Below the pieces are notes generated by a model. That model was not told the origin of the DNA. It saw nothing but the letters and a program-made list of their open reading frames with translations, and searched no databases. A stretch of DNA of 64,000 nt from NCBI GenBank assembly GCA_016716135.1, contig JADJWX010000028.1:160487-224486 (forward strand), in the 5' to 3' direction. This DNA is from Lewinellaceae bacterium (lineage in GTDB: Bacteria; Bacteroidota; Bacteroidia; Chitinophagales; Saprospiraceae). The position numbers were made by a program, and so were the translations under genes. Each line of letters opens with the position of its first letter. Positions within the stretch are counted from its first letter, which is position 1. Of the stretch, positions 1 through 64,000 are shown piece by piece.

Positions 1-83
1 GCAACCCCCTCTACGGCTCCCCTCCCCCCTTGGGGAGGGGTTGGGGGTGGGGTTGCTCCCCCCTCCCCAAGGGGGCCGGGGCC
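1..83. repeat. GC-rich palindromic, G4-forming repeat inserted in frame in ileS. It is related to the TIRs at 11119-11157 and 11657-11695 and is cut by the window edge.
   Basis: The + strand reads cccctccccccttggggaggggttgggggtggggttg, a 9 bp stem (CCCCTCCCC/GGGGAGGGG) followed by GGGG-TT-GGGGG-T-GGGGTTG. A second degenerate hairpin, ctcccccctccccaagggggccgggg, follows. On the ileS strand the region translates without stops as ...MEGNPF|[28 protein letters not shown]... Confidence 0.75.
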
Positions 84-1773
84 GAATGGATTCCCCTCCA
101 TCAGCCCAGCCGCCACAGCCTTGTCCACCTCCTTGCTCAACTGCTCAATTGAGCCGATGCACAGCTCCTCACTTTCATCTTCCGTACGCCAGATCGGCAA
201 CGGCACCCCCCAGTAGCGCGAGCGGCTGAGGTTCCAGTCCTGCAGGTTTTCGAGCCATACGCCAAAACGCCCAGTGCCGGTGGAGGCTGGTTTCCAATTG
301 ATGGTTTTGTTCAACTCGGCCATGCGCTCGCGGGCTGCCGATGCGCGGATAAACCAGGAGTCGAGCGGGTAGTACAGCACCGGCTTGTCGGTCCGCCAAC
401 AGTGCGGGTAGCTGTGTTTATATTTTTCAATGCGGAAGGCCTTGTTCTCGTCCTTAAGTTTGAGGGCGATGAGCAAATCCGTGGGTTTGAAATCTTTTTC
501 AGCCTGCACCTCTGCCGGGTAATATTCGGCTTTCACATAGCGCCCGGCAAAGTCGGTCACTTCCGGCACAAAACGGCCCTGTTTATCCACGAGGGGCAGG
601 ATGCGGCCTTTGTCGTCGGGCACGCCTATCATGGGTACGCCGTTTTCCTTGCAGGCGCGCATATCGTCGGCGCCAAAGTAGGGGGCGGTATGCACCACGC
701 CGGTACCGTCTTCAGTGGTCACCCAGTCGCCGGGCAACACGCGAAACCCATCCTTTTCGAGTTCCGGGGAGCTCACATAGGGCATCAATTGTTCAAAGTG
801 GACGCCTACCAGGTCTTTTCCCTGAAAGGTTTTCTCTACTTTAAACGGGATGTTTTTATCGCCCTCCTTGTAATCTTCAAATGCCAATGCCGCGTTTCCC
901 TCCGGAAAATAAGCCGGCAGGCGGTCCTTTGCCAACACCAGGCTAACCGGCGCGCCGGTGTACGGGCTGAAGGTCCGAACCTTGGCGTACGTGATGCCCG
1001 GGCCAACGGTAAGCGCCACGTTACTGGGCAGCGTCCAGGGCGTAGTGGTCCAGGCAAGGATGCGCACATCCTCGTCATCGGCATCAAACAGGAAGGCCGA
1101 CCGGTCTTCGCGTTTTACCTTGAACATCGCCACCGTGGAGAAATCTGTCACTTCTTTATAACAACCCGGCATGTTCAGCTCATGCGTGCTCAGGCCGGTT
1201 CCGGCAGCCGGGCTGTAAGGTTGAATGGTGAAGCCTTTTGTACAAAAACGATTCGCCGTTGGCCGTTCGTTTTTCGTACAGCCGCTGAAGCAGCCACCAG
1301 CAGGATTCGATGTATTCGTTTTTGAAGGTGATGTACGGATTGTCCAAGTCCACCCAGTAGCCCATTTTCCGGGTAATATCATCCCAGAGGTCTTTGTAGC
1401 GCATGACCGTGGTGCGGCAGGCCTGGTTGTATTCCTCCACCGTGATTTTTTTTCCAATATCCTCTTTGGTGATGCCCAGTTCTTTTTCCACCTGGAGCTC
1501 GATAGGTAAGCCATGCGTATCCCAGCCGCCTTTGCGCTCCACACGATGTCCCTTGAGGGTTTGGTAGCGGCAAAAAATATCCTTCACCGTGCGGGAAATC
1601 ACATGGTGGATGCCGGGTTTGCCGTTGGCAGAGGGGGGGCCTTCGTAAAACACGAATGCGTTTTCGGCCGGGCGCTGGTCGACGGATTTTTTAAAGATCT
1701 GTTCATCGTCCCAAAACTGGAGGATCTCGGCGTCGATGCTGGGTAGGTGGAGGTGTTTGAATTCTCGATACAT
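1..1773 (-). CDS. ileS: Isoleucine--tRNA ligase (type 2), first ~590 codons. It runs off the left edge and has an apparent 1-nt frameshift at 1236-1239.
   Basis: The ORF from the ATG at 1773 reads [27 protein letters not shown]...[51 protein letters not shown] (HIGH-type motif). After a frame change at a T4 run on the + strand, my manual translation continues [32 protein letters not shown] ... [25 protein letters not shown] ... [18 protein letters not shown]. Confidence 0.9.
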
Positions 1774-1842
1774 ACTGTTGCTGCTTATTGTGTTTATCTG
1801 CTGCCTTACTTTTATTAAATGATTCAATTTTACAGGGTTTCG

Positions 1843-2633
1843 TCATGGTTTTCCCCAATAGTCTGCCTGCGCTTTTATTTTCCCTTGTTTGAAAAAGACA
1901 CCGCGCTTTGCACTGAGCGGGAATTTCTTGAACCCATTCCGGTTTCATAGGGCGGGGTTTCCTCCCGCTTTCACCACCGACAATAACCCAATCAATTGAA
2001 TCGAGATTTAGGTTTTGCAGTGGACCAATCAATGGTTCCAAGGAAAGGAATTTTACATGAGCGCCAGTCTGCCCAAGAATCGTCGATCAGAACCTCTGTT
2101 CTCAACAACACTCCATATTGGGCGTCCGTTCAGGGGGCGGTAGGCTGCAGTAAAGCCGCACGTTTAGTCATACTTGAAATGGTGTTGGGGCATTCATTCA
2201 TGACTGGAGACCGCGAATGTTCAATGGAATTTCTTCATGAAAAATCCTGCTGTTTCAAAATGACAGATGGCTTCCAGCGCCTCGGTTTGTTAATCTCCTC
2301 TGGATGCAGTGTTAATTTGAAGTCATTTTTATATTTTCTACCCTTGCGTGGCGCCCAGAAAGCTTCAGCTAACAAATTTGCACGGCGAATCCGTGCGCCG
2401 GTTGTGGTTCCGTTTGTTGGTCCTTCTGGTGGTGTGCCGGTTATTTTTTTTCGATAATCTCTTTTGCAATCTTCACTGCCGCGGTATTATTCGATGCAAA
2501 CACAAAATGGAAAATTGGGCCCTATTATTTTTAAAAGGGTTGGCGTCCATCGCGTGTCGGCTATTCTGTTGGGATTTGTAACCTTCGATGTGTTCTGGGT
2601 TTCAGAAAATAAACTTCCCTGTTTTGTTTTCAT
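1843..2633 (-). pseudogene. DUF5131 (phage Gp37/Gp68 family) gene, disrupted by several frameshifts and in-frame stops
   Basis: Manual three-frame translation recovers family-typical blocks scattered over the frames: SEDCKRDY (the CxxCY region), [117 protein letters not shown], and GVFFKQGK...YWGKP followed by a stop. The region is low GC and rich in homopolymers. Confidence 0.6.
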
Positions 2634-3381
2634 AGAAAAGTTGGCGAATTTCTTCTCAATAAAAAAATGACTCAAGCTTTTTAATAGACTTTAATTCTCC
2701 TTTCCGATCTAAGAGCCTATTAACAATTACACCAGTAGGAAGCAAAATCCATAAATCAGAATGAGTTCCTCTCAATTTTGAAATTGAATCCCATTGAATT
2801 TGCATGCCAAACGGGTCTAAAAAAATGAGAGCGGCAGTGGTTTGCTGCTGGCGCTTTCAGAACGTTGCAACACCGGCCACCCCTTGTAGCGTTTATTAGC
2901 CACCGGTTTGATTCATTTTGATCAAAAATACAAAAAGGCGCATTGAGTCGAATCACACGTTCAGCCGCTCCTCTGTAAACTTCCATTTCTTCTTCCCTAA
3001 TATCAATCAACCTTAAGCATCAACCCTGGCTTTCGTCACCGCCCCCGGGGCCATCAAAAAAATTGTTCGACCGGATGCGTTCATAAGAAATACGCTGTTA
3101 CATTGATAAACAAATTTTCCGTCCAGCCCCCAAGTTTGCACAGGTGATTTGTTCCGAGGTCTTGTTCCATTTACTGAGTGAAAAAACAAATTTACGCACT
3201 TAAAACAAAGTGTGTTATATTTGGAAAGTGCAACCCATGTGCACACTTGCCGGGGTTTTTATTTCCTAAAAAGCAAAACCGCGCGTCAGGTGTGCAACCC
3301 GTTGCGAATAATAATGCTGTTGGAAATTATTTGTGCGAATAGCATGGTGCAAAGATAAACAGAATTTTAATGCAGATGGTT

Positions 3382-3915
3382 TTAGCCCTGAACTTTGCTG
3401 CGGGCCTTCAATTCCCGGACCAGCAAATCCAACGCAGTTAACGCCGCATTCGGGAAACGGCCATCATCCACCCAGCAATGGTACCCACCCAGGTACTGCA
3501 TGCCCAAATACGCCGCACTCTCCCGAAAGGGCATGTAAAAACCGGATACCAGATCATCATCTTCGCTGCAACTGATTGCAGCCATGGATTTACCGCGCAG
3601 CCTGCGGCCTACATCTTTCCGGATTTTCAGCAAATCGCTCAACCGGTCGAAAAATGTTTTCATCACCGCGCTCATCGTATACCAGTACACTGGCGTGGCA
3701 AAAATCAGGGTGTCGTAGCGGCTGGTGATCGATTCCATGAGCGGAAGAAAGTCGTCGTGCCGGTTTTTAAAATCGTAGTCGAAATAGCCGATCTTAAAAT
3801 TATTCAGGTCGAGCACATCGCACTGGAGTTTTTCGGCCAGGTAATTCACGGCTTTCCTGGTATTGCCGTTGCTGTTGGAACTGCCCAGAATGATCACGGT
3901 ATTGGATGCTGCCAT
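3382..3915 (-). CDS. Flavodoxin-like fold NAD(P)H-dependent oxidoreductase
   Basis: 177 aa. It begins MAASNTVIILGSSNSNGNTRKAV and contains ...YDTLIFATPVYWYTMSAVMKTFFDR, typical of the FMN-reductase/flavodoxin-like family. Confidence 0.7.
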   Translation of the reverse strand: MAASNTVIILGSSNSNGNTRKAVNYLAEKLQCDVLDLNNFKIGYFDYDFKNRHDDFLPLMESITSRYDTLIFATPVYWYTMSAVMKTFFDRLSDLLKIRKDVGRRLRGKSMAAISCSEDDDLVSGFYMPFRESAAYLGMQYLGGYHCWVDDGRFPNAALTALDLLVRELKARSKVQG

Positions 3916-3924
3916 TTTTAAAAA

Positions 3925-4317
3925 TTAAGCATTGACCAAATGCCCCAGCTTCCAGCTCGCCCAGCAAACTACTGCGCCTGCCAACGTGCCCCAGGCCAGA
4001 TCGACTAAAACCAACGGCCAGGGCCAGTTGGCCAGGAGCGCCTTGTTCACCAGTTCATAAGTCGCGTAAGTTACCAGCCCGAAAAAGGCGCCGTTGAACA
4101 TAGCCCCCCTGGCTGTTTGGGCGGGCCCGATGCAGAAGAACAGCAAACCGGCGGAAAAGATCAGGTAAAACAACAAGCCCGCACCGAGGTCGGGTTTGGG
4201 CGCCAGGAGCCAACCTACCTGTTCGTGAATAAATTTTTTTGCAAAAAAATTAATGAACGCCAGGTCAAACGCGGCATACAATAGGAAGGTTATCAAAAAG
4301 TGCAACATGGAACGCAT
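3925..4317 (-). CDS. DUF2177 family membrane protein
   Basis: 130 aa with four predicted hydrophobic helices and a DUF2177-like pattern (FINFFAKKFIHEQVGWLL...TYATYELVNKALLANWPW). Confidence 0.6.
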   Translation of the reverse strand: MRSMLHFLITFLLYAAFDLAFINFFAKKFIHEQVGWLLAPKPDLGAGLLFYLIFSAGLLFFCIGPAQTARGAMFNGAFFGLVTYATYELVNKALLANWPWPLVLVDLAWGTLAGAVVCWASWKLGHLVNA

Positions 4318-4437
4318 ACCGGTAAAAGTAGTCCCTTTGTCCCGTATATCCGGTCATTTCTCGATCTGCTGCCACCTTTGTAAAATTTTATTTGTCATAT
4401 TCGCCATATAAGTCATTTCGAATCCTATACCCGAATC

Positions 4438-5316
4438 ATGCAACTCACTATCCGCAACCTGAGTAAAACATACCCCAACGGCGTCAAAGCCCTCCAAGAC
4501 GTTTCCCTCGATATCCCTACCGGCATGTACGGCCTGCTCGGCCCCAACGGCGCCGGGAAAAGCACCCTGATGCGCATCCTTGCTACCCTGCAGGATGCCG
4601 ACTCCGGCACCGCCACCCTCGACGATATCAACGTATTGAAAGACAAAGATGCCGTACGCCGCCTGCTGGGCTATCTGCCCCAGGAGTTCGGCGTGTACCC
4701 GCGCATCAGCGCCCTGGAAATGCTGCGGCACCTCGCCGTTCTGAAAGGAATTCCCGGCGCGCAGCAAAAAGAAGTGGTCAACGCTCTGCTCGAGCGTGTC
4801 AACCTTTGGGATCACCGCAAAAAAGCTGTTTCGTCTTATTCGGGCGGGATGCGCCAGCGCTTCGGCATTGCGCAGGCCCTGCTGGGCGACCCCAAACTGA
4901 TCATCGTCGACGAACCCACCGCCGGCCTCGACCCCGGCGAGCGCAACCGCTTCTACAACCTGTTGTCGGAAATCGGTGAAAATGTGATCGTCATTCTCAG
5001 CACGCACATCGTGGAAGACGTAAAGGAACTCTGCTCCAACATGGCCATCATCAACAGCGGCCAGGTGCTATACGCCGGCACCCCGGATGCGGCGCTGACA
5101 GCCTTGCAGGGGCAGGTTTGGGAAAAAGCCATTGCCAAAGCCGAAATTGAAGATTACCAAAACCGGTACCAGGTGATCTCCAGCAAACTGGTGGCGGGCA
5201 AACCCATCATTCATGTGCTCAGCGAAACGAATCCCGGCGATGGTTTTCAGGCTGCGGATGCGGATTTGGAGGACGTATTTTTTGCCAAAATTCTGGCGGG
5301 CCAGCTGACCGTTTGA
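4438..5316 (+). CDS. ABC transporter ATP-binding protein
   Basis: Walker A is GPNGAGKST, the signature is YSGGMRQR and Walker B is LIIVDEPTAGLD. Confidence 0.95.
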   Translation: MQLTIRNLSKTYPNGVKALQDVSLDIPTGMYGLLGPNGAGKSTLMRILATLQDADSGTATLDDINVLKDKDAVRRLLGYLPQEFGVYPRISALEMLRHLAVLKGIPGAQQKEVVNALLERVNLWDHRKKAVSSYSGGMRQRFGIAQALLGDPKLIIVDEPTAGLDPGERNRFYNLLSEIGENVIVILSTHIVEDVKELCSNMAIINSGQVLYAGTPDAALTALQGQVWEKAIAKAEIEDYQNRYQVISSKLVAGKPIIHVLSETNPGDGFQAADADLEDVFFAKILAGQLTV

Positions 5317-5389
5317 ATTTTACTCAATGCGCTGAGTAAAATTACTCAAGGCCCTGCGTAAACGGTTTTTAGAATCAACAACCTACCAC

Positions 5390-8300
5390 ATGTTCACCAC
5401 CTTCTTCTCGTTCGAACTAAAATCCTGGCTGCGCTCGCCCATGCCCTGGATATTTTTATTCATCATCGGGCTGTTGTGCTTTTTCGGCACCATTTCCGAC
5501 CAGGTGGGTATTGGCGGCAGCTATGGCAATGTTTGGAAAAACGCGCCGTTTGTGGCCCAAAACTGGTACGGCGTTTTCTCGATCCTTTGCATCCTGCTCA
5601 CCACGGCTTTCATGAACACGGCTGGTATTCGCGACTACGAAAACCAAACCAGCCAGATCATTTTTTCAAAACCGGTGGACAAGGCGGGCTACTATTTCGG
5701 GCATTTTGGCGGCGCGCTGCTGATCGCCCTAATCCCGATGCTGGGCGTCACGTTGGGCATGTGGACGGGCGTCGCCCTGAATGCCGTTTTCGAATGGATC
5801 GACACCGGACGCTTCGGCCCCTTCGAAACGCAGGGGCACCTGATGGGGCTACTGATTTTTGCCATCCCTAACACCTTTTTTGTGGGTAGTGTTTTATACG
5901 CCGTGGCCATTAATACGCGCTCTACGCTGTATTCTTTTATTGCGGCTACGGCGCTGCTGGTCGGGTATATCGTAGCCGGTAATTTGCTCCGAGATATCGA
6001 AAACGAACAACTCGCCAGCCTGCTCGACCCGCTCGGCTTCCGGGCCTTCAGCATTGTGTCGAAATACTGGACGGTGGAGGACAAAAACACGCAAGCTGTG
6101 ATGCTCGGAGGCAGCCTCCTGGTCAATCGCCTGCTTTGGTCGCTGGTTGGGCTGGCGGCGCTGATCATCGGCTACCGGGCATTTCATTTTGGCGAAAAAA
6201 GCCGCTCCCGGCGCAAGCAAAAAGCTGTGGAACCGGAAGCCCCCGTCGGCCTGCGCGCCTTGGGTGTTTTGCCGCGCGTTGCGCCCGCCAAAGGCTGGAC
6301 AACCACGCTGCGCCAACTTTGGAGCCAGTTCAAAACTGAATGGCTGGGTGTTTTGCGCAGCACGGCATTTATCCTGCTCACCCTGCTCGGGCTGCTCAAC
6401 TGCGTTCCGGGGATGTTTTTCGCCAACGAATCGTACGGCACGCACGAACTCCCGGTTACCTACACCATGATCGATGAAATCCGGGGCTCGTTTTACCTGT
6501 TCATCATTATCATCATGGTTTATTTCAGCGGGGCGGTCATCTGGAAAGAGCGCAACGCGCACATGAACGAGATCACCGACGCGCTGCCCACTAAAAACTG
6601 GACGGGCTGGCTGGGCAAATACGGCGCCGTGTTGGGCATTCTGGCCACGCTGCAAGTCATCGCAATTGTTGCGGCCATTGCGGCCCAGGCAGCTATGGGC
6701 TACCACCGCTACGAAGTTGGGGTGTACTTGCGCGAACTGCTGGTGGCCGACCTGCTCGGGTTCGCTTTTTTGCTCGTGCTGAGTTTTTTGATACAGGCGC
6801 TTTCGCCCAACATGTACCTCGGTTTTTTCCTCGTCATCATCCTGATCATCGTCAACGACTTTGCCTGGAGCGCGCTGGACATCGAAAGCAACATGGTCAT
6901 TTTTGCCAATCGCCCGAATTACACCTTGTCCGACTTTTATGGCTACCAGCCCTACGCCAAAGGCCTGAGCTGGTTCAACGCCTACTGGTTTTTGTTCTGT
7001 ACCCTGCTGGCCCTGGCGGCGTTTCTGTTTTGGCCGCGCGGCAAAGAATTTTTGGAAAAAACGGCTCAAACTCGCCAGGCTGGAATGGGCGAATTACCGG
7101 AATTTCGGCTGGCTGGCCCTCGTTGCCTGGCTCGGTACTGCCGGGTGGACGTTTTACAATACCAAAGTCAAAAACACCTACACCACCAGTCAGAAGCGCG
7201 AAAAACTGCTGGCCGATTTTGAGAAAAACTACAAGCAGTACGAAGGCCGGATCCAACCGCGCATTTACGACGTCAAGTACGATATCGACCTTTACCCCGA
7301 AACCCGCGCCTTGCATGTGAAAGGAAAATTTTACGCCTGGAATCGCTACGACCGGCCCATCGACACGCTTTTTGTCAATGTGCCGCAACACGGTAAGTTT
7401 GAGCTGAAAAACGCGAACCTCTCCCTGCTGCTGAACGATTCGCTGGTCAACTGGCGCATGTACCGGTTCAAGCCGGCGCTGATGCCCGGCGATTCGATTT
7501 TGCTGGAATTCCGGACCGACTTTGACCCGACCGGTTTCGACAACCAGCTCCGCTGGGGCCGAATCGTGCAAAACGGCACTTTTTTCGACAACACCGACAT
7601 CATCCCGGTTTTTGGCTACCAGGCAGGCTCCGAACTCACCGATAAAAACACCCGGAAAAAGTACGAACTGCCGGAAAAAAGCCGGTACCCGGCACTCGAC
7701 CGCACCGATACCCTCAACCGCATGGACGCGTACATCAGCCCGAACAGCGATTGGGTAAATGTGGAAACGGTGATCCGCACCGCACCCGACCAAATTGCCA
7801 TCGGTCCGGGCTCGCTGTTGCGCGAATGGGAGGAAAACGGCCGCCGTTGTTTTCACTACAAACTCGACCACGCGTCCTTCAATTTTTACTCCTTCCTCAG
7901 CGCGCGTTATACCGTGGCCCGCCGCGAATGGAAAGGCGTAAAGCTGGAGGTTTACCACCACGAGAAACACACCTTCAATGTGGAGCGCATGCTGAACGGC
8001 ATGCAAAAATCGCTGGAGTATTTCACGGCCAATTTTGGGCCGTACTACCACAAGCAGTGCCGGATCATTGAGTTTCCGCGCTATGCGCAGTTTGCCCAAT
8101 CGTTCCCCGGCACCATGCCCTTCGCAGAGGGTATCGGGTTTATCCAGGATTTCAAAGACCCCGACGACGACCTTGACCTGATGTTTTACGTGACCGCCCA
8201 CGAGATCGGGCACCAGTACTGGGGCCACCAGGAATGCGGGTCGTACATGCAGGGCAGTGAAATGCTGGTGGAAACATTTGCCCAGTGGAGCGCGCTCATG

Positions 8301-8975
8301 GTTATGGAACACGAATACGGGAAAGACCAGATGCGCAAGTTCCTGAAATACGAGATGGACAAATACCTGCGCGGCCGTGGCCGGGAGACGCTGAAAGAAT
8401 TGCCGCTGGCAAAATGTGAAGGGCAAGGCTACATCCACTACAACAAAGGCAGCGTGGCAATGTATTACCTCAAGGAAATGATCGGCGAAGAAAATGTAAA
8501 CGCTGCACTACGCGACTTCCTCGGAAAATACCGCTACGCTGATCCGCCCTACCCAACCAGTCTCGACGCGCTCGATGCATTTTACGCCCACACGCCCGAT
8601 TCGCTGCGCTACGTGGTCAAAGATTTGTTTGAAGACATTACCCTGTTTGAAAACCGCTGCCAGGAAGCAACCATGAAAGAATTGGAAAACGGGAAATGGG
8701 AAGTAACCGTGCAGATTGAATGCCATAAAATTAAAGCCGACGAACTGGGTAAGGAAACGGAAGTCCCCGTCAATGACTACATCGATATCGGTGCCCTGGC
8801 CAAACCGGCTTCCGGCAAGAAATATGGCAAGGTGCTTTACCGGCAGCGCGTGAAAGTCGCTCAGCAGAACAACCGGTTTACATTCACCGTAGATGAAAAA
8901 CCGGAAAGAGCCGGGGTGGACCCGTTTTCGTTGTTGATCGACCGGAATCCGGAGGATAATATGAAGGATTTGTAA
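5390..8975 (+). CDS. ABC-2-type permease fused to an M1-family zinc metallopeptidase domain, with an apparent 1-nt frameshift in the A6 run at 7056-7061
   Basis: The N-terminal ~550 aa is multi-pass hydrophobic. Removing one A restores ...PRGKEFLEKRLKLARLEWANYRNFGWLALVAWLGTAGWTFYNTKV...EKLLADFEKNYKQYEGRIQPRIYDVKYDIDLYPETRALHVKG. The C-terminal domain carries HEIGHQYWGHQ...LVETFAQW (HExxH plus a downstream Glu). Confidence 0.85.
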
Positions 8976-9022
8976 GGCCGACTGTTAGTCGGGCAGAAAA
9001 TGTCCAGTTGTATGGTACAATT

Positions 9023-9844
9023 CTACGCTGAAAACGAAATACCGATACCCGCACCCGGGTACCAATGATTTTCAGGTTCTTCCTGGAAATAAAGAAAATG
9101 CCGTCCGGTTTTAAGCGAAAAATCGGCGAGCGAACCCGAAACGTGTGCGTTGTCGCTTAAAATGACCGCTCGCTTGGTGAGTAATTTTTGGATCACTTCA
9201 TACTCCCGGCATTCGTATTCAACAGAGTGATCACTATCGTTTATAAACAAATCTATCGGTTCTTCTATTTTTGATAAGCTTTCTATAGAATCGCCATACA
9301 GGATTTTGCCAACTTCAGCATAGCGGCCGGTCAATAAATAACCGGCTTCCGGATTAATATCGGTGCCCAAATATTTTCCCGGGAGACCCTCTTCGGCATT
9401 TTTCAATAGTGCAGCGCACAACAGCACGGAGCCAAGGCCTTTGTCGACCCCCGTTTCTATGACGAGTTTGGGTTTAAGCGCCCGTACAAAAGCATACCAA
9501 CCCAGCCGGCGGCCGAACAGGATTTTTTCATCGGCAAACTTCCGTTGGGACGAGTTTCGGGTAGTTTCCAGAATATGCTCCCGCAACGCCGCGTCGTTTT
9601 GTGCCTCGTCGATGTACTTCCGGACGATTTGATAGTTTTCGTTCAAAACGGCCGACACCGTGAAACTCAGATAGTTCAGGTTACTTTGAGTCAGTTGGTA
9701 AGTGAAATTGGAGGTTTCGTTAGAATTGAAACCCCATTGGATGATTTGAATGTATTTGTGATTGAAATAGGTGCTGGCCAGGTAAATGCGACGCAAAAAA
9801 CGCAACAACCAAATTTTCTTAAGGGCTCTTAATAGTATTTCCAT
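9023..9844 (-). CDS. Class I SAM-dependent methyltransferase (O-methyltransferase-like)
   Basis: 273 aa. A motif I-like block reads LVIETGVDKGLGSVLLCA, followed by LGTDINPEAG and DLFINDSDHS. GC is patchy and lower than the neighbours. The ATG lies 2 nt after the stop of the upstream helicase gene. Confidence 0.65.
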   Translation of the reverse strand: MEILLRALKKIWLLRFLRRIYLASTYFNHKYIQIIQWGFNSNETSNFTYQLTQSNLNYLSFTVSAVLNENYQIVRKYIDEAQNDAALREHILETTRNSSQRKFADEKILFGRRLGWYAFVRALKPKLVIETGVDKGLGSVLLCAALLKNAEEGLPGKYLGTDINPEAGYLLTGRYAEVGKILYGDSIESLSKIEEPIDLFINDSDHSVEYECREYEVIQKLLTKRAVILSDNAHVSGSLADFSLKTGRHFLYFQEEPENHWYPGAGIGISFSA

Positions 9845-9846
9845 GA

Positions 9847-12800
9847 TTAAACATAGTTGTACAAATCTATAAACGCCCGGTATCGCGCATCTTCTTGCAA
9901 AACATCCGGATTGCCTATGACGATCACCTGCTCCCGGGCGCGGGTAAGCGCAACGTTCAATTTCCGATCGATGCCCTCATTGGAAAGATTGACCAGTTTG
10001 GCCAGCTGACTGCCCGCATGCACGCAGCAGGAAATCAGGATCACCTCCCGCGCGCCGCCCTGGTAGCGTTCCACGGTGTCGATGGTTTGCGCATCGGGGT
10101 CAAGCCCGGCTTCGGCGATTGCCTGCCGGATTTGTGCAATCTGCGCCCGCCAGGGTGTGATGATGCCCAGGCTGGTTTCCGGGTCCCAGGGTTTGCCCAT
10201 GGCAGCCCATTTTTCTTTGAAATGCCGGAGCAACTGCGCGACCATTCGGGCCTCCTCGGGCGCTGTTTTTTGATAGGGTAACGCATTATCAGCGCGCACC
10301 GGAATGAATTGGACGCGACGTGCCCAGGGCCCGGACAAGTCTGCTTGATCTTCCTGGAGTTGGCGGTGCTGCCTGTGCGTGTCGTCCGGTTCATCACCTG
10401 CCAGAGTTTGCAACTGGCCGTCGTAAAAATACCGGTTGGGAAAATCCATGATGTCGGCATGCATGCGGCCCTGGCGGTAGAGTTGGCCGTAGTTTTCGTC
10501 CAATCCATGCTGCTGGCAGATGCGATACAGCCGTTCGAAGTAGGAATCGCGCAGATCGAAGAGGCCAATGGCGTTTAACTCAGGATCGTCCACCCGGGTA
10601 AGTTCCGGGGCTTGCGCAGTCACGGCAGGTAGCTGCCGGTGGTCGCCGATGAGCACAAAATGCTCAAAGCGGGTGAGCAGGCCCACCAGTTGGGGTTCCA
10701 GAATTTGGGACGCTTCATCGACTACCAGTCGTTGTATTTTTTTGATCGCCAGCAGGTTTTCATTGTGCGCAAACGAAGCCACCGTGCTCACGATGATACG
10801 CCGGGGCTCCAAAATCGCCAGCAGTTCGGCCCGGTTTCCGGCATTGGCAGTGTGTGCGCTGAGCAGTTGGTCCCTAAACCTTTCGGCGGTGGAGAAGCGC
10901 GAACCGATGCGGAGGTATTGCGTGCGGATGTCGCCGCCGAGGCTGTCGAGCGCTTCGCAAATTTCGTCCACTGCCCGGTTGGTGTAGGCCAGTAGCAGCA
11001 GGTTGTCGGTGGTTTCGCGAAGTACCCAACCGGCCAGGTCGCGCAGCATGATGCTGGTTTTGCCGGTGCCGGGGGGGCCCCAGAGGAGGAAGAAGTTTTT
11101 GGCGTTGGCGATTTTTGGCAACCCCACCCCCATCCCCTCCCCCAGAGGGGAGGGGGGCTTGGCCTCGGGATTATTTTTGATGTTGGGAACCTTGGCCAAA
11201 TCTTTACGGCGTTTGGCAATGGTTTGGCGAAGGGAATCAAGTGTTTGGTTCGTTCGGTTTAGAATATCGGCATTTGTAAACCGAATTACTTCGAAACCGG
11301 CCAGTTGCAAAAACTCGGTTCGCAGAGCGTCCCATTCCGGTTGGAAATCGTGGATGTTACCATCCAGTTCAATAACCAGGCGAAATTCTAAACTGACAAA
11401 GTCCGCGATAAATTCTTCAATGGCGTGCTGGCGGCGAAACTTAACACCATCCAATTTTTTATCTCTGATTTTCTCCCAAAGTACAGTCTCTGCTTCCGTT
11501 TGATATTTTCGAAGATTGCGGCAAAAGCCCTTCAGATAGCGCCATCGTGCCATATCCGTAGTTTCCTGCGGCTGGCCAAAAGCGCCAATTTTCCTAACTT
11601 TTTCCGCATCAGGAGCCGAATCATACCCCGAATGCTTTGAAAATCCAGAGGGCAAGCCCCCCTCCCCCTTGGGGGAGGGGATGGGGGTGGGGTTGAGAAT
11701 CAGGGCGCGGTTTCCCGCCCCCGCCCACTCAAACAGCCCCCGGTACATCGCCGTGAACCCCATGTCCAGCATATCCGGTTCCAGGTTCCACAGGGCACTG
11801 GTTTCAAAGGGCTTCAGGTTGAACTGGCGGTAACGGAGTTGCACCGTCACCTGATCGGACTTGAGTTCCGTGATAATGCACTTGATCACCTGGTGGTCGA
11901 GCACGGTGTCGGTTTCCGTTTCGGCGGGGTAGAGCACGGCGATGTCGCCGACGCGGAAATTGGCCAGTGGATTGGTCATTTCCGTTTTTTGAAAAATAAT
12001 GCAGGGGTCGGCCTGATCCGCGCGGTTTTGCATAATTTTCAAATGGCTGAGAATAGCGTAGGCCTCTTGTTTTTCGGCAAAACTGCTCCGCCAAAGCGCG
12101 GCATTACCATTGACGGTATCGCTGTTTTCTTCACCCACTTTGGCCAACCACTGCTCGCGGGCAATGAGGCCGCAAAAGGCGTTGAAATATTTTTTCTCCA
12201 GCGAATTAAGTTTGCCGTAGGCGGCCTCAAACTGGCCGAAATCGCGCTGTAAAAAATCGCCCTGCGGCGCCTTGTCAGCCCGAAGGCGCTGAAGCAACGG
12301 CACCTCAACATCGCCCGGACGGATAGCCGCCAGCAGGCGCTCGATGCCCACCAGGTGGTTGCGCACTTGCAGGGCCTCCCACTGCTCGGGCGCCACGGTA
12401 GGGGCAAAACGCAGTTGCTGCACGTCCATACCCGAGTACAGAATGTACTTGGCCGGGTCGGCCTGGGCGCCGTACACCGAGCGCACAAGCAGATCGTAGA
12501 GCAGGGTCTGCGTGAAATGGCTGCGTTGGATGCCGTAGGCATTGGGCCGGTACGGGGTGCCGCTTTTCAATTCGACGATGGCCGAGCGGTCATCCTGCCG
12601 GAAAAACAGATCGAGGCGGCCCTGCAGGCCAAATTGTTCGCTGTAAAATGTGGGCTCCAACACACAATCGGCGGGGTCGATCTGTTGCTGGGCCAACCCG
12701 GTTTGCGCCATGTATTTCAGGTTCAGGTAATGTTTTTGGGCTTTGCCCAAAATTTCGCGCACTTTGGCGTCGGGCATCGGCGCAAACACGAAGGGATAGG

Positions 12801-13698
12801 CCTGAAAACTTTCGCGCAGCAATTCCGTGTAATCGGCATCGGGTTGAGTCAGCAGCCTGTCGAGGAAAAGGTTGGCTATGTTTCCCAACAGGATGGGCGG
12901 CGTTTGCTCATAAGGCAAAAACTTTTTCACGAGGTAGGCCAGCGGCTGGGCGCCACTTACTTTGAAACACTCGGAAATCGCCGAAACGTCCATCAGAAAA
13001 TCGGGCTCCACCACGAAAGCGCGCGGTCGGTAGTAGCCCTGCTGGTCCACGTCCACATCGAGCAGGTTGAGCGTGACCGGGAAGCCGAACACCGTGCGCA
13101 AAAGCCGGATGGTGGGGTTGAAACTGTCGTTGCGTTCGGGCAGGTTGTAGCGCACGCGCACCGGCTCGAAGGGGTTTTCTTCATCGAAGGCGAAAAAAAA
13201 GTGTTGCTCCGGTTCGTCGCGCACGGCCACCACGCGGGCGCGGGCCTTGTAGTCCCAGATTTCGGGTGCGGCAAACTGCCATTCGCCTTCGGCCGGGAAA
13301 TGCGCCAGCACTTCCGGGGGAATTGCCGTTTTGAAAAAGATCAGGATGGTTTCGGCCAGGACTTGCACGCCGAGGTGCACATGCCGCGCTTCGATGCCTT
13401 GCTCCTGTCCCGACCGTACCCGCCCGGCGATGCGCCGGAAATGGTGGATGCGTTGCAGGGTTTCGGGCTGAATCTGAAATTGGTGGCCGGCGTAGCTGAT
13501 GCGGGCGAAAAGGGTGCTGAAGGCCAGCTGCTCCTGCCGGGTCGCTTCGAAGAAAAGGCGTTCCAGCAAGGTGGCCAGGGCCAGCACTTTTTCGCGCGGC
13601 GCCCAGTGGGCATGCGCGGCGATTTTTACCAGTTCGCGGTAGAGTAATGGCGCGGTTTCGGGTGGCATTGGGCGAAGATACGACAGCGATCTTTGCAA
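9847..13698 (-). CDS. PD-(D/E)XK (Cas4/AddB-like) nuclease fused to a Dna2/Upf1-like SF1 helicase, carrying an in-frame DUF559 insertion
   Basis: The nuclease motif is GRLDLFFRQDDRSAIVELKSG...QTLLY. Helicase motifs are LLWGPPGTGKTS, LLLAYTNRAVDE, VVDEASQILEP, LIGDHRQLPAV, RQGRMH, ITPWRAQ, VERYQGGAREVILIS and LNVALTRAREQVIVIG. The ORF is a single open frame of 1283 codons. Confidence 0.85.
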   Translation of the reverse strand: MQRSLSYLRPMPPETAPLLYRELVKIAAHAHWAPREKVLALATLLERLFFEATRQEQLAFSTLFARISYAGHQFQIQPETLQRIHHFRRIAGRVRSGQEQGIEARHVHLGVQVLAETILIFFKTAIPPEVLAHFPAEGEWQFAAPEIWDYKARARVVAVRDEPEQHFFFAFDEENPFEPVRVRYNLPERNDSFNPTIRLLRTVFGFPVTLNLLDVDVDQQGYYRPRAFVVEPDFLMDVSAISECFKVSGAQPLAYLVKKFLPYEQTPPILLGNIANLFLDRLLTQPDADYTELLRESFQAYPFVFAPMPDAKVREILGKAQKHYLNLKYMAQTGLAQQQIDPADCVLEPTFYSEQFGLQGRLDLFFRQDDRSAIVELKSGTPYRPNAYGIQRSHFTQTLLYDLLVRSVYGAQADPAKYILYSGMDVQQLRFAPTVAPEQWEALQVRNHLVGIERLLAAIRPGDVEVPLLQRLRADKAPQGDFLQRDFGQFEAAYGKLNSLEKKYFNAFCGLIAREQWLAKVGEENSDTVNGNAALWRSSFAEKQEAYAILSHLKIMQNRADQADPCIIFQKTEMTNPLANFRVGDIAVLYPAETETDTVLDHQVIKCIITELKSDQVTVQLRYRQFNLKPFETSALWNLEPDMLDMGFTAMYRGLFEWAGAGNRALILNPTPIPSPKGEGGLPSGFSKHSGYDSAPDAEKVRKIGAFGQPQETTDMARWRYLKGFCRNLRKYQTEAETVLWEKIRDKKLDGVKFRRQHAIEEFIADFVSLEFRLVIELDGNIHDFQPEWDALRTEFLQLAGFEVIRFTNADILNRTNQTLDSLRQTIAKRRKDLAKVPNIKNNPEAKPPSPLGEGMGVGLPKIANAKNFFLLWGPPGTGKTSIMLRDLAGWVLRETTDNLLLLAYTNRAVDEICEALDSLGGDIRTQYLRIGSRFSTAERFRDQLLSAHTANAGNRAELLAILEPRRIIVSTVASFAHNENLLAIKKIQRLVVDEASQILEPQLVGLLTRFEHFVLIGDHRQLPAVTAQAPELTRVDDPELNAIGLFDLRDSYFERLYRICQQHGLDENYGQLYRQGRMHADIMDFPNRYFYDGQLQTLAGDEPDDTHRQHRQLQEDQADLSGPWARRVQFIPVRADNALPYQKTAPEEARMVAQLLRHFKEKWAAMGKPWDPETSLGIITPWRAQIAQIRQAIAEAGLDPDAQTIDTVERYQGGAREVILISCCVHAGSQLAKLVNLSNEGIDRKLNVALTRAREQVIVIGNPDVLQEDARYRAFIDLYNYV
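11119..11157. repeat. Left terminal inverted repeat of the DUF559 element (hairpin plus a G4 motif on the - strand)
   Basis: It is the reverse complement of 11657-11695 except in the 3-nt hairpin loop (aga versus aag). It is translated as PPSPLGEGMGVGL in the host frame. Confidence 0.9.
11657..11695. repeat. Right terminal inverted repeat of the DUF559 element (hairpin plus a G4 motif on the + strand)
   Basis: GGGGG-A-GGGG-AT-GGGGG-T-GGGG lies at 11671-11692. It is translated as NPTPIPSPKGEGG in the host frame. Confidence 0.9.
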
Positions 13699-13737
13699 AA
13701 AGCAGGGGGGAGCAGTGCCAAATGGGTATGATAGGCC

Positions 13738-14787
13738 TTAAGCCTTTCCCTCCAAATCCTTCAAAATCCGCTCCAGCGTCCGCACTTTCTTCTGCAGATC
13801 GGGCAGGTTTTTGAACACCACATAAGCCCGCACGTAGTCGTTGTAGTCGATGGCGGGAGCGCCGAAAAGCGCCTGGTCGGGCTTTTTAATGGAGGAGGCG
13901 ATGCCGCTTTGCGCCTGCACGCGGGTGCCGTCGGCGATGGTCAGGTGGCCGGCCACGCCGGTTTGGCCGCCGAGCTGCACGTTTTCGCCGATTTTGGTAC
14001 TGCCGGCCACGCCCACCTGGGCTGCCATCACGGAGTTTTTGCCTACTTCCACATTGTGGGCGATATGCACCAGATTGTCGATCTTGACACCGGTGTGCAG
14101 GGTGGTGCTGCCCAGGGCTGCCCGGTCGATGCAGGCATTCGCGCCGACCTCGACGTTGTTTTCCAAAATAACATTGCCGACGTGCGGCACTTTTTTCCAG
14201 GACTTGTCTTCCTGCGGGGCAAAACCAAAGCCGTCGGCGCCGATGACCGCGTTGGCATGCAGCACGCAGTTGTCGCCGATCACGCAGCTGTGGTGGATGC
14301 GGACGCCGGGAAAAAGTTTGCAGTTGTTGCCGATCCGCACATTGCGACCGATGAACACCTGCGGGTAAATCGTGCAATTTTCGCCAATGCTGCTACCTGC
14401 TTCCACTACCGTGAACGCGCCCACCGCAGTTTGTACACCGACCTGTACATCGGGGTGTACACAGGCTTGCGGGTCTATCTGGGCGGGAGCACCGTTGGGC
14501 GAAACGATGTCGTTGAATTTTTCCAGCAAAAAGGCCAGGCTGCTCCGCACGTCATCCACCCGGATCAGGGTGGCGGCCACGGGTTGCGTCGGCCGGAAAT
14601 TCTTGTTTACCAACAAAATAGAGGCCTTGGTGGAGTAGGCGTATGGCTCGTATTTGGGATTGTCGAGAAATGCAAAATCGCCTTCCCGGGCCTCCTCGAT
14701 GCGTGCGGGTTGCCGGACGGTCGCGTCGGGATTTCCCTCCAGGGTACCGTCAAGAAGTTGGGCAAGTTGTGCGGCCGTAATGTCCAT
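13738..14787 (-). CDS. lpxD: UDP-3-O-acylglucosamine N-acyltransferase
   Basis: 349 aa with an N-terminal LpxD domain (MDITAAQLAQLLDGTLEGNPD...FLDNPKYEPY). Long hexapeptide-repeat left-handed beta-helix segments follow. Confidence 0.9.
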   Translation of the reverse strand: MDITAAQLAQLLDGTLEGNPDATVRQPARIEEAREGDFAFLDNPKYEPYAYSTKASILLVNKNFRPTQPVAATLIRVDDVRSSLAFLLEKFNDIVSPNGAPAQIDPQACVHPDVQVGVQTAVGAFTVVEAGSSIGENCTIYPQVFIGRNVRIGNNCKLFPGVRIHHSCVIGDNCVLHANAVIGADGFGFAPQEDKSWKKVPHVGNVILENNVEVGANACIDRAALGSTTLHTGVKIDNLVHIAHNVEVGKNSVMAAQVGVAGSTKIGENVQLGGQTGVAGHLTIADGTRVQAQSGIASSIKKPDQALFGAPAIDYNDYVRAYVVFKNLPDLQKKVRTLERILKDLEGKA

Positions 14788-14907
14788 GCCGGGCTAAAAA
14801 TTGGCGTTTTTTTAAAATAAAAAAGTCGTTGACAAAAAGTCGGGCAAAGGTAAGGATTAAGTCGAAAGTCCACTGTCGAAAGTGTACATTGCCCGGGATT
14901 GTTGTTT

Positions 14908-16215
14908 TCAGGCCTGCAGCCGGGCGCCCAAAACGTCCAGCAAAGCCTGCACCTTGAGCAAGCACTCCTGGTACTCCTCTTCGGGCGTGGAATCATACAC
15001 GATAGCGCCGCCTACCTGGCAGGAAATGTAGTGGTTAGCCGCATTGTACAAAATGCTGCGAATGACCACATTAAAGTCAAAATCGCCGGCCGGCGTGAAG
15101 TATCCGACTGCGCCCGAATACAGTCCGCGGCGGCTGCGTTCGTAGTGTTCGATCAGTTCCATGGCCATCACTTTTGGGGCGCCGGTCATGCTGCCCATCG
15201 GGAAAGCGTCGCGGATAGCCACCACCGGGTGAGTGCCAGGCCGGAGGGTGCCGGTAATGGTGGAGATCATCTGATAAACCGTTTGGAAACCGTAGATCCC
15301 AAACAATTCTTCCACCTGCACCGAGCCGGGCTGGCAGTGGCGGGCGAGGTCGTTGCGCACCAGGTCGACGATCATCACGTTTTCCGCCCGGTCTTTGATG
15401 CTCGTCCGCAGGGCCTCGCGGATAAGCGCGTCCTCGGCCGGGTCGGAGTGGCGGCGGCGGGTGCCTTTGATGGGTTGGGAAACCAGGAGGTCGCCCGTTT
15501 TTCGCAAAAACCGCTCGGGGCTTGCGCAGAGCAGGTAGTGGTTTTGCTTGCGCAAATAGGCGGCAAAAGGCGCCTGGGCGCGGGCATTCAGGCGCTCGAA
15601 GGTGGGCAAGGGAATCAGGGTTGAATTTTCGGCATAAAACTCCTGGCAGAGATTCAACTCGTACACATCGCCCTCCACAATGTGCCCACGCACGGCTTCC
15701 ACGGCTTGCAGGTAGTCGGCCTTGGGCAGGCGGGGGTGGAGCAGCCTGGAATGGGCAGGTTCATCGGCAGGTTGGGGAATTGTATTTTGAATGGCGGCCC
15801 ATACCCGCTCCGGGGTTTCGATAAGCGAAAAAATCGTGAGTTGGTGCAGGTTTTCGCTGGATATTCCCACCACCATTTCCGGTTGAAAAAAATACAGGTC
15901 GGGCAGGCCGAGTCCGTCGGGATTTTGAGATTGCAGGGCTTCCACTTCGTTTTTCAGATCGTAGCCCAAAAAGCCGAACAGCCAGTCCTGTTTTTGTTTG
16001 GCGAACGCCTGCAACCCCGGAAATGCCTGTCCGGCAGTTGCCTGAAAGCTGTCGGCGGCCCCAACAGCCACGAGGCATTCCCAGCTGCGGTGTTGTTGGT
16101 GGGGGTAGCTGTTGCTGTCGAGGTATACACACACGGGGTGCCGGCTGGCCCAGTGGAGGAGCTGTTTTTTGGCGGTTGCCAGGTTGTTGATTTGGAAGTG
16201 GGCTACTTGACGCAT
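14908..16215 (-). CDS. pabB: Aminodeoxychorismate synthase component I (chorismate-binding enzyme)
   Basis: It contains MIVDLVRNDLAR, AFPMGSMTGAPKVMAMELIEHYE, RGLYSGAVGYF and GGAIVYDSTPEEEYQE. At 435 aa it fits PabB rather than TrpE. Confidence 0.8.
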   Translation of the reverse strand: MRQVAHFQINNLATAKKQLLHWASRHPVCVYLDSNSYPHQQHRSWECLVAVGAADSFQATAGQAFPGLQAFAKQKQDWLFGFLGYDLKNEVEALQSQNPDGLGLPDLYFFQPEMVVGISSENLHQLTIFSLIETPERVWAAIQNTIPQPADEPAHSRLLHPRLPKADYLQAVEAVRGHIVEGDVYELNLCQEFYAENSTLIPLPTFERLNARAQAPFAAYLRKQNHYLLCASPERFLRKTGDLLVSQPIKGTRRRHSDPAEDALIREALRTSIKDRAENVMIVDLVRNDLARHCQPGSVQVEELFGIYGFQTVYQMISTITGTLRPGTHPVVAIRDAFPMGSMTGAPKVMAMELIEHYERSRRGLYSGAVGYFTPAGDFDFNVVIRSILYNAANHYISCQVGGAIVYDSTPEEEYQECLLKVQALLDVLGARLQA

Positions 16216-16224
16216 AGGTTTTGA

Positions 16225-16884
16225 TTACGGGTTGCGGGCCAATGCAATACCTTCCGGCCAATCGAGCGTCCGGGCTTCTTCGGGGCTGGTTTTCCAAAGT
16301 TGGGCTTTCAGGTCCAGCAGTTTTTCTTCAAAGGCTCCCCGGCGGATGCCCAGGGTTAGTTGAACGCCGGTGTCGGTGTAGTTTTCTTGGAGCGTTTCCA
16401 ACTGCAGTTTCTTTATTGCATTGATCAGGTCGGGTACCCGGGCATAATTTGCCTCGAGGTTTATGTTTTCAAAAACAATTTTTTCAACAATTTCCGCATG
16501 TCCGATCGCATCGGCGGCGCTTTCCCGGTAGGCCTGTATGAGGCCGGATGCGCCGAGCAAGGTGCCGCCAAAATAGCGCACCACCACCACTACTACATCG
16601 GTAAGACCCGCGGAGTCAATTTGCCCAAGGATGGGTTTTCCGGCGGTGCCGGAGGGTTCGCCATCGTCGTTGGCGCGGAAACGCAGGCCGTCGAGCCCGA
16701 AGCGCCAGGCAAAACAATGGTGCCTAGCCTTGAAATGTTCCTTCCGGAGCGCCTCCACCCGGGCCATCGCCTCTTCCTCCGAGGTGCAGGGGTAGGCATA
16801 GGCAAAAAACTTGCTGCCCCGGTCTTTGAAGGCGCCGGTGCTGGGAGCGGCGAGGGTATGGAAGGAGTCGGGTAATTCGGTCAT
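16225..16884 (-). CDS. yigZ: YigZ/IMPACT family protein
   Basis: FKDRGSKFFAYAYPCTSEEEAMARVEALRKEHFKARHHCFAWRFG is a typical UPF0029 N-terminal domain. Confidence 0.8.
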   Translation of the reverse strand: MTELPDSFHTLAAPSTGAFKDRGSKFFAYAYPCTSEEEAMARVEALRKEHFKARHHCFAWRFGLDGLRFRANDDGEPSGTAGKPILGQIDSAGLTDVVVVVVRYFGGTLLGASGLIQAYRESAADAIGHAEIVEKIVFENINLEANYARVPDLINAIKKLQLETLQENYTDTGVQLTLGIRRGAFEEKLLDLKAQLWKTSPEEARTLDWPEGIALARNP

Positions 16885-17081
16885 AGTTTGAGGATGCGCT
16901 TGTTCGTTCTGCCCTGTGAAGGGGGTAGGCTATTCGAAAATTTCAATTTTCACTTTTTAACCAACAGAAAGTCAATTTCTTATAATCAAATTAAATTTCA
17001 AAAAATGTATTGAGGCAAGTTTTTTTTAAATCAAAAAGTTTCAATTTTATGCTGCGCTCGAAATAACCTAAAACAAAAAAT

Positions 17082-18350
17082 ATGCGTGAAGACTTCCTGC
17101 ATTTCCTCTGGCGCTGGCGCCGATTTGATGCACAAAACCTTCAAACCACAGATGGCGAAGCCCTCGAAGTACTGCACCCGGGCGAGTTGAACTCGAACGC
17201 AGGCCCTGATTTTTTCAACGCCCGCATTCGACTGGGTACCACCCTCTGGGCCGGAAATGTCGAAATGCACCTCAACGCTTCCGACTGGCTTACCCACGAC
17301 CACCACACCGACCCGGCCTACGACAATGTGATTTTGCATGTGGTGCTCGACGAAGACCAACGGCTGCAACGGCCCAATGGCACACCGCTGCCCTGCCTGG
17401 AACTCCGCCAACGCATCCCGCCGGGTTTGCTCGACAAATATAACCGCCTGACGCATGAGCGGACCTGGATTCCCTGTGCGCGAACATACGCTGAAATTCC
17501 GGGGCTGATCCGGCAAAACTGGCTGGATCGGCTGCTTGTCGAGCGCCTGGAACAAAAAACCGCGCTGGTGGCCCAATTGGTATCGGCCTGCGGGCAGGAC
17601 TGGGAGGAAGCCTTTTACCGGATGCTGGCGCGCAATTTTGGATTAAAAATAAATACCGAACCATTTGAAACGCTGGCGCAAATACTGCCGCGCCGCTTGC
17701 TGGCGCGGCACAGCGATAATTTGCTTCAACTGGAGGCATTGCTCTTCGGCCAGGCAGGTTTGCTCGACGAAAATTTTGCCGACGATTACCCCAAAGCAGT
17801 GGCCAAGGAGTACCGGTTTTTACAGCACAAATACGAATTGCAGCCGATGCCGGCCGGGCAGTGGAAATTTTTTCGGCTGCGGCCAACAGGTTTTCCAACG
17901 GTTCGTCTGGCTCAGTTTGCTGCCTTGCTACACGGTTCGGCACAGTTGTTCAGCCGTGTACTCGACGCGCGGAATACCGGCGAAACAGCCCAATTATTTA
18001 CGGCCGAACCCAGCAATTACTGGCATACCCATTTCCGATTTGATAAAACGGCTGCTAAACGAACCGGGCCGCCGGGCCGCGAATTTGTACATTTGCTGCT
18101 CATTAATACCGTTGCGCCGTTTTTGTTTTACTACGGCCAGGTGAAGGGACGGACGGATATTCAAGACCGCAGTTTGCAGTTGCTCGAAGATTTGCCGCCG
18201 GAAGCAAATACTGTGATTGCCACTTGGGCCGAAATGGGCCAACAAGCAGGCAACGCCGCCGGTACGCAAGCGCTCCTTCACTTGAAATCGCAGTATTGCG
18301 ATGCCGGCCGTTGCCTGGAATGCGCCATCGGTACCGCTATTTTACGCTGA
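17082..18350 (+). CDS. DUF2851 family protein
   Basis: MREDFLHFLWRWRRFD...GELNSNAGPDFFNARIRLGTTLWAGNVEMHLNASDW matches my memory of DUF2851. Confidence 0.7.
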   Translation: MREDFLHFLWRWRRFDAQNLQTTDGEALEVLHPGELNSNAGPDFFNARIRLGTTLWAGNVEMHLNASDWLTHDHHTDPAYDNVILHVVLDEDQRLQRPNGTPLPCLELRQRIPPGLLDKYNRLTHERTWIPCARTYAEIPGLIRQNWLDRLLVERLEQKTALVAQLVSACGQDWEEAFYRMLARNFGLKINTEPFETLAQILPRRLLARHSDNLLQLEALLFGQAGLLDENFADDYPKAVAKEYRFLQHKYELQPMPAGQWKFFRLRPTGFPTVRLAQFAALLHGSAQLFSRVLDARNTGETAQLFTAEPSNYWHTHFRFDKTAAKRTGPPGREFVHLLLINTVAPFLFYYGQVKGRTDIQDRSLQLLEDLPPEANTVIATWAEMGQQAGNAAGTQALLHLKSQYCDAGRCLECAIGTAILR

Positions 18351-18352
18351 TC

Positions 18353-19015
18353 ATGCTTCGATTTTTCGCGCACTTTTTTTCTACCCTCGGGCACCCGATG
18401 TTGTTGCTGACCTACGCCATGCTCTTGCTGATGGCTGTTAATCCTTTTGCATTTGGTGTGAATAACCCTGGCGACAAGCCTGCCCTGTTGTTGTTGCTCT
18501 ACGTTTTTACAACTTCAGCGCTTATCCCCGGTATTGGCATTGCTGTGATGAAGCCACTGGGTTTTATAAAAAGCCTGGAATCGCCCGAGCGAATGGAGCG
18601 GATCGGACCCTACATTATCACCGGCGTATTTTATTTGTGGATTTACAAAAACCTGGGGTCGGGCGGGCAGGTACCACCTTTGTACCTGGTATGTGTGCTT
18701 GGCGCCACGATCGCCCTGTTCGGCGCTTTTTTGATCAATATTTTTACCAAGATCAGCGCGCACGCAACCGGCATGGGCGGGCTGGTCGGCATGGTTTTGC
18801 TGACCGCCTGGACGTGGCCGGAGAGCAGCCTGCGCCTTTCGCTGTTTGGCGCTGGCGTGCAACTTAGCCTGACAGCGGCAGCTGCTCTGGTCATCATTTT
18901 TGCAGGATTCGTCGGTTCGGCGCGGCTGGTACTGAAAGCACATGTGCCGGTCGATCTTTGGCAAGGCTATGCGGTGGGATTTGGGTCTGTTTGGGTAGCC
19001 TGGGGGCTTCTGTAG
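18353..19015 (+). CDS. Multi-pass membrane protein of unknown function
   Basis: 220 aa from the ATG at 18353, immediately after the DUF2851 stop, with six hydrophobic segments. The longer ORF from 18224 overlaps the upstream gene out of frame. Confidence 0.6.
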   Translation: MLRFFAHFFSTLGHPMLLLTYAMLLLMAVNPFAFGVNNPGDKPALLLLLYVFTTSALIPGIGIAVMKPLGFIKSLESPERMERIGPYIITGVFYLWIYKNLGSGGQVPPLYLVCVLGATIALFGAFLINIFTKISAHATGMGGLVGMVLLTAWTWPESSLRLSLFGAGVQLSLTAAAALVIIFAGFVGSARLVLKAHVPVDLWQGYAVGFGSVWVAWGLL

Positions 19016-19089
19016 AGCCTTTTTTGTTGAAAAAAAAGTAGGAGTACAAAATTTGAAATGCCCGCCGTAGATTATTTTTTCACCAAAAA

Positions 19090-19308
19090 CATGAGTCATC
19101 CCGAATTTTTAAAATGACTTCGGAGAAGTCAAATATTTGTAGATCAGAGATTTAAGGGCGCTCGACGACCTCGGAGAGGTCGCATGTGCAGGGGTTAGCA
19201 CCTGGATATTCGACCTCTCCGAGGTCGGGCAACGGGTAACCGGAGCATTTCTACAAATATTTGACCTCTCCGAGGTCTTTTTTATGGAAAAATTCGGGAT
19301 AACTCATG
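19090..19308. repeat. 219-bp palindromic MITE-like element with 21-nt terminal inverted repeats and four GACCTC-NNN-GAGGTC hairpin modules
   Basis: catgagtcatcccgaattttt (19090-19110) pairs with aaaaattcgggataactcatg (19288-19308) with one mismatch. The inner arms gacttcggagaagtcaaatatttgtaga and tctacaaatatttgacctctccgaggtc also pair. Confidence 0.8.
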
Positions 19309-19389
19309 TTTATGGTGAAAATTTGGAAACTACCTAACGCGCTAAGACTTATGTGACATCCTCTTTGTGAAAATTATGCACACTGGAAT

Positions 19390-20682
19390 TTACGCCGCCT
19401 TAAGTTGCCCGATCCGCGAACGCTCCAGTTTTTCAACGGCATACGCCCGGTCAATCACCAGTTCATTCCCGCCTTTTTTATTTTTTCCTTTCAACGGCAT
19501 TTCAAACATGGCGTCGGTGAGAATGGCTTCGCAAAGCGAGCGCAAGCCGCGCGCGCCGAGTTTGTATTCCTGGGCCTTTTCGGCGATAAAAGTGATCGTC
19601 TCGGGTTTGAATTTAAGATCAACCCCTTCGAGCGCAAACAACTTTTGGTATTGCCGGACGAGGGCGTTGCGCGGCTCCGTCAGGATGCGGCAAAGCGCCG
19701 TGAGGTCGAGCGGATCGAGGTGCACCAGCACCGGTAAACGCCCTACCAGCTCTGGGATAAGCCCGTATTGTTTGATATCCAGGTGGTTTACGTATTGCAG
19801 GAGGTTTTCCCGGTCGATCCGCTCATCTTGTTGTTTGCCGTAGCCGATTACCTGGGTATTTACCCGGCGTGCGATCACTTTTTCGATGCCGTCGAAGGCT
19901 CCCCCACAGATGAACAGAATGTTGCGGGTATTTACTTTGACCAGTTTTTGCTCCGGGTGTTTACGTCCGCCTTGTGGCGGCACCAGTACCTCAGCGCCCT
20001 CGAGCATTTTCAGCATAGCCTGTTGCACACCTTCGCCCGATACATCGCGGGTGATGGACGGGTTGTCCTGCTTGCGGGCCACCTTGTCGATCTCGTCGAT
20101 ATAAACAATACCGCGCTCGGCAGCAGGCACATCATAATCACAAACCTGGAGCAACCGGGCAAGGATACTTTCCACATCTTCGCCGACATATCCGGCTTCG
20201 GTAAACACCGTGGCGTCAACAATGGCAAAAGGCACATTGAGCAGTTTGGCAATCGTTTTTGCCAGCAGGGTTTTGCCGGTACCGGTTTGGCCAATGAACA
20301 GCACGTTGGATTTTTCAATTTCCACATCATCCTTACCTGCTGCAGGCTCACCCAATTGCTTCAGGCGCTTGTAGTGGTTGTACACGGCCACAGCCAGCAC
20401 CTTTTTGGCATCATCCTGACCAATGATGTAATCGTCCAGGAAAGCCTTGATATCGCGGGGCGGAATCAGGTTTACAAGGTCGCCAAAGCCGGACGGCTTA
20501 CCAGAACCTGCACTGTCGGCTTGTTCATGCCGGTTTAGTTCCTGATCGATGATCTCCTGGGCTTTTTCCACGCACATCTCACAAATCTGGGCATCCATGC
20601 CCGAGATCAGGATCATGACGTCGTCTTTGCTTCGCCCGCAAAATGAACATTGGTGTGGATTCACTCGACCGCGTTTTAGCAT
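19390..20682 (-). CDS. clpX: ATP-dependent Clp protease ATP-binding subunit ClpX
   Basis: The zinc finger is [11 protein letters not shown]...CEMC, Walker A is [13 protein letters not shown] and Walker B is [16 protein letters not shown] motif is present. Confidence 0.95.
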
Positions 20683-20685
20683 GGT

Positions 20686-21384
20686 TTACTTTTCTTTTCT
20701 TGGATTGTTACGTGCCAGCACCTCGTCCACCAGGCCATATTCTTTAGCCTCCTCTGCACTCATCCAGTTGTCCCGATCACAGTCTTCCGAAATCTTATCG
20801 TAAGGCTGGCCAGTATGTTCTGCGAGGATATCGTACAGTGATTTTTGCATTTTCTTGATCAGCTTGTAGGTGATCTCGATATCCGATACCTGCCCCTGGG
20901 CGCCGCCCATGGGTTGGTGAATCATGACATGGCTGTGGAACAGGCAGCTGCGCTTGCCTTTGGCGCCGGCGGCCAGCAACACGGCGCCCATGGAGGCAGC
21001 CAGACCGGTGCAAATAGTAGCCACATCGGGAGCAACATACTGCATGGTATCATAAATCCCCAGGCCATCGATCACGGAACCGCCCGGGCTGTTTATGAAC
21101 AGCTGAATGTCGCGTTTGGGGTCGGCGCTTTCCAGAAACAACAACTGCGCCTGAACAATATTTGACACTTGATCCGACACCGGCAGACCCATAAAAATAA
21201 TGCGGTCCATCATAAGGCGGCTGAACACATCGAGTTGTGAGACATTCAGCTGGCGCTCTTCAATCACGTACGGTGTCAGGTTGCGCAGGTGCGGGTGCGT
21301 GGAGGGCGTACTTTTTTCAATGTACTTTTCGAGGTGCATGCCACTCATGCCAAGGTGCTTGGTGGCATACTTTTTGAAATTCAT
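20686..21384 (-). CDS. clpP: ATP-dependent Clp protease proteolytic subunit
   Basis: It contains DRIIFMGLPVSDQVSNIVQAQLLFLES, INSPGGSV and GLAASMGAVLLAAG. The catalytic Ser and His contexts are present. Confidence 0.95.
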   Translation of the reverse strand: MNFKKYATKHLGMSGMHLEKYIEKSTPSTHPHLRNLTPYVIEERQLNVSQLDVFSRLMMDRIIFMGLPVSDQVSNIVQAQLLFLESADPKRDIQLFINSPGGSVIDGLGIYDTMQYVAPDVATICTGLAASMGAVLLAAGAKGKRSCLFHSHVMIHQPMGGAQGQVSDIEITYKLIKKMQKSLYDILAEHTGQPYDKISEDCDRDNWMSAEEAKEYGLVDEVLARNNPRKEK

Positions 21385-21449
21385 TCTTATCGAACATGCT
21401 TAAATAGTTTTGAGGCAATTATAACAAGGAATTTTTTGGAAGGTTACAA

Positions 21450-22865
21450 TCAGGCTACAGATTCCCGAAGTTCGGCATCTTCATTTTGTTCCGCCTCTGC
21501 TTTTTTGGTAATGGCATCCAGAATTTGATGAAATTCTTCGGAGGGGACAGCCTTGTCATTTATGGTAACCAAGTCCCGGACAGCAGTAAAAATTTTATCC
21601 GTTTCCAGGTCGCGCACGGTATTTTCAACATCTTTTTCATCCTGCATCAGGCGGTCAATGCTGCTTTCGATAATGTCGTCCGGCAATTGAGCCTGGAAGT
21701 AGTTTCGCACTTTACGGGCATATTCTGCCCGGATTTCGTCATTGGTGACCTCAATTTCGAAATGCTCTTTGAGCCGGTCGCGCAACAAAGACCACCGCAG
21801 ATTTTCAGCGAATGCCGCGTATTCGGCATCGATCAGTTCCGTGGTCAGTTCCGGATTATTTGCTCCAAGCCACCGTTTCAAAAAGCTTTCGGGCAGTTCA
21901 ATTTGATTTAACTCCAACAGCCGCTTTTGAAAATCACGCATGAGGAGTGCATTCGAGCGGATGTCGTAAAAACCTTGAATACCGCCTTTCAGTTTGTCGA
22001 TGGCTTCATCCTGGTTGCTGACGCCGCCGCCGAAGTATTTGGTGTAAAACTCATCGTTCAATTCGGCAATTTCCATGCGCGATACCTCCTCAATAGTACC
22101 TTCAAACCAATCGCCCACAACGCGGTGGTCATCCTCCGGGAGGTTCAGAATATACTTCCGGAACTTCTGGTCATCATCACCCATTTCAATCAGACGCGCA
22201 TTGAACCGGATTTGGTCGCCTTTTTTTCTGGATAAAAATGCTTTGCGGAGTTCCTCGTCCGAAACCGTGTCCACATAAACAGTCATCGTCGTTTCCCAAC
22301 CTTCGGCTTTGGGTTGATCACCGTCGAGCTCACGCGCGGCAATTTTTAAAATATCCCGCTCCTGAATATCGTCTTCCGGATTTGTACGGTTACCCATGCG
22401 CCGGCGGGCGTTGTCCAGATCCTGCTCTGCCAGTGTGTCCAAATCCGAAACCGTCAGGCGTTCGAAGACCTGCTTTTTATCCAGGCCCTGCACCTCGTAT
22501 GCAGGCACAAAACCGATTTCGTACTCGACGGCATATTCCTCCTCCATATTGTCAATTTTGAAGGAGTACCTGTTTTGATTTTCAGTGGGCAAAGGCTGGC
22601 CAAGTACGTTGAGTTCACTGTCGCGCAGGTAATTGTACAATTCCTCCGACAGCATTTGGTTGATCGTGTCGCTGAAAATGGAGGTTCCGAACATCCGCTT
22701 GACATAATCCATCGGTGCATGGCCCTGGCGAAACCCTTTGATAGAGGCACGGTTGCGCACACGCTTTAATTCGGCATCGATTTTGGGTTTCAGATCATCT
22801 TTGGTCAGGGTGACCGTGATCAGGGCGGAAGTGTTGTCAATATCTTTTCGCTGAACGCTGGGCAT
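21450..22865 (-). CDS. tig: Trigger factor
   Basis: From the ATG at 22865 it reads MPSVQRKDIDNTSALITVTLTKDDLKPKIDAELKRVRNRASIKGFRQGHAPMDYVKRMFG. It sits in the conserved tig-clpP-clpX order. Confidence 0.9.
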   Translation of the reverse strand: MPSVQRKDIDNTSALITVTLTKDDLKPKIDAELKRVRNRASIKGFRQGHAPMDYVKRMFGTSIFSDTINQMLSEELYNYLRDSELNVLGQPLPTENQNRYSFKIDNMEEEYAVEYEIGFVPAYEVQGLDKKQVFERLTVSDLDTLAEQDLDNARRRMGNRTNPEDDIQERDILKIAARELDGDQPKAEGWETTMTVYVDTVSDEELRKAFLSRKKGDQIRFNARLIEMGDDDQKFRKYILNLPEDDHRVVGDWFEGTIEEVSRMEIAELNDEFYTKYFGGGVSNQDEAIDKLKGGIQGFYDIRSNALLMRDFQKRLLELNQIELPESFLKRWLGANNPELTTELIDAEYAAFAENLRWSLLRDRLKEHFEIEVTNDEIRAEYARKVRNYFQAQLPDDIIESSIDRLMQDEKDVENTVRDLETDKIFTAVRDLVTINDKAVPSEEFHQILDAITKKAEAEQNEDAELRESVA

Positions 22866-22964
22866 ATTGAAGAAAAAGTGTGGAGTAAGAAAAGTGAACG
22901 CAGTGCGGTGGTCGTCAGAAAGTTTACCGGATGGAGAAATTACGCACCGTGCAGGTAAAATATG

Positions 22965-23046
22965 TGCGGGCGGAGGGACTCGAACCCCCATGCCTCTCGG
23001 CGCCAGATCCTAAGTCTGGTACGTCTACCAATTTCGCCACGCCCGC
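22965..23046 (-). tRNA. tRNA-Leu (anticodon UAG)
   Basis: GCGGGCGTGGCGAAATTGGTAGACGTACCAGACTTAGGATCTGGCGCCGAGAGGCATGGGGGTTCGAGTCCCTCCGCCCGCA has acceptor GCGGGCG/CGCCCGC and an anticodon loop CTTAGGA. It also has a long variable arm and a GGTTCGAGT T-loop. Confidence 0.9.
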
Positions 23047-23066
23047 ATGCTTTGAAAAAAGGAGTG

Positions 23067-23074
23067 CAAAAGTA
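23067..23074 (-). promoter_or_regulatory. Bacteroidota -7 promoter box (TACTTTTG) for tRNA-Leu
   Basis: It matches TAnnTTTG and ends 20 nt upstream of the mature tRNA 5' end. Confidence 0.5.
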
Positions 23075-23274
23075 CGGCGAACTTCCATAAAAACAAATAC
23101 ACCAATTGCGATGAAAACAGTTAATAAGCCTTAAATGGGTTTTGCTGTATGGATGTTTGCGGTAATTTTGTTAAACCTAAACAAGCGGAATAATTGTTGT
23201 TCATATAAAGCAAAACAATCCGGGAACCGCCAGTTTTTAATAATACAGCATTCTTTTTAAGCAGCAGGAAATCC

Positions 23275-25527
23275 ATGGCGCAGGCAAAACCAACCTTAGA
23301 TCATCCGGATGATACGACACTCATCCAACGCGCATACCGGAATTTACTCCGGTGTATGCCTGCGCCGTTAGATGTTGAGGATAAAAACAACATCCGTGCG
23401 GCCTTTGAACTGGCCGCTAAAGCACACCAGCAACAGCGCCGGAAATCCGGTGAGCCCTACATCCTGCATCCCATCGAAGTGGCGCGCATTTGTGTTGAAG
23501 AAATTGGCCTGGGTCCCACAGCCGTAGTATCAGCCCTGCTGCACGATGTAGTTGAAGATACCGACGTTTCGCTCAAGGAAATTCATACCCAGTTCGGGGC
23601 CCGTGTGGCGCTTATCGTTGACGGACTGACCAAGCTCGACAGCCTCCACGATTCGGAAAGCCCGCAGGCCGAAAACCTGACCAAAGTGCTCCGCACGATG
23701 CTTTCCGATGTCCGGGTGGTACTGATCAAAATGGCCGACCGCCTGCACAATTTGCGCACAATAAAGAGCATGGCGCCGCACAAGCAACTTAAAATTGCCG
23801 CCGAAACCAGCACCATTTATGCGCCGCTGGCGCACCGCCTGGGGTTGTACAAGATCAAAACAGAGTTCCAGGATATCTGCCTCAAGATCACCCACCCCGA
23901 TGAGTACCACGATATCGCAGACAAACTGGCCCTGACCCGCCGGAGCCGCGAACAATACATCGAGGCATTCAAACGCCCATTGGCAAAAGCCCTGAAGGAG
24001 CAGCTCGGCCTGGATGTTCAGATGATCGGGCGCCCGAAAAGCATTTATTCCATCTGGAATAAGATCCGGACAAAACAGGTTGCCTTCGAAGATATTTACG
24101 ATCTGTTTGCTATCCGCATCATTGTTGACGTTCCGCCCGAGCGGGAAAAGATTGCCTGTTGGCAGGCCTACGCCATTGTTACCGATTTTTACAAGCCCAT
24201 TCCCGAACGACTCAAGGATTGGATTACCAACCCTAAAGCCAACGGATACGAATCGCTGCATACCTCCGTGGTAGGCCCCGATGGCCGCTACGTGGAAGTC
24301 CAGATCCGCTCCGAACGCATGGATGAGATTGCCGAGCGGGGCTTTGCTGCCCACTGGAAGTACAAAGGCGTGCGCGGCATCGGCAATAAAGCCCTGGTGT
24401 TTGAAACCTGGCTGAACCAGGTGCGTGAAACCCTTGAAAATGTGCTGTCGGGTAGCCCGGTGGAATTCCTGGCCGATTTTCAAAGCAACCTGTTCTCCGA
24501 AGAGGTACACGTTTTTACGCCGAAAGGCGAAATGAAAATCCTGCCGGAAGGCGCCACCGCCCTCGATTTTGCTTTTAGTATCCACTCGGATATCGGGAGC
24601 ACTTGCCGCGCCGTCAAGGTGAACAATAAGGTGGAACGTATCCATTACAAACTGCAAAACGGAGACCAGATACAGGTCATCACCGATAAAAATCAGCGCC
24701 CCAGCGAAGACTGGCTCAAACACGTCATTACCTCCAAGGCCAAAAACCGGATTCGCGCGGCCCTGAAAGAAGAAAAACGCCAACTGGCTGCTTTAGGCCG
24801 TGAAATACTGGAGCGGAAACTGCAAAACATGCACAAGTGCCCGGTGGAGGAAAACGCAGATATGCTCACGCGCTGGTTTGGATTCCCGAACCGCCTGGAG
24901 TTTTTCAGCGCCATTGCACTGGAACAAGTGGATTTATCCGGGCTGAAATCGTTCCGGACAGACGGCCCCAGACTCATCGAGAGTGAAGGCGAAAAAGCCC
25001 CGCATAACGGCGATGGCGAACTTCGCCCGGGCGATACCGCGCAAGCAGCAAAACCGCTTAAACAACAGGCCAGCAAAGCCGATGTATTTATCAATGGCGA
25101 GCCGGGGACCTATTATGCCTATTCCTTTGCTACTTGTTGCAACCCCGTGCAAGGGGACCCCATTTTTGCCTATGTGGGTACCAAGGAAGGCGTAAAAATT
25201 CACCGGACAACCTGCCCCAATGCCCCCTTTCTGCTGGCCAACTACGAATACCGGGTACACAAAGCAGAATGGGGAGCCACGGTTAAAGCCGATTTTGTCG
25301 CTACAGTTCTGGTTACCGGAATTGACGCCGGCCCCGGTGTGATCCAACAACTGACTGACCGGATTTCAAGCATGGGCATTAACATCCGCTCCTTTTCCAT
25401 CTCGGGCGAAGGCGGCTATTTTGAAGGACGGATTTCCCTGGTTGTTGCCAACACCGACCAATTGAACCAGGCGATTCTGGCCCTCAAGGAGTTCAAGTTC
25501 GTTGCCAATGTTAGCCGCATGGAATAG
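23275..25527 (+). CDS. rel: Bifunctional (p)ppGpp synthetase/hydrolase (RelA/SpoT homologue)
   Basis: The HD domain reads HPIEVARI...LLHDVVEDT. The synthetase block is KSIYSIWNKIRTKQVAFEDIYDLFAIRIIV. TGS (VFTPKGEMKILPEGATALDFAFSIH) and a C-terminal ACT-like region follow. Confidence 0.95.
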   Translation: MAQAKPTLDHPDDTTLIQRAYRNLLRCMPAPLDVEDKNNIRAAFELAAKAHQQQRRKSGEPYILHPIEVARICVEEIGLGPTAVVSALLHDVVEDTDVSLKEIHTQFGARVALIVDGLTKLDSLHDSESPQAENLTKVLRTMLSDVRVVLIKMADRLHNLRTIKSMAPHKQLKIAAETSTIYAPLAHRLGLYKIKTEFQDICLKITHPDEYHDIADKLALTRRSREQYIEAFKRPLAKALKEQLGLDVQMIGRPKSIYSIWNKIRTKQVAFEDIYDLFAIRIIVDVPPEREKIACWQAYAIVTDFYKPIPERLKDWITNPKANGYESLHTSVVGPDGRYVEVQIRSERMDEIAERGFAAHWKYKGVRGIGNKALVFETWLNQVRETLENVLSGSPVEFLADFQSNLFSEEVHVFTPKGEMKILPEGATALDFAFSIHSDIGSTCRAVKVNNKVERIHYKLQNGDQIQVITDKNQRPSEDWLKHVITSKAKNRIRAALKEEKRQLAALGREILERKLQNMHKCPVEENADMLTRWFGFPNRLEFFSAIALEQVDLSGLKSFRTDGPRLIESEGEKAPHNGDGELRPGDTAQAAKPLKQQASKADVFINGEPGTYYAYSFATCCNPVQGDPIFAYVGTKEGVKIHRTTCPNAPFLLANYEYRVHKAEWGATVKADFVATVLVTGIDAGPGVIQQLTDRISSMGINIRSFSISGEGGYFEGRISLVVANTDQLNQAILALKEFKFVANVSRME

Positions 25528-25575
25528 GCTTTATGCACTTCCGGTTTTTTCCGCATCCCACTGCGAAAAAACACC

Positions 25576-26532
25576 ATGCACTACCTGAGATCAATTTTCC
25601 CGCTTGTCTTTTTGTTCCTTCTTGTTTCTGCCTGCCGTCAGGATCAATCACATGCCCCGAACTTACAGGCTGAAAAACCCGTAGCTGCCGAAACGGATAT
25701 GGCTGCAACGTATTCAGAAACCGAAGGCTTCCGGGAGAAAGCAGCTTTCCACTCAACTTCTGCCCAGGCAAACCACTGGGATACGGTAAAAAAACTGGTC
25801 CGCCGGGCCGAGTTGTCTTTTCGCACGCCCGATGTGCTTAAGGCTACCCTGGCCATTGAAGACATTGTCCGGAAAAACGGCGGTTTTGTTTTGGAAAATA
25901 AACTCGTTCAAACCGTTTCCGAACAATTCGACACCCCTGTCAGCAAGGATTCCCTGCTGGAAACCACCGTTTTCCAAATCACCAACAACCTTGTCGTGCG
26001 GGTACCGGCTAAACAACTCGACACTACCCTGCGCGCCATTGGCCATTGGTCTGAACAACTCGACTACCGGACAATCACCGCAGAAGATGTCAGTTTGAAG
26101 GCCCTGGAAGAACAACTTGCCCAACTCCGGAACCAACAATATCAAACTGATTTGCAGCGGGATATTGCCACTAACCCGACGAAACTGCCCGACGTAGTAC
26201 AGGCGCGCCGCAACACCCTGGCCGCCCGCGCGGCTGCAGACGCCGCAACCCTGGAACAATTGCGGCTCGACGATGCCGTACAACTCAGCACGCTGACGAT
26301 TGCGCTGCATCAACGCCCGGTTACCAAAAAAGTACGCATTGCCCAGCCACAACCAACAGTGGCCTGGACACCCGGACTGGCCGCCCAATTGCAAGAGGCT
26401 TTTCGGACAGGTTGGAATGGCTTGGAGGCTATGCTCGTTTTTTTGGTCGGGCTATGGCCGCTACTGTTCATCGGCGCTTTGCTCTGGTGGGCCCTGCGCA
26501 AACGGCATCTTATTCCGGCATTTAAAAAATAA
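25576..26532 (+). CDS. DUF4349 domain-containing lipoprotein-like protein
   Basis: The lipoprotein-type signal is LLVSAC. A coiled-coil central region and C-terminal TM segments (MLVFLVGLWPLLFIGALLWWAL) fit the usual DUF4349 layout. Confidence 0.55.
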   Translation: MHYLRSIFPLVFLFLLVSACRQDQSHAPNLQAEKPVAAETDMAATYSETEGFREKAAFHSTSAQANHWDTVKKLVRRAELSFRTPDVLKATLAIEDIVRKNGGFVLENKLVQTVSEQFDTPVSKDSLLETTVFQITNNLVVRVPAKQLDTTLRAIGHWSEQLDYRTITAEDVSLKALEEQLAQLRNQQYQTDLQRDIATNPTKLPDVVQARRNTLAARAAADAATLEQLRLDDAVQLSTLTIALHQRPVTKKVRIAQPQPTVAWTPGLAAQLQEAFRTGWNGLEAMLVFLVGLWPLLFIGALLWWALRKRHLIPAFKK

Positions 26533-26535
26533 AGG

Positions 26536-27555
26536 TCAAACCGCACCCGGATCGATCTGCTCCAAATACGCCTGCATCAAACGCCAGTATTGCTGCACCT
26601 GTTCGGTCGCCTCCGGCGTTTGATGCTGGCGCATGGCCAGCAGCGCAATTTTCAACCGCACATTGGCCCGGTAGGCTTTAAAAAACAAAAACAAGCGTTG
26701 ATCCTCGGCCTTGGGAAACACATTCCAATGCCGGGTATAGGCTTGCAAAAAAATACCGGCAAGTTCGGCATGCCCCTGCGCTTCCAGGTCCATACATAGA
26801 AAGGCGAGTTCGTTCAGGATATCCGATTGCCGGTAATGTTCACTGAACTCGATACAATCGAACACCACGGGGCCATTTTTTGTCAAAAAAATATTTCGGG
26901 TATGCAAGTCGCCGTGACCATCCACCCAAAAGCCATTGCGCCGGCGTTCCTTCAGGCGTTCGCTGTGGTTTTCTAAAAATGCAGGCAAATAATTGCGCCA
27001 ATGTTCCAGTTGGGCATTGGTATGCGCTCCCAGCAGTTGCGCGATATCGGCACTAAAACGAAAGAGATCGGCAAAGTCCGACCAAAGCGCTGCCGGGTGA
27101 AATTGTTCCGAATCCGGCAGGATTACCGATTTGTGAAACGGCGCCAATACCCCGGCCAATTGCTCCAGGTGTTGGCTGGTCACTTTTCCACCGGCCAGGA
27201 GTTTATCCATCTGCCGTTGGTTATCCATACGTAGCATTTGCAAGGCATAGTCAAGGGGCGGCACGCCGGCAGCTCCGATCGTAACCTGTCCATCAACTAC
27301 ACCCACCGGCAATACGTCCAGGTACATTTCCGGCGCCAACCGCCGGTTCAGGCGCAATTCCTCCCGGCAGAAAAAATGGCGCTTCTCCAGGGTGCTGAAA
27401 TCCAAAAAACCAAAGGTCAGCGGCTTTTTCAGTTTGAACGCAAAGTGCCGGGTAAGAATCACCCAGGAAATATGGGTTTCTACCAGTTCAATTTGTTCTC
27501 CGTTTCCCGGAACCGTGCCGGTTTTCAGAATGGATTGTATTTGATCATCGGTCAT
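26536..27555 (-). CDS. Phosphotransferase (APH/choline-kinase-like) family protein
   Basis: The catalytic loop is HGDLHTRNIF and an ETHISWVIL start region is present. The ATG at 27555 overlaps the upstream gene's stop by 11 nt. Confidence 0.75.
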   Translation of the reverse strand: MTDDQIQSILKTGTVPGNGEQIELVETHISWVILTRHFAFKLKKPLTFGFLDFSTLEKRHFFCREELRLNRRLAPEMYLDVLPVGVVDGQVTIGAAGVPPLDYALQMLRMDNQRQMDKLLAGGKVTSQHLEQLAGVLAPFHKSVILPDSEQFHPAALWSDFADLFRFSADIAQLLGAHTNAQLEHWRNYLPAFLENHSERLKERRRNGFWVDGHGDLHTRNIFLTKNGPVVFDCIEFSEHYRQSDILNELAFLCMDLEAQGHAELAGIFLQAYTRHWNVFPKAEDQRLFLFFKAYRANVRLKIALLAMRQHQTPEATEQVQQYWRLMQAYLEQIDPGAV

Positions 27556-28048
27556 GAATCGATCGAACGTATTGGTCAATTTTTTCAATTTGCACATCCA
27601 GGGAGTCGGTATCCGAACGAACAACCAACACCGGCGCTTCCCAAGCCTCAAATGCGGCCCGGATTTTTTCATAAACAGCAAAATCCGCCTCACTGTCAGG
27701 CCGGGTCTTTTGAAGCCGCTGGCGGATTACCGCCTCAGCTGCCTCTACCTGAACCCGGATTACCGGCACATCGTACTTCGCAGCCAATGCCTCAAATGGC
27801 GCCCGGATATTTTTTTTGTAAAACGTGCTGTCCACAACGGCATTACCGCCGCCGGCCAGTACGCTCCCGACTTTTTCCAACATCGCCGCATATACTTTTT
27901 CCTTGTCGCCGGGTGCATAATGCCCGCGCAAACCCAAGTCATTCCGGATCAGGTCGCTGTTGATATGCACGCCGCCAAAACGAGCCACGTAGGTCCTTGC
28001 CAACGTACTTTTGCCTGAACCGGGAAGCCCCGAAATTAGAAGCAACAT
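27545..28048 (-). CDS. P-loop kinase-like ATPase (AAA_33-like)
   Basis: MLLLISGLPGSGKSTLA is a Walker A motif at the extreme N-terminus. The protein is 167 aa. Confidence 0.75.
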   Translation of the reverse strand: MLLLISGLPGSGKSTLARTYVARFGGVHINSDLIRNDLGLRGHYAPGDKEKVYAAMLEKVGSVLAGGGNAVVDSTFYKKNIRAPFEALAAKYDVPVIRVQVEAAEAVIRQRLQKTRPDSEADFAVYEKIRAAFEAWEAPVLVVRSDTDSLDVQIEKIDQYVRSIHDR

Positions 28049-28220
28049 ATTTCTGACTCGCAGTTGGTGAACAAAAAAAGCCGCAAAAAATCGTAGCTAT
28101 ATATTCAAAGCTAAGGCGTCGCATACCCCGTCGGCATGATCAAGATTAGGGCGCCCGTTGATGCAGGTCGTTGGCCAGTAAATATATCACCAGCTACCTT
28201 GCCGGATAGAATTTTTCCAA

Positions 28221-29954
28221 ATGAATGGCGGCCAACAAATTGCAGAAATACTGAAAAACACAGGCATCCAGCACCTGTTCACACTTTGTGGCGGACATAT
28301 CGGTCCTGTTTATGTGGAAGCCGCCCGGGCCGGCATTCGGGTCTGGGACGTTCGCCACGAAGCAACGGCCGTGTTTGCCGCCGATGCTGTCGCCCGGCTT
28401 ACCGGCTTGCCTGGGGTTGCTGCCGTTACGGCTGGCCCTGGGGTCACCAATGCTATCACGGCAGTGAAAAACGCGCAAATGGCCCAATCGCCTTTGCTGC
28501 TGCTCGGCGGTGCCACCGCCACCCTGCTCCGAAACCGCGGAGCACTGCAAGACATCGATCAGGTTTCGCTGCTGCGTTCGGCAGTAAAATACGAAGTGCA
28601 GGCCAGTCGCCTGCGCGAACTCCCGGATTTGCTGCGCCGCACCCTTCAGACAGCCTGCATGGGCGTGCCCGGCCCGGTTTTTCTGGAGTTGCCAGTCGAT
28701 TTATTGTATCCGGAAGAAACTGTGCGCGAATGGTATGGCCGGAAAAACAAAAAAGCCGCCGGGCTCAAGGAAAAGCTCATGCATTGGTATATCAACCGGC
28801 ATGTAAACCACTTGTTTGCCGGTAGGCAACCCAATTTATCCGGGGCAAATTCGAAAACACCCGGCGATCTGCCCGATTTCTCGGCATCAACAGTGCAAGC
28901 GATCGTCCGCCAATTGCATCGTGCGCAGAAGCCAGTCATGCTGTTGGGTAGTGGCGCCCTCACCCGGCCAACTTTGGCAGCCAACCTCGCTTTGGCAGTG
29001 ACCCGCCTGGGCATACCGGTTTACCTGAGCGGCATGGCGCGCGGCCTGCTGGGCCGGGAAAGTTCCATCCAGTTTTTTCACCACCGGAAAGAGGCACTGC
29101 GCGAAGCCGATTGTATTGTGCTGGCCGGGGTGCCTGCCGATTTCCGCCTCGACTATGGGCAGGCGTTGAACCGCAAGGCAAAAAAGATCGCCATCAACCG
29201 TAGCCACCAGGACCTCCACAAAAACCTGCACCCCAACCGCGCCGTGTGCACCGATCCGGCCAGGTTTTTAATCGCTTTAGCAGATGCTGCCGGCGAGCTA
29301 CCCTCTTGGACGGAATGGAAAAATACACTGCAAAACCGGGATGCGGCGCGGGAACAAACCATTACAGAAATGGCGGGTGAAGTGCTCCCGGAAATCAACC
29401 CCCTGGCTTTGTTTCGCCATCTCGAACAGGTGTTGCCCGACAACACAGTGTTGGTGGCCGACGGGGGCGATTTTGCCGCAACAGCAGCCTATACCCTCCG
29501 CCCACGCAAACCACTGAGTTGGCTCGACCCCGGAGTATTTGGCACATTGGGGGTTGGCGGAGGCTTTGCCCTGGGTGCGGCTGCCTGCTTCCCCGATGAC
29601 TACATCTGGATAATTTATGGCGACGGCAGTGCCGCCTACAGTCTGGCCGAGTTTGAAACCTTTGCCAAAAACGGCCTGAAAATCTGCGGCATTGTGGGCA
29701 ATAACGGCTCCTGGGAACAAATCGCCCGCGACCAGGTCCACTTGCTCGGCGCCGACACTGCCGTTTCACTGCCCAGAACCGACTATCACCGTGTGGTGCA
29801 GGGTTATGGCGCTGCCGGCGAACGGGTAGACAATCTGGACGATTTTCAACAAGCCGTGGGGCGCGCCAAAATCAGCATGGACAAAGGCGTACCCTATTTG
29901 ATCAACGCAGTGATCGGTTCCACTGCATTCCGCAAAGGCAGCATTTCCATGTGA
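28221..29954 (+). CDS. Thiamine-diphosphate-dependent enzyme, ILVBL / 2-hydroxyacyl-CoA-lyase-like
   Basis: The N-terminal block is [79 protein letters not shown]. The ThDP-binding motif is [34 protein letters not shown]. The ending FRKGSISM resembles, from memory, the ILVBL family rather than true acetolactate synthase. Confidence 0.75.
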
Positions 29955-29978
29955 TCCGTTCACTAAAAAACACTTCCT

Positions 29979-31712
29979 ATGAACCTGCTAGAACGTATTC
30001 GACTTATACTCCATATGCTGCGCTGGCGCTTCAGCTGGTCAAAAAAAGACCTGGATTACCTGCCGGCAGCGCCGGTTTCTTCCAAATTTATCACCGCCCG
30101 CAAAGCAGCCGAGCTGATTCCCGAAGGCAGCACCGTTTTCTCCAACGGTCTGGCAGGCAACGCCCGGTGCTCGGTGTTTTTTTGGGCAATTCGAGAACAT
30201 TTTAAAAAAACAGGCGCGCCAAAAAATCTGACCTGGGTCAATGTCGGCGCACAGGGCGGCCGGGGAAAAGTCCCGGGTACCATCGAAGAACTGGGCTTGC
30301 CGGGGTTGATGCTCCGTTACATTGCCGGGCACCTGGAAACCTGCAAGGCACAACTCCAACTGGCGGAAAGCCGGCAACTGGAATTGCACACAATACCGCA
30401 GGGCGTGATGACTTTGCTGCTGGACAGCCAAACGCATGGTCAGAATCATTTGCGAAGCCAGGTTGGTGTGAATACGTTTTTAGACCCGCGCACAGGCAAG
30501 GGGACCGCCCTTTCCGCCAATGCCCGCTCGCAATACGTAGCCGTTGACGCCGACGAAAAAGCGCTGTTGTATTTTTTGCCAAAAATCAAGATCGCACTGA
30601 TTAACGCCCCTTACGCCGATGCCGAAGGCAATATTTATTTTAAAAATGCCGCCACCTGGACGGAGAACATCCCGTCGGCACAGGCTGCGCATGCCAATGG
30701 CGGGAAGGTGTTCGTCACTGTGAGCGGCATTATTCCAAAATCGGAATCGGAAATAAACATGCCTGCATCCGACGTGGACTACATCGTAGTGCATCCTTAC
30801 AACGAACAAACGGCCTCCATCCGGCAAAGGCGCTACTGGCCAATGTTTTGTCCCGGGGCAACAACCGACCTGCGTAAGGCTGCGCAGCAATTGCGGTTTA
30901 TCAATAATTTTTTAAAAATAACGCCGGTGCGCGGCGCGGTTGAATTTGCGCTTGCGCGGCTTGGCGCCCGGGTGTTTGCCGATGCGGTAAACCAGGGGGC
31001 TATGGTAAACATCGGCGTAGGTTTTCCGGAGGAAGTAGCCCGGCAATTGATCGAGCAGGGCTTGTCCGATCAGCTGTTGTTCACCACGGAGGCCGGCGCC
31101 TACGGCGGCTTGCCGGCGCCCGGTATTTTTTTTAGCGCAGCCATTGGGCCCCACCACCTGGAATCATCCCTCGATATGTTCCGTCGATACCAGTACACCC
31201 TCGATGTGGCGGTGCTTGGTTTTTTACAGGTCGACAGCGCCGGCAATGTGAACGCCTCCCACCGGGGCGAACGGCTGACGGATATCGTTGGGCCAGGTGG
31301 CTTCCCCGACATTGCCGCCGGCGCCAAAACGATTATTTTCATTGGCACCTGGATGGCTCATGCGCGATTTGAACTGCACGATTCCGGGCTGCGAATTGCA
31401 CGACCCGGGCCGTATAAATTTGTGAAACAAGTCAGCCACGTCACGTTTAGCGCCCGCGAGGCTCTGCGCATGGGCAAGTCGGTGTTCTACGTGACCAACG
31501 TCGGCGTGTTTGCCCTCACGCCCAAAGGCCTCGAACTCCGGCAGGTTATGCCGGGCATCAATATCGAACGGGATATCCTGCAAGCTTGCCCCGCTACCAT
31601 CCATCTGCCGGAAAACGGACAGGTCCAGATTGTAGAAAATTCCGTGTTGAACGGCAAGGAGTTTGCGCTGCAACTGAAAAAAACGGCTCCGAAAAAAATG
31701 ATGCCTGCCTGA
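29979..31712 (+). CDS. Family I-like CoA-transferase (fused alpha/beta, YdiF-type)
   Basis: 577 aa. A candidate catalytic Glu lies in LLFTTEAGAYGGLP, and the two-lobed length is typical of acyl-CoA:acetate/3-ketoacid CoA-transferases. The start is 25 nt after the ThDP enzyme's stop. Confidence 0.65.
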   Translation: MNLLERIRLILHMLRWRFSWSKKDLDYLPAAPVSSKFITARKAAELIPEGSTVFSNGLAGNARCSVFFWAIREHFKKTGAPKNLTWVNVGAQGGRGKVPGTIEELGLPGLMLRYIAGHLETCKAQLQLAESRQLELHTIPQGVMTLLLDSQTHGQNHLRSQVGVNTFLDPRTGKGTALSANARSQYVAVDADEKALLYFLPKIKIALINAPYADAEGNIYFKNAATWTENIPSAQAAHANGGKVFVTVSGIIPKSESEINMPASDVDYIVVHPYNEQTASIRQRRYWPMFCPGATTDLRKAAQQLRFINNFLKITPVRGAVEFALARLGARVFADAVNQGAMVNIGVGFPEEVARQLIEQGLSDQLLFTTEAGAYGGLPAPGIFFSAAIGPHHLESSLDMFRRYQYTLDVAVLGFLQVDSAGNVNASHRGERLTDIVGPGGFPDIAAGAKTIIFIGTWMAHARFELHDSGLRIARPGPYKFVKQVSHVTFSAREALRMGKSVFYVTNVGVFALTPKGLELRQVMPGINIERDILQACPATIHLPENGQVQIVENSVLNGKEFALQLKKTAPKKMMPA

Positions 31713-31821
31713 GCCGCCTGTCTGCAATTGCTTCAAATGGAAGTTCGTACCATTGTGCACAGGCTTTTTGTGAAACAACTGATGAGCCCGCTTTTGATGC
31801 GAATCAGATTTAGGCATATTC

Positions 31822-32827
31822 ATGGCAAAAATATTCATCACAGGGGCAACCGGTTACATCGGGGCCCGGCTGAGTCTTAAACTGGCGGGGCAGGGCCGGC
31901 AGGTGCGCGCTCTGGTACGCAACCCGGAAAAGATGAAATACATTCAACACCCCAATATTTCCGGTATTGAAGTTGCGCTGCACAACGTGGAATTGCTGCA
32001 ACAGGCCATGACGGGCTGTTCGGAAGTGTATCATATCGCGGCGTTGGCGGGCGTGTGGCATCCCGATCCGCAGGCTTTTCATAAAATCAATGTCCAAGGC
32101 AGTTTGAATATCCTGGAAGCAGCTCGCCGCGCCGGGATTCGCCGGGTGGTGCTTACCTCCACCGCCGGTGTCATGGGCCCCACGCCGGACGGCAGCCCAG
32201 TTCAGGAACATACCAATACCAACCCCGACCTGACGACGGCCTACGAACGTTCCAAACTGGAAGCCGAGCAAAAAACCCTGGAATTCGCCGACCGGCACGG
32301 CCTTGAGCTGATTATCGTAAATCCAAGCCGGGTGTACGGCCCCGGCCAATGGAGCGAAAGCAACGGGGTGACTAAAATGATCCGTGGCTATGCAGCCGGC
32401 AGGCTGGCGCCTGATCCCCGGCAACGGGTACAGCACCGGCAATTACGTTTTTATCGACGACGTGCTGAACGGCCACGTCCTGGCCATGGAAAAAGGTCAC
32501 CCGGGCGAGCGCTACATCCTCGGAGGCGAGAATGCCAGTTACCTTGAATTTTTTGAAAAATTGGCCCAACTGACCGGGCGCCGGCATACCATGATCCGCC
32601 TGCCGTTGGAAGCCATGCTGGCGTTTGCACATGCCCAGCAGTTTCTGGCCGACAGGTTTGGCCGCAGGCCGATGATCACGCCGCCTTTTGTGCGCAAGTT
32701 TGTACGGCACTGGCCGTTGAGTAGTGAAAAAGCGGAGCATGAACTGGGCTATACCGTTACCGGCCTGGAGGAGGGTATCCGACGGACACTGAACTGGTTG
32801 AACGAGGAACGGGAAAACCAGATTTAA
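31822..32827 (+). CDS. NAD(P)-dependent extended SDR (epimerase/dehydratase or cinnamoyl-CoA-reductase-like), with an apparent 1-nt frameshift near 32406-32407
   Basis: It contains MAKIFITGATGYIGARL (GxxGxxG) and YERSKLEAE (YxxxK). After the frame change it continues RLIPGNGYSTGNYVFIDDVLNGHVLAMEKGHPGERYILGG. Confidence 0.8.
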
Positions 32828-32842
32828 ACGGCAAAATGACGA

Positions 32843-35197
32843 TCACCCGCCATTCAAAATAACAATCTTGGCAATAGCCGCATCGGGGTTTTCAAACAGT
32901 TCCGAGCTCGTGGCAAAAATCAGGTAAACCCCGCTGGCTGCACGGCGGCCGAGGTAATCGCGGCCGTCCCAAACGGCCTGACCACCGAAGGCCTTGCCTT
33001 CATAAACAAGATTGCCGGCCACATCCGTAACCTTTACATTGGCATCGTTGGCCAGCCCGTAAATGGCGATGGGGCCATCGTAATCGGGTCGCACGGGATT
33101 GGGATAGGCATAGGGCTTGGGCGAGTTGATCTTGGTGCCCTTCGTGGCTTCGGCCCGATAGGAGATGAGGCCCTTCACCGTACCGATCCAGACTTCACCG
33201 GTGGTATGGTCGATGGCGATATCGGTAATTGTGTTGTCGAAAAGCGGGCTGTTGGTGCTGGTAAAATGTTCTTCCTGTACCTCGCCACTTGGCGACTGAA
33301 CAAACACGCCGGTAGAGGTGCCGAACCACTTGCGGTTGGCGCCATCCACAGCGATTGTCCGTATTTCTTCGTTTTCAAAAAGGTAGCCGTTAAAACCGTC
33401 CACATTTACGATCCGGCGCGAGCCCTTGCAATTCACGTCAAAAGCATTGCTTCCGCATTCGAAACTGACCGTACCCTGCTGGGTACCCACCCACACATCG
33501 CCGTCGAGGTCAACTTCCACGCAATACACGGTATTGGAAGGCAGCACACTGTTAGCTGTGGTAAATACCCGGTAGCGGTCGTCGGCCGGGCTGTCGATAT
33601 CGCTGCCACTGTCGTACACCATGACCCCGCCGTTGAAGCCAACGGCAAACCATTTGTAGCCGTTCCGGTCTATCGCTACCTGAAGGAGGTTGTTCTCCGG
33701 GGAAGCGGAGAAATTACGCAGTGTGCCGTCCGCTTTCAGCACGGCAATTGGCGCTGCGGCGTCGTAGTTGCATATCCACAGGTTGCCGGCATCGTCGAAA
33801 GCCATGCCGCCGATAGCGGTCCGGTTTGCCCCGGAAATGCCGGCGTTTTGCAAAATAGAATTGTACTGGGTATAGCATTTCGTTTGGGCGCCGCCCGAAG
33901 TCACTTCCACCAGGCCACCGGTAAAGCTGCCCACATAAAATTTATCTTCGAAAGGGTGCGGCGCCACACGCCAGAGGTCTTTATCGCAATCGCCGTTTTT
34001 CAATTCGGGATTGGTTTCGCCGTAAAACCTGCTCCATAGCTTGTCCGGATTATAAATGTATAATCCGGCACGGTTGTAGGTCGCGGCCAGGTTTACATCA
34101 AAACCGGGTGTAGTTACGTAAACCGTTCCATTGACCACCGCAATTTCGGAGCTTTGATGGGTATGCGGGGAGTTGAAGCGGAAGCGGTCACAAATGCCGG
34201 TATTGTCGTCGAAAAAACGGAAATCGTCGTTTGCATCGGCCATCCAAAACAGACGGGAGCCTTCCTCCACGGCGTACAGCGGCACCAGCGATTCGCAGGG
34301 GCCGCTGACATCGTAGGGCTGCGACGAACCGGGCGCCAGGTATTGTACCCGGCCGTTAAAATCTTTGCGCCAGCCGATGACCAGTCCCGTGCTTTCGGCA
34401 CTTAAAAAGGTAACTTCCTGCACAGGTTGCGTCCCCAGGGTATCAAGCACCGCGCCGTCGTAGCGGCAAAGCGCATGCTCCAGACCAATAAACAGCCTGT
34501 TTTCGTAAGCTTGCAAGGCGTTTGCCGTGCGCCCCTGCGGGAGCCCGTCCGGCAAACCCAGCAGGCGCCAACGGCTGAAGTCGGCCGGGTTGATATCGTC
34601 GGCAGGCAGGCGGTACAAGCCCTCCTCGGTGCCGGCGTACAGGTTGTTTTGAAAAACTGCGATGGAGCGGATGGGCAAACCCGTAAACACCGTGTATTCC
34701 ACTTCTGCCGCTTCGAGGTTGATTTTTAAAATTCCGAAACCACAGGCGAGGTAGGCGTTTTCCCCTTCAAAAGCAACATCATAAATCTGCTTGTCGCCGC
34801 TGATGTTCACATTTTTTTGAATAAACGGCATGTTCACCACGGAACCATCAGCGGCATTCCACAGGTCCAGGTTACTGTTGGCATAGCTGATCAGCAAGAC
34901 GTTGGCGTCCTGGTTAAACCGGATAAAATTTATGCCTACGTCGCTCAGCCCTTCCACTTTGGTGAGAAAACGCGGTGAACGGTCGGCTTTATCCAGTTCA
35001 ACAAGCGCCCATTCGGTGGCATAGTAAACTTTAGTGCTGCTTTGCGAAACGGAAACGGCCCGTTGCCAGGGCAGGTGTTGCCGCCACTCGCCGATGCTGA
35101 TAGACGGGAAGTTGGTGTTTTGCGCAGCGATAAAATTGCTAAAAAAAACAGCGCACAGTGCAAGCAATGAAACAGTGGAGCGTATCCGGATGTACAT
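32843..35197 (-). CDS. T9SS-secreted beta-propeller repeat protein (two-component-regulator-propeller-like) with a C-terminal sorting domain
   Basis: The signal peptide from the ATG at 35197 is MYIRIRSTVSLLALCAVFFSNFIAAQ. Repeated W/G-rich propeller blades follow. The C-terminus is VTDVAGNLVYEGKAFGGQAVWDGRDYLGRRAASGVYLIFATSS...KIVILNGG. Confidence 0.7.
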   Translation of the reverse strand: MYIRIRSTVSLLALCAVFFSNFIAAQNTNFPSISIGEWRQHLPWQRAVSVSQSSTKVYYATEWALVELDKADRSPRFLTKVEGLSDVGINFIRFNQDANVLLISYANSNLDLWNAADGSVVNMPFIQKNVNISGDKQIYDVAFEGENAYLACGFGILKINLEAAEVEYTVFTGLPIRSIAVFQNNLYAGTEEGLYRLPADDINPADFSRWRLLGLPDGLPQGRTANALQAYENRLFIGLEHALCRYDGAVLDTLGTQPVQEVTFLSAESTGLVIGWRKDFNGRVQYLAPGSSQPYDVSGPCESLVPLYAVEEGSRLFWMADANDDFRFFDDNTGICDRFRFNSPHTHQSSEIAVVNGTVYVTTPGFDVNLAATYNRAGLYIYNPDKLWSRFYGETNPELKNGDCDKDLWRVAPHPFEDKFYVGSFTGGLVEVTSGGAQTKCYTQYNSILQNAGISGANRTAIGGMAFDDAGNLWICNYDAAAPIAVLKADGTLRNFSASPENNLLQVAIDRNGYKWFAVGFNGGVMVYDSGSDIDSPADDRYRVFTTANSVLPSNTVYCVEVDLDGDVWVGTQQGTVSFECGSNAFDVNCKGSRRIVNVDGFNGYLFENEEIRTIAVDGANRKWFGTSTGVFVQSPSGEVQEEHFTSTNSPLFDNTITDIAIDHTTGEVWIGTVKGLISYRAEATKGTKINSPKPYAYPNPVRPDYDGPIAIYGLANDANVKVTDVAGNLVYEGKAFGGQAVWDGRDYLGRRAASGVYLIFATSSELFENPDAAIAKIVILNGG

Positions 35198-35286
35198 GTG
35201 AAACGTCTTGAAGTGGTCAATCGTAACTGGGTGTAATGGTGCGCTATACCCGAAATGGGTTGCCCGGTGCAATGCCCGAATTAGCA

Positions 35287-35865
35287 CTAGCTGCGGTACA
35301 GGCTGCTTCCTTGCAGGTATTCAAACACGGCGTCGGGCACCAGGTAGCGGACGGATTTGCCCCTGCGCAAACATTCGCGGATGTAGGTGGCCGAAATGTC
35401 GAGCATCGGCGCCTCGCACAGGTGAATGCGCGGGTGAGAGGCCCAATCGCCCAATTCGGTTGCCGGGCGCTTGTACACGTAAATGTCGTAATTGGCCACC
35501 AACAACTCGTAACTTTTCCAGAGGTGCAGCGTGGCCAGGTTGTCGCCGCCCATGATGAGAGCGAACTCGCGCTCCGGGTATTTTTCCTTCAGGTGCGTAA
35601 GCGTGTCGATGGTAAAGGAGGGTTTGGGCAGGTTGAACTCGATGTTGGACGCTTCGAGGAGCGGATTGTCGCCAATGCCCAGGCGCACGAGGTGCAGGCG
35701 GTCATAGTCGCGGGCGAGCGTTTTTTTTTCTTTCAACGGATTTTGCGGGCTTACCACCAGCCAGACTTTGTCGAGATCGGTTTGGGAGGCCATATAATTA
35801 GCGATGATCAAATGGCCGATGTGGACCGGATTGAACGAGCCGAAGAATAAGCCGATTTTTGACAT
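35287..35865 (-). CDS. nadD: Nicotinate-nucleotide adenylyltransferase
   Basis: The motifs GLFFGSFNPVHIGHL and ISATYIRE are present in a 192 aa protein. Confidence 0.9.
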   Translation of the reverse strand: MSKIGLFFGSFNPVHIGHLIIANYMASQTDLDKVWLVVSPQNPLKEKKTLARDYDRLHLVRLGIGDNPLLEASNIEFNLPKPSFTIDTLTHLKEKYPEREFALIMGGDNLATLHLWKSYELLVANYDIYVYKRPATELGDWASHPRIHLCEAPMLDISATYIRECLRRGKSVRYLVPDAVFEYLQGSSLYRS

Positions 35866-35884
35866 GGGATGGGACTTGAGTGCA

Positions 35885-36259
35885 TCAACCCTTTTTAATA
35901 TTCCGGTCTTCCTCGCTGACGCGGTTCAGCAATTCGTCTACGCGGTACATTTCGTCGAGGGTATCGTCCAGGAAAAACTCGAGGTGGGGTACGCGGCGCA
36001 TGTGCTTGCCGATTTTGGCGCCCAGGGCCTGGCGCAACCGGGGATAGTTTTCTTCCAGTTCGAGAATAACCTCCTGTTTGTTTTCGGTACCGTACACGCT
36101 GATGTACACTTTGGCGATCAGCAGATCGGGTGATATTTTGACCTGAGTGACTGTCACGAGTTTGTCGCGGCCATAAATAAAGCCGCCCTCTTCGGTCAGG
36201 ATCATGCTGAAATGGCGACGCAGTTGCTCGGCGACTTGTTTTTGGCGTTTGGTTTCCAT
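35885..36259 (-). CDS. rbfA: Ribosome-binding factor A
   Basis: METKRQKQVAEQLRRHFSMIL...VTVTQVKISPDLLIAKVYISV fits the RbfA pattern in a 124 aa protein. Confidence 0.85.
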   Translation of the reverse strand: METKRQKQVAEQLRRHFSMILTEEGGFIYGRDKLVTVTQVKISPDLLIAKVYISVYGTENKQEVILELEENYPRLRQALGAKIGKHMRRVPHLEFFLDDTLDEMYRVDELLNRVSEEDRNIKKG

Positions 36260-36500
36260 AACGTTCGATTAAATCCGTCTAATGAATATTTTCTTACGTG
36301 CAAAGGTAGGGTAAAACCCAGGCGGCCCCGCAAATATTGTCTGTGAAATCCGGAGGCGTGCAGGAGAAACAACGTACTGTTCGGTTAAGTTTCCGCCGGA
36401 GGCGAAACATTTTTGGTTTTTTCCGCGTTTGTACGGGTGTATTCCAAATAATTGTTGGAAATATTTGACAATGCGGTTGGATTTTAAGGATTGAGGCACT

Positions 36501-36508
36501 TATCTTTG
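36501..36508 (+). promoter_or_regulatory. Bacteroidota -7 promoter box (TATCTTTG) for tRNA-Lys
   Basis: It matches TAnnTTTG and ends 24 nt upstream of the tRNA 5' end. A TTG lies about 20 nt further upstream. Confidence 0.5.
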
Positions 36509-36532
36509 CACCCGCTTTTTTAGCGCCTGAAA

Positions 36533-36605
36533 GATCCCGTAGCTCAGCTGGCAGAGCACTTGACTTTTAATCAAGGTGTCATGGGTTCGAATCCCATCGG
36601 GATCA
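36533..36605 (+). tRNA. tRNA-Lys (anticodon UUU)
   Basis: GATCCCGTAGCTCAGCTGGCAGAGCACTTGACTTTTAATCAAGGTGTCATGGGTTCGAATCCCATCGGGATCA has acceptor GATCCCG/CGGGATC and an anticodon loop CTTTTAA. Confidence 0.9.
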
Positions 36606-36610
36606 CATTG

Positions 36611-36646
36611 AAAAGCCCCCGGCAGTTTTGCCGGGGGGCTTTTTTA
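36611..36646. terminator. Bidirectional intrinsic terminator between tRNA-Lys and the convergent dehydrogenase gene
   Basis: aaaaGCCCCCGGCAgtttTGCCGGGGGGCtttttt has a GC-rich 10-bp stem. It is flanked by an A-run and a T-run. Confidence 0.8.
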
Positions 36647-36730
36647 TGATCCATACCATTTCGCAGAACACTATATTTGGCAACAACCAAAATATCCAGC
36701 CGCTGCACGCATTGTAACCTTTTACAAATT

Positions 36731-39700
36731 TTACAAATTAAACCGCACCCAATCGACTACAGCCACTCGTTTCGATGGGTTATTTTCATTTTTAAAAACA
36801 AAATAAAAATCGTGAAACGACCGGTCGGCAGGCCAGGCTGATTGGGCCAGCGGCAGGCTGATTTGTTCGAATTGCATCACGTTTTCAGCATTTACCGCCC
36901 GAACCGGCGCCGAGCCCACCAGCAGCCCGTCGGGGCTGTCGAGGCGCAGTTCCACCCTGCCGCCATCAATTTTCTGAGGCCCCAAACCCGAACCCAAACC
37001 GATAGCCACGGAATACACGCCCCGCAAATCACAGCGCTTGAACATAAAAAAACTGTTGTGCCGGAGTTCGTGCAGCACTACCGTGTCACCATTAAACGGC
37101 CGAAAGCTGCGCACTTCAGCGGCCATGCTATCGGCCTGTTCGGCCTGCTGAAATGCCGGGCGCAACACCAACGTTTCTCCGGCACTGAGCGCGCTTTGCC
37201 AGGGGCTGCCCCGGTCCTGGTAACTGGCCTGGAGCACAAAGTTTCCCGGCGCTGTTTTTTTTGTTTGGGAACCCGGCTTGGGCACGTTCAAAACATACGT
37301 TCCGCGCAACGGAAACGAAGCTACCGGCTTGGGCGGTGCAGCAAGCGAGAGTATCCAGCGGATCATTTCGCCGACGTCGCTGACGCTGAGCTGCGGGTGG
37401 GCACTCATGGCAGTTTGTCCCCAATTGCCGGCGCCGCCCTTTATGACTTTCAGCGACAGGTCCCGCACGGCAAAGTCATTTTTCCGGTAACGCTGGGCAA
37501 TGGCCTGGTAAGCCGGACCATTCACCTGCCGGTCGACAGCATGGCAACTGTTGCAATCGGAGGCTTCGATCAAAATCCTACCGCGCGCATATTCCGCCTG
37601 TTGGCGGCCAGCCAGGTGGCCCTGCGCAATTTGTGTGATGTCGAACCCGGTTTCGAGGTAATCGATGGTGGCGGTCACCGTTTGCGCATCAATGTCACCG
37701 CGCTCCAGTGAGCCATCTTCCCGGTCGACTACCCGGAGTTCGTAGCGCAACGTGGTGCCAGGCTCGTAAAAACTGCGGTTTTTTCCATGAAAATCCCAAA
37801 AGACGCGCGGCGGGTCGTTGCCCACCAGTATGGTTTGACGGGCCAGCGCTGTGGCTCCCTGGGCGTCCGTCACTTTCAATACGACCTCGTAGGCGCCGGC
37901 TTTTTCGAAGGTATGAGCAATACTGTCGGTCAGACTGGTCCTGCGCCCCAGGGCAATCTCCGGATTTGTGGCAGCCAGTACTTTTTTGTTGGTCGCAATT
38001 TTTTGCACCGGGCTGCCGTCGCCAAAATTAATTTCATAAAACAACCGGTGGTGCTCCGGGTCTTTTGTGCCTGCTGTTGAAAACACCACGCCAAGCGGCG
38101 CGGCGCCCGCCGTTTTATCCGCCAGCAACACCGGATTGGGGGGACGGTTGCCGCGCACATAATCAATGCGGCTCAGGCGTGCATCGGGGTTGGAAGAAAA
38201 CCATTGCTTACCGTACTCCAGCACCCACAAGGCGCCTCCGTTGTCGACCAACATGTCTATCGGGCGTGAAAGCCGGATGTGCCGGGCCAGCGGTTCCATG
38301 CGGCTGAAATTGCCGAGTGAGTCGAGGGTTACCGCCTGCATCCACCCGCGCATCCAGTCGTACATGATCAATTTCCCATCGTAATGCCGGGGGAACCGCG
38401 TTGCACCGGCATACCGGTCGCAGTAATACACCGGGCCGGCCATGGCATTGCGCGCGCCATTCCCAACCAAGGGAAAAGTTTCCGAATTGCCGTAGGGGTA
38501 CCAGACCATAGCAGGCTGGGCGGCCGGCAAATTTCGGGTGCCGGTATTGTTCGCAGAATTATTCACAGGCTGCCGGGCATCGAACGAAGCGCCGGATTCT
38601 CCCGTGCTGAAATCGTAATCGCGGTAGGCCTGGTTATCGCCGACAAAATACGGCCAGCCGAAAAAACCCGACGAGCGGCTGCGGTTCACCTCGTCGAAGC
38701 CGGCCGGGCCGCGCAGGCTGTCGGGTTCGCCGGCGTCGGGGCCAACCTCGCCCCAAAACAGCAGGCCGCGCCGGTGATCGAGCGACATCCGGAACGGATT
38801 TCGGCAACCCATGATGTAAATTTCCGGAGCAACAGGCCCCTTCCCCGGCCAATTGGTTGTGCTTAAGTTGCCCGGCGGACAGCCGTAAGAACCATCGGGC
38901 AGTGGTCGGATACGCAGTATTTTACCGCGTAGGTCCGTGGCATTGCCCGCCGAGCGTTGGGCATCCCAGGCACTACGGCCGTGCCGTTCATCGATGGGCG
39001 TAAACCCGTTTGAGTTGAAGGGGTTTGTGTTGTCGCCGGTGGAGAGGTAGAGGTTCCCTTCGGCATCAAATTCGATGCAGCCCGCAGCGTGGCAACACTC
39101 GTCGCGCTGAACCGGTACTTCGAGCAGCACCTGTTCGGAGGCCCGGTCGAGCGTGTCGGCCACAAAGCGAAAACGCGCCAGCCGGTTGCGCGGTTGGTCA
39201 TCCGGCGGCGAATAGTACAGGTAGATCCAGTGATTATCGGCCCAGTTGGGGTCGAGGGCAAGGCCGAGCAGCCCGTCTTCGTGCCCGTCAAAAACAGGCA
39301 ATTTGTAGGCGATCGTCACGAGGCCGGTGTTGGGGTTGAATATTTTGATGGCGCCGCGGCGTTCGATCAACAGGATTTTCCCGTCGGGGAACATGTCGAA
39401 TTCCATGGGCTCGTTCAGGTTTCGGCCAACACAGTTTTGATAAAACGGGACTGATCGGGCAGTTCCGGCGTGCGGCACAGATCATACCGCAGGCGGCGGT
39501 TGGCGCCGATGGCGTATTTCAGTCCGCCGAGGATATGTTTCAAAAAATCCGGCTCGCCGAACGACGCCTCCGTATGACCCAGCGCCGTGTAAAACGCCCG
39601 GCCGCCGTCGAAATCGTGGTACCAGGAAAGCGGATGGTTGGCCCCCATGGTGCCGCCCTGGTAGCTGGTTTCATCTGCATTGAGCAGCACGGTGACTGCC

Positions 39701-40254
39701 GGGTTGAGGTTGCGGAGGTTGTACCATTCGTCGGTGCGTTTCCAGGTATCGCCGAGGTGTTTTGTGGCGGGGTGATCTTGTGTCTTCACGTCGATTTTCG
39801 CTTCCTGAATCGCCGGGTGATCCACAAAATAAGCCCCGACCAACTCACCATACCAGCCCCAGCCGTATTCGGTATCGGTGGCCGAATGGATGCCTACAAA
39901 GCCGCCGCCGGCCTGGATGTAACGTTCAAACGCGACCTCCTGCTCGGGATTCAAAACGTCGCCTGTTGTGCTCAAAAAAACAACGGCTGCATACCGGCAT
40001 AGGTTTTTTTCATTAAAATCATCGGCGTTTTCGGTCGAATCCATCAGCATGCCGTTTTCCTGGCACAGCTTGCGGAGGGCTGCCACACCGGCCGGAATAC
40101 TCGCATGGCGGTAGGCCGCTGTTTTTGAAAATACCAGAATGCGCGGCGGCAGGTCGTCGGTATGGCATTTGGCCGAGAATAAAAAGATCGCCAGGAGGAG
40201 GAACTGGCCAAACCGGCAAAAGCTGTCCTTGCTTACACTGTTCAGATTTTTCAT
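36731..40254 (-). CDS. Secreted multidomain fusion of ThuA-like domain, PQQ/SGDH-type sugar dehydrogenase beta-propeller, PKD-like domain, c-type cytochrome and a C-terminal beta-sandwich. It has an apparent 1-nt frameshift at 39420-39422.
   Basis: The N-terminus is signal plus ThuA (RILVFSKTAAYRHASIPAG...VGIHSATDT). The two ORFs join as ...RFIKTVLAE|NLNEPMEFDMFPDGKILLIERRG if one A is added to an A3 run. The haem site is CNSCHAV. PKD-like HRLFYEINFGDGS is also present. Confidence 0.8.
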
Positions 40255-40283
40255 GAATTTTACTCGAAGAAAATTTAGTTCAA

Positions 40284-41174
40284 ATGCACATACTGTTTGT
40301 TTCCTGGCTGGCCCTCCTGGGTTTCGACAATTTCAGTAGCCCTACTCCGGCAGTACCGGAGCTGGTCCTGATCCCGGACGGTTCGTATTCCCGGGGAAAT
40401 AGTGGTGGTGACGCCGACGAAAAACCGGTCCGGCGGGTTAGGGTGAGCGCTTTTTACATTGGAAAAACAGAAATCACGCTGGCGCAATTTCAGGAATTTA
40501 TTCAAACCACCGGTTATCAAACCGATGCCGAACGCGGCGAAGGCAGCTATTGTTGGGGCCCGCTGGGTTGGAACAAAAAATCCGGCATCTGCTGGCGGCA
40601 TGATGAAAAAGGCCTGCAACGGCCATCTACAGCTGGCGACTATCCGGTATTGCACGTCAGCTGGCGCGATGCCGCCCGGTATTGCAATTGGCTGAGCGCC
40701 AGACAAAATTTTCAATCTGCCTATCAATTTGAGGGTGATTCCATCACCTTCGACCCCGCCGCCAACGGCTACCGCCTGCCCACAGAAGCCGAGTGGGAAT
40801 ACGCTGCAAATGCCGGAGGTCCGTTCCCGTATGCTGGCAGTGAAAACCTGACGGAAACAGGCTGGTATGCCGGCAATGCCCAAAAAGGCGCACATCCGGT
40901 CGGGCAAAAAGCGGCCAATGCCTTCGGTTTGTTCGATTGCTCGGGCAATGTTTGGGAATGGTGCCAGGATTGGTACTCGGCCACGGCCTATGCCACGACT
41001 GCCGACACGCTGAATCCGGCAGGGCCACGCACCGGCGCCGCCCGTGTGGTGCGTGGCGGCTCCTGGAGCAACAATCCGGCCCACTGCCGGGTAAGCAACC
41101 GAAGCAGCCGTTTCCCGGATGCGCGCGATTGCAACCTGGGGTTCCGGGTGGCGCGCGGCGGGAAAGCGCACTAA
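40284..41174 (+). CDS. Formylglycine-generating enzyme (SUMF1/FGE-sulfatase domain) family protein
   Basis: It contains VSAFYIGKTEITLAQFQEF, YRLPTEAEWEYAA, FGLFDCSGNVWEWCQDWY and RVVRGGSW...GFRVAR. Confidence 0.85.
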   Translation: MHILFVSWLALLGFDNFSSPTPAVPELVLIPDGSYSRGNSGGDADEKPVRRVRVSAFYIGKTEITLAQFQEFIQTTGYQTDAERGEGSYCWGPLGWNKKSGICWRHDEKGLQRPSTAGDYPVLHVSWRDAARYCNWLSARQNFQSAYQFEGDSITFDPAANGYRLPTEAEWEYAANAGGPFPYAGSENLTETGWYAGNAQKGAHPVGQKAANAFGLFDCSGNVWEWCQDWYSATAYATTADTLNPAGPRTGAARVVRGGSWSNNPAHCRVSNRSSRFPDARDCNLGFRVARGGKAH

Positions 41175-41179
41175 AAAAA

Positions 41180-41210
41180 CGGCGGTTACAGCAAAATGCT
41201 GCAACCGCCG
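41180..41210. terminator. Hairpin terminator between the convergent FGE and susD genes
   Basis: CGGCGGTTACAGCaaaatGCTGCAACCGCCG has a 13-bp stem with one mismatch. It is preceded by A7 on the + strand, which is a T-run for the - strand transcript. Confidence 0.6.
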
Positions 41211-41213
41211 AAA

Positions 41214-41378
41214 TTAAGTACTGTGACAAGATTATTCAAACCATTTGTGACCGCCCCTTTTGGCGCTGTTCAGCGTTGCTCACTCCTAAAAGACCTCAGG
41301 TATTCACGTCGTTCGCGCCTTGATCAACGCCAAAATTGCCTGGTCAAAATGATTCAATAATCTTGTCACAGTACTTAG
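41214..41378. repeat. 165-bp imperfect palindromic element (MITE-like) with ~37-nt terminal inverted repeats
   Basis: aagtactgtgacaagattattcaaaccatttgtgacc (41216-41252) pairs with ggtcaaaatgattcaataatcttgtcacagtactt (41342-41376). The inner arms ttttggcgctgttcagcg and cgccttgatcaacgccaaaa also pair. Confidence 0.7.
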
Positions 41379-41401
41379 TTTACACAAAAAAATAGTTCAA
41401 C

Positions 41402-42991
41402 CTAGTAGCCGGGGTTCTGCTGAGCTGCGAGCACCGGGTTGGTGTTCAGCTCCGAAACCGGGATCGGCCACACGAAACGGTAGTCGTCGTACGGGACAGC
41501 CGGCAAGCCCAGGGTGCCGGTGTAGTTGCCGTTGGCGTCGTAATTGAGTCCGGGTTCCCAGCTGGCGAAAGTAGTCTGGTTGTAGAGCACTTTTGCGGGG
41601 ATGCCACCGGTCGAAAAGTCCGGATCGTTGGCCAGGCGGTGGATGTCGGCCCAGCGGCGGCCTTCTGCGAGCAATTCGATCCGGCGTTCGTTCAGCACGG
41701 CTTGCAGCATGGCTTTGGCGTCGGCAAAAGTGCCGGCCGTGTACTGCTTGGCAGGATCGGTCACGGCACGGTTGCGCACCATGTTGAGCAGCGGAAGCGC
41801 CGCGTTCATATCTGGGGAACCCACACGGAGATGGGCCTCGGCTACGTTCAGCAGCACTTCGGCATAGCGAATGATCGGGTTCCAGTCGTCCTGCGTCGTG
41901 ATGTTGCGGTATTTATGGCTGAAATACGCGCGGCCGTTGTGTTTGTTCACCTGCGTACGGCGCAGGTCGTCGGCATCCCAATATGGTGCGTTGAAAATGA
42001 TCGGGCTGACGGCGACCAGGGCACGACCCGGCGACACCGAGTACATCACCGGCAAAGCGCCGTTTACACCACTATTGTCCACACTCGAATTTTCGATGGA
42101 AAAAATCGACTCGGTATTGGAGGTGTAGTTGGCAAAGGGTCCTTCCGGTGTAGCCGTCAGGCTGTAGGGGCTACCGCTGGGTAATTTATTCCCCTCGGCG
42201 ATGACATCGCTCCAACGACCCATGTGCTGATAGATGCGGGTTTTCAGTGCAATGGCAGCCCCCGAAGTTGCCCGGCTGATGTTGAGCGTACCGGCGCGGG
42301 AAGCAGGCAGGTTTTGTTCGGCAAAATTCAGGTCTTCAATCAGCAGGTCGTAACATTCCTTAACCGAATTGCGCCCTTGGCCTTGCGCCGCATCTTTTGC
42401 TGCTGCGGTGTTGACCGCTCTGGTGCGATAGGGCACGCCGAGGTGCGATGCATCGCCCGTGTGGTTGTACGGCCGGGCAAAATGTACCAGCAACTCGTGG
42501 TGTGCCAGCGCACGCAAAAAGCGCGCTTCACCTTCATAGCCTTTTGCTTGTGCGTCGGTCAGAATACCGGCCGCCTGAGCGCCTTGTACACCTTCAATGA
42601 CGATGTTGGCTTTGTTGATCAGGCCATAAAGTGTTTCCCAGTGGTAGACGTTGTTCGCCGTAGTCGGGTTATAGGTAGAACCATAGGTAATGGCATAAAA
42701 TGTGGCCACATTGAGCATGTCCTCGCCACGGTTGTCGCCTTGCTCCACATTAGCTGCGCCAAATGGATAGCCACGTACCGCAGTGCCGATATAAAAGCCG
42801 CTTTGTGCCGCATCATATGCCCCTACCATGGAAAGTTCGCAACGCTCGGGCGTAGAGAAAGCCGCCGTTTCGGTGATGCGGTCAAACGGTTGCAGGTCGG
42901 TCACATCCTTGTCGCAGGAACTTGCAACTGCGCTCAGGACAAAAGCCGCCGCAATCGAACGTATGAATAGTTTTGAATTCGTATTCTTCAT
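41402..42991 (-). CDS. susD: SusD/RagB family nutrient-binding outer-membrane lipoprotein
   Basis: The lipoprotein signal is ...SAVASSC. The length is 529 aa, and the gene lies immediately downstream of a SusC-type receptor. The ending WPIPVSELNTNPVLAAQQNPGY is typical of the family. Confidence 0.85.
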   Translation of the reverse strand: MKNTNSKLFIRSIAAAFVLSAVASSCDKDVTDLQPFDRITETAAFSTPERCELSMVGAYDAAQSGFYIGTAVRGYPFGAANVEQGDNRGEDMLNVATFYAITYGSTYNPTTANNVYHWETLYGLINKANIVIEGVQGAQAAGILTDAQAKGYEGEARFLRALAHHELLVHFARPYNHTGDASHLGVPYRTRAVNTAAAKDAAQGQGRNSVKECYDLLIEDLNFAEQNLPASRAGTLNISRATSGAAIALKTRIYQHMGRWSDVIAEGNKLPSGSPYSLTATPEGPFANYTSNTESIFSIENSSVDNSGVNGALPVMYSVSPGRALVAVSPIIFNAPYWDADDLRRTQVNKHNGRAYFSHKYRNITTQDDWNPIIRYAEVLLNVAEAHLRVGSPDMNAALPLLNMVRNRAVTDPAKQYTAGTFADAKAMLQAVLNERRIELLAEGRRWADIHRLANDPDFSTGGIPAKVLYNQTTFASWEPGLNYDANGNYTGTLGLPAVPYDDYRFVWPIPVSELNTNPVLAAQQNPGY

Positions 42992-43011
42992 TGTTTAAGC
43001 GTTTTTTTTGT

Positions 43012-46000
43012 TTAGAAACCTAGGTTCGCGCCAACGGTAAACACCTGCTGTTGCGGGTTGCCGTTGAAATCAACACCAAATCCGTTAGTGTTGGTTTCCG
43101 GATCAAGTCCCGAATAGCCGGTGATCGTGAGCATGTTTTGTGCCTGGACGAAAATCCGCAACGATTCGATGTTTGCGCGGCGGGTGAGCGACTTGGGCAT
43201 GGTGTACCCGATGGCTACGTTTGCCAGGCGCAGGAAGTCGCCTTTTTCCACCCAACGGGTCGACGCCACACTCGGGTTGTTGACGGTGTTGCTGGAGTTC
43301 AGGCGCAGTTTTGGTGTTTGGCCGTCGCCCGGATTTTCCGGACTTTGCCAGCGGCCCAAAATATCCGTGCCATTGTTGTTGAACGCTTGTTCCATCAGGT
43401 CAACACGTGTACGGTTCATGATCATATTGCCGCCGGAAAAACGCAGGAATACATTCAGGTCAAAAGCGCCGAGGTAGAAATTGTTGTCAAAGCCACCAAA
43501 CCATTTCGGGAGCGCAGAACCAAGCACACGCCGGTCGGTCGAAGTAGAAAGCGTGGCAGCTGCGCCGGTTGCGCCGGGTTCGGCCGGGTTGAACACGGTG
43601 TATGCACCCGAGACAATGTTTTGCTGTACCAGGGTGCCGTCGGCTTTCTGATATACCGGGTTTCCGTTGGCCGGATTGACACCGTAGTAGTCGAAACCGT
43701 AAATGGCGTTGATCGATTCGCCTGCCCGGATAATGTTGTAGTCGCCGGTGATATCCTGATCGGTGCCGTCATTATTTTTTACCAGCGACAATACTTCATT
43801 GTTTTGCGTCGTGAAGTTCACACTGGTATTCCAGCGGAAATTTCCACTGCGGAGCACCAGGGCATCTATGGTGAATTCGATACCATCACCCCGCATATTG
43901 CCGATGTTGGTGAAAATACGATTGCTGGGAATGCCCAACGAAGGCGCGGTTGGGGCGCTCAGGATGATCTGGTCGTTGTCTTGACGCCAATAGGCAAACG
44001 ACGCGTTGATCCGGCCGTCGAACAAACCGAAGTCAATCCCGACGTCCAGTTTTTTCTGAGCTTCCCACTGCAGGCCATCGTTTCCGAAGTTGTTGTAGGT
44101 GATGCCGTTTTGCAAGCCGTATGGCGCAGAACCATAGGAGCCGATGTAGGGATAATTGCCGATGCGTACGTTGCCTACCTCGGCATAAGAGCCGCGCAAG
44201 CGGAGGTCGGAGATCACGTTGGCCAGGCTTCCGCCCCAAAAACCTTCTTCCGAAATACGCCAGGCAAACGAAGCACCCGGAAAGTAACCCTCGCGGTTGG
44301 CTTCAGCCAGCGACGACAAGGCATCGCGACGAATGGATGCGCTGATGTAGTATTTGCGGGCGAAGTTGTAGTTCACACGACCGAGGTAGGAAGCAATACC
44401 GTTTTCCCCGATACCGCCAAAGATTTCCTGGTTGGCATAGGTGCCGGTAACAATGTTTTCCTGGAAAAAGCGGTCGGAAAGATCAGACACCTGCGTCTGG
44501 TAAAACGTGTTGCGCTCTTTTTGATATTCCTGCAAAACCGTCAGGTCGAGGTTGTGTTTTTCCCCAAACTGGTGGCTGTACGTCAACAGGTTCTGCCAGT
44601 TCCAGCGCAGGGAAGGCGAAAAGGCCTGTGAAATCCGGCCATTGGCAGAAAAGCCATCGCCGTGGCGCGGGTCCTGGAAGAGGTAGTCGTCTACGTAGTT
44701 GCCGTCGATACCGATCTGGGTGCGGAAAGTCAGGCCTTTCAACAGCCCGATTTCGGCGTATACGTTGCCCAGCAGGCGGGTGTTGTCGGATCGGCGTTTG
44801 TCGTTGTCGAGCACGAAACGCTGGTTGGGAATACCGTTGGCGATCTCAATGCGGTTGTTGCCGCGGCCCAGGGTACGCGGGTTGATTTCGTCGATATTGT
44901 AGCCTGTCGGATCATTCGGATCATACACCGGGACATTCGGCATCATACGCATAACGGAGAAGGTGTTCCCCGAAAGGTTGTTGGACCCGGTAAGGGGGCC
45001 CAGGTTTTCCTGTCGGGTGACGCCGCTGGAAAAGCCGAGTTTGAGCCATTTGTTCACAGTCTGGTCGATATTGGCGCGGAAGGAGTAGCGCCGCAGGCTG
45101 TTGCCCACCGAGATGCCTTCCTGGTCAGAATAGCCCAGGGAGAAGTAATAATTCGTAAAATCAGTGCCGCCGGAAACCGAGAAAACATGGCTGTGCTGCA
45201 TGGCGTTGCGGAACACGGCATCCTGCCAGTCGGTATTGACCACGTTGCCCTGCGCATCCGTCATCAGGTTGGCAATGGGTACGGTATCACCGGTGTTGAA
45301 ACTCTTTTCATTGTTGATCATTACAAATTGTTCGGCGTCGAGCAAGTCAAACAAGTTGGTAGGGCGCGCCATGCCGATGTACATGTCGTAATTGAATTTC
45401 GGCTTGCCTTTTTTTCCGCGTTTGGTCGTGATGAGCAACACGCCGTTGGCTGCCCGCGAGCCGTAGATGGCCGTAGCGGCGCCGTCTTTCAGAATTTCGT
45501 ACGACTCGATATCGGACGGGTTCAAGTCACCCAAAGCATTTTTCGGTGTAAAACCGCCCTGATTGCCATCGTAAATCGGTACGCCATCAACCACTACCAA
45601 CGGGGCGGTACCGGAAGAGATGGAGTTGACACCGCGGATGCGAATCTGCGGCGGCGCACCCAACAGCCCGCTGGGCGGTGTGACCTGTACCCCTGCTGCG
45701 CGGCCGGCCAGTTGCTGGTCGAAGCTGGGGGTGGCGAGGTTGGCGATGGACTCGCCTTTCACCTGTGAAATTGACCCGGTCACATCGCGTTTCAGCTGTG
45801 TGCCGTAACCAACGACAACCACCTCGTCCAGGTAAGCACTGGAAGGTTGCAGCACGATATTGTACACATCGGAAGTGATCGGAACCTCCTGGGCATCAAA
45901 GCCCGTGTATGAAAACCGGAGTGCTGTGGCGCCATCGGGGACTTGCACACTGAATTTGCCCTCAATGTCGGTGCGGGCGCCGGATGTTGTGCCGAGCACG

Positions 46001-46125
46001 GCGACAGTTGCCCCGATCAGGGCTTCACCGTCGGTGGAGCTTACCGTTCCTGAGACTGTTCGCTGCCCAAGGGCAAAACCGGCGCTCACGCAAAGCAAGG
46101 CCAGTCCTAGTAGGATTTTCTTCAT
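43012..46125 (-). CDS. susC: SusC/RagA family TonB-linked outer-membrane receptor
   Basis: The N-terminal CarboxypepD_reg-like domain is VSGTVSSTDGEALIGATVAVLGTTSGARTDIEGKFSV. The plug region reads GVNSISSGTAPLVVVDGVP. The protein is 1037 aa and ends with an aromatic residue (...GANLGF). Confidence 0.9.
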   Translation of the reverse strand: MKKILLGLALLCVSAGFALGQRTVSGTVSSTDGEALIGATVAVLGTTSGARTDIEGKFSVQVPDGATALRFSYTGFDAQEVPITSDVYNIVLQPSSAYLDEVVVVGYGTQLKRDVTGSISQVKGESIANLATPSFDQQLAGRAAGVQVTPPSGLLGAPPQIRIRGVNSISSGTAPLVVVDGVPIYDGNQGGFTPKNALGDLNPSDIESYEILKDGAATAIYGSRAANGVLLITTKRGKKGKPKFNYDMYIGMARPTNLFDLLDAEQFVMINNEKSFNTGDTVPIANLMTDAQGNVVNTDWQDAVFRNAMQHSHVFSVSGGTDFTNYYFSLGYSDQEGISVGNSLRRYSFRANIDQTVNKWLKLGFSSGVTRQENLGPLTGSNNLSGNTFSVMRMMPNVPVYDPNDPTGYNIDEINPRTLGRGNNRIEIANGIPNQRFVLDNDKRRSDNTRLLGNVYAEIGLLKGLTFRTQIGIDGNYVDDYLFQDPRHGDGFSANGRISQAFSPSLRWNWQNLLTYSHQFGEKHNLDLTVLQEYQKERNTFYQTQVSDLSDRFFQENIVTGTYANQEIFGGIGENGIASYLGRVNYNFARKYYISASIRRDALSSLAEANREGYFPGASFAWRISEEGFWGGSLANVISDLRLRGSYAEVGNVRIGNYPYIGSYGSAPYGLQNGITYNNFGNDGLQWEAQKKLDVGIDFGLFDGRINASFAYWRQDNDQIILSAPTAPSLGIPSNRIFTNIGNMRGDGIEFTIDALVLRSGNFRWNTSVNFTTQNNEVLSLVKNNDGTDQDITGDYNIIRAGESINAIYGFDYYGVNPANGNPVYQKADGTLVQQNIVSGAYTVFNPAEPGATGAAATLSTSTDRRVLGSALPKWFGGFDNNFYLGAFDLNVFLRFSGGNMIMNRTRVDLMEQAFNNNGTDILGRWQSPENPGDGQTPKLRLNSSNTVNNPSVASTRWVEKGDFLRLANVAIGYTMPKSLTRRANIESLRIFVQAQNMLTITGYSGLDPETNTNGFGVDFNGNPQQQVFTVGANLGF

Positions 46126-46227
46126 AAATAAAAAGTTTGATTGGTTAAAAAATGATTATTAAAAAGCTGGTAAAGAAACTCAGGAAACTGAATACCCCGT
46201 ACCTGTCTCCTCCTGCCTTTATTTGCC

Positions 46228-46235
46228 TATTTTTG
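46228..46235 (+). promoter_or_regulatory. Bacteroidota -7 promoter box (TATTTTTG) for the Gfo/Idh/MocA gene
   Basis: It matches TAnnTTTG and ends 13 nt upstream of the ATG at 46249. Confidence 0.4.
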
Positions 46236-46248
46236 TCAAAAGTTTACT

Positions 46249-47238
46249 ATGGCAAAAACCTTCAAATGGGGCATTATCGGGCTTGGACGAATCGCCCGAA
46301 AATTTGCAAGCGATTTAAACATGGTCCCCAATGCCCAATTGCATGCCGTGGCCTCCACTTCTGCCGAACGGGCACGGCAGTTTGCCGATGAGTTCGGAGC
46401 GCCATACGCCTACGGGAATTATGCGGAAATCGTTCAATGCTCCGACCTGGATGTCGTGTACATCGCTACTCCGCATGTGCTCCATGCCGAAAACACCTTG
46501 TTATGCCTGGAGCATGGTATCCCGGTTTTGTGTGAAAAACCCTTCGCCATGAACCGGCAGGAGGCCCTCCGCATGGTCAATGCTTCGCGCCGGAACCGTG
46601 CATTTCTGATGGAAGCGCTTTGGACGCGTTTTATTCCCGCAGTCGACTACGCCCTGGCCCTGATAGCCCAAGGGGAAATCGGGGATGTGCACACCGTCAA
46701 AGCAGACTTTGGTTTCCATATGCCCTTTGATCCGCATTCGCGGGTGTACAACAAAAGCCTGGGTGGTGGCTCGCTACTCGACATCGGTATTTACCCAGCC
46801 TTGCTTTCCTTGTTTGTTTTGGGCAAGCCGCTGCCCGAGCATATTCAGGCTGCGGCCAGTTTTTCTTCCACTGAAGTGGACGAATCCTGTGCATTCATCC
46901 TGGATTATCCGGACAAACGCCTGGCCATCGGGCATTCCTCAATTGTAGCCAATACGCCGGTGGAAGCTAGTATTTATGGCACGGAAGGGACGATCTACCT
47001 CCACCCGCGCTGGCACTTCGCCAAAAAAGTGACGGTTTCGCACTATGAGGGCAACACCGAACTAAAACGCGACATGGAATTCCCGTTCGAGGGCTGGGGC
47101 TACCATTTTGAAGCCGCCCATGTGATGGCGTGCCTGGAGGAAGGCCGGTTGGAAAGCGACCTGGTACCGCTGGATTTTACTTTGGATTTGATGGAAACGC
47201 TGGATGCGATCCGGGAGCGAATCGGACTGGAATATTAG
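46249..47238 (+). CDS. Gfo/Idh/MocA family oxidoreductase
   Basis: FKWGIIGLGRIARKFASDL is the Rossmann motif, and the EKPFAMN motif is present. The protein is 329 aa. Confidence 0.85.
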   Translation: MAKTFKWGIIGLGRIARKFASDLNMVPNAQLHAVASTSAERARQFADEFGAPYAYGNYAEIVQCSDLDVVYIATPHVLHAENTLLCLEHGIPVLCEKPFAMNRQEALRMVNASRRNRAFLMEALWTRFIPAVDYALALIAQGEIGDVHTVKADFGFHMPFDPHSRVYNKSLGGGSLLDIGIYPALLSLFVLGKPLPEHIQAAASFSSTEVDESCAFILDYPDKRLAIGHSSIVANTPVEASIYGTEGTIYLHPRWHFAKKVTVSHYEGNTELKRDMEFPFEGWGYHFEAAHVMACLEEGRLESDLVPLDFTLDLMETLDAIRERIGLEY

Positions 47239-48500
47239 AGTTTGTTCAACAAAAACTGCCGGACCATATTCAGGCCGTGCACGCCGGTCAGCTGGATGTT
47301 TTTCAGCCGGTCGCGTCCGAAAACATGCTTCCGCGCTACGATCCGTTCGCGGTTCCCAACGGCCATCCAAACGGTGCCGACCGGTTTTTCATCCGTACCG
47401 CCGCCCGGGCCGGCAATGCCGGAAACTGCGAGCGCCACATCCGCATGCAATGTTTTCAGCGCCCCGGCAGCCATTTCCCGCACCGTTTCTTCACTGACGG
47501 CGCCAAACTTGATCAGGGTATCGGGCCGCACGCCCAACAGTTTGGTTTTCATTTCGTAGGAATAGCTGACTATGGAGCCCGGAAAGTAATCGGAAGATCC
47601 CGGCACCGATGTGATCATGTGGGCAATGTAGCCGCCCGTACAGCTTTCGGCCGTGCCGAATTGCAGTCGCCGCTCCAGCAGCATTTTGCCCAGCACGCTT
47701 TCCAGGGAGTCGTCTTCAATGCCAAAAACCAGGTCCGGAAGCAAGGCTTTGAGTTCTGCCATTTTTTCATCGAGCAGGGCGTAGAGTGTTTCCCCGTTTG
47801 GAGCGACCGTTCCGGAGTTGTCCGGCGATCCGGTAAGGCGCAACCGCACCTGGCCAAGGCTGGGCAGGTAGGCCAGTTTGATATGCGCGGGCAAGCTGTT
47901 TTCAAAAGATTCGATCCGTTGGGCAATGTTGCTTTCGCCCTCTCCCACCGTTAGCAAGGTTCGGTGCGCGATTATGCTGCCCGGAAAACGCTGCCGCAAC
48001 ATCGGCAACACTTCCTGCTCGAGCAGGTATTGCATTTCAAACGGAACACCCGGAAGTGAAATGTACACCTTCCCGTCTTTTTCAAACCACATGCCGGGTG
48101 CGCTGCCTACCTTATTCGGCAGGATCAGTGCCTCGTCGGGCAGGGTGGCCTGAATCGTAGCCGCAGCCGGCACTGGCCGCCCGATCTTTTTAAAATAGGC
48201 AGCAATCCGGTCATACGTTTCCTGGTGCAGGGTCATGGGCGAGCCAAAATAATCAGCCAGGGTTTCTTTGGTGACATCGTCTTTTGTGGGCCCCAAGCCG
48301 CCCGTCAAAATGACCACATCGGCCTGCCGGGCGCCGTATTCCATACCCTCGATAATTGCTTGGGCGGAATCGGCCACACTGCTTTTTCCTACCACGCGGA
48401 ATCCGCAGAGGGTCAACTGCCGGCTCATCCAGGCAGAATTGGTATCTACTATTTGGCCGATTAGAATTTCATCGCCGATGGTGAGAAGGTACGCCGTCAT
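47235..48500 (-). CDS. cinA: CinA family protein (MoCF-binding domain plus nicotinamide-nucleotide amidase domain)
   Basis: It contains MTAYLLTIGDEILIGQIVDTNSAWMSRQL, ILTGGLGPTKDDVTKE and a C-terminal AESCTGG motif. Confidence 0.85.
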   Translation of the reverse strand: MTAYLLTIGDEILIGQIVDTNSAWMSRQLTLCGFRVVGKSSVADSAQAIIEGMEYGARQADVVILTGGLGPTKDDVTKETLADYFGSPMTLHQETYDRIAAYFKKIGRPVPAAATIQATLPDEALILPNKVGSAPGMWFEKDGKVYISLPGVPFEMQYLLEQEVLPMLRQRFPGSIIAHRTLLTVGEGESNIAQRIESFENSLPAHIKLAYLPSLGQVRLRLTGSPDNSGTVAPNGETLYALLDEKMAELKALLPDLVFGIEDDSLESVLGKMLLERRLQFGTAESCTGGYIAHMITSVPGSSDYFPGSIVSYSYEMKTKLLGVRPDTLIKFGAVSEETVREMAAGALKTLHADVALAVSGIAGPGGGTDEKPVGTVWMAVGNRERIVARKHVFGRDRLKNIQLTGVHGLNMVRQFLLNKL

Positions 48501-48647
48501 GGTTGTGTTTGGATTGCGAAAAAACCAATTGCAAACAAATAGTTTTTATTTAAAAGAAATTAAAACACAAAGTGCGTTATTTTTGCTGCAGGATTCATGC
48601 TTGGCCCGGATCCGATTTTCAAAAATGAAAACGCCGCAAGCGGGTTT

Positions 48648-49109
48648 ATGAAAAAGTCAACGGCAAACATCCAACCACTGCCGGTACCGCAGTTCGACGA
48701 ATTTGGCTTCGTTGAGCCGGCCACTCCGGCGCCGATGGAACCGCATATTCCAATGCGTGAGCAGTTTCCGCCTGCAGGTTCCGACTACATGGGCGGCCGG
48801 AGCGACGGCTGGGAATACCGCAGCGTTTTTGCCGGCACAAAGTTGGCATCCACTTACGAGATGGTGAAACAGTTTCTGCGCGAAGAAGGTTACGGCAATG
48901 TCCCGATTCCGGAAACAGTAGAAGAATTACGGCTGTTCAGGCGGCCGCGCAACCGGCAGTTGCAGCTGTTTGCAGAACAAGGGTACAGCCACAATCCGGT
49001 CCGGATTTTATTCCCTCCGGCCGGTCCGGAACGCAACGCCCTGATTTTATGCCTGTACAACGAACAGGCCGAGGGCCATTTATTGCGGTTTCACGGTGTC
49101 TTGAAATGA
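48648..49109 (+). CDS. Hypothetical protein
   Basis: The ORF is 153 aa from MKKSTANIQP, or 170 aa from 48597. I recognise no motif. Codon composition is similar to the neighbours, and a hairpin at 49139-49167 follows. Confidence 0.4.
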   Translation: MKKSTANIQPLPVPQFDEFGFVEPATPAPMEPHIPMREQFPPAGSDYMGGRSDGWEYRSVFAGTKLASTYEMVKQFLREEGYGNVPIPETVEELRLFRRPRNRQLQLFAEQGYSHNPVRILFPPAGPERNALILCLYNEQAEGHLLRFHGVLK

Positions 49110-49311
49110 ACGGAAGCGCTACCGTTTGAAAAAGTTAACGCCGGGTCGTGTCGTTACACGCCCGGCGCTAAACCAAACCCTTACTGTGTTTATTTGCTTG
49201 GGTACTTTACGGGTGATCTATGCTTTAGGTTTTCGGTAAGACGGCACACTTTGCAGTGCCTTTCTTGTATAGACGTTTGCTTACGCCCGGAGGTTGGGTT
49301 CGCCCCTGTAT

Positions 49312-49887
49312 TTAATTGAAATACACTTTCAGGGCTTGGAGGAAGTTATCTTTCTGACCGGCAGAGACTGTGAGTGTGACGCTGTTTTGCAGGACGACGT
49401 GCCCGCCTTTTCCCCGCACATATTTTTTAATGTGGCGCAAGTGAATGGTGTGCGACCGGTGAATGCGAACAAAAGCCGCGCCCGGTAAAAGGCCCTCCAC
49501 TTCCCGCAGCGTTTTACACACCAGAATCTGCCGGCCATCAAGAAAGTGTAATACCGTATAATTCCCGCTGGCCTCAAGGTAAGCGATATGCTTAACCTTC
49601 TCGAAACACATGCCTTCCATGGTAGGCAGCACAACTTTACCGCCTTTTTCCGGCGTGCCGAAACGGGCTTGTTTTAGCGGCGTCTCCTGGTAGCCGGGTC
49701 CAATCGGAATGGCGCGGGCAACTCGGGTTGGTACGGGCGATTCTACGGCATTCATCATAGCAGAGCAATTTTGTAAATGTTGAGACAAAAGTACCGGCAC
49801 GGGACTTGCTCCCCAACCCAGGTTCTGGCAATAAGTCAGGTTTCCGATAGGCTCGGTAGGTTTGGTGAAATGATCAAAAACTGACAA
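49312..49887 (-). CDS. LytTR-family DNA-binding protein without a receiver domain
   Basis: The C-terminal ~100 aa is IAYLEASGNYTVLHFLDGRQILVCKTLREVEGLLPGAAFVRIHRSHTIHLRHIKKY, a LytTR domain. The N-terminal ~90 aa is unrecognised. Confidence 0.75.
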   Translation of the reverse strand: MSVFDHFTKPTEPIGNLTYCQNLGWGASPVPVLLSQHLQNCSAMMNAVESPVPTRVARAIPIGPGYQETPLKQARFGTPEKGGKVVLPTMEGMCFEKVKHIAYLEASGNYTVLHFLDGRQILVCKTLREVEGLLPGAAFVRIHRSHTIHLRHIKKYVRGKGGHVVLQNSVTLTVSAGQKDNFLQALKVYFN

Positions 49888-49941
49888 TTTTGTCGACGCC
49901 TGCTCGTCTTCCGACCCGGTTCAAGTGACATATCCATACCT

Positions 49942-51489
49942 ATGGCAAAAACGCCTTCCGAAAAATTGTACCGCCTGATACAGGGGCTGACGCCTGCAGA
50001 AAAGCGCTATTTCAAGCTTTTTATCCGGGGCAAACCCGATCGCGACAGCAAGTACCTCCAGTTGTTTGAAGCCATGGGAAATATGGCACAGTTCGACGAT
50101 GAGGCACTTCGTAAAATCATTTACCCCGATCAGGCGGTGGAGAGCCGGAAGTATTCGGAGTTGAAGGCCTATTTGTACGAGTTGCTGCTGAAAAGTTTGC
50201 AATCGTTCGACGAGCAACACGCCATTGATTTTCGCATCAACCATTTGTTGCAGAGCGTTGCCGTATTATTCCGGCGCAGCCACTACGACGCTTGTGAGGA
50301 ATTGCTTGAAAAGGCGGCCAAACTGGCCCGGCAGTACGAGTGTTTCACACAACTGCTCGAAGTTATTCGTTGGAAAAAACACCTGGCCTACACCCGGATG
50401 GACGTCGATTATTTGCACAAGCATTTTGACCAACTGCAGTACACCGAAACCCAGGCGCTGGATCAGCTGCGCAATTTTGCCGACTACCGGAAATTGTTTT
50501 TTCAAGTGTACACCACCATCAAACGCGAGGCGCAGCACCGGGGAGAGGAACGCATGCGGCGCTTGCAAAAGCTGGTTGGGCATGAACTGCTCAGCAGCAC
50601 CGATCAGGCGCTGTCGCACAAAGCCCGGGTGTTGTACTACCGCACCCTCAACCTGTATTTTTATGCGGCCCTGGAACTGGATCAATTTTATGATACCGGG
50701 AAAAAACTGTTGGAAATTCTGGAGTCGCAACCCCATTTTTTAAAAGAAAACCTCTCCGATTACATTGCAGCACTCAGCAATTTCATCTTGTCCTGTGGTT
50801 TGTTGAAACGCTACGACGAAGTGCACACTGCGTTGAATAAACTCCAGATATTGAAGCCGTTAACAGAAGATGACCGCCGAAAAATCCACCGGCAATACTA
50901 TACCAACAAGTTTGTCCTTTGCATTTTTACCGGCGCATTTGAAGACGCCCGGCAGGAGATGGAGCATTGCCAGCAAGAGGCTGAACAATTTGACCCCCAC
51001 GACTATGAAACGGCCAGTTTTTATTTTCAATATTGTTGCATTTGTTTTGGTTGCGGCGATTACAGCGGCGCCCTCGACTACCTCAACGAATGGCTCAACC
51101 AGCCCCGCACGGTGGAGCGGGAAGATCTGCAGAGTCTGGCGCGTATGCTCGCATTGATTATCCATTTTGAAATGGGGAATACAGTTCTGTTGGAATCTTT
51201 GCTTCGTTCCGCCACCCGTTTTTTGCAAAAGAAAAACCGCCTCTACGATCTGGAGCGGCGGTTCTTTCAGTTCATGGCCGAATTGATGCGCGCAGCAGGC
51301 AGGCCTGAACAACGGCTTGCCTTTCAAAAAATGCAGCAGGACCTCCGGGAACTGGCCAACTGGCCCGAAGCGCAGGCGCTGTTGCAAACATTTGACCTGG
51401 AAGCCTGGCTCGAAAGCAAGCTTACCCAGCGCAACTTTGCACAAACTGTGCGCGCCAAGTGGCACAGTCAACGCAATGCGACTGTTTAA
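49942..51489 (+). CDS. 515-aa all-alpha (TPR-like) protein of unknown function
   Basis: The N-terminus is KLYRLIQGLTPAEKRYFKLFIRG...YLQLFEAM, followed by long helical repeats. It is divergent from the LytTR gene across a 54-bp spacer. Confidence 0.6.
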   Translation: MAKTPSEKLYRLIQGLTPAEKRYFKLFIRGKPDRDSKYLQLFEAMGNMAQFDDEALRKIIYPDQAVESRKYSELKAYLYELLLKSLQSFDEQHAIDFRINHLLQSVAVLFRRSHYDACEELLEKAAKLARQYECFTQLLEVIRWKKHLAYTRMDVDYLHKHFDQLQYTETQALDQLRNFADYRKLFFQVYTTIKREAQHRGEERMRRLQKLVGHELLSSTDQALSHKARVLYYRTLNLYFYAALELDQFYDTGKKLLEILESQPHFLKENLSDYIAALSNFILSCGLLKRYDEVHTALNKLQILKPLTEDDRRKIHRQYYTNKFVLCIFTGAFEDARQEMEHCQQEAEQFDPHDYETASFYFQYCCICFGCGDYSGALDYLNEWLNQPRTVEREDLQSLARMLALIIHFEMGNTVLLESLLRSATRFLQKKNRLYDLERRFFQFMAELMRAAGRPEQRLAFQKMQQDLRELANWPEAQALLQTFDLEAWLESKLTQRNFAQTVRAKWHSQRNATV

Positions 51490-51509
51490 GGTAAATTACA
51501 CCGTGTAAT

Positions 51510-51716
51510 CTAGGCAGATTTGTTACCCATGCGTTGCCAGATGGATTCCGCTTCTTCAGAACGGGTATCCACCGACGTCCAGCGCGTGCGATAGGAAAAC
51601 CGGCGGCCGCGAATGATGTAGATACCACCCTTCAGCTGGTTCATTTCCTGCTCGTCAAGCGTGGTCACAAAACTGTTCACCTTGATGTCGGAAAGAGAGA
51701 GTTTAGATTTTGCCAT
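51510..51716 (-). CDS. Gly-Gly-leader peptide precursor (Bacteroidota GG-type natural-product or bacteriocin-like leader), 68 aa
   Basis: The leader MAKSKLSLSDIKVNSFVTTLDEQEMNQLKGG is followed by the 37-aa core IYIIRGRRFSYRTRWTSVDTRSEEAESIWQRMGNKSA. The leader fits the K.L.L....I..L...E...IKGG pattern of Bacteroidota GG-leader peptides. Confidence 0.6.
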   Translation of the reverse strand: MAKSKLSLSDIKVNSFVTTLDEQEMNQLKGGIYIIRGRRFSYRTRWTSVDTRSEEAESIWQRMGNKSA

Positions 51717-51768
51717 ACGATATGGAGGTTTGAATGAACGGAGCAATAACATTCCCGTTCTTTGGATT

Positions 51769-51776
51769 CAAAGATA
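51769..51776 (-). promoter_or_regulatory. Bacteroidota -7-like promoter box (TATCTTTG) upstream of the GG-leader peptide
   Basis: It matches TAnnTTTG on the - strand, 52 nt upstream of the ATG at 51716. A second, near-identical TATCTTTC box lies 6 nt further upstream. Confidence 0.4.
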
Positions 51777-51885
51777 TCTGAAAGATACTTACCCTGCCAG
51801 CAGGTACGTTTGCCAAGTTTTTGAAAAAGTCAGGTTTTTAAAAACAGAAATTGGCGGCTCGCGACCCCATCCAGGGGATTATTTG

Positions 51886-52365
51886 TCAAAGATAAAGAAA
51901 TACCAATTCCGGCTCAAAGCCCGACCGGATCAGCGCTGCCGCTGCTTTTGTCCTTCCCTGCGAATCTGCAGCAGCCTGATATTGTTCCAGTTTTTTCACC
52001 AGGCGCTCTTGTAACACTGAACGATACTCTTGTTCGTCAATATCCTCCAGCGCCGATTCAATAAGCCCGGATGCAATGCGGCGGCGTTGCAACTCCAGGC
52101 GGATACGCACGCGTCCCCAGCGGTTTACCCGGAATTTCCCGCCGGCAAAAGCACGGGCAAAGCGGGCATCATCCACGTAGCCTTGTTCCTGCAAAGCATG
52201 GCGTATTTCCCCGGCAATTTCAGCTGAAACCCCCAGGGTTTTCATTTTCTGATCCACTTCCTGCCAGCAACGTTCGCGATAGGCACAGTAATTTTCCATT
52301 TTCACCAGCGCCTCGTCCGGAGTAAGCGCCTTGGCACTGCCCTTGCGTTTGGAGAAATAAGCCAT
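51886..52365 (-). CDS. recX: Regulatory protein RecX
   Basis: ALVKMENYCAYRERCWQEVDQKMKTLGVS...GYVDDARFARAFAGGKFRVNRWGRVRIRLELQRRRI shows the RecX repeat pattern. Confidence 0.8.
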   Translation of the reverse strand: MAYFSKRKGSAKALTPDEALVKMENYCAYRERCWQEVDQKMKTLGVSAEIAGEIRHALQEQGYVDDARFARAFAGGKFRVNRWGRVRIRLELQRRRIASGLIESALEDIDEQEYRSVLQERLVKKLEQYQAAADSQGRTKAAAALIRSGFEPELVFLYL

Positions 52366-52415
52366 AGCGCAAAGTTGGGGCAAAATTTTCAGCGCCAAAA
52401 ATGAAAACAGCCCGA

Positions 52416-55400
52416 TCAGCGCAGCACGTTTACCCGTTGCCGGAACAGCCCTGCCTGCGTTTTGATTAGGATGGTGTAGGAACCTGACGGGATTTTCGCA
52501 CAGGAAACTCCCCAGCCGGAATCAGCCCTTCCGCTTTGCGCCAACACCAACCGGCCGGCGGCATCCAGCAGCCAGACTTGCGCCAGCGGGCGGTCTGCAC
52601 CCCGGTATTGCAGGTGCAGGTAATCGCTGACCGGATTTGGAAAAATATTCCAAAATGCCGCTGCTGCCATAGCATGGGTTGAAACAACAACCGTATCGGG
52701 CACAGTAACTGCCAACGAACCGGTGCAACCGTTGGCGGTGCCGGTTGCCAACAGCGTATAGGTTCCGGCCAACAAACTATCCAAGTCTTCAGCAGTTGAA
52801 AACAAGACATTGTCGAGATACCAGCCTACGGTGTATGCACCGGAGAAAGCAATTGAAATATCAATGGCGCCGATGCCCTGGCCATTCTGATCCGGCAGCA
52901 GCTGTACCAGGCTCAATTCCGGCGCTTGCACGTCTTCCGCTACGGTAATTTCCACCTTTGCCTTGCAACCAATGTTTGCATTTGGAATAGAAAAATTATG
53001 CACACCGGGCGCCGTGATCCAAGTCGGCGGGAGCGGCGGCAGGTCAATCAATAGGCTATCCCTTGTGCAGGTAAGTGTATCGGGTTGCAGCGTAATCAGT
53101 ACTGTCGACGTATCGGCAAGTACCAGCGCGGTATCGACACTGGTGCAGCCGTTGGGCGCCGTAACGATGAGCGTGTATACGCCGGGAAGTTCTACCATTG
53201 GGTCGAAAGTTATCGGCAGGTCGATACCCGGCCCTGTCCAGGCCATGGTGACGAGAGTGGCCGGCGATGTGCCCGTAATTTGTACTTGCGGTTGCGCACA
53301 GGAAAGCACACCACCGGTAGCTGTTGCGCCGGGTGCGGTGGTATCCTGTTGGACGACAATAGCCGCCGTACTGGAACAACCGTTTATTGCAGAGACCGCC
53401 GTTGCCGTATAAACGCCCGGTTCACTGACAACCGGATTTGGCAAGTCCGACATAAAACCATTGGGCCCTTGCCACATAAACGTTACCTGTGGCGGAGTGG
53501 AAACAACTTGCAAGACAACGCTGGGATTACTGCACGTGAGCGGACCTGGCGGCGGCGAGAGGATAATTTGGGGCAACTGCGCATCGGAATATATCGTGGC
53601 CGTAGCAACAGAGGTGCAACCATTGACCGGGTTAGTGACCGTCACCATGTACGGGCCCTCCTGCATAACTGTTGGATTTTGAAGGTCCGAACTAAAATTG
53701 CCCGTGCCCGACCAGGCAAATAGGGCATTTTGAACATCGGTCGTACAGCTTAACACCACCATAGGCTGGCCACAGCGCAAGGTATCATCGGCGACTTCCA
53801 CCAAGGGACTGACGGTATCCAACTGTACCGTTACCGTATCGCTGGCGGTGCAGCCATTTGGTGCTGTGGCCGTTACCAGGTAAGACAGGCCAAACCCCAG
53901 ATCTTCCCAGGTACAAACTGAACCGGGAATATCAACCGAACAGTGTTGCATACCCGTTGGGGTAAGGCAGGTAATCGGATCAACATAGGCGGTAAGTACC
54001 GGGATTTGAAAATCGGTCAGCACCTGGAATTCGGTGGTCACCGTGCAGCCGTTCGGCCCGGTTACCGTTAGCTGGTAGGTTCCGGCAACCGCCACCACAG
54101 GGTCCGGGTCGTTGGGATTGCCGATACCCGGGCCCGACCACTGGCAATTCAAGGCCGGGTTAAAACAATGCAACTGCTCGACAGGGTTCGAACAGTTCAG
54201 CAGTATATCGTCAATTGTTGGAATCAGGGGAGCTTGTTTGTCTTCCAATACCTCAGCTGTAGCCGTACCGGTACAGCCGGTCTGCGGATCGGTCACGGTC
54301 AGCAAATAAATACCGGGAACAGTAACCCCGGGCGATTCATCCGTTGAACTAAACCCATCGGGGCCTGACCAGGAAAATAAAACGCCGGCGGTATTGGATG
54401 ATCCGATAAGTTGAATACTGGGTTGACTGCAAGTTAAAATACCGCCGGTAGCTGCGGCAGTTGGCGGTGTCCCGGCAACAATGGTAATTGAATCAGTGGT
54501 AACGCAAACATTTCCGTTGGCCGATGCCGTCACCGTGAGAATGTACGTGCCGGGTTCCTGAACGGTGATGGCGTTGCCTGTACCGACGACACTCCCGTCT
54601 GGATGCTGCCAGGATTTGACTCCGGGGCTGGCTTCCGAATTGAGTACTATGGGTAAACTGCCACAAACCAGGTCGCTCTCCGGAATAATGGAAGCAATGG
54701 GCTCCAATAAAAGCAGCGTAAAATGTACCGTGGAATCACAGCCCGTATAGGATTCGCATATTTTCGAAAAAGTGCCCGCTGTTTTAAATGCCTCGCCGCA
54801 AACAACCATCGAATCGCCGGAACAAAGCACTCTGGGCGCGTGGATAAAAACGATCGGGTTTCGAATGATTACCTGCTGGCAAACCACGCTGTCGCAGCCC
54901 AGGTAAGATGAAAGGGTAACACAGTGGGTACCGCTGGTTGGGCACTCGTCGCCCCAGGGCAACACATACGGGGCATCTTCGGCACAAATCGTTACTGTCG
55001 GCAGGAATGTCGGTGGAATGGGTTGCGACACCAGGTTTTTCACCACTTGGTTGCCTGCCAGGCAATTATTGAAAGGTTGGACAAAAATTTGTCCGCCGTT
55101 GGCATTGGCAGTCACCGTCACCTGGTTGCTCCCAACACCCACCCCGGTGTAGGGTCCGGGCATCCCGTTCACCGACCAACCCACCGGCACTTGCCAGGTA
55201 TAACCGGCGGCCCCTGCTACCGGCGCCACGCTGTAGGTAACCGTGGCGCCCGGGCAAAGTGTCGTAGGGCCGGTAATTGGTCCGGTAACTCCCATAGCCG
55301 GCGGCAACCCAGCCATCGGCGGGACTATAGCTACTGAAAAATCACACTGATCGCCGAGATAGCCGTCGATCATCAAAAAATATTGCTGATTGGGCTCCAG

Positions 55401-56504
55401 GAGCGCAACGAATTCCAGGGTGTCGGCAGCGCCGCCAAGCTTTCCACCGGCACAAACAAGCGGTGGTTCCGCGCAGTTTTGATACACCGCAGCTTGCAAG
55501 CCATCGCCATCGGCGCAATTTGATGCCGAAATTTTAAATGTTGCGGCAGGCGTACCAGCGACAAAACCAATCCATTGATTGTTTTCCACCACGCCGCAAA
55601 AACCCGGCGCCGGGTCGGGCGTGTAGCCGGCGGTAGTGCCGGTATATCCCATGAAATTGCAAAAAACGCAGGCATCGGCGCAATTGTCGGCGCCCGGAAG
55701 ATCCGATGTCGGGCAAGGTGACGCCAACGGGGCCGTGCCGATGTAAATCCGTTGTTCCGAAACGGGACTTTGCGAACAGGCATTTTCTGCCTGAACACCC
55801 AACACACCCCCTTCGTCGCCGAAGGTGACCGTCACCTGCCTGCCGGCCGGCGCATCAAGTACCACCGGTGGTGTTTGACCATTAATTTTAAAACTCGCCG
55901 GCCCGGTCCAACGGTAGCTGGTCGCAAACGGCACCGAGTCCAGGCTATAAACCAGTGCGCTTTTTTCCGCAACCACCCTGGGGCCCTTGATCAACCCGAT
56001 CGAGTCAATTTGTAAGTCGAAAACCGCATCGGCGGGACTTGTGGATATGCTGAATTGGCAGGCATCGCCGGCAAAGCCATTGATCATCAAAAAATACGGT
56101 TGGCCAGGCACCAGCGATGCCGTTAACGAACGCAGCTGATCACCGCCACCGGACTGACCGGGGGTGCAGGCAATCGGCGGCGCCGCACAATCGGCGTACA
56201 AGGCGATTTCCAGACCATCGCCCTGCTGGCAACCGTAGGGCATTACATCAATGGAAATACTGCCGGCGCCGGCGATAAAACCCAGCCATTGATCGTTTTG
56301 CACGGTGCCGCAAAAGCCGGGTGCCTGGCTCGCGGTATACCCTGCAGTCTCGCCATCGTAGCCATTTAGCTGACAAAAAAAACAGGCGTCGGCGCAGGCA
56401 TCGGCGGCAGGCGTGACACCTGGGTCGCAAACAGGTAAAACTTGAGCAACAAGGAAAGTGAATTGGAAAACCAATCCAAAGCAGAGGGAAATCGCTTTTT
56501 TCAT
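52416..56504 (-). CDS. 1362-aa T9SS-secreted adhesin-like protein. It has two N-terminal Cys-rich modules, then many SprB/Ig-like repeats and a C-terminal sorting domain.
   Basis: The signal peptide is MKKAISLCFGLVFQFTFLVAQ. At least eight repeats fit G.Y.LTVT...NGCT (for example PGIYLLTVTDPQTGCTG and AGTYQLTVTGPNGCTV). The C-terminus is FPNPVSDYLHLQY...SGSYTILIKTQAGLFRQRVNVLR. Confidence 0.85.
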   Translation of the reverse strand: MKKAISLCFGLVFQFTFLVAQVLPVCDPGVTPAADACADACFFCQLNGYDGETAGYTASQAPGFCGTVQNDQWLGFIAGAGSISIDVMPYGCQQGDGLEIALYADCAAPPIACTPGQSGGGDQLRSLTASLVPGQPYFLMINGFAGDACQFSISTSPADAVFDLQIDSIGLIKGPRVVAEKSALVYSLDSVPFATSYRWTGPASFKINGQTPPVVLDAPAGRQVTVTFGDEGGVLGVQAENACSQSPVSEQRIYIGTAPLASPCPTSDLPGADNCADACVFCNFMGYTGTTAGYTPDPAPGFCGVVENNQWIGFVAGTPAATFKISASNCADGDGLQAAVYQNCAEPPLVCAGGKLGGAADTLEFVALLEPNQQYFLMIDGYLGDQCDFSVAIVPPMAGLPPAMGVTGPITGPTTLCPGATVTYSVAPVAGAAGYTWQVPVGWSVNGMPGPYTGVGVGSNQVTVTANANGGQIFVQPFNNCLAGNQVVKNLVSQPIPPTFLPTVTICAEDAPYVLPWGDECPTSGTHCVTLSSYLGCDSVVCQQVIIRNPIVFIHAPRVLCSGDSMVVCGEAFKTAGTFSKICESYTGCDSTVHFTLLLLEPIASIIPESDLVCGSLPIVLNSEASPGVKSWQHPDGSVVGTGNAITVQEPGTYILTVTASANGNVCVTTDSITIVAGTPPTAAATGGILTCSQPSIQLIGSSNTAGVLFSWSGPDGFSSTDESPGVTVPGIYLLTVTDPQTGCTGTATAEVLEDKQAPLIPTIDDILLNCSNPVEQLHCFNPALNCQWSGPGIGNPNDPDPVVAVAGTYQLTVTGPNGCTVTTEFQVLTDFQIPVLTAYVDPITCLTPTGMQHCSVDIPGSVCTWEDLGFGLSYLVTATAPNGCTASDTVTVQLDTVSPLVEVADDTLRCGQPMVVLSCTTDVQNALFAWSGTGNFSSDLQNPTVMQEGPYMVTVTNPVNGCTSVATATIYSDAQLPQIILSPPPGPLTCSNPSVVLQVVSTPPQVTFMWQGPNGFMSDLPNPVVSEPGVYTATAVSAINGCSSTAAIVVQQDTTAPGATATGGVLSCAQPQVQITGTSPATLVTMAWTGPGIDLPITFDPMVELPGVYTLIVTAPNGCTSVDTALVLADTSTVLITLQPDTLTCTRDSLLIDLPPLPPTWITAPGVHNFSIPNANIGCKAKVEITVAEDVQAPELSLVQLLPDQNGQGIGAIDISIAFSGAYTVGWYLDNVLFSTAEDLDSLLAGTYTLLATGTANGCTGSLAVTVPDTVVVSTHAMAAAAFWNIFPNPVSDYLHLQYRGADRPLAQVWLLDAAGRLVLAQSGRADSGWGVSCAKIPSGSYTILIKTQAGLFRQRVNVLR

Positions 56505-56733
56505 AGGTAAGCAGGTTATGAACGGAGGTGGTAATTTGGCAGACTAAACCGCTGTGAAAGATACAGTGCGGGAAAGAACTGCTGTCGGTACCTGCAGCAT
56601 TAACATTTACAGCACGAAAGCCGCTGTAAATAAAAAATACGCGCATATTCAAAAAAGCCGCATCTTTGCACCCGAATTCTCACCGTCCGACAAGACCCCG
56701 AAACGGATATTTTTATTTGACGCAACGTTTTTA

Positions 56734-58425
56734 ATGACTGCTTTTAAAGATTTAGGCCTCGAGGAGGCCTTGCTGCAGGGTATTGCTACCCTGGGCTTCG
56801 AAACCCCTACCCCTGTTCAGGAACTTGTAATTCCCACCGCACTCCAAAGCAACGAAGATTTTATCGCGCTGGCGCAAACCGGCACCGGTAAAACCGCTGC
56901 GTTCGGACTGCCCTTGTTACAACGCATCGACCCTGCTGAAAAAAATGTGCAGGCGCTTATTCTTTGTCCCACACGCGAATTGTGTGTTCAGGTGGCAAAA
57001 GACCTGGAAAGCTATTCCCAATTTGCCCACCATTATAAAGTGGTTGCCGTGTATGGCGGCGCAAGCATCGAAACACAGGTGCGCAAGATCAAAGCCGGCG
57101 CCCAGATTATCGTGGCCACGCCGGGCCGCCTGGTCGATCTGCTTGTACGGCAGGTTGCGCGGCTCGACAAGGTTTCCCGCATCGTACTCGATGAGGCTGA
57201 TGAAATGCTCAATATGGGTTTCAAAGATGCCGTGGATATGATTCTGGAAGCGGTGGAAAACCGCCAGTCTATCTGGCTGTTCTCCGCAACTATGCCTCGT
57301 GAAGTGCGGGCTATTGCCTCCACTTACATGCGCGACCCGCTCGAACTCAATGTTGGCCAGGCCAATCAGATCAACGCCGACATCGAGCATCGGTATTTTG
57401 TCTGCCACTCCGCCGACCGCTATGCTGCGCTCAAACGCATCGTAGACGCCACCCCCGGTATTTATGGCCTGGTCTTTTGCCGTACCAGAAGCGAAACCAA
57501 AGAAATTGCCGAGCAAATGATCCGCGACGGGTACAACGCCGATGCCCTGCATGGCGACCTCGTGCAGTCGGACCGCGACCGCGTCATGCAGCGTTTCCGC
57601 GAACGCAACCTCCAGCTGCTCATCGCCACCGATGTGGCCGCCCGCGGCATCGACGTAAGCGACATTTCCCACGTGATCAATTACGGCCTGCCTGACGAAA
57701 TCGAAGTGTACACCCACCGAAGCGGTCGCACCGGCCGGGCCGGACGCAAGGGTATTTCGATCAGTATTATTACCCCGAAGTTTGAAGAAAAAATCCGGCA
57801 GATCGAGCGCCGTTCGAAATCCACCTTTGCCAAAATGACCATCCCGACCGGCTACGAGGTTTGCGAAAGCCAGTTGTTCCATATCATCCAGAACATCCAC
57901 GACCAGGAAGTACAGCACGCCGAGATCGAACCCTTTTTACCCCGGGTGTACGAAGCACTTCAGGATTTATCCAAAGAAGAGCTGATCAAGCGTTTTGCCA
58001 GTGTGGAATTCAACCGTTTCCTTTCTTATTACCGGAATGCACCCGACATCAACCTTCGCAGTGGCAAAGACCGTAAAAACGGCCGGCAGGAACAATCGGG
58101 TCCCAACGGTTCCATGCAGCGGTTGTTTGTCAATATCGGCCTCATGGACGGGATCAATAAAAAAGATTTCCTGCAATTGCTGATCCGCGAATTTCGCGTA
58201 CCCAAACCCGCTATTGGCGGCATCGACATCAAAAAATCCTACATGCACTTTGACATCGAGCACGCCTTCAGCCGCGATGTGCGCCGTGGCCTGGAGGAGT
58301 TTGATATCAATGGCCGGCGTGTGAAAGTGAATGAAGCCAAGCCGATGCCCGAAAAATTTGACAAAAAGTCCAAGGACAAAAAATTTGGCGGGAAAAAGGC
58401 AAAAGGGTATAAAAAAGCCTATTAA
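56734..58425 (+). CDS. DEAD-box ATP-dependent RNA helicase with a DbpA-like C-terminal RNA-binding domain
   Basis: The Q motif is FETPTPVQ. Helicase motifs AQTGTGKT, VLDEADEM, SAT and HRSGRTGRAG are present, and the tail is Lys-rich. Confidence 0.9.
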   Translation: MTAFKDLGLEEALLQGIATLGFETPTPVQELVIPTALQSNEDFIALAQTGTGKTAAFGLPLLQRIDPAEKNVQALILCPTRELCVQVAKDLESYSQFAHHYKVVAVYGGASIETQVRKIKAGAQIIVATPGRLVDLLVRQVARLDKVSRIVLDEADEMLNMGFKDAVDMILEAVENRQSIWLFSATMPREVRAIASTYMRDPLELNVGQANQINADIEHRYFVCHSADRYAALKRIVDATPGIYGLVFCRTRSETKEIAEQMIRDGYNADALHGDLVQSDRDRVMQRFRERNLQLLIATDVAARGIDVSDISHVINYGLPDEIEVYTHRSGRTGRAGRKGISISIITPKFEEKIRQIERRSKSTFAKMTIPTGYEVCESQLFHIIQNIHDQEVQHAEIEPFLPRVYEALQDLSKEELIKRFASVEFNRFLSYYRNAPDINLRSGKDRKNGRQEQSGPNGSMQRLFVNIGLMDGINKKDFLQLLIREFRVPKPAIGGIDIKKSYMHFDIEHAFSRDVRRGLEEFDINGRRVKVNEAKPMPEKFDKKSKDKKFGGKKAKGYKKAY

Positions 58426-58538
58426 GGTCCCTGCAAAAACAATAGTCCACCTATTTGGAACAATAGTCCACGTTTTACATTCCTGGCCTGCGCACCTTTG
58501 TTGCATCCATTGTATCACGCATTAAATGATACGCAACT

Positions 58539-58928
58539 ATGGCAGCACAAGCAGTAAATTTTCAGATATACCAGGATGTAAACAAATTGATCGCCCTCCT
58601 GCATGAAGTGACGGCGCAGTTTCCCGTCAACTACCAGCGTACCCTGGGCCAGGAAATACAGCGCGGGGCCTTAAAAGTGGTCAACAGCGTACACCAGCTG
58701 AATAAGTGCCCGGGCATGGCAGATTGCTATTACCAGTTGCAGGACGATCTTGAAGTACTGAAGCTCAACGTGGCTTTTGGTTTCAGACTCAGCCTTATCG
58801 ATACCAGCCTGAACACCCTGCTGACGCAACTGATTCGTTGTATCAGCGCACAAATTACCGGTTGGCCTTTTTATAAAATTTCCACTGGCGCCGTCCAGGG
58901 CCACAAGATTGGCACGTTCCCAAATTGA
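58539..58928 (+). CDS. Possible divergent four-helix-bundle (TIGR02436/Avd-like) protein
   Basis: 129 aa. The pattern F.IYQ....L...l...FP..Y...LG.EI.R.AL.V.N is followed by helical L-rich segments. This is only a loose resemblance. Confidence 0.35.
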   Translation: MAAQAVNFQIYQDVNKLIALLHEVTAQFPVNYQRTLGQEIQRGALKVVNSVHQLNKCPGMADCYYQLQDDLEVLKLNVAFGFRLSLIDTSLNTLLTQLIRCISAQITGWPFYKISTGAVQGHKIGTFPN

Positions 58929-58965
58929 ATACTCCGGGCAACCAAACTGATCGCAATGGACCTGC

Positions 58966-60194
58966 TCAGCCTTTTTCGCCCAGACCTTTCGCCTCCTCAT
59001 TTCCAGTAAATATAGCATTCGCCAGTCCGTGAAATTCATACAGAAAATGCAGCTTCCGTAAATCGGTAAACTGGGTTAAAAAGACACCGTAAACGCCGGT
59101 ATCCGGATTCAGGAAAAAATATGTGAAGGCAGCGCCAGGCCAGAAACAATCGCCCTTGCGGCCGCCGTAATCCGTGTCTTCCACCAATACGCCAAAGCCC
59201 AGACCGAAGCCCTGCCCGGGTGTGGAAATGTTGCCTACCTGCAACGGAATTTGACTTTCTGGCAGACGATTTTGCAGCATTCGGCTTAGCGATTCCGGTT
59301 TCAGATACCGTTTCCCATCCCATTCGCCGCCGTTCACCAGCATTTTTACAAAACGGGAATAATCCGACAGCGTGGATACCAATCCGGTGTTCCCACGCGG
59401 AAAAATGGTACCCAGCACATTCGGACTCTCTTCCGGCGCCCGGCGCAGCTTCAGGTCGGCACCGTACATGGCCGCCACGCGATCCGTTTTTTCCGGAGGC
59501 ACTTTAAACCCCGTATCGGTCATGCCCAAGGGGCCGAACAAGCGGGTGTGTAAAAACTGATCGATCGGCATGCCGGAGGCCTGCTCGACCAAAAGCGCCA
59601 GCACGTCGGTGCTGTAGCCATAAGTCCAGCGGTCACCCGGGTGATGTGCCAGGGAAGTTCACCCAGAATTTGTACCAATTCGTCCAGCGAAGCCGGATTT
59701 TCCGCAAATGCTTCCCGGTAGGCGGCGCCTGTAGGCGAGGCGTCGAAATCACCCGAGGTGATGCCGCTGGTGTGCATAAACAAATCGCGCACGGTAATTG
59801 GCCGCCGCGGTGGCACGGTGCCCTGCACTGCGTCAAAAACATGCGTATTGATAAACGCAGGCAGGTACCGTCCAACCGGGTCGTCCAATTTGAATTTCCC
59901 CTCTTCCACCAACATCATGGCCGCGACACTCACGATAGGTTTCGTCATCGAAGCCATGCTGAAAAGTGTATTCAACCGCATCGGGCGCTGCCGTTCCCGG
60001 TCGGCCATGCCGTACACATCGGTGTATATCAGCGGGCCTTCCGCTACCATCATGACGGTACCGGCTAGTTGGCCGCTGTCGACCAGTTGGTGAAAATGCC
60101 TGGTTAGGGCTTCAAATTTTTCACCCTGACGTTGGGCATGGGCCGGCGCAAGCGCCCAGAAAATGGCGAGGATTAAGGGAAGTATTGTTTTCAT
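58966..60194 (-). CDS. Serine hydrolase (class C beta-lactamase / PBP4-like family), with an apparent 1-nt frameshift at 59652-59654
   Basis: The signal peptide is MKTILPLILAIFWALAPAHA and the SxxK motif is SMASMTKP. The two ORFs join as ...ILGELP|LAHHPGDRWTYGYSTDVLALLVEQASG if one C is added to a C3 run. Confidence 0.8.
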
Positions 60195-60310
60195 AGCGCA
60201 ATTCTTGTTTATGTACTGGCTTGCAGTGTACACAAAAGTACCGCCGGCTCCATGTTGCAGGAATGTGTACATTTGCCATTAAACAGGGGCATTTGTGCCA
60301 AAAACGATTT

Positions 60311-61090
60311 ATGCGAAAAATTGCCATTCTGGTACCCAAGGGTGAAGTGATGCCCTCGGCAGTAGTAGGCGCTTATCTGTTACTGAAACAGGTAAATGAA
60401 CAACTCGCCAGTATGGGACAGCCGCCCGCTTTTGAGGTTGAATTGGTGGGGCATTCGGTGCACAACCGGCTGTATGACGGTGCGATCTCGGTAAAAACCC
60501 ACCGGCATTACGCCCGTGCCGGCGGCTACGATCTGATCATCGTGCCGGGTTTTATTTGCGAAATGGAGGCGCCCATACGCGAAAATGCCGGGCTCATCAA
60601 CTGGATGCACCGGCAATACACCGAACACGGCACCGAACTGGGCAGCATGTGTACGGGGGTTTTCCTGATCGCGGCCACCGGCCTGCTCGACGGCCGAAAA
60701 TGCACCACCCACTGGGCTTTCGAACAAGCATTCCGGCAAACCTTCCCAAAAGCCAACCTCCAGCCGGAACATATCGTGATCGACGACAACGGCCTGTACA
60801 CCAGTGGCGGCGCCTATTCCTCCCTGAATTTGATTCTTTACCTGGTTGAAAAATTTTGTGGAAAAGACCTTGCCGTTTGGGCCTCGAAGGTGTTTCAAAT
60901 CGACCTTGACCGGCGTTCGCAAAAACGCTTTGCGATTTTTCAGCAACAAAAAATCCATGTGGACGACCCCGTTACACGGGGTATGCGCCGAGCGTGTACC
61001 GGAGCCGGTACCAGCGTTGACTACGAGTATCCTCAACGCACTACAAACCGGCCGCTCGACCGCAGCTTTCCGGAGGCGGTGTGCCCCTGA
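60311..61090 (+). CDS. DJ-1/PfpI domain protein (GlxA-like) with a missing or degraded AraC-type HTH domain
   Basis: It contains MRKIAILVPKGEVMPSAVVGAY...DLIIVPGF...GSMCTGVFLIAATGLLDGRKCTTHW (nucleophile elbow). The ~100 aa of HTH expected after ...FQQQKIHVDD is absent. The frame tail overlaps the convergent T9SS gene by 58 nt. Confidence 0.6.
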   Translation: MRKIAILVPKGEVMPSAVVGAYLLLKQVNEQLASMGQPPAFEVELVGHSVHNRLYDGAISVKTHRHYARAGGYDLIIVPGFICEMEAPIRENAGLINWMHRQYTEHGTELGSMCTGVFLIAATGLLDGRKCTTHWAFEQAFRQTFPKANLQPEHIVIDDNGLYTSGGAYSSLNLILYLVEKFCGKDLAVWASKVFQIDLDRRSQKRFAIFQQQKIHVDDPVTRGMRRACTGAGTSVDYEYPQRTTNRPLDRSFPEAVCP

Positions 61091-63621
61091 ACAAAATAAA
61101 TGCCCGCAGGTAAATCCAATTCGAGAACCAGTTGGTTCTCAGGCATTTCACGGGTGAGCAATAGCCGCCCTTGCGCACTAAACACCTGAATTTGAACCGG
61201 TTGGTGCTCGGAATGGTCCCATTCCAAAATCATCCGGTTTTCAACCGGGTTGGGGGAAATCCGAAGCAGCTGATTTTCTTGTTTCCCGTTATCGGCCCGG
61301 CTCTGCGACGCGGCATCACTTTCCGGCGGGCAATTGAACGTATTCAGGTGCGCTTCCGTGAACGGTTGTCCTTGCAACCGCACCACACTGTTGAAATAGC
61401 CGGGGGTACTGAAAGGCGGAAGCGTAACCGTAAAAACGTCCGATTCACCATTCTTTATGCCGGTAGCCTGCGGTTCGAACCGGATGGAGTACAGCGGGCT
61501 GTAATTCGGATTGCGAATCGCGTATTGCCGGCCGCCGGGGGTTGTATAGATATCGCTTCCCGTAGGTGCGACGGCAACCACGCCTTTGGGCAATTGAAAG
61601 GCAACGTATACCAGGGGTTGCGAGCAGTTATTTTGTATCCGGAAATGATAGCTGCGGCGGTTTGCAACATCGATTGAAATGCGAAGCAACTCGAAGTGGA
61701 TGCAGCCATTTGTCTTTTCGTCGCACGGGTGCGCATCATCAACCGAAATACGAAGTTGAAAACAACAGGCAGACTGGTTACCGCAGCTGTCCTGCACTTC
61801 AAAACAAAGCGTATGATCGCCCGGCACGAATGCGCTGCCGCTGGGCAAACCCTGTGTCTGAACAAGCTGTATTCCCGGGCAAACACAAGTGCTCCATACA
61901 TCCGGTTCCGGGTATGTAACCGGCGCCGACAACGTGCCAAAAGGTATCTGGATAAGGCTGTCGGGCGGGCAATTTGCAACGATGGCTGACGGCGCACTCA
62001 ATACCGTATGTTCCACAATGTAGGTTGCCAATGTATCGCACAGGCCGGTTGCAGACGGGATCAGGTGGGTGTATGTTCCGGGCTGGGTATAGGTGACGCC
62101 ATTGAGGGTTACGGAATCGCCCGGGCAGAAATAGACGGTCTTTTCAAGTTTCGGATTGATCCCGGTCCGGATGTTGTACACCAGGTTGGTATCGCAGTTC
62201 GGGCCGGCAACCGTTGTGTTTACAAAGCCCGGGCTTGTATAGACTTTTCCGTCAACAACAAAAGAATCACCCGGACAAAGAAAAATCTCCTGATAACCCG
62301 GCACCGGCGGGCAATAATCCAGTTTGGTTAGGCTGCCGGACACCTGGGGCAGGTTCACGTTCCAGGTGGTGTCGAAGTTTACCTGCATCATATCGGCCGT
62401 CGATACCGTGATCGGCAGATGGCTGGCTGCCGTGCTCACCGATTGTGCGCAGCATTGTGTCACCAGGCCGTTCGCATCCGTTTTAACGACTAAAATACTG
62501 GCCGGTTGGCCCGGGAAAATTACCGCACCGGCAGCGATGATCCCGCCATCCGGCGCTTCGATTGCCGTTGTGAAATAATCGGTTCCGTCCAAAGCATACT
62601 CGTACGACCACAATACCGCCCCGTCGGCACTGATTTTTACCAGGGTGGGATCGAGGTTTGCATTCTGTGGTTCGTTCCGGCGTGGAACCAGGAGGAAGTT
62701 GCCGTCCGACAAAGGGGCGATCGGCCCGTACCCGACATTGGGATAGGTTTTTGCCCACACCAGGTCGCCGGTGCGGCCAGTGCGGCAAACCAGTTGGATG
62801 GATTTTGAATTGCCGGGCGGATAAGCGGCCCCGGCCGCCATCCAGCCGCCGTCCGGCGCCGCTGTGATCGAATGCAGTGCAGTTTCATAATCGGCCGGGC
62901 CGTCGTATGCATGATGGTACAGGATGTTGCCGCTTGCCGCATCGAACAGGTTGAAGGCGGCGAATGTATCCCTGCGGCCAACGGCGAAAATGGTGTCGCC
63001 GATGATAGAAAATGCATGAAACCTGGGATTTTCGCCCCAGTAAAACATACACCGTTTTGACCACACGGTGTTCCCCTGATTGTCGATCCGGATCAGCACG
63101 GCATGACTATCGCCCTGCGACGAACGGCCGGAGATGATGTAACCACCGGGAACAGCCCTGACCCAATCGCCGGTGTTGCGCCGGCCGCTCAGGTAACTGG
63201 GTATGACCTGTTGCCACTGGATCATGCCGTCGGCGTCGGTTTTGACCACCAGTATTTCTCCGTTTCCCATCGAGTTTACCCCATGCAATTCGCCCATTGC
63301 CAGGTAGCCGCCGTCGTTGGCTTCGATAACCGTGCGAAACCCCGCCTGAAAAGCCGGCCCGTAATGCCGGAGCCAAACGAGGTCGCCTGCCGTATCGATT
63401 TTCATCAGAAAGGGTTTGTATTGCGGGCCGGGGAGGTTAATACTGGTGTTTGAGGAGCCTGCCAAAACGTAGCCGCCGGCAGTAGAGAGGATAGCGGCGG
63501 CATCTATGGCAATGTCGGCGGCGCCAAAAGCGCGCTGAAAGGTTTGTTGGCCGGAAAGCAAAGTTGCCGCCAGGCAAACCCAAAGGCAGGAAACAAACAG
63601 GCGTAAGGATGTAAATTCCAT
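61033..63621 (-). CDS. T9SS-secreted protein with N-terminal propeller-like repeats, a HYR-like domain and a C-terminal sorting domain
   Basis: The signal peptide from the ATG at 63621 is MEFTSLRLFVSCLWVCLAATLLSGQQ. The HYR-like block is CPPDSLIQIPFGTLSAPVTYPEPDVWSTCVCPGIQLVQTQGLPSGSAFVPGDHTLCFEVQDSCGNQSACCF. The C-terminal domain is ISPNPVENRMILEW...LPAGIYFVQGHTASGKLRSSGRFVVR. Confidence 0.8.
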   Translation of the reverse strand: MEFTSLRLFVSCLWVCLAATLLSGQQTFQRAFGAADIAIDAAAILSTAGGYVLAGSSNTSINLPGPQYKPFLMKIDTAGDLVWLRHYGPAFQAGFRTVIEANDGGYLAMGELHGVNSMGNGEILVVKTDADGMIQWQQVIPSYLSGRRNTGDWVRAVPGGYIISGRSSQGDSHAVLIRIDNQGNTVWSKRCMFYWGENPRFHAFSIIGDTIFAVGRRDTFAAFNLFDAASGNILYHHAYDGPADYETALHSITAAPDGGWMAAGAAYPPGNSKSIQLVCRTGRTGDLVWAKTYPNVGYGPIAPLSDGNFLLVPRRNEPQNANLDPTLVKISADGAVLWSYEYALDGTDYFTTAIEAPDGGIIAAGAVIFPGQPASILVVKTDANGLVTQCCAQSVSTAASHLPITVSTADMMQVNFDTTWNVNLPQVSGSLTKLDYCPPVPGYQEIFLCPGDSFVVDGKVYTSPGFVNTTVAGPNCDTNLVYNIRTGINPKLEKTVYFCPGDSVTLNGVTYTQPGTYTHLIPSATGLCDTLATYIVEHTVLSAPSAIVANCPPDSLIQIPFGTLSAPVTYPEPDVWSTCVCPGIQLVQTQGLPSGSAFVPGDHTLCFEVQDSCGNQSACCFQLRISVDDAHPCDEKTNGCIHFELLRISIDVANRRSYHFRIQNNCSQPLVYVAFQLPKGVVAVAPTGSDIYTTPGGRQYAIRNPNYSPLYSIRFEPQATGIKNGESDVFTVTLPPFSTPGYFNSVVRLQGQPFTEAHLNTFNCPPESDAASQSRADNGKQENQLLRISPNPVENRMILEWDHSEHQPVQIQVFSAQGRLLLTREMPENQLVLELDLPAGIYFVQGHTASGKLRSSGRFVVR

Positions 63622-63720
63622 CGGAATCGGGTGTGGTGAAAAACTTGCCAAAGTTGCCGGCAAATTCGATCATTTGGAATATTTAAGACCGGCTGTGTCG
63701 GATGGGGGACGTTTGCTTTA

Positions 63721-63823
63721 CAGTTTCACAGAGGCTCACAGAGGAACGGAGGCACACGGAGGTTTTTTGTTTTGTAGAACTCAGTTTCACGGAGGCTCAC
63801 AGAGGAACGGAGGAGCACAGAGG
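63721..63823. repeat. Two copies of a 42-nt purine-rich direct repeat (period 61 bp) built from CACAGAGG/ACGGAGG octamers
   Basis: cagtttcacagaggctcacagaggaacggaggcacacggagg (63721-63762) and cagtttcacggaggctcacagaggaacggaggagcacagagg (63782-63823). Confidence 0.8.
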
Positions 63824-63826
63824 GGA

Positions 63827-64000
63827 TTAGTTTTTGCTGTCCAATGCCTTTTGCGTTTGCGCAACCAGGCGTTCCAGGTTTTCCTTGCGGCGCGGCGAAT
63901 CGGCCAGCGCCAGCGCTTGCCGGTAATGTTTCAGCGCAGCGGCATGATCCCCAAGGGCCGAATAGCCGCGACCAAGGCCCAACTGGGTGATGAACAGATC
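63827..64000 (-). CDS. C-terminal end of a TPR-repeat protein (partial, runs off the right edge)
   Basis: Reverse translation gives ...ITQLGLGRGYSALGDHAAALKHYRQALALADSPRRKENLERLVAQTQKALDSKN followed by a stop. This is a TPR-like A..A...Y..AL pattern. Confidence 0.55.
   Translation of the reverse strand, partial: DLFITQLGLGRGYSALGDHAAALKHYRQALALADSPRRKENLERLVAQTQKALDSKN

Follow-up and report, generated by a model that had tools for sequence, protein, structure and literature searches.

An in-frame DUF559 nuclease element with hairpin ends in the isoleucyl-tRNA synthetase gene of a Lewinellaceae bacterium

Results

The ileS locus at the left edge of the window

The window, by which we mean the whole stretch of 64,000 nucleotides that was analysed, spans positions 160487-224486 of contig C28 in the 6.4-Mb genome under study (G000). 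Its left edge cuts through ileS, which lies on the minus strand and is interrupted there by a repeat-bounded insert. The features needed to follow the argument are these; C28 coordinates below 160487 lie to the left of the window.

window 1..55 (C28:160487-160541), minus strand: upstream (in the ileS sense) terminal inverted repeat of a DUF559 element, the inverted repeat of its downstream end and one of 84 family copies in the genome; it comprises an inner arm, a 9-bp hairpin (CCCCTCCCC/GGGGAGGGG) and a G-tract (GGGGGTGGGGTTG)
window 57..83, minus strand: degenerate hairpin of 27 nt, GGCCCCGGCCCCCTTGGGGAGGGGGGA, additional to the terminal repeat and separating it from the NPF codons; read GPGPLGEGG
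window 84..1238, minus strand: ileS editing/CP1 region to ...MEGNPF, in the frame of the element; TIGR00392 match over cut-off; best solved relative P. megaterium IleRS2 (8C8U)
window 1236..1239, minus strand: A4 run on the coding strand, one base longer than in G005, which breaks the ileS frame (|GF)
window 1239..1773, minus strand: 5' part of ileS (MYREFKHL..., HIGH region) in another frame; start codon at window 1773-1771
C28:160401-160087: DUF559 (PF04480) domain of the ileS insert, E 7e-33
C28:160054-160003: inverted downstream repeat of the ileS insert

A sequence-only reading of the window had described a hairpin repeat within the IleRS frame at this edge, and the repeat is there as quoted, window 19-55 reading CCCCTCCCCCCTTGGGGAGGGGTTGGGGGTGGGGTTG, together with the second, degenerate hairpin at window 57-83. 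The IleRS frame does run into the repeat without a stop (minus strand, window 1-155), and the peptide rendered as GEGGG in that reading should be GEGG. The copy is cut by the window edge, as had been noticed, and its partner repeat lies 430 nt leftwards at C28:160003-160054.

The repeat is laid out as CCCCTCCCC-CTT-GGGGAGGGG-TT/TCG-GGGGGTGGGG, that is, C-stem, loop, G-stem, loop, G-stem. The tract that had been called a G4 is present, and is better accounted for as the third strand of a hairpin-plus-G-tract motif of the BoxC/PIT/TM type (PMC4666352). The repeat belongs to a genuine family: matches to the window-edge copy occur at 37 further places in the 6.4-Mb genome (E 2.7e-13 to 8e-4); a more sensitive scan of the genome found 84 repeat copies, and a relaxed pattern of the C-stem/G-stem/G-stem layout gave 67 matches. 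The repeat core (window 19-55) has zero stop codons in all six frames and encodes a Pro/Gly-rich stretch in whichever frame it is read; within window 1-84 a stop appears in just one frame, where the inner CGTAGAG supplies it. In a three-way DNA alignment the 27-nt hairpin is absent both from the sister species G005 and from a near-identical Logan contig (L071), which makes it a recent addition of exactly nine codons.

Anatomy of the insert

The sequence-only reading left it undecided whether the truncated copy was a short cargo-less derivative or a full element. Extending the sequence leftwards settled the matter in favour of a full endonuclease-bearing element, inserted in the ileS reading frame as had been claimed and in register at both junctions. 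The insert is 597 nt long (C28:160569-159973), forms 199 in-frame codons with no stop and sits between ...MEGNPF and DLHRPYIDD of IleRS. In the ileS sense it consists of the 27-nt hairpin, the terminal repeat, two helices, the DUF559 domain, the inverted repeat and 30 further nucleotides. The DNA of an empty ileS site reads AACCCGTT...GACCTCCACCGCCCCTACATCGAC.

The domain matches the DUF559 profile with 113.2 bits against a cut-off of 20.6, over profile positions 4-108 of 109, and apart from this Pfam returned solely a sub-threshold match to MTES_1575. The domain matched PDB 3HRL, at E 2.5e-16 when searched as a single sequence and at 1.4e-33 when a profile was used. The catalytic domain of the homing endonuclease I-Bth0305I (3R3P) was also hit by a profile of the embedded DUF559 domains (E 1.9e-5), profile positions 22-93 aligning with chain residues 23-95.

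An AF2 model based on a 32-sequence alignment (mean pLDDT 71.7) gave the DUF559 domain a pLDDT of 76-86, while both linkers, residues 387-437 and 557-589, scored about 26-31. Ahead of the nuclease core the model has two short helices and nothing more. On P. megaterium IleRS2 (8C8U) the insertion site lies between residues 479 and 486, in the stretch with the two CxxC pairs of that enzyme, and falls in the loop between a helix that ends at the insert and the conserved DLHRPYID strand of type-2 IleRS. We judge this loop to be permissive because its length varies naturally.

State of the host gene

By tblastn and TIGR00392 this is the only ileS in a genome that is 97.6% complete. A truncated ileS with an intact second copy elsewhere had been raised as a possibility, and the locus is otherwise: the frame resumes at DLHRPYIDD past the repeat and there is no second ileS. 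The candidates for a second copy, an 894-aa ValRS-like frame on C4 and weaker ones on C30, C2 and C5, look like paralogous class I synthetases.

The gene in this assembly nevertheless carries lesions, and it could be a decaying pseudogene or an assembly artefact, in which case its in-frame state would tell us nothing about tolerance. One lesion is the extra base in the A4 run at window 1236-1239; a synteny comparison of G000 with G005, which is noisy at 85-90% identity, places it as a single extra base at window 1237. The other is at the 3' end, where 963 nt of DNA with 27-34% GC (C28:157804-158766, about window -2682 to -1720) stand in place of 421 native nucleotides. What this AT-rich DNA encodes is a diverged homologue of the IleRS C-terminal domain; two frameshifts interrupt it, as does a TAA where a Tyr is conserved. 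Downstream of it, about 20 codons from the native end of ileS remain, ahead of ftsK. Either assembly error or real mutation and decay could have produced the extra base and the 3' lesions.

Against decay as the general explanation stand the single-copy status of ileS in a nearly complete genome and dN/dS values of 0.038 and 0.060 (0.04-0.06) in the IleRS parts on either side of the insert, G000 against G005, which imply that decay, if any, is recent. The same element lies in the intact 1357-aa ileS of G005, and the Logan contig (L071, 93% identical) carries it in a gene with the native 3' end. We thus consider it unlikely that the in-frame state reflects a dying or misassembled gene, while noting that, given the lesions, the G000 copy alone is no proof of tolerance, which is best shown by the intact ileS of G005.

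Two further observations concern the surroundings of the gene. An open frame of about 150 aa, HEAT-like, follows the broken C-terminal domain in the AT-rich 3' replacement. Upstream of ileS, window 1843-3250 has low GC and broken open frames resembling a DUF5131 (Gp37/Gp68) gene; with the AT-rich 3' end, ileS is thus flanked on both sides by AT-rich decayed DNA.

Selection on the nuclease and signatures of splicing

Read in the ileS frame, the nuclease domain shows purifying selection, with a dN/dS of 0.076 at a dS of 0.65 between G000 and G005. In a subset of 30 sequences D34, E45, D47, G48, H51 and D58 do not vary, and the predicted catalytic residues are all present in the ileS copy; across 106 embedded copies the DF, E.DG..H and FRRQ columns are at least 95% conserved. 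The linkers differ between close relatives by indels of 27 and 18 nt, both multiples of three.

Essential genes are the usual home of self-splicing elements, and when the mRNA-sense element is folded to minimum free energy, its two repeats form a stem of about 50 bp that draws the ileS junctions together. The insert might therefore be removed before the enzyme works, by an unrecognised form of protein splicing or by an RNA-level process that uses such a repeat-repeat stem. None of the signatures of removal was found, however. Pfam gave no Hint or intein domain in the insert and Rfam no intron at E-values up to 1. The junction residues vary among the relatives compared (G, S, N, D or K on the N side, A, F or V before DLHRPY), with no conserved Cys, Ser or Thr nucleophile and no His-Asn pair; the residue after the insert is Asp. 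On these grounds we rejected an intron or an intein. Excision of the RNA would, moreover, need neither a preserved frame, nor an absence of stops, nor linker indels in triplets, nor a low dN/dS. Removal of the insert by any route seems to us very unlikely.

The same site in related species

We searched 40 related genomes and examined ileS of 17 relatives between the conserved IGS and DLHRPY. Had the Pro/Gly-rich stretch been an ordinary conserved part of IleRS, as the sequence-only reading allowed, it should be general in relatives; in the IleRS comparison ten of the 17 have no DUF559 insert there. Eight of these have an insert-free loop of 23-30 aa, G018 has a 44-aa stretch without DUF559 and G002 an unrelated mosaic patch, likewise without it. 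The G002 patch (L044, G002:C108:6000-13500) is about 190 aa long and highly diverged, and the flanking conserved blocks are rewritten too (PIWTGKFSG...YAIGS; ...VLVFKNDAGEFETDKLWIRE), which points to a distant ileS as the source of a mosaic or gene-conversion tract.

Counting G000, seven species carry a DUF559 insert at the same spot, with 192-289 aa between IGS and DLHRPY. In five of them, G005, G004, G009, G017 and G024, the ileS frame is uninterrupted and 1303-1412 aa long; in G014 the insert is present and the ileS frame is broken upstream of it. The inserts belong to two nuclease lineages, lineage 1 in G000, G005, G004 and G009 and lineage 2 in G017, G024 and G014, and both end at most two codons from GACCTCCACCGCCC. 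In the lineage 2 genes only the 3' side has hairpins. A lone hairpin (SSPSPTGRGG) occupies the site in G020, the sister of G000 and G005.

On an IleRS tree built without the insert columns, the states of the site need 12 changes, compared with 11.7 when the labels are shuffled, and filled and empty sisters face each other across starred branches in the pairs G014/G019, G017/G002 and G009/G016. The site has thus been gained and lost repeatedly. Co-conversion of host flanks is a hallmark of homing. A sliding-window scan of flank identity showed no clear sign of it, only a weak local peak for G004 and G009 and none for lineage 2. No target-site duplication is definable at the ileS site, since the empty loops vary and are themselves partly palindromic.

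Two of these genes have features of their own. In G009 (L041, G009:C43) a complete doublet of about 58 aa stands on each side of the nuclease core as direct repeats (TPNPSPEREGDL...SPSLSGEGLGxG), which could reflect a duplicated target doublet or insertion between tandem doublets. The ileS of G019 (L042, G019:C11:1500-9500) is an open frame of 1538 aa that runs about 380 residues past the normal C-terminus with no stop; this extension may be another in-frame fusion or the result of a lost stop codon.

Other copies in the genome

The genome has three DUF559 copies, all in frame, within ileS, hutU and a nuclease-helicase gene, with 424-726 codons of open frame upstream of them and 257-479 downstream. 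The copy in the nuclease-helicase is the second full element of the window:

window 11118..11695, minus strand: second full element, with hairpin repeats and a DUF559 domain 55% identical to that in ileS, in a 1296-aa nuclease-helicase ORF; its ends lie at window 11118-11158 and 11659-11695

The ends of this element, 11 kb away, had been called near-identical to the repeat in ileS. They are members of the family and similar to it, at 90-92% over 37-41 nt, but not near-identical. The three nuclease domains are 54-55% identical to one another; judged by this divergence the copies are old, with no sign of recent transposition within the genome.

Besides these, there are about 30 cargo-less inverted doublets and about 25 solo repeats, most of them intergenic and a few in frame in genes. 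The in-frame ones lie in an FG-GAP/ASPIC-like protein (NPTPGPSPRGEGG...PLPPGEGVGAGG), a multi-pass membrane protein and a KdtA-like transferase:

G000:C4:79182-79293: in-frame cargo-less doublet or solo
G000:C2:529355-529533: in-frame cargo-less doublet or solo
G000:C11:222645-222679: in-frame cargo-less doublet or solo

A pair of terminal repeats 1040 nt apart on C5 was considered as a further element and set aside; no ORF reaching 90 aa lies between the repeats, and they are probably two solos. The parallel with Rickettsia palindromic elements that had been drawn for ileS suits the cargo-less copies, a few of which are in frame, but not the ileS copy, since it carries a nuclease.

Distribution in public data

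A search with the insert sequence over 5.8 billion proteins yielded 98 protein clusters, 630-1514 aa long, in which DUF559 is embedded in a host protein. IleRS accounts for about 40 of the 98. The other hosts are LeuRS, SF1 helicases, MetH, methylmalonyl-CoA mutase, urocanase, MutS, DNA methylases, LigA, CPSase, CobN and DEAD-box helicases, and the few clusters with a named organism come mostly from Bacteroidota. The majority of the IleRS cases have the domain at the site described here, and at least four other IleRS sites are also used. In related families DUF559 also occurs as free-standing genes, each with an ATG and a stop of its own and set symmetrically between hairpin repeats that are its own and differ from those in ileS, which indicates that nuclease and repeats travel and co-vary as a unit.

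A tree of the nucleases labelled by host gene needs 27 changes, compared with 63.6 for shuffled labels (none of 200 shuffles was as low); as related sequences share labels, this grouping shows clustering and not mechanism. On the same tree the IleRS inserts at this site need at least three origins.

Alternatively, the domain might have been domesticated, serving a cellular function in IleRS and its other hosts and having lost its mobility. That selection and the catalytic residues persist over a dS of 0.65, along an apparently vertical descent of G000 and G005, is what such a function would lead one to expect. The domain is, however, patchy among congeners and does not follow the IleRS tree; its hosts, from tRNA synthetases and MetH to urocanase, MutS and CobN, are unrelated and have no common function; and G020 has lost it, with a lone hairpin left behind. 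We regard domestication as extremely improbable.

One public record bears on how such genes are annotated. P0054 is a 631-aa protein named by NCBI 'class I tRNA ligase family protein'; it is apparently the product of G005 ileS, and of IleRS it contains just what follows the insert. Automated annotation thus appears to truncate such genes and to hide the phenomenon.

Discussion

Comparison with known systems

Our search of the full-text literature found no published description of in-frame DUF559 elements. The nearest relatives by fold are the EDxHD (Vsr-like) homing endonucleases, a family first described in PMC2677866 and whose prototype is I-Bth0305I (PMC3239194). The catalytic domains are homologous, and both kinds of gene appear as selfish DNA inside conserved host genes with recurrence at fixed sites. 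I-Bth0305I has N-terminal NUMOD/HTH modules, whereas Pfam finds none in the ileS insert, and it resides in a self-splicing group I intron, its family members otherwise lying beside split inteins, while the ileS nuclease is in the host frame and is apparently retained. Cleavage and homing have been demonstrated for I-Bth0305I; for the ileS element they are proposed.

With inteins the element shares an in-frame position in essential housekeeping proteins, dependence on the host for expression, a nuclease, a patchy distribution and recurrence at the same site. It differs from them in having neither a Hint domain nor junction nucleophiles, and is seemingly tolerated as an extra domain on flexible tethers. 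The ShiLan domain of actinophage DNA methylases (PMC11855218) comes close in another way: it is homing-like, keeps the frame of its host open, lacks any recognisable intron or intein machinery and is predicted to loop out of the host protein. Its nuclease is an HNH enzyme encoded in a different frame with its own GTG and TAA, whereas that of the ileS element is in the frame of the host, has another fold, is bounded by hairpin terminal repeats and occurs in cellular genomes. The palindromic elements of Rickettsia and other in-frame MITEs (PMC10969869) are dispersed palindromes that lie in frame and leave genes unbroken, as the cargo-less doublets do, but they carry no gene, and the ileS copy has a complete nuclease domain.

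The terminal repeats resemble the BoxC/PIT/TMECO intrastrand-triplex repeats, whose layout is C-stem (9), loop (3-6), G-stem (9), loop (3), G-stem (9) (PMC4666352). In the repeats described here the C-stem and the first G-stem measure 9 nt each, with a 3-nt loop between them, and a 2-3-nt loop leads to the second G-stem; like BoxC repeats, these repeats form inverted doublets. The sequences differ: the stem is CCCCTCCCC here and CCCTCNCCC there, the TMECO consensus CCCTCNCCC...GGGNGAGGG...GGGNGAGGG is not matched, and blastn of the repeat against E. coli genomes gave no match. TMECO is reported to be always intergenic and to have no associated mobility gene (PMC4666352). One BoxC/TMECO copy of E. 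coli K-12 (L072, NC_000913.3:1351205-1351239) is located 168 nt downstream of the DUF559 gene ycjD, a neighbour of fabI, and the link between DUF559 and BoxC-type repeats may extend to that species.

REPIN-RAYT systems offer a last comparison, with a low-copy enzyme gene between inverted hairpin repeats and many dispersed doublets. Here the enzyme is a Vsr-like nuclease and not an HUH (IS200-like) transposase, and the copies are intragenic and in frame. None of the nearest published systems, EDxHD enzymes, ShiLan, Rickettsia elements or BoxC/TM repeats, unites a nuclease in the host frame with hairpin ends and with retention in an essential protein.

What moves, the repeats or the nuclease

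The main rival to a nuclease-driven element takes its cue from the RAYT genes among REPINs. The hairpin repeats themselves would be the mobile or unstable unit, spreading through replication slippage, palindrome recombination or another enzyme, and DUF559 would be a passenger or a repeat-associated housekeeper that does not drive homing. The numbers lend this some weight, with 84 repeats for three nuclease genes and the cargo-less doublets lying mostly between genes, and so does the layout, which is that of TM motifs, for which no mobility gene has been found in E. coli (PMC4666352). At the ileS junctions palindromes are stacked in layers, down to the 27-nt hairpin specific to G000, and the doublets themselves are arranged in more than one way, whole on each side of the nuclease in G009 and on one side only in lineage 2. 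Passenger status fits poorly, however, with a nuclease tree that clusters by host gene and site, with a nuclease that is under purifying selection and keeps its catalytic residues, and with the free-standing DUF559 genes that are bracketed by different repeats of their own. On balance we think it somewhat unlikely that the hairpins alone are the unit that moves.

A model for the element

The reading that we favour, with a probability of about 0.6, builds on the demonstrated anatomy, frame preservation, repeated gain and loss and purifying selection. It holds that ileS carries a complete selfish DUF559 element of 597 nt which is translated, is retained without splicing and spreads in a homing-like manner, and from which the hairpin doublets are derived. 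A member of this family is a DUF559 frame (Vsr-like, of the PD-(D/E)XK type) that has no start or stop of its own and lies between GC-rich hairpin inverted repeats. The insert would be translated with its host and would stay in the mature IleRS as a separate domain on two disordered tethers, neither protein nor RNA splicing taking place. The element is probably selfish, with an expression that would depend on the host gene and a frame that would be kept by selection on the host.

Its spread into empty ileS alleles would proceed by nuclease-triggered repair, as in homing, with rare jumps to new permissive loops. Cleavage of empty alleles and homing are suggested, indirectly, by the recurrence at the same site, the patchy distribution and the clustering by host gene. 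The cargo-less hairpin doublets may be miniature derivatives of the element.

More tentatively, the DUF559 elements and the BoxC/TM-like repeats might together form a distinct and widespread selfish class. Its members would occupy permissive loops of essential proteins, have stop-free ends that encode Pro/Gly linkers, be expressed only as internal domains, never be spliced and home to empty alleles by means of their nuclease. They would be functional counterparts of inteins that need no protein splicing, and they would supply the missing enzyme partner of BoxC/PIT-type repeats. This is a possible extension of the model rather than one that we would press.

If the insert is translated and kept, it would represent a third way, besides introns and inteins, for a selfish element with a nuclease to persist in an essential gene. 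As an additional domain on tethers it would do no harm, the element's own terminal repeats encoding its linkers. Its behaviour would explain why gene callers split or truncate the genes that carry it, and the BoxC/PIT-type repeats, so far unexplained, would gain a candidate enzyme. The inserts would also mark permissive sites in IleRS, LeuRS, MetH, MutS and other proteins, which would be useful for protein engineering.

What the first reader, a model, noticed from the sequence alone, without database searches (positions are those of the whole stretch)
11119..11695. In-frame DUF559 endonuclease element with 39-nt terminal inverted repeats inside a nuclease-helicase gene
A 577-bp segment interrupts the helicase ORF about 10 codons before its Walker A motif (GPPGTGKTS), yet keeps the frame open. 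The host reads ...AGNRALIL | NPTPIPSPKGEGG ... DUF559 domain ... PPSPLGEGMGVGL | PKIANAKNFFLLWGPPGTGKTS.

The two ends are 39-nt inverted repeats, identical except in a 3-nt hairpin loop. This is the signature of a transposon- or MITE-type element, not of a domain that evolved in place. The cargo is a Vsr-like PD-(D/E)XK endonuclease (DUF559), a family whose biology is essentially uncharacterised. It has an internal Met (MARWRY...) at the position where free-standing DUF559 proteins usually begin.

I know of no published description of DUF559 genes as TIR-bounded elements that insert in frame into host proteins. From memory, many database DUF559 proteins carry similar P-L-G-E-G-x-G-V tails, which would fit a widespread element family. 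The element could be a selfish homing-type element tolerated as a surface loop. Alternatively it could be a regulatory or functional domain acquisition by the helicase.
Basis: partly seen in the sequence, partly recalled or inferred. Interest (0 to 1): 0.85.

Follow-up and report, generated by a model that had tools for sequence, protein, structure and literature searches.

The report
In-frame DUF559 nuclease mobile element
A small selfish DNA element, a nuclease gene flanked by hairpin-forming inverted repeats, sits inside a helicase gene and is translated as part of the helicase; relatives occupy fixed spots in many essential bacterial genes, a lifestyle I found no description of in the searchable literature.

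Summary
Window 11119-11695 is bounded by 54-nt inverted repeats (93% complementary). Each arm holds its own G+C hairpin. The segment encodes an intact DUF559 (Vsr-like PD-(D/E)XK) domain (Pfam E=3e-32) and is read in frame within a 1283-aa Dna2-like nuclease-helicase, 13 codons before Walker A.

Most orthologues lack the domain. Others carry only cargo-less arm pairs or a 66-nt mini hairpin at the same junctions.

The arm sequence is a multi-copy repeat in related Saprospiraceae/Lewinellaceae genomes. I found 70 convergent pairs, almost all 113-306 nt and cargo-less, 18 of the 69 copies outside the window in frame within ORFs, with no target-site duplication. DUF559 is the only coding cargo seen between these arms.

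In 83 metagenomic DUF559 copies, 38 have flanking hairpin inverted repeats, against 0 of 190 control windows. Thirty-six copies sit in frame at recurrent sites in LeuRS, MetH, RecG and other genes.

DUF559 lineages follow insertion site and conflict with host phylogeny.

Best reading: a homing-type, unspliced, TIR-bounded nuclease element, tolerated because its arms encode Pro/Gly tethers. The mobility mechanism is inferred, not shown. Ten full-text searches found no prior description.

The parts
9847..13698 (-). Host gene: 1283-aa Dna2-like nuclease-helicase, 1091 aa without the insert
   Evidence: ORF list. Pfam PDDEXK_1 plus AAA_11/AAA_12/AAA_19/AAA_30. Orthologues are named 'DNA replication ATP-dependent helicase Dna2' or 'AAA family ATPase' in Saprospiraceae and Lewinellaceae MAGs.
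11119..11695 (-). The inserted element: arm, DUF559 cassette, arm (577 bp; 192 codons read in frame as 11119-11694)
   Evidence: Core G+C is 45% against 58% for the host gene.
11642..11695 (.). Terminal inverted-repeat arm at the 5' end in mRNA sense, encoding NPTPIPSPKGEGGLPSGF
   Evidence: Inverted repeat I1. Stop-free in all six frames. The same 24-mer recurs in more than 101 genomic stretches.
11119..11172 (.). Terminal inverted-repeat arm at the 3' end in mRNA sense, encoding ...NPEAKPPSPLGEGMGVGL
   Evidence: Inverted repeat I1. Stop-free in all six frames.
11134..11155 (.). Local hairpin within the arm: CCCCTCCCCC-AGA-GGGGAGGGG
   Evidence: Direct/inverted family D1.
11659..11680 (.). 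Local hairpin within the other arm: CCCCTCCCCC-TTG-GGGGAGGGG
11218..11532 (-). DUF559 / Vsr-like PD-(D/E)XK endonuclease domain (host residues 723-827), with the family's invariant residues intact (KFRRQH, DF, ExDGxxH, RF.N)
   Evidence: Pfam E=3e-32. Invariant columns of alignment A1. PDB 3HRL E=1e-35 and 3R3P E=2e-5. AF2 core pLDDT above 90; Foldseek 3HRL TM 0.94 and I-Bth0305I TM 0.75.
11056..11079 (-). Walker A motif GPPGTGKT of the host helicase, 13 codons downstream of the element
   Evidence: Read from the sequence and the translation.
12376..12906 (-). The host's own N-terminal PD-(D/E)XK nuclease domain (PDDEXK_1, residues 265-441), unrelated to the insert
   Evidence: Pfam.
9907..11103 (-). 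Host SF1 helicase core (residues about 866-1264)
   Evidence: Pfam AAA_11/AAA_12. AF2 model is confident across both RecA-like domains.

Best explanation
The segment is a selfish mobile-element insertion, not a native domain. It is a cassette of about 0.47 kb encoding a Vsr-like PD-(D/E)XK (DUF559) endonuclease. Two G+C-rich arms of about 50 nt bound it; they are inverted repeats of each other, and each can also fold into its own 10-bp hairpin.

Why it is tolerated. The element lies in a hypervariable linker just ahead of the first strand of the helicase core and is translated through in frame. The arms are made of C-runs and G-runs, so they have no stop codon in any of the six frames. In either orientation they encode Pro-rich then Gly-rich peptide. 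The predicted result is two disordered tethers from which the nuclease hangs as an independently folded domain, leaving the helicase intact. The insertion, the read-through frame and the predicted fold are shown here.

How it moves (inferred). It spreads in a homing-like way. The DUF559 nuclease, whose nearest characterised relative is the homodimeric Vsr-like homing endonuclease I-Bth0305I, would break a cognate site that lacks the cassette. Such a site could be an empty allele or an arms-only shell. Recombinational repair from a filled copy would then copy the cassette in, using the arms and host flanks as homology.

This would account for four findings: the absence of target-site duplications, the fixed insertion sites next to conserved motifs in conserved genes, the site-specific DUF559 lineages, and the replacement of DUF559 alleles between near-identical hosts.

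The many short arms-only copies would be non-autonomous derivatives, maintained or spread in trans by the same nuclease or by recombination.
For: Insertion rather than a native domain:
- Most of 120 orthologues lack DUF559, and the site is a 5-60 aa variable linker.
- G+C is 45% in the core against 58% in the host gene.
- P0140 (filled) and P0144 share 96.8% aa and 94% nt host identity and identical outer junctions. P0144 holds a 66-nt mini hairpin where P0140 holds MITE-DUF559-MITE.

Repeat family:
- The exact 24-mer arm occurs in more than 101 stretches of related MAGs.
- There are 70 convergent pairs, and only the window and its orthologue L016 carry DUF559.
- No pair 0.6-5 kb apart exists that could hold a transposase.
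- Of the 69 copies outside the window, 18 lie in frame inside long ORFs.

Generality:
- LeuRS and RNase HI examples have their own 34-35 nt inverted repeats at 97% complementarity.
- 38 of 83 metagenomic DUF559 copies have flanking inverted repeats (score 16 or more), against 0 of 190 shifted control windows.
- 36 of 83 are embedded in frame in long ORFs. They sit at recurrent sites in LeuRS (two sites), MetH (two sites), MetRS, RecG, IcmF and others.
- A Sinorhizobium meliloti pSymB copy has 114-nt inverted repeats.

Homing-like signature:
- The nearest DUF559 neighbour shares the insertion site in 34 of 44 cases, against 3.75 for shuffled labels.
- DUF559 alleles conflict with host phylogeny. 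Window vs P0122: host 92.9%, DUF559 62.6%. P0131 vs P0132: host 93.6%, DUF559 55%. P0126 vs P0132: host 88%, DUF559 78%.
- No target-site duplication at any boundary offset.

Nuclease intact:
- All invariant residues are kept.
- A profile of the family matches the I-Bth0305I catalytic domain (3R3P, E=1.8e-5; TM 0.75) and 3HRL.

Tolerance:
- AF2 gives pLDDT below 50 for the two arm-encoded stretches (protein 673-711 and 839-856). DUF559 and the helicase core are confident.
- Both arms are stop-free in 6 of 6 frames.
Against: - No cleavage, mobility or expression data exist. The mechanism rests on inference.
- A lone PD-(D/E)XK hydrolase cannot carry out strand transfer. Spread of arms-only copies to unrelated sites is therefore not explained by homing alone.
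- The MAG with the most arms-only copies (CAZAEZ01, more than 40 loci) showed no DUF559 among the sampled loci.
- 45 of 83 metagenomic DUF559 copies had no clear flanking inverted repeat.
- Site-specific clustering of DUF559 could partly reflect vertical descent with the host gene.
- A perfect RNA stem of about 50 bp formed by the arms might be expected to harm the host mRNA.
Confidence: 0.6

Rival explanations
1. Passenger model. The hairpin-armed repeat is a non-autonomous element mobilised by an enzyme encoded elsewhere, for example an IS200/IS605-type, IS110-type or other transposase. DUF559 is merely cargo trapped between two arms or two copies, with no role in mobility.
For: - Arms-only copies outnumber DUF559 copies about 69 to 1-2 in the sampled loci.
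- Some orthologues show the composite form MITE-DUF559-MITE.
- A hydrolytic nuclease cannot join strands.
- Lack of a target-site duplication also fits HUH-type and IS110-type elements.
Against: - DUF559 is tied to hairpin inverted repeats in lineages whose arm sequences differ: 38 of 83 copies against 0 of 190 controls.
- No other coding cargo and no transposase-sized pair was seen between these arms in 101 loci.
- The invariant nuclease residues are conserved across 15 helicase inserts.
Confidence: 0.22
2. Adaptive domain acquisition. The helicase gained a second nuclease domain that now serves a host function in repair or defence, and the flanking repeats are incidental linkers.
For: - The host is itself a nuclease-helicase.
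- The DUF559 residues are under long-term conservation.
- The insert persists in several orthologue lineages.
Against: - The same cassette sits in enzymes with no DNA function, including LeuRS, MetH, MiaB, a GH31 enzyme and CinA.
- Its distribution is patchy, with loss at 97% host identity.
- Its alleles conflict with host phylogeny.
- Its G+C content is foreign, and its arms are a dispersed repeat.
Confidence: 0.08
3. Removable intervening sequence. The insert is excised from the transcript (intron-like, using the arm-arm stem), bypassed by the ribosome, or spliced from the protein (intein-like), so it is absent from the mature helicase.
For: The arms are predicted to pair into an RNA stem of about 50 bp that brings the host junctions together (z = -12). 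The insertion sites resemble those of inteins and introns.
Against: - No Rfam family, including group I and II introns, matches the region even at E up to 1.
- No Hint or intein domain is found by Pfam.
- The junction residues (N...GL|P) lack the Cys/Ser/Thr and His-Asn of inteins.
- The frame is kept open across both junctions here and in 36 other hosts. That would be unnecessary if the insert were removed.
Confidence: 0.05

Closest known systems
Vsr-like (EDxHD) homing endonucleases, prototype I-Bth0305I (PMC3239194; family first noted in PMC2677866)
   Same: - Same nuclease fold. A profile of the insert's family hits the I-Bth0305I catalytic domain (E=1.8e-5; Foldseek TM 0.75).
- Occupies fixed sites in conserved genes with a patchy distribution and host-incongruent phylogeny.
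   Different: - I-Bth0305I lives in a self-splicing group I intron, and its relatives live in inteins or between split inteins. Here no intron or intein is present and the ORF is simply read through.
- I-Bth0305I has extra DNA-binding domains. This cassette is little more than the catalytic core plus tethers.
- Hairpin-bearing terminal inverted repeats are not a feature of that family.
Inteins
   Same: In-frame parasitism of essential genes at loops next to conserved motifs. The nuclease is expressed through the host's own translation.
   Different: No Hint splicing domain and no splice-junction residues. The insert is presumably retained in the mature protein.
Rickettsia palindromic elements (RPEs; reviewed in PMC10969869)
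   Same: Short palindromic repeats found in frame within unrelated protein genes and tolerated as added peptide. Of the arms-only copies outside the window, 18 of 69 behave this way.
   Different: - RPEs have no known coding cargo and no known mobilising enzyme.
- The sequences are not known to be related (not tested), and the phylum differs.
- Here a nuclease-bearing member exists.
MITEs such as Correia and ERIC elements
   Same: Small size, terminal inverted repeats, many copies, and mostly no ORF.
   Different: No target-site duplication and no parental IS with a recognised transposase. The only coding relative carries a PD-(D/E)XK nuclease.
REPIN-RAYT systems
   Same: The architecture is similar: a rare gene flanked by inverted hairpin repeats, together with a genome-wide population of paired hairpins lacking the gene.
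   Different: The associated gene is a DUF559 hydrolase, not a Y1 HUH transposase. The gene sits inside a host ORF in frame. The comparison rests on my own knowledge of REPIN-RAYT biology and was not tested here.
TnpB nuclease of IS605-family transposons (10.1101/2023.11.20.567912)
   Same: A conceptual precedent for an element-encoded nuclease that is not the transposase. It cuts vacant sites so that recombination restores or copies the element.
   Different: TnpB is an RNA-guided RuvC-type nuclease and works alongside TnpA. No guide RNA and no partner transposase is evident here.
YhgA/Rpn-type PD-(D/E)XK_2 'transposases' proposed as MITE parents in Thiomargarita (PMC4853749)
   Same: An earlier suggestion that a PD-(D/E)XK nuclease, not a DDE or HUH enzyme, could be linked to a MITE family.
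   Different: A different Pfam family (PF12784, not PF04480), with no in-frame lifestyle described. The link was only suggested in that paper.

Membership tests
DUF559 (PF04480), Vsr-like PD-(D/E)XK nucleases | Profile match above the curated threshold | tested here: met
   111 bits against a cut-off of 20.6, E=3e-32, covering profile positions 4-108 of 109.
DUF559 (PF04480), Vsr-like PD-(D/E)XK nucleases | Conserved core residues (FRRQH, DF, ExDGxxH, R..L, RF.N) | tested here: met
   All 21 invariant columns of alignment A1 are kept. They are kept in 14 of 15 helicase inserts.
DUF559 (PF04480), Vsr-like PD-(D/E)XK nucleases | Vsr-like fold | tested here: met
   AF2 core pLDDT above 90. Foldseek gives 3HRL TM 0.94 (rmsd 1.7), 3R3P TM 0.75 and 1VSR TM 0.57.
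DUF559 (PF04480), Vsr-like PD-(D/E)XK nucleases | Nuclease activity | not testable with these tools
   Needs biochemistry.
Homing endonuclease gene | Same insertion site in a conserved gene across hosts, with a patchy distribution | tested here: met
   Helicase site: 14 filled among 120 orthologues. LeuRS site A in 9 or more loci, MetH site A in 9 loci, and others.
Homing endonuclease gene | Element phylogeny incongruent with host phylogeny (lateral movement at the site) | tested here: met
   Three allele groups are distributed against the host tree. Examples: host 93.6% with DUF559 55%; host 88% with DUF559 78%.
Homing endonuclease gene | Housed in a self-splicing intron or intein, or free-standing between genes | tested here: not met
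   No Rfam intron and no Hint domain. The ORF is fused in frame to the host on both sides.
Homing endonuclease gene | Cleaves the cassette-less allele and is copied in by repair | not testable with these tools
   Inferred only.
Intein | Hint domain; N-terminal Cys/Ser/Thr; C-terminal His-Asn followed by Cys/Ser/Thr | tested here: not met
   Pfam finds only DUF559 in the insert. The insert starts with Asn and ends Gly-Leu, followed by Pro.
MITE (miniature inverted-repeat transposable element) | Terminal inverted repeats | tested here: met
   54 nt at 93% here. The cargo-less copies share about 43-58 nt of each terminus with the window element.
MITE (miniature inverted-repeat transposable element) | Many dispersed copies, small, non-coding | tested here: met
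   69 cargo-less pairs, almost all 113-306 nt (one 51-nt solo palindrome), in about 8 MAGs. The window copy itself is coding, so it would be the 'autonomous-like' member.
MITE (miniature inverted-repeat transposable element) | Target-site duplication | tested here: not met
   At the mapped boundary, 0 of 68 copies have a direct repeat of 3 nt or more. No consistent excess at boundary offsets from 4 nt inward to 8 nt outward.
MITE (miniature inverted-repeat transposable element) | Parental IS with a recognised transposase sharing the TIRs | tested here: inconclusive
   None found in 101 loci. However, the genome scan was truncated and no complete genome was searched.
REPIN-RAYT | Associated gene is a Y1 (HUH) REP-associated transposase | tested here: not met
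   The flanked gene is DUF559.
Rickettsia palindromic elements | Sequence membership of an RPE family | not tested
   Only the behaviour (in-frame palindromic insertion) was compared. The taxon differs.

The most novel reading that the evidence does not exclude
DUF559 is the mobilising enzyme of a previously unrecognised class of prokaryotic mobile element. The class would consist of hairpin-armed cassettes that need no transposase, intron or intein, and that survive inside essential genes because their arms encode universal Pro/Gly tethers. They would propagate by nuclease-triggered repair, possibly through an arm-to-arm paired or fold-back intermediate. That intermediate is hinted at by loop variants being matched between the two arms of a copy (22 of 70 within copies, against 3% between copies). 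If true, this would give a function to a family of about 19,000 50%-identity clusters.
Probability: 0.35. Interest if true: 0.9.

Novelty: new variant of a known kind. Interest (0 to 1): 0.8.

Why it matters
- DUF559 is a very large family with no assigned biology: 19,443 clusters at 50% identity hit at E up to 1e-3. This finding makes a concrete, testable proposal for a large clade of it: a homing-type nuclease of hairpin-armed elements.
- It would show a third way, besides introns and inteins, for a nuclease gene to live inside essential genes. Instead of being removed, it is tolerated, through built-in frame-independent flexible linkers.
- It explains a recurrent annotation artefact. DUF559 'fusions' to LeuRS, MetH, RNase HI, RecG and others are seen. 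The short PSPxGEG-type peptides are read from the arms-only copies in many proteins.
- The arms are natural, portable, stop-free linker modules, and the insertion sites map permissive loops in important enzymes. Both are useful for protein engineering.
- If the nuclease is site-specific, the many site-specific lineages would be a library of new specificities.

Tried and rejected
- Intron or known RNA. Rfam at E up to 1 over 10800-12000 gave only noise hits on the hairpins. Rejected.
- Intein. No Hint domain and the wrong junction residues. Rejected.
- Target-site duplication. Searched at boundary offsets from 4 nt inward to 8 nt outward, for lengths of 2-8 nt. Nothing consistent above shuffled expectation.
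- The inner hairpin as a direct 22-nt target duplication. Rejected, because the loop in one arm is the reverse complement of the loop in the other, not a direct copy.
- Arms-only copies as internal-deletion derivatives that retain DUF559 ends. Similarity to the window element stops 43-58 nt from each end, so this is neither shown nor excluded.
- A transposase-sized element with the same arms. No convergent pair 0.6-5 kb apart in 101 loci.
- Insertion into the centres of palindromes. Only 10% of copies have 9 or more of 12 complementary flank positions, against 1.9% when shuffled. Most of the signal is a 4-nt extension of the TIR consensus, G-N-K-T|...|A-M-N-C. It is a minority feature, not the rule, and the window copy lacks it.
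- Phage carriage. Only 2 weak hits among 50,697 phage records. PHROGs gave none.
- A first attempt to scan metagenomes with the 23-sequence alignment failed for lack of a conserved stretch. A smaller alignment worked.
- Literature. Ten full-text searches found no description of TIR-bounded or in-frame DUF559 elements. Subscription-only papers are not covered.
Full report
**1. What is in the window**

The minus strand carries one 1283-aa ORF, 9847..13698. Pfam finds an N-terminal PD-(D/E)XK nuclease domain (PDDEXK_1, residues 265-441) and an SF1 helicase core (AAA_11, AAA_12, AAA_19, AAA_30). This is a Dna2-like nuclease-helicase. Its closest relatives come from Saprospiraceae and Lewinellaceae MAGs (Bacteroidota) and are often named 'Dna2'.

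The translation reads ...AGNRALIL|NPTPIPSPKGEGG...PPSPLGEGMGVGL|PKIANAKNFFLLWGPPGTGKTS. The insert is 192 codons and ends 13 codons before Walker A.

Its ends are inverted repeats: 11119-11172 and 11642-11695, 54 nt, 93% complementary. Each arm contains the local hairpin CCCCTCCCCC-NNN-GGGGAGGGG. The arm motif occurs twice in the window and never in 100 shuffles.

The interior matches Pfam DUF559 at E=3e-32. It keeps every invariant residue of an alignment of 23 homologues. The insert core is 45% G+C and the host gene 58%.

**2. It is an insertion, and the site has several states**

Among the 120 best orthologues, most are 1080-1130 aa and have no DUF559. Between the conserved ...EWAxAG..R... 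and FLLWGPPGTGKT lies a linker of 5-60 variable residues. The shortest linkers are in P0129, P0153 and P0163.

Fourteen orthologues carry DUF559 at this spot. Others carry arms without cargo:
- P0166 has a 218-nt element with 43-nt inverted repeats at 98% complementarity.
- P0139, P0189 and P0158 also carry arm-derived remnants without DUF559.

The clearest pair is P0140 and P0144. Their host parts are 96.8% identical in protein and 94% in DNA, and the outer junctions are identical (GGGTG/A|TCAACCCC ... GGTTGA|GCAAAATC). P0140 holds a short element, then DUF559, then a second short element. P0144 holds only a 66-nt single hairpin with both outer ends.

In L184 the DUF559 likewise lies between two complete short elements in the same orientation. 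The window has the simpler form arm-DUF559-arm. The outer shell is therefore stable while its content turns over.

**3. The arms are a dispersed repeat family**

The exact 24-mer AACCCCACCCCCATCCCCTCCCCC occurs in more than 101 stretches of about 8 related MAGs.
- Allowing 4 mismatches gives 198 arm hits and 70 convergent pairs.
- Pair lengths cluster at 113-118, 135-140, 145-146 and 159-164 nt, with a few up to 306 nt and one 51-nt solo palindrome.
- Only the window copy (577 nt) and the orthologous helicase copy in L016 contain DUF559.
- No convergent pair 0.6-5 kb apart exists that could hold a transposase.
- Similarity to the window element is confined to the terminal 43-58 nt.
- No target-site duplication is detectable. 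The flanks only extend the TIR consensus by about 4 nt.

Of the 69 copies outside the window, 18 lie in frame inside long ORFs. The hosts include another SF1 helicase (again about 20 residues before Walker A), UvrA, a SNF2 helicase, PrmA, an amylase, a Kdo transferase, a mutase and a sensor kinase. The copies are read in three different frames, always as Pro-rich then Gly-rich peptide. Both window arms are stop-free in all six frames, as are 78 of 138 arms in the family.

**4. The architecture is general for a DUF559 clade**

Protein hits to the insert include DUF559 fused to fragments of MetH, LeuRS, RNase HI, DegT and IspG. Each is bracketed by PSPxGEG-like peptides. At the DNA level, a LeuRS copy and an RNase HI copy have their own 34-35 nt hairpin-bearing inverted repeats (97% complementary), with different sequences.

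I fetched 80 metagenomic loci with DUF559 relatives of 35-52% identity. Together with L102 and L103, they hold 83 DUF559 copies.
- 38 of 83 have a flanking inverted repeat scoring 16 or more, and 27 score 20 or more. None of 190 equally sized windows shifted by 1.5-2.5 kb does.
- A common arm motif is CCTCACCCC-N3-CCCCTCTCC-loop-GGAGAGGGG.
- 36 of 83 are embedded in frame in long ORFs, with at least 110 aa upstream and 90 aa downstream.

The hosts are class-I aminoacyl-tRNA synthetases, MetH, DNA methylases, IcmF-like mutases, RecG, MiaB, CinA, a GH31 enzyme and a PurQ-like protein. They also include a Dna2-like helicase hit at a different site.

The sites recur:
- LeuRS, before FTTRPDT: 9 or more loci.
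- LeuRS, before MPGYAGSSWY: 5 or more loci.
- MetH, just before the B12-binding VKGDVHDIG strand: 9 loci.
- RecG, between motifs II and III: 2 loci.
- IcmF, before its P-loop: 3 loci.

These are loops adjacent to strongly conserved motifs, the pattern familiar from inteins and intron-borne homing endonucleases.

The family is large. There are 19,443 clusters at 50% identity at E up to 1e-3, and about 56 of the best 150 are at least 250 aa long with an internal DUF559.

The architecture is not confined to Bacteroidota. A Sinorhizobium meliloti pSymB copy is flanked by 114-nt inverted repeats built from the same kind of hairpin.

**5. Signs of lateral movement at the site**

DUF559 sequences group by insertion site. 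The nearest neighbour shares the site in 34 of 44 cases, against 3.75 for shuffled labels.

Within the helicase site the DUF559 alleles conflict with host relatedness:

| Pair | Host identity | DUF559 identity |
|---|---|---|
| Window vs P0122 | 92.9% | 62.6% |
| Window vs P0130 | 76% | 69.7% |
| P0131 vs P0132 | 93.6% | 55% |
| P0126 vs P0132 | 88% | 78% |

Rate variation cannot produce this topology. Cassettes have been exchanged between hosts at the same site.

**6. The protein**

A profile of the family matches two solved structures: 3HRL (a Neisseria gonorrhoeae DUF559 protein, E=1e-35) and 3R3P (the catalytic domain of the homing endonuclease I-Bth0305I, E=1.8e-5).

AlphaFold models give a confident core (pLDDT above 90). 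It superposes on 3HRL (TM 0.94), I-Bth0305I (TM 0.75) and Vsr (TM 0.57).

In the context of helicase residues 600-1283, the two arm-encoded stretches have pLDDT below 50 (protein 673-711 and 839-856). DUF559 and both RecA-like domains are confident. The nuclease is thus predicted to be an independently folded domain on two flexible tethers. This is a prediction, not a measurement.

**7. What it is not**
- No Rfam family, including group I and II introns, matches the region.
- No Hint domain is present and the junction residues are not intein-like.
- Both junctions are in frame here and in 36 other hosts. That argues for read-through rather than removal.
- The arms are predicted to pair into an RNA stem of about 50 bp (z = -12). 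The effect of this stem on the mRNA is unknown.

**8. Mechanism**

Shown here:
- The segment is an inserted, in-frame, TIR-bounded DUF559 cassette.
- It is a member of a dispersed arm family.
- The architecture is general.
- Insertion sites are specific.
- Host and cassette phylogenies are incongruent.
- There is no target-site duplication.

Inferred:
- The nuclease cuts cassette-less cognate sites, and recombinational repair copies the cassette in (homing).
- The arms serve both as homology or recognition ends and as frame-independent Pro/Gly linkers.
- Arms-only copies are non-autonomous derivatives.

I-Bth0305I is a homodimer that cuts at the centre of a pseudopalindromic target (PMC3239194). 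This makes palindromic hairpin DNA a plausible substrate, but that is conjecture.

The main weakness is that a hydrolase alone does not explain the spread of arms-only copies to unrelated sites. The passenger model therefore keeps appreciable weight. TnpB in IS605 elements is a precedent for an element nuclease that promotes retention by cutting vacant sites, not by transposing (10.1101/2023.11.20.567912).

**9. Comparison and novelty**

The element works like a homing endonuclease gene but fails the family's usual housing: no intron, no intein, and not free-standing. Its arms-only relatives behave like Rickettsia palindromic elements (PMC10969869) and look like MITEs, but they lack target-site duplications and a known parental IS. 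The architecture recalls REPIN-RAYT, with a different enzyme.

Ten full-text searches found no description of DUF559 as a TIR-bounded or in-frame element. The nearest hint is a suggestion that a different PD-(D/E)XK family might parent MITEs in Thiomargarita (PMC4853749).

I rate it a new variant of a known kind. It could be categorically new if DUF559 proves to be the mobilising enzyme.

Noticed in passing
Loci L001-L101 plus window 11119-11695: The hairpin loop (nt 24-33 from each end) is hypervariable between copies: 37 variants among 70 left arms. Yet the two arms of one copy carry the same variant, as an inverted repeat, in 22 of 70 copies, against 3.1% for arms of different copies. Matched variants occur across different length classes. 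This suggests arm-to-arm homogenisation, or selection for arm-arm pairing, and an ordinary transposase-binding TIR would not predict it. The window copy differs at 2 nt.
   Followed up: partly
Loci L018, L074, L045, L059, L069, L092 and others: Some arms-only copies sit exactly at the centre of a host palindrome. An example is L018: tttcgccccgcatt|element|aatgcggggcgaaa, which looks like a terminator stem. Many share flanks of the form gcgctccgccgg...ccggcggagcgc, possibly a second repeat family into which this one nests. 10% of copies have 9 or more of 12 complementary flank positions, against 1.9% when shuffled.
   Followed up: partly
L132 (metagenomic contig APMI01091788.1): One LeuRS gene carries two DUF559 cassettes in frame, one at each of the two recurrent LeuRS sites.
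   Followed up: no
L101:2997-3160 and upstream: A hybrid sensor kinase carries several tandem or near-tandem in-frame arms-only copies between its kinase and receiver domains.
   Followed up: no
L017, L052, L054: A different SF1 helicase (IGHMBP2-like) carries an arms-only copy about 20 residues before its Walker A, a position like that of the window insert. L054 and L052 hold a second copy further into the same gene.
   Followed up: no
L189 (Sinorhizobium meliloti pSymB, CP090106.1): A free-standing DUF559 gene is flanked by 114-nt inverted repeats (96% complementary). Each repeat is built from a complete short palindromic element with the hairpin CCCTCTCCCC-loop-GGGGAGAGGG. An ISRm16 transposase lies next door. 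The association therefore extends to Alphaproteobacteria.
   Followed up: partly
L188 (Synechocystis sp. B12 plasmid, CP101712.1): A DUF559 gene with a C-terminal PSPVGEGPGVR tail lies between a DUF1156 fragment and a large ORF that ends in a similar peptide. It looks like a methylase gene split by the cassette and annotated as three genes. No inverted repeat was detected.
   Followed up: partly
L013, L070, L025, L040, L064: The exact 24-mer arm also occurs in MAG bins labelled Cardiobacterium and Thermoanaerobaculia. This probably reflects mis-binned Saprospiraceae contigs, not transfer.
   Followed up: no
window 19077-19321: An A+T-rich intergenic structure of about 245 nt, made of three nested inverted-repeat pairs (34, 33 and 27 nt; 89-94% complementary). 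It forms one long hairpin and is unrelated to the DUF559 arms.
   Followed up: no
window 41211-41381: An intergenic 171-nt element with 37-nt A+T-rich terminal inverted repeats (86% complementary), MITE-like.
   Followed up: no
window 22964-23046 and 36533-36606: tRNA-Leu(TAG) and tRNA-Lys(TTT). These are the only Rfam or ARAGORN hits in the window.
   Followed up: no

What the first reader, a model, noticed from the sequence alone, without database searches (positions are those of the whole stretch)
49312..51776. Gly-Gly-leader peptide gene clustered with a receiver-less LytTR regulator and a 515-aa TPR-like protein
A 68-codon ORF encodes MAKSKLSLSDIKVNSFVTTLDEQEMNQLKGG followed by a 37-aa cysteine-free core rich in Arg, Ser, Thr, Asp and Glu (IYIIRGRRFSYRTRWTSVDTRSEEAESIWQRMGNKSA). 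The leader matches the Bacteroidota GG-type precursor leader, which I recall as TIGRFAMs TIGR04149; the number needs verifying. It has its own TAnnTTTG box.

The gene converges, 20 nt tail to tail, on a 515-aa all-helical protein. That protein's gene is divergently paired, across a 54-bp spacer, with a LytTR DNA-binding protein lacking any receiver domain. In Firmicutes, GG-leader peptides together with LytTR regulators form peptide quorum-sensing and bacteriocin circuits, and TPR proteins of the RNPP type are cytoplasmic peptide receptors. A comparable peptide-sensing circuit has not been described in Bacteroidota.

The window contains no C39-peptidase ABC exporter and no radical-SAM, lanthipeptide or ATP-grasp maturase. 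The peptide could therefore be unmodified, or it could be processed by enzymes encoded elsewhere. The Thr/Ser plus Asp/Glu content would also permit graspetide-type crosslinks.
Basis: partly seen in the sequence, partly recalled or inferred. Interest (0 to 1): 0.6.

Follow-up and report, generated by a model that had tools for sequence, protein, structure and literature searches.

The report
Peptide-linked regulator module with its own regulon
A small exported-type peptide gene, a 515-residue helical regulator-like protein and a stand-alone LytTR DNA-binding protein form a conserved module in Saprospiraceae; one promoter box unique to the module links it to cell-surface protein genes, so it looks like an undescribed peptide-associated regulatory circuit in Bacteroidota.

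Summary
The leader fits NCBIfam NF038180 (pinensin-type GG leader), not TIGR04149. The LytTR gene starts at Met44, so the divergent spacer is 183 bp, not 54.

The 68-aa peptide gene is under purifying selection. It lies tail-to-tail with orthologues of the 515-aa protein in about 90% or more of loci, across some 59 Saprospiraceae genera. All cores share W-x-x-[IV]-[DE]-[IVT]-R and lack Cys.

The 515-aa protein is a distant full-length relative of Bacteroides RusR (BT2802). The model is a TPR-like solenoid, and its N-terminal domain matches no known fold.

One operator (GAAACCTGAC…TTGG, 46 nt from a −7 box) precedes the peptide gene and the LytTR gene. Elsewhere it precedes a T9SS-secreted protein, a GWxTD protein and, in other genera, an operon of a TonB-dependent receptor, a T9SS-type protein and a PorV-like protein. 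The box occurs about 2 times per module-bearing genome and at background in the rest. All 97 module-bearing genomes encode a C39 exporter.

LytTR is missing in about half the distant genera, so the 515-aa protein is the likelier box-binding factor. Peptide sensing is plausible but unproven.

The scan found this module before in another genome (e1-3094711).

The parts
49312..49758 (-). Stand-alone LytTR DNA-binding protein of 148 aa.
   Evidence: Pfam PF04397 E 5e-15 over residues 50-143, with no receiver domain. Conservation among orthologues begins at residue ~38-44. The gene's promoter lies within 49786-49844. It is divergent from the 515-aa gene in 20/20 genus loci and 72/74 named loci, but in only about half of distant genera.
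49786..49844 (-). LytTR promoter. The operator core GAAACCTGAC is at 49844->49835, followed by ...CCTGGGTTGG. The -33-like TTG is spaced 20 nt from the -7 box TACTTTTG (49793->49786), and that box lies 46 nt from the C of CTGAC.
   Evidence: This is one of exactly 3 genome-wide hits to RRAACCTGACTTWN{36,38}TANNTTT, with 0 hits for the reversed control. The element is conserved in 138/154 loci upstream of the 515-aa gene.
49861..49892 (+). The 515-aa gene's own Bacteroidota-type promoter: -33 TTTG (49861-49864), 20 nt, then -7 CAATTTTG (49885-49892).
   Evidence: Read from the sequence. The element is conserved across the genus in the aligned intergenic regions. It does not depend on the operator's +46 geometry.
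49942..51489 (+). 515-aa all-helical TPR-like protein, a distant RusR (BT2802)-family member. It is the candidate sensor/regulator of the module.
   Evidence: NCBIfam NF058569 aligns over 3-501 of 502 positions (E 3.4e-46, 158 bits, cut-off 550). The AF2 model has pLDDT 86.8 and pTM 0.80 with 26 helices. PDB fold hits are generic TPR only. The N-terminal 70 aa form 4 helices with no fold match. Orthologues occur in 97/301 Saprospiraceae genomes. The wider family occurs in 206/401 Bacteroidia genomes.
51490..51509 (.). 20-nt tail-to-tail spacer between the 515-aa gene and the peptide gene. It contains the small palindrome ATTACAC-C-GTGTAAT (51495-51509).
   Evidence: Read from the sequence. A terminator function was not tested.
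51510..51716 (-). 68-aa precursor peptide. It has a 31-aa GG leader (MAKSKLSLSDIKVNSFVTTLDEQEMNQLKGG) and a 37-aa Cys-free core containing GRRFSYRTRWTSVDTR.
   Evidence: NF038180 scores 44.5 bits against a cut-off of 24. The gene is single-copy in the genome. pN/pS is 0.34 for the leader and 0.28 for the core over 2556 pairs. G, R-W-T and the final R of the core motif are invariant and D is nearly so (71/72) in 72 sequences. The family-wide motif is W-x-x-[IV]-[DE]-[IVT]-R.
51780..51838 (-). Peptide promoter. The operator AAAACCTGAC is at 51838->51829, followed by TTTTTCAAAAACTTGG. The -7 box TATCTTTC (51787->51780) lies 46 nt from the C of CTGAC. A second TATCTTTG box sits at 51776->51769.
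   Evidence: It is the top PWM hit in the genome at 44.7 bits, with the next hit at 24.9. It is one of the 3 composite-pattern hits. The element is conserved in 133/152 loci on the peptide side, and the constant spacing holds across genera.

Best explanation
This is a dedicated, self-contained regulatory module with its own small regulon.

**Proposed mechanism.**
- The 515-aa RusR-family protein is made from its own canonical promoter. It acts as the sensor/regulator, either directly on DNA or through RNA polymerase.
- It works at a conserved operator (tCAGAAACCTGACTT[T/A]T, then about 8 nt, then TTGG) placed at about -60 to -35 of activator-dependent promoters.
- Those promoters drive the convergent GG-leader peptide gene, the divergent stand-alone LytTR gene and envelope genes elsewhere. 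In this genome the envelope genes are a T9SS-sorted ~940-aa protein and a GWxTD-domain protein. In other genera they include an operon of a TonB-dependent receptor, a T9SS-type protein and a PorV-like protein.
- The peptide is exported and cut after Gly-Gly by the genome's C39-peptidase ABC exporter.
- The mature ~37-aa peptide carries the invariant W-x-x-phi-D/E-phi-R motif. It feeds back on the TPR-like domain of the 515-aa protein and closes an autoinduction loop.
- LytTR is a frequent, lineage-specific second-tier regulator.

**Shown here.**
- The genes and their conserved synteny.
- Purifying selection on the peptide.
- The shared operator, its fixed geometry and its restriction to module-bearing genomes.
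- The regulon members.
- Co-occurrence with PCAT exporters.

**Inferred.**
- Which protein binds the operator.
- That the operator activates transcription.
- Export and cleavage of the peptide.
- That the peptide is the ligand.
For: **Synteny.**
- The peptide gene is convergent with the 515-aa gene in 30/30 genus genomes.
- The same holds in every informative other-genus locus found with the peptide profile.
- It holds in 77/78 named species loci.
- It holds in 36/40 loci that the peptide HMM had missed, where the cores are divergent but motif-bearing.

**The peptide is a real coding gene.** pN/pS is about 0.3 at saturated pS of about 0.68.

**Operator.**
- The same element and the same +46 spacing to the -7 box occur at the peptide and LytTR promoters.
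- The composite pattern hits exactly 3 sites in 6.4 Mb, with 0 for the reversed control. The same trio or a subset is hit in five other genomes.
- Across 301 family genomes the relaxed pattern gives 196 hits in the 97 module-bearing genomes (2.0 per genome). It gives 30 hits in the 204 others (0.15 per genome). The reversed control gives about 51 hits in all 301 genomes (0.17 per genome). These counts are mine.

**Regulon.**
- The third site in the window's genome sits upstream of a T9SS-CTD protein. This is conserved in G005, G001 and G009 (two loci), and in a shorter paralogue in G025.
- Of 20 extra sites in other genera, 5 lie upstream of an orthologous operon of TonB-dependent receptor, ~1350-aa protein and PorV-family protein. 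Another 4 lie upstream of GWxTD proteins.
- The GWxTD orthologue in the window's genome carries the second-best PWM hit.

**The 515-aa protein is the common factor.**
- LytTR is absent from the module in about half of distant genera, yet the operator persists there.
- Five such genomes were searched. Of the four hits whose sequence I read, three were receiver-containing LytR-type regulators. The fourth was one stand-alone LytTR without an operator. The remaining hits have 244-327-aa frames, consistent with receiver-containing regulators (one 164 aa).
- RusR, the only studied relative, is needed for transcriptional activation of its locus (bioRxiv 10.1101/574913).

**Export.** All 97 module-bearing genomes have a C39 domain, against 108/204 of the others. 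The KGG junction is invariant.
Against: - No DNA-binding fold was recognised in the 515-aa protein. The best PDB match to its N-terminal domain has E 1.9, and Pfam finds no HTH.
- The operator has a weak direct-repeat character (AAACCTGAC / AAAnTTGGn, period 17-18). That would suit a LytTR protein as well.
- Nothing shows that the peptide binds the 515-aa protein.
- A mature peptide of ~37 aa is long for a re-imported pheromone.
- No inner-membrane importer was identified.
- The PCAT gene is unlinked and carries no operator.
- The near-invariant core motif across genera is unlike the pherotype diversification usual in peptide quorum sensing.
- Four of 40 inspected orthologue loci lack a detectable peptide.
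- The genome counts involve related genomes, and module-bearing genomes tend to be larger.
Confidence: 0.42

Rival explanations
1. The wiring is the same, but the peptide is only an output. The 515-aa protein senses some other cue, for example a small metabolite as proposed for RusR. It then switches on an exported peptide effector together with surface proteins. The effector could be a microcin-like toxin, a surface-active peptide, or a signal read by another receptor. The peptide does not feed back on its neighbour.
For: RusR family members elsewhere work without any peptide. Homologues are found in 206/401 Bacteroidia genomes, and 0/29 inspected loci have a leader peptide. MalT domain III, a sugar-sensing TPR-like domain, is among the top fold matches. 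The combination of GG leader, unlinked PCAT and TonB-dependent receptor is the class II microcin toolkit. The strongly conserved core motif fits a fixed molecular target better than a pherotype.
Against: The strict one-to-one, always-adjacent pairing over about 59 genera, with cores that diverge alongside the regulator, is unusual for a mere target gene; the other regulon members are unlinked and vary by lineage. No immunity gene accompanies the peptide. The peptide is single-copy and not patchily transferred. A producer that co-induced the uptake receptor for its own toxin would harm itself.
Confidence: 0.28
2. LytTR is the operator-binding activator and autoregulates. The 515-aa TPR-like protein is a Rap-like modulator that holds LytTR inactive until the peptide binds it. 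This would be a Rap/ComA/Phr-style or LytTR-regulatory-system-style logic.
For: LytTR domains are proven DNA binders that typically recognise direct repeats and autoregulate, which is established knowledge of AgrA, ComE and BrsR. The operator sits upstream of the LytTR gene itself and has a weak direct-repeat form. No DNA-binding fold was found in the 515-aa protein. LytTR is adjacent in 20/20 genus loci and 72/74 named loci.
Against: The operator, the peptide and extra regulon sites persist in genera whose module lacks LytTR. Those genomes show no stand-alone LytTR orthologue carrying the operator. The repeat period of 17-18 bp differs from the 21-22 bp typical of LytTR sites. The second repeat is poorly conserved.
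Confidence: 0.15
3. The peptide is a RiPP precursor. The 515-aa protein is a new leader-binding scaffold or maturase rather than a regulator.
For: The leader passes a lanthipeptide-leader model. The core has an invariant short motif, as modification sites often do. The strict precursor-partner adjacency is typical of RiPP clusters.
Against: No core contains Cys, and there is no LanC. Only degenerate LanB-like fragments sit at contig ends. No radical-SAM or ATP-grasp gene is nearby. The 515-aa protein is a pure helical repeat with no catalytic domain. Its one studied relative is a regulator. The genes are convergent and not co-transcribed.
Confidence: 0.05

Closest known systems
RusR (BT2802), candidate activator of the ribose-utilisation PUL of Bacteroides thetaiotaomicron (NCBIfam NF058569; bioRxiv 10.1101/574913; PMC12596196)
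   Same: It is homologous over its whole length (profile positions 3-500 of 502, E 3.4e-46). It has the same size and an all-helical build. It is a cytoplasmic candidate positive regulator sitting next to the genes it controls. Its regulon includes an outer-membrane TonB-dependent transporter. Its own expression is not induced, and here likewise the gene has a separate canonical promoter.
   Different: The score is far below the family cut-off (158 against 550 bits), with about 25-30% identity. There are no ribokinase or rus genes. The protein is paired with a GG-leader peptide and a LytTR gene, which 29 inspected loci of other family members lack (peptide 0/29, LytTR 1/29). The operator is not found near distant relatives. 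RusR's biochemistry is itself unknown.
RNPP-type peptide quorum sensing (Rgg/SHP, ComR/XIP, PlcR/PapR, NprR/NprX, Rap/Phr, AimR/AimP) of Firmicutes and their phages
   Same: A cytoplasmic TPR-like protein is encoded next to a small peptide gene. As I recall, group III Rgg/SHP pairs are also convergent. The peptide gene carries the regulator-linked operator, which suggests positive feedback. The TPR solenoid is of the peptide-binding kind, with LGN, KLC1 and NprR among the fold matches.
   Different: There is no sequence homology. No XRE-type HTH is present. The peptide has a GG leader for a PCAT rather than Sec or PptAB export. The mature peptide is about 37 aa rather than 5-10 aa. The cell is diderm, so re-entry would need an outer-membrane step. 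Peptide binding has not been shown.
GG-leader pheromone / LytTR circuits of streptococci and lactobacilli (ComC-ComDE, BlpC-BlpRH, PlnA-PlnBCD) and receiver-less LytTR regulatory systems (HdrRM, BrsRM)
   Same: A GG-leader peptide and a LytTR protein are in one locus. The LytTR gene and the peptide gene share an upstream element. The LytTR protein lacks a receiver, as in HdrR and BrsR.
   Different: There is no histidine kinase and no membrane inhibitor partner. LytTR is dispensable in many lineages. The operator period is 17-18 bp rather than 21-22 bp. The phylum is different.
Pinensin-family lanthipeptide precursors of Chitinophaga (NCBIfam NF038180) and other Bacteroidota GG-leader RiPP precursors (TIGR04149)
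   Same: The leader passes the NF038180 model over all 28 positions. It is the same Bacteroidota GG-leader style, which implies the same kind of exporter.
   Different: The core has no Cys and no conserved Ser/Thr. There is no LanB/LanC or rSAM partner. TIGR04149 scores below its cut-off.
Class II microcins of Enterobacteria (e.g. colicin V: GG leader, CvaAB-type PCAT, uptake via a TonB-dependent receptor)
   Same: There is a GG-leader peptide, a PCAT encoded in the genome, and a TonB-dependent receptor in the same regulon in several genera.
   Different: No immunity gene is present and the exporter is unlinked. The peptide is vertically conserved and single-copy, and it is tied to a regulator. 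Co-induction of the receptor in the producer argues against a toxin role.

Membership tests
BT2802/RusR family (NCBIfam NF058569) | Full-length similarity to the family profile | tested here: met
   Residues 3-501 align to profile positions 3-500 of 502, E 3.4e-46.
BT2802/RusR family (NCBIfam NF058569) | Score at or above the curated cut-off (550 bits) | tested here: not met
   The score is 158.3 bits. The protein is a distant relative, not a family member by NCBI's rule.
BT2802/RusR family (NCBIfam NF058569) | Encoded beside a ribose-utilisation locus (ribokinases, rusC/D, rusT) | tested here: not met
   The neighbours are LytTR, the peptide gene, recX and cinA.
RNPP peptide receptors | TPR-type peptide-binding solenoid | tested here: inconclusive
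   The AF2 model is a TPR-like solenoid. PDB matches are generic with none at E <= 1e-3, and NprR is at rank 45.
RNPP peptide receptors | N-terminal XRE-type HTH (or Rap-type 3-helix bundle) and sequence homology to an RNPP family | tested here: not met
   There is no Pfam HTH or RNPP hit. No PDB sequence relative was found. The fold of the N-terminal 70 aa matches nothing, best E 1.9.
RNPP peptide receptors | Cognate peptide gene adjacent and under the system's own control | tested here: met
   The convergent peptide gene is found in >=90% of loci and carries the module's operator.
RNPP peptide receptors | Mature peptide re-enters the cell and binds the receptor | not testable with these tools
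   This needs binding and uptake experiments.
Pinensin-family lanthipeptide (NF038180) | Leader matches the model above its cut-off | tested here: met
   44.5 bits against a cut-off of 24, covering positions 1-28 of 28.
Pinensin-family lanthipeptide (NF038180) | Core with Cys plus Ser/Thr for lanthionine rings, and LanB/LanC enzymes | tested here: not met
   No core of the 30 genus orthologues contains Cys. There is no LanC in the genome, and only LanB-N fragments at contig ends.
TIGR04149 rSAM-modified GG-leader RiPP | Profile score at or above 25 bits, with a radical-SAM partner nearby | tested here: not met
   The score is 18.6 bits. The nearest PF04055 match is about 56 kb away, outside the window.
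Graspetide | Conserved Thr/Ser/Lys and Asp/Glu crosslink residues, and an ATP-grasp ligase nearby | tested here: not met
   Only the acidic residue is conserved across genera. No ATP-grasp_4 match lies on the window's contig.
LytTR response regulators (AgrA/ComE/BlpR type) | Receiver domain plus LytTR domain, with a cognate histidine kinase | tested here: not met
   Only PF04397 matches in a 148-aa protein. There is no kinase in the locus.
Receiver-less LytTR regulatory systems (HdrRM/BrsRM) | Stand-alone LytTR co-transcribed with a membrane inhibitor protein | tested here: not met
   The stand-alone LytTR criterion is met. However, the partner is a soluble 515-aa helical protein transcribed divergently.
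PCAT-exported GG-leader peptide | Conserved double-glycine junction and a C39-peptidase ABC exporter in the genome | tested here: met
   The KGG junction is invariant. One PCAT with a HlyD-like partner lies at C9:197661-201152. A C39 domain is present in 97/97 module-bearing genomes. Actual cleavage was not tested.

The most novel reading that the evidence does not exclude
This would be the first peptide autoinduction system with a cytoplasmic receptor in Bacteroidota, built from parts unrelated to the Firmicute RNPP systems. A GG-leader peptide is exported by a PCAT. It is taken back across the outer membrane by the co-regulated TonB-dependent receptor / PorV-like complex. It then binds the TPR-like domain of a RusR-family regulator. 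That regulator activates the peptide gene, a LytTR regulator and T9SS-delivered surface proteins. If true, this would also give the large, uncharacterised RusR family a general mechanism: ligand-gated activators with a new DNA-binding or polymerase-binding N-domain.
Probability: 0.3. Interest if true: 0.85.

Novelty: new variant of a known kind. Interest (0 to 1): 0.68.

Why it matters
- **Cell-cell signalling.** Signalling by ribosomal peptides is well known in Firmicutes, but I found no description of it in Bacteroidota (literature searches). This module offers a concrete, testable candidate. It comes with a defined operator, a defined peptide motif and a defined output: T9SS cargo, a TonB-dependent receptor / PorV-like operon and a GWxTD protein.
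- **The RusR family.** It gives the first genomic handle on how RusR-type regulators may work. These occur in about half of the Bacteroidia genomes sampled and include a determinant of gut colonisation fitness in B. thetaiotaomicron.
- **Ecology.** Saprospiraceae are abundant in activated sludge, where MAGs carrying the module were assembled. A circuit controlling their surface proteins could bear on floc formation and on predation or hydrolysis behaviour.
- **Annotation.** Automated pipelines will name this peptide a 'pinensin family lanthipeptide', which the Cys-free core contradicts.

Tried and rejected
- **PDB sequence search.** A search with a 48-sequence profile of the 515-aa protein returned nothing below E 0.02.
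- **Fold search, whole model.** It gave only generic TPR solenoids.
- **Fold search, N-terminal 70 aa.** It gave no match. The idea of a recognisable HTH was dropped.
- **First PWM.** My first PWM (34 nt) was too strict. It missed the LytTR-side site, and a composite IUPAC pattern replaced it.
- **Sigma-54 and ECF promoter readings.** I considered both for the conserved element. I rejected them because the -12 GC is not conserved and a sigma-A-type -7 box sits at a fixed +46.
- **Operator near distant paralogues.** I looked near 29 distant RusR-family genes in other families. There were 8 hits against 7 for the control, so this gave no information.
- **Relocated LytTR.** I looked in five genomes whose module lacks it. 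The hits whose sequence I read were receiver-containing regulators, apart from one operator-less stand-alone LytTR.
- **TonB-dependent receptor orthologue.** The orthologue in the window's own genome (C12:6441-10115) has no operator. That regulon member is therefore lineage-specific.
- **Lanthipeptide, rSAM-RiPP and graspetide readings.** All were rejected.

Full report
**What is in the sequence**

- A 68-codon gene on the minus strand (51510-51716).
- A 515-codon gene on the plus strand (49942-51489). It ends 20 nt from the peptide gene's stop.
- A LytTR gene on the minus strand, upstream of and divergent from the 515-codon gene.

The peptide is MAKSKLSLSDIKVNSFVTTLDEQEMNQLKGG followed by a 37-aa Cys-free core.

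The leader passes NCBIfam NF038180 (leader_pinensin, 44.5 bits, cut-off 24).

The LytTR protein has only a PF04397 domain.

The window lies in a 6.4-Mb, 31-contig genome. Named relatives are all uncultured Saprospiraceae/Lewinellaceae MAGs, and several isolate names suggest wastewater or activated-sludge sources.

**Corrections to the observation**

The 191-aa LytTR ORF is over-extended. Orthologues are conserved only from about residue 38-44. The aligned intergenic regions show a conserved operator and a perfect TACTTTTG -7 box inside the supposed N-terminal coding part, followed by ATGATG. The gene therefore starts at 49758 and encodes 148 aa. The divergent spacer is 183 bp, not 54 bp.

The 515-aa gene has its own canonical Bacteroidota promoter: TTTG at 49861, 20 nt, then CAATTTTG at 49885.

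**Is the small ORF a gene?**

Yes.
- It is single-copy in the genome.
- It is present in 30 of 36 sampled genomes of the genus, with similarity running through the core.
- Pairwise pN/pS is 0.34 for the leader and 0.28 for the core motif, at a saturated pS of about 0.68 over 2556 pairs.
- Within the genus the core reads G-R-R-x-[TS]-Y-R-T-R-W-T-x-[VI]-D-T-R. G, R-W-T and the final R are invariant and D is nearly so (71/72) in 72 sequences. A variable tail follows.

**Synteny**

- The peptide gene is convergent with an orthologue of the 515-aa gene in 30/30 genus loci.
- The same holds in every informative locus from other genera found with a peptide profile.
- It holds in 77/78 loci from an independent scan of named species genomes.

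Ninety-seven of 301 sampled Saprospiraceae genomes, in 59 of 168 genera, carry an orthologue of the 515-aa gene. I inspected 40 of these loci that the peptide profile had missed. Thirty-six still have a small convergent GG-leader ORF. Their cores are very different but share W-x-x-[IV]-[DE]-[IVT]-R, for example NWTDIDLR, DWGEIEIR, IWEGVDIR and NWDDVDIR. One variant lacks the Trp.

That is not what is seen.

LytTR is divergent from the 515-aa gene in 20/20 genus loci, 17/20 loci of the first other-genus batch and 72/74 named loci. It is adjacent in only about half of the second, more distant batch. There, housekeeping genes such as nadB take its place.

**The 515-aa protein**

Its only family match is NCBIfam NF058569, the BT2802 family. 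The alignment is end to end (3-501 of 502, E 3.4e-46), but the score of 158 bits is far below the 550-bit cut-off.

BT2802 is RusR, a candidate activator needed for induction of the ribose-utilisation PUL of B. thetaiotaomicron. Its biochemistry is unknown (bioRxiv 10.1101/574913; PMC12596196).

Full-length relatives at 25-31% identity occur in 206 of 401 sampled Bacteroidia genomes, often in several copies. None of 29 inspected loci has a leader peptide, and only one has a LytTR neighbour.

AlphaFold2 gives a confident all-helical solenoid (pLDDT 86.8, pTM 0.80). Foldseek against the PDB returns only generic TPR proteins, none at E <= 1e-3. MalT domain III is at rank 5 and NprR at rank 45. 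A sequence profile finds no solved relative.

The conserved N-terminal 70 residues fold as four short helices (pLDDT 81) and match no known fold (best E 1.9). A DNA-binding role is therefore not demonstrated.

**A shared operator**

I aligned the 5' regions of the peptide genes. They share a strongly conserved element, tCAGAAACCTGACTTTT..AAAAA.TTGG. A -7-type box (TAnnTTT) lies exactly 45-47 nt from the C of CTGAC. This holds even in genera where the surrounding sequence is unalignable.

The same element with the same spacing sits upstream of the LytTR gene. A loose pattern for the core is found on the peptide side in 133/152 loci and on the side upstream of the 515-aa gene in 138/154. Chance expectation is about 8% per locus. 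Some loci in these counts are the same genomes fetched twice.

On the LytTR side a -33-like TTG sits at canonical distance from the -7 box. On the peptide side it is missing. This fits an activator-dependent promoter with the factor bound at about -60 to -35.

The element can be read two ways.
- As an imperfect palindrome: ACCTGACTTTT / AAAAnTTGGT.
- As a weak direct repeat with a 17-18-bp period.

I cannot tell which reading is correct.

**The operator is specific to the module and defines a regulon**

The composite pattern RRAACCTGACTTWN{36,38}TANNTTT hits exactly three sites in the 6.4-Mb genome. The reversed control hits none. The three sites are:
- the LytTR promoter;
- the peptide promoter;
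- C17:82046-82102, upstream of a gene for a ~940-aa protein with a T9SS C-terminal sorting domain.

In this assembly the 5' part of that third gene is broken over several frames.

Five other genus genomes give 1-3 hits each and no control hits. These are the module promoters plus the same T9SS protein family.

A relaxed pattern was run across the 301 family genomes. The counts below are mine.

| Genome set | Hits | Hits per genome |
|---|---|---|
| 97 module-bearing genomes | 196 | 2.0 |
| 204 other genomes | 30 | 0.15 |
| Reversed control, all 301 genomes | about 51 | 0.17 |

Eighty-two of the 97 module-bearing genomes have at least one hit.

I fetched 20 extra sites from nine genomes in six other genera.
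- Five lie upstream of an orthologous three-gene operon. It encodes a ~1225-aa TonB-dependent-receptor-like protein, a ~1350-aa protein with a T9SS-type C-terminus, and a PorV/PorQ-family protein (NF033709, 128 bits, cut-off 90).
- Four lie upstream of ~485-aa GWxTD-domain proteins (TIGR04514, 50.5 bits, cut-off 28).
- One lies upstream of another T9SS-CTD protein.

The GWxTD orthologue in the window's own genome carries the second-best PWM hit genome-wide, with a one-mismatch operator. The TonB-dependent receptor orthologue here has no operator. The output set therefore varies by lineage but is consistently made of envelope and secreted proteins.

**Export**

The genome has one C39-peptidase ABC exporter with a HlyD-like partner on another contig (C9:197661-201152).

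All 97 module-bearing genomes have a C39 domain, against 108 of the 204 others. This is descriptive only, because the genomes are related and module-bearing ones tend to be larger.

The Lys-Gly-Gly junction is invariant in the genus and nearly so elsewhere.

**Which protein reads the operator?**

The operator, the peptide and the extra sites persist in genera whose module lacks LytTR.

I searched five such genomes. Three of the four hits whose sequence I read were receiver-containing LytR-type response regulators next to kinases; the remaining hits have similarly long frames. One was a stand-alone LytTR, in G125, and it has no operator.

The 515-aa protein is thus the only module protein that always travels with the operator. 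That makes it the likelier factor. However, it has no recognisable DNA-binding fold, and LytTR domains are proven DNA binders. I put the odds at about 0.6 for the 515-aa protein, 0.25 for LytTR and 0.15 for another factor.

**What the peptide does**

A RiPP reading is not supported.
- No core contains Cys, and there is no LanC. Only degenerate LanB-like fragments sit at contig ends.
- No radical-SAM or ATP-grasp gene lies in the window.
- Ser/Thr are not conserved across genera.

A bacteriocin reading lacks an immunity gene. It also fits poorly with single-copy vertical conservation and with co-induction of a TonB-dependent receptor.

Three features point to a specific partnership between the peptide and the 515-aa protein:
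- the strict one-to-one adjacency with the regulator-like protein;
- the operator on the peptide's own promoter;
- the peptide-binding type of fold.

The most economical version is an autoinduction loop. This is inference. The near-invariant W...D.R motif and the ~37-aa mature length are atypical for pheromones. The output-only model remains a serious rival.

**Comparison with known systems**

The module works like a peptide-linked autoregulatory circuit (Rgg/SHP, ComRS, Blp/Com) but is not a member of any of those families. Membership tests for RNPP, LytTR two-component regulators, HdrRM-type systems, lanthipeptides, TIGR04149 peptides and graspetides each fail on at least one defining feature.

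Its one homologous relative is RusR, which it resembles in build and probably in role. Literature searches found no description of such a module.

**Relation to earlier scan notes**

After reaching this reading I found that the scan had flagged the same module in another genome (e1-3094711). That note drew the same main conclusion. The present work confirms it independently and adds:
- the corrected LytTR start;
- the genome-wide and family-wide specificity of the operator;
- the regulon members;
- the PCAT co-occurrence;
- the negative fold result for the N-terminal domain.

**Limits**

There are no binding data. Genome counts are over related genomes. Some locus sets overlap.

Noticed in passing
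G000 contig C17:79498-82102 (outside the window): The operator-linked gene for the ~940-aa T9SS-sorted protein is split here into a 72-aa ORF, a 100-aa ORF and an 806-aa open frame. The G005 orthologue is one 936-aa frame. This is either a pseudogene or an assembly error.
   Followed up: partly
L318-L322 (G113, G260, G248, G105, G244): A conserved three-gene operon sits directly downstream of the module's operator in five genera. It encodes a ~1225-aa TonB-dependent-receptor-like protein with a CarboxypepD_reg-type N-terminus, a ~1350-aa protein with a T9SS-type C-terminus, and a ~350-aa PorV/PorQ-family protein. I know of no description of this trio as a unit.
   Followed up: partly
G000 contig C11:253033-254600 (outside the window); L300, L301, L308, L314: GWxTD-domain proteins (TIGR04514, ~485 aa, with signal peptide) recur as operator-linked genes in several genera. 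A full-text search for 'GWxTD' found no paper.
   Followed up: partly
L094, L095 (G315, G187); L086 (G016): The 515-aa gene is tandemly duplicated in two genomes of one genus, giving two full copies and one peptide. In G016 a partial second copy with a second LytTR gene follows the first.
   Followed up: no
G000 contigs C30:5367-7789 and C29:5985-7583 (outside the window): Lant_dehydr_N-like fragments lie near the ends of two contigs whose flanks look like near-copies of each other. The reading frames are degenerate and the genome has no LanC. These are probably remnants of a lanthipeptide cluster or a collapsed repeat.
   Followed up: partly
window 48597-49109 (+): A 170-aa ORF lies between cinA and the LytTR gene. 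It has no Pfam or NCBIfam match. It is conserved at 58-87% identity in the same position in several genus genomes (L068, L075, L079, L080, L087).
   Followed up: no
window 51495-51509: The palindrome ATTACAC-C-GTGTAAT fills most of the 20-nt gap between the two convergent stop codons. It could be a minimal bidirectional terminator or a protein-binding site.
   Followed up: no
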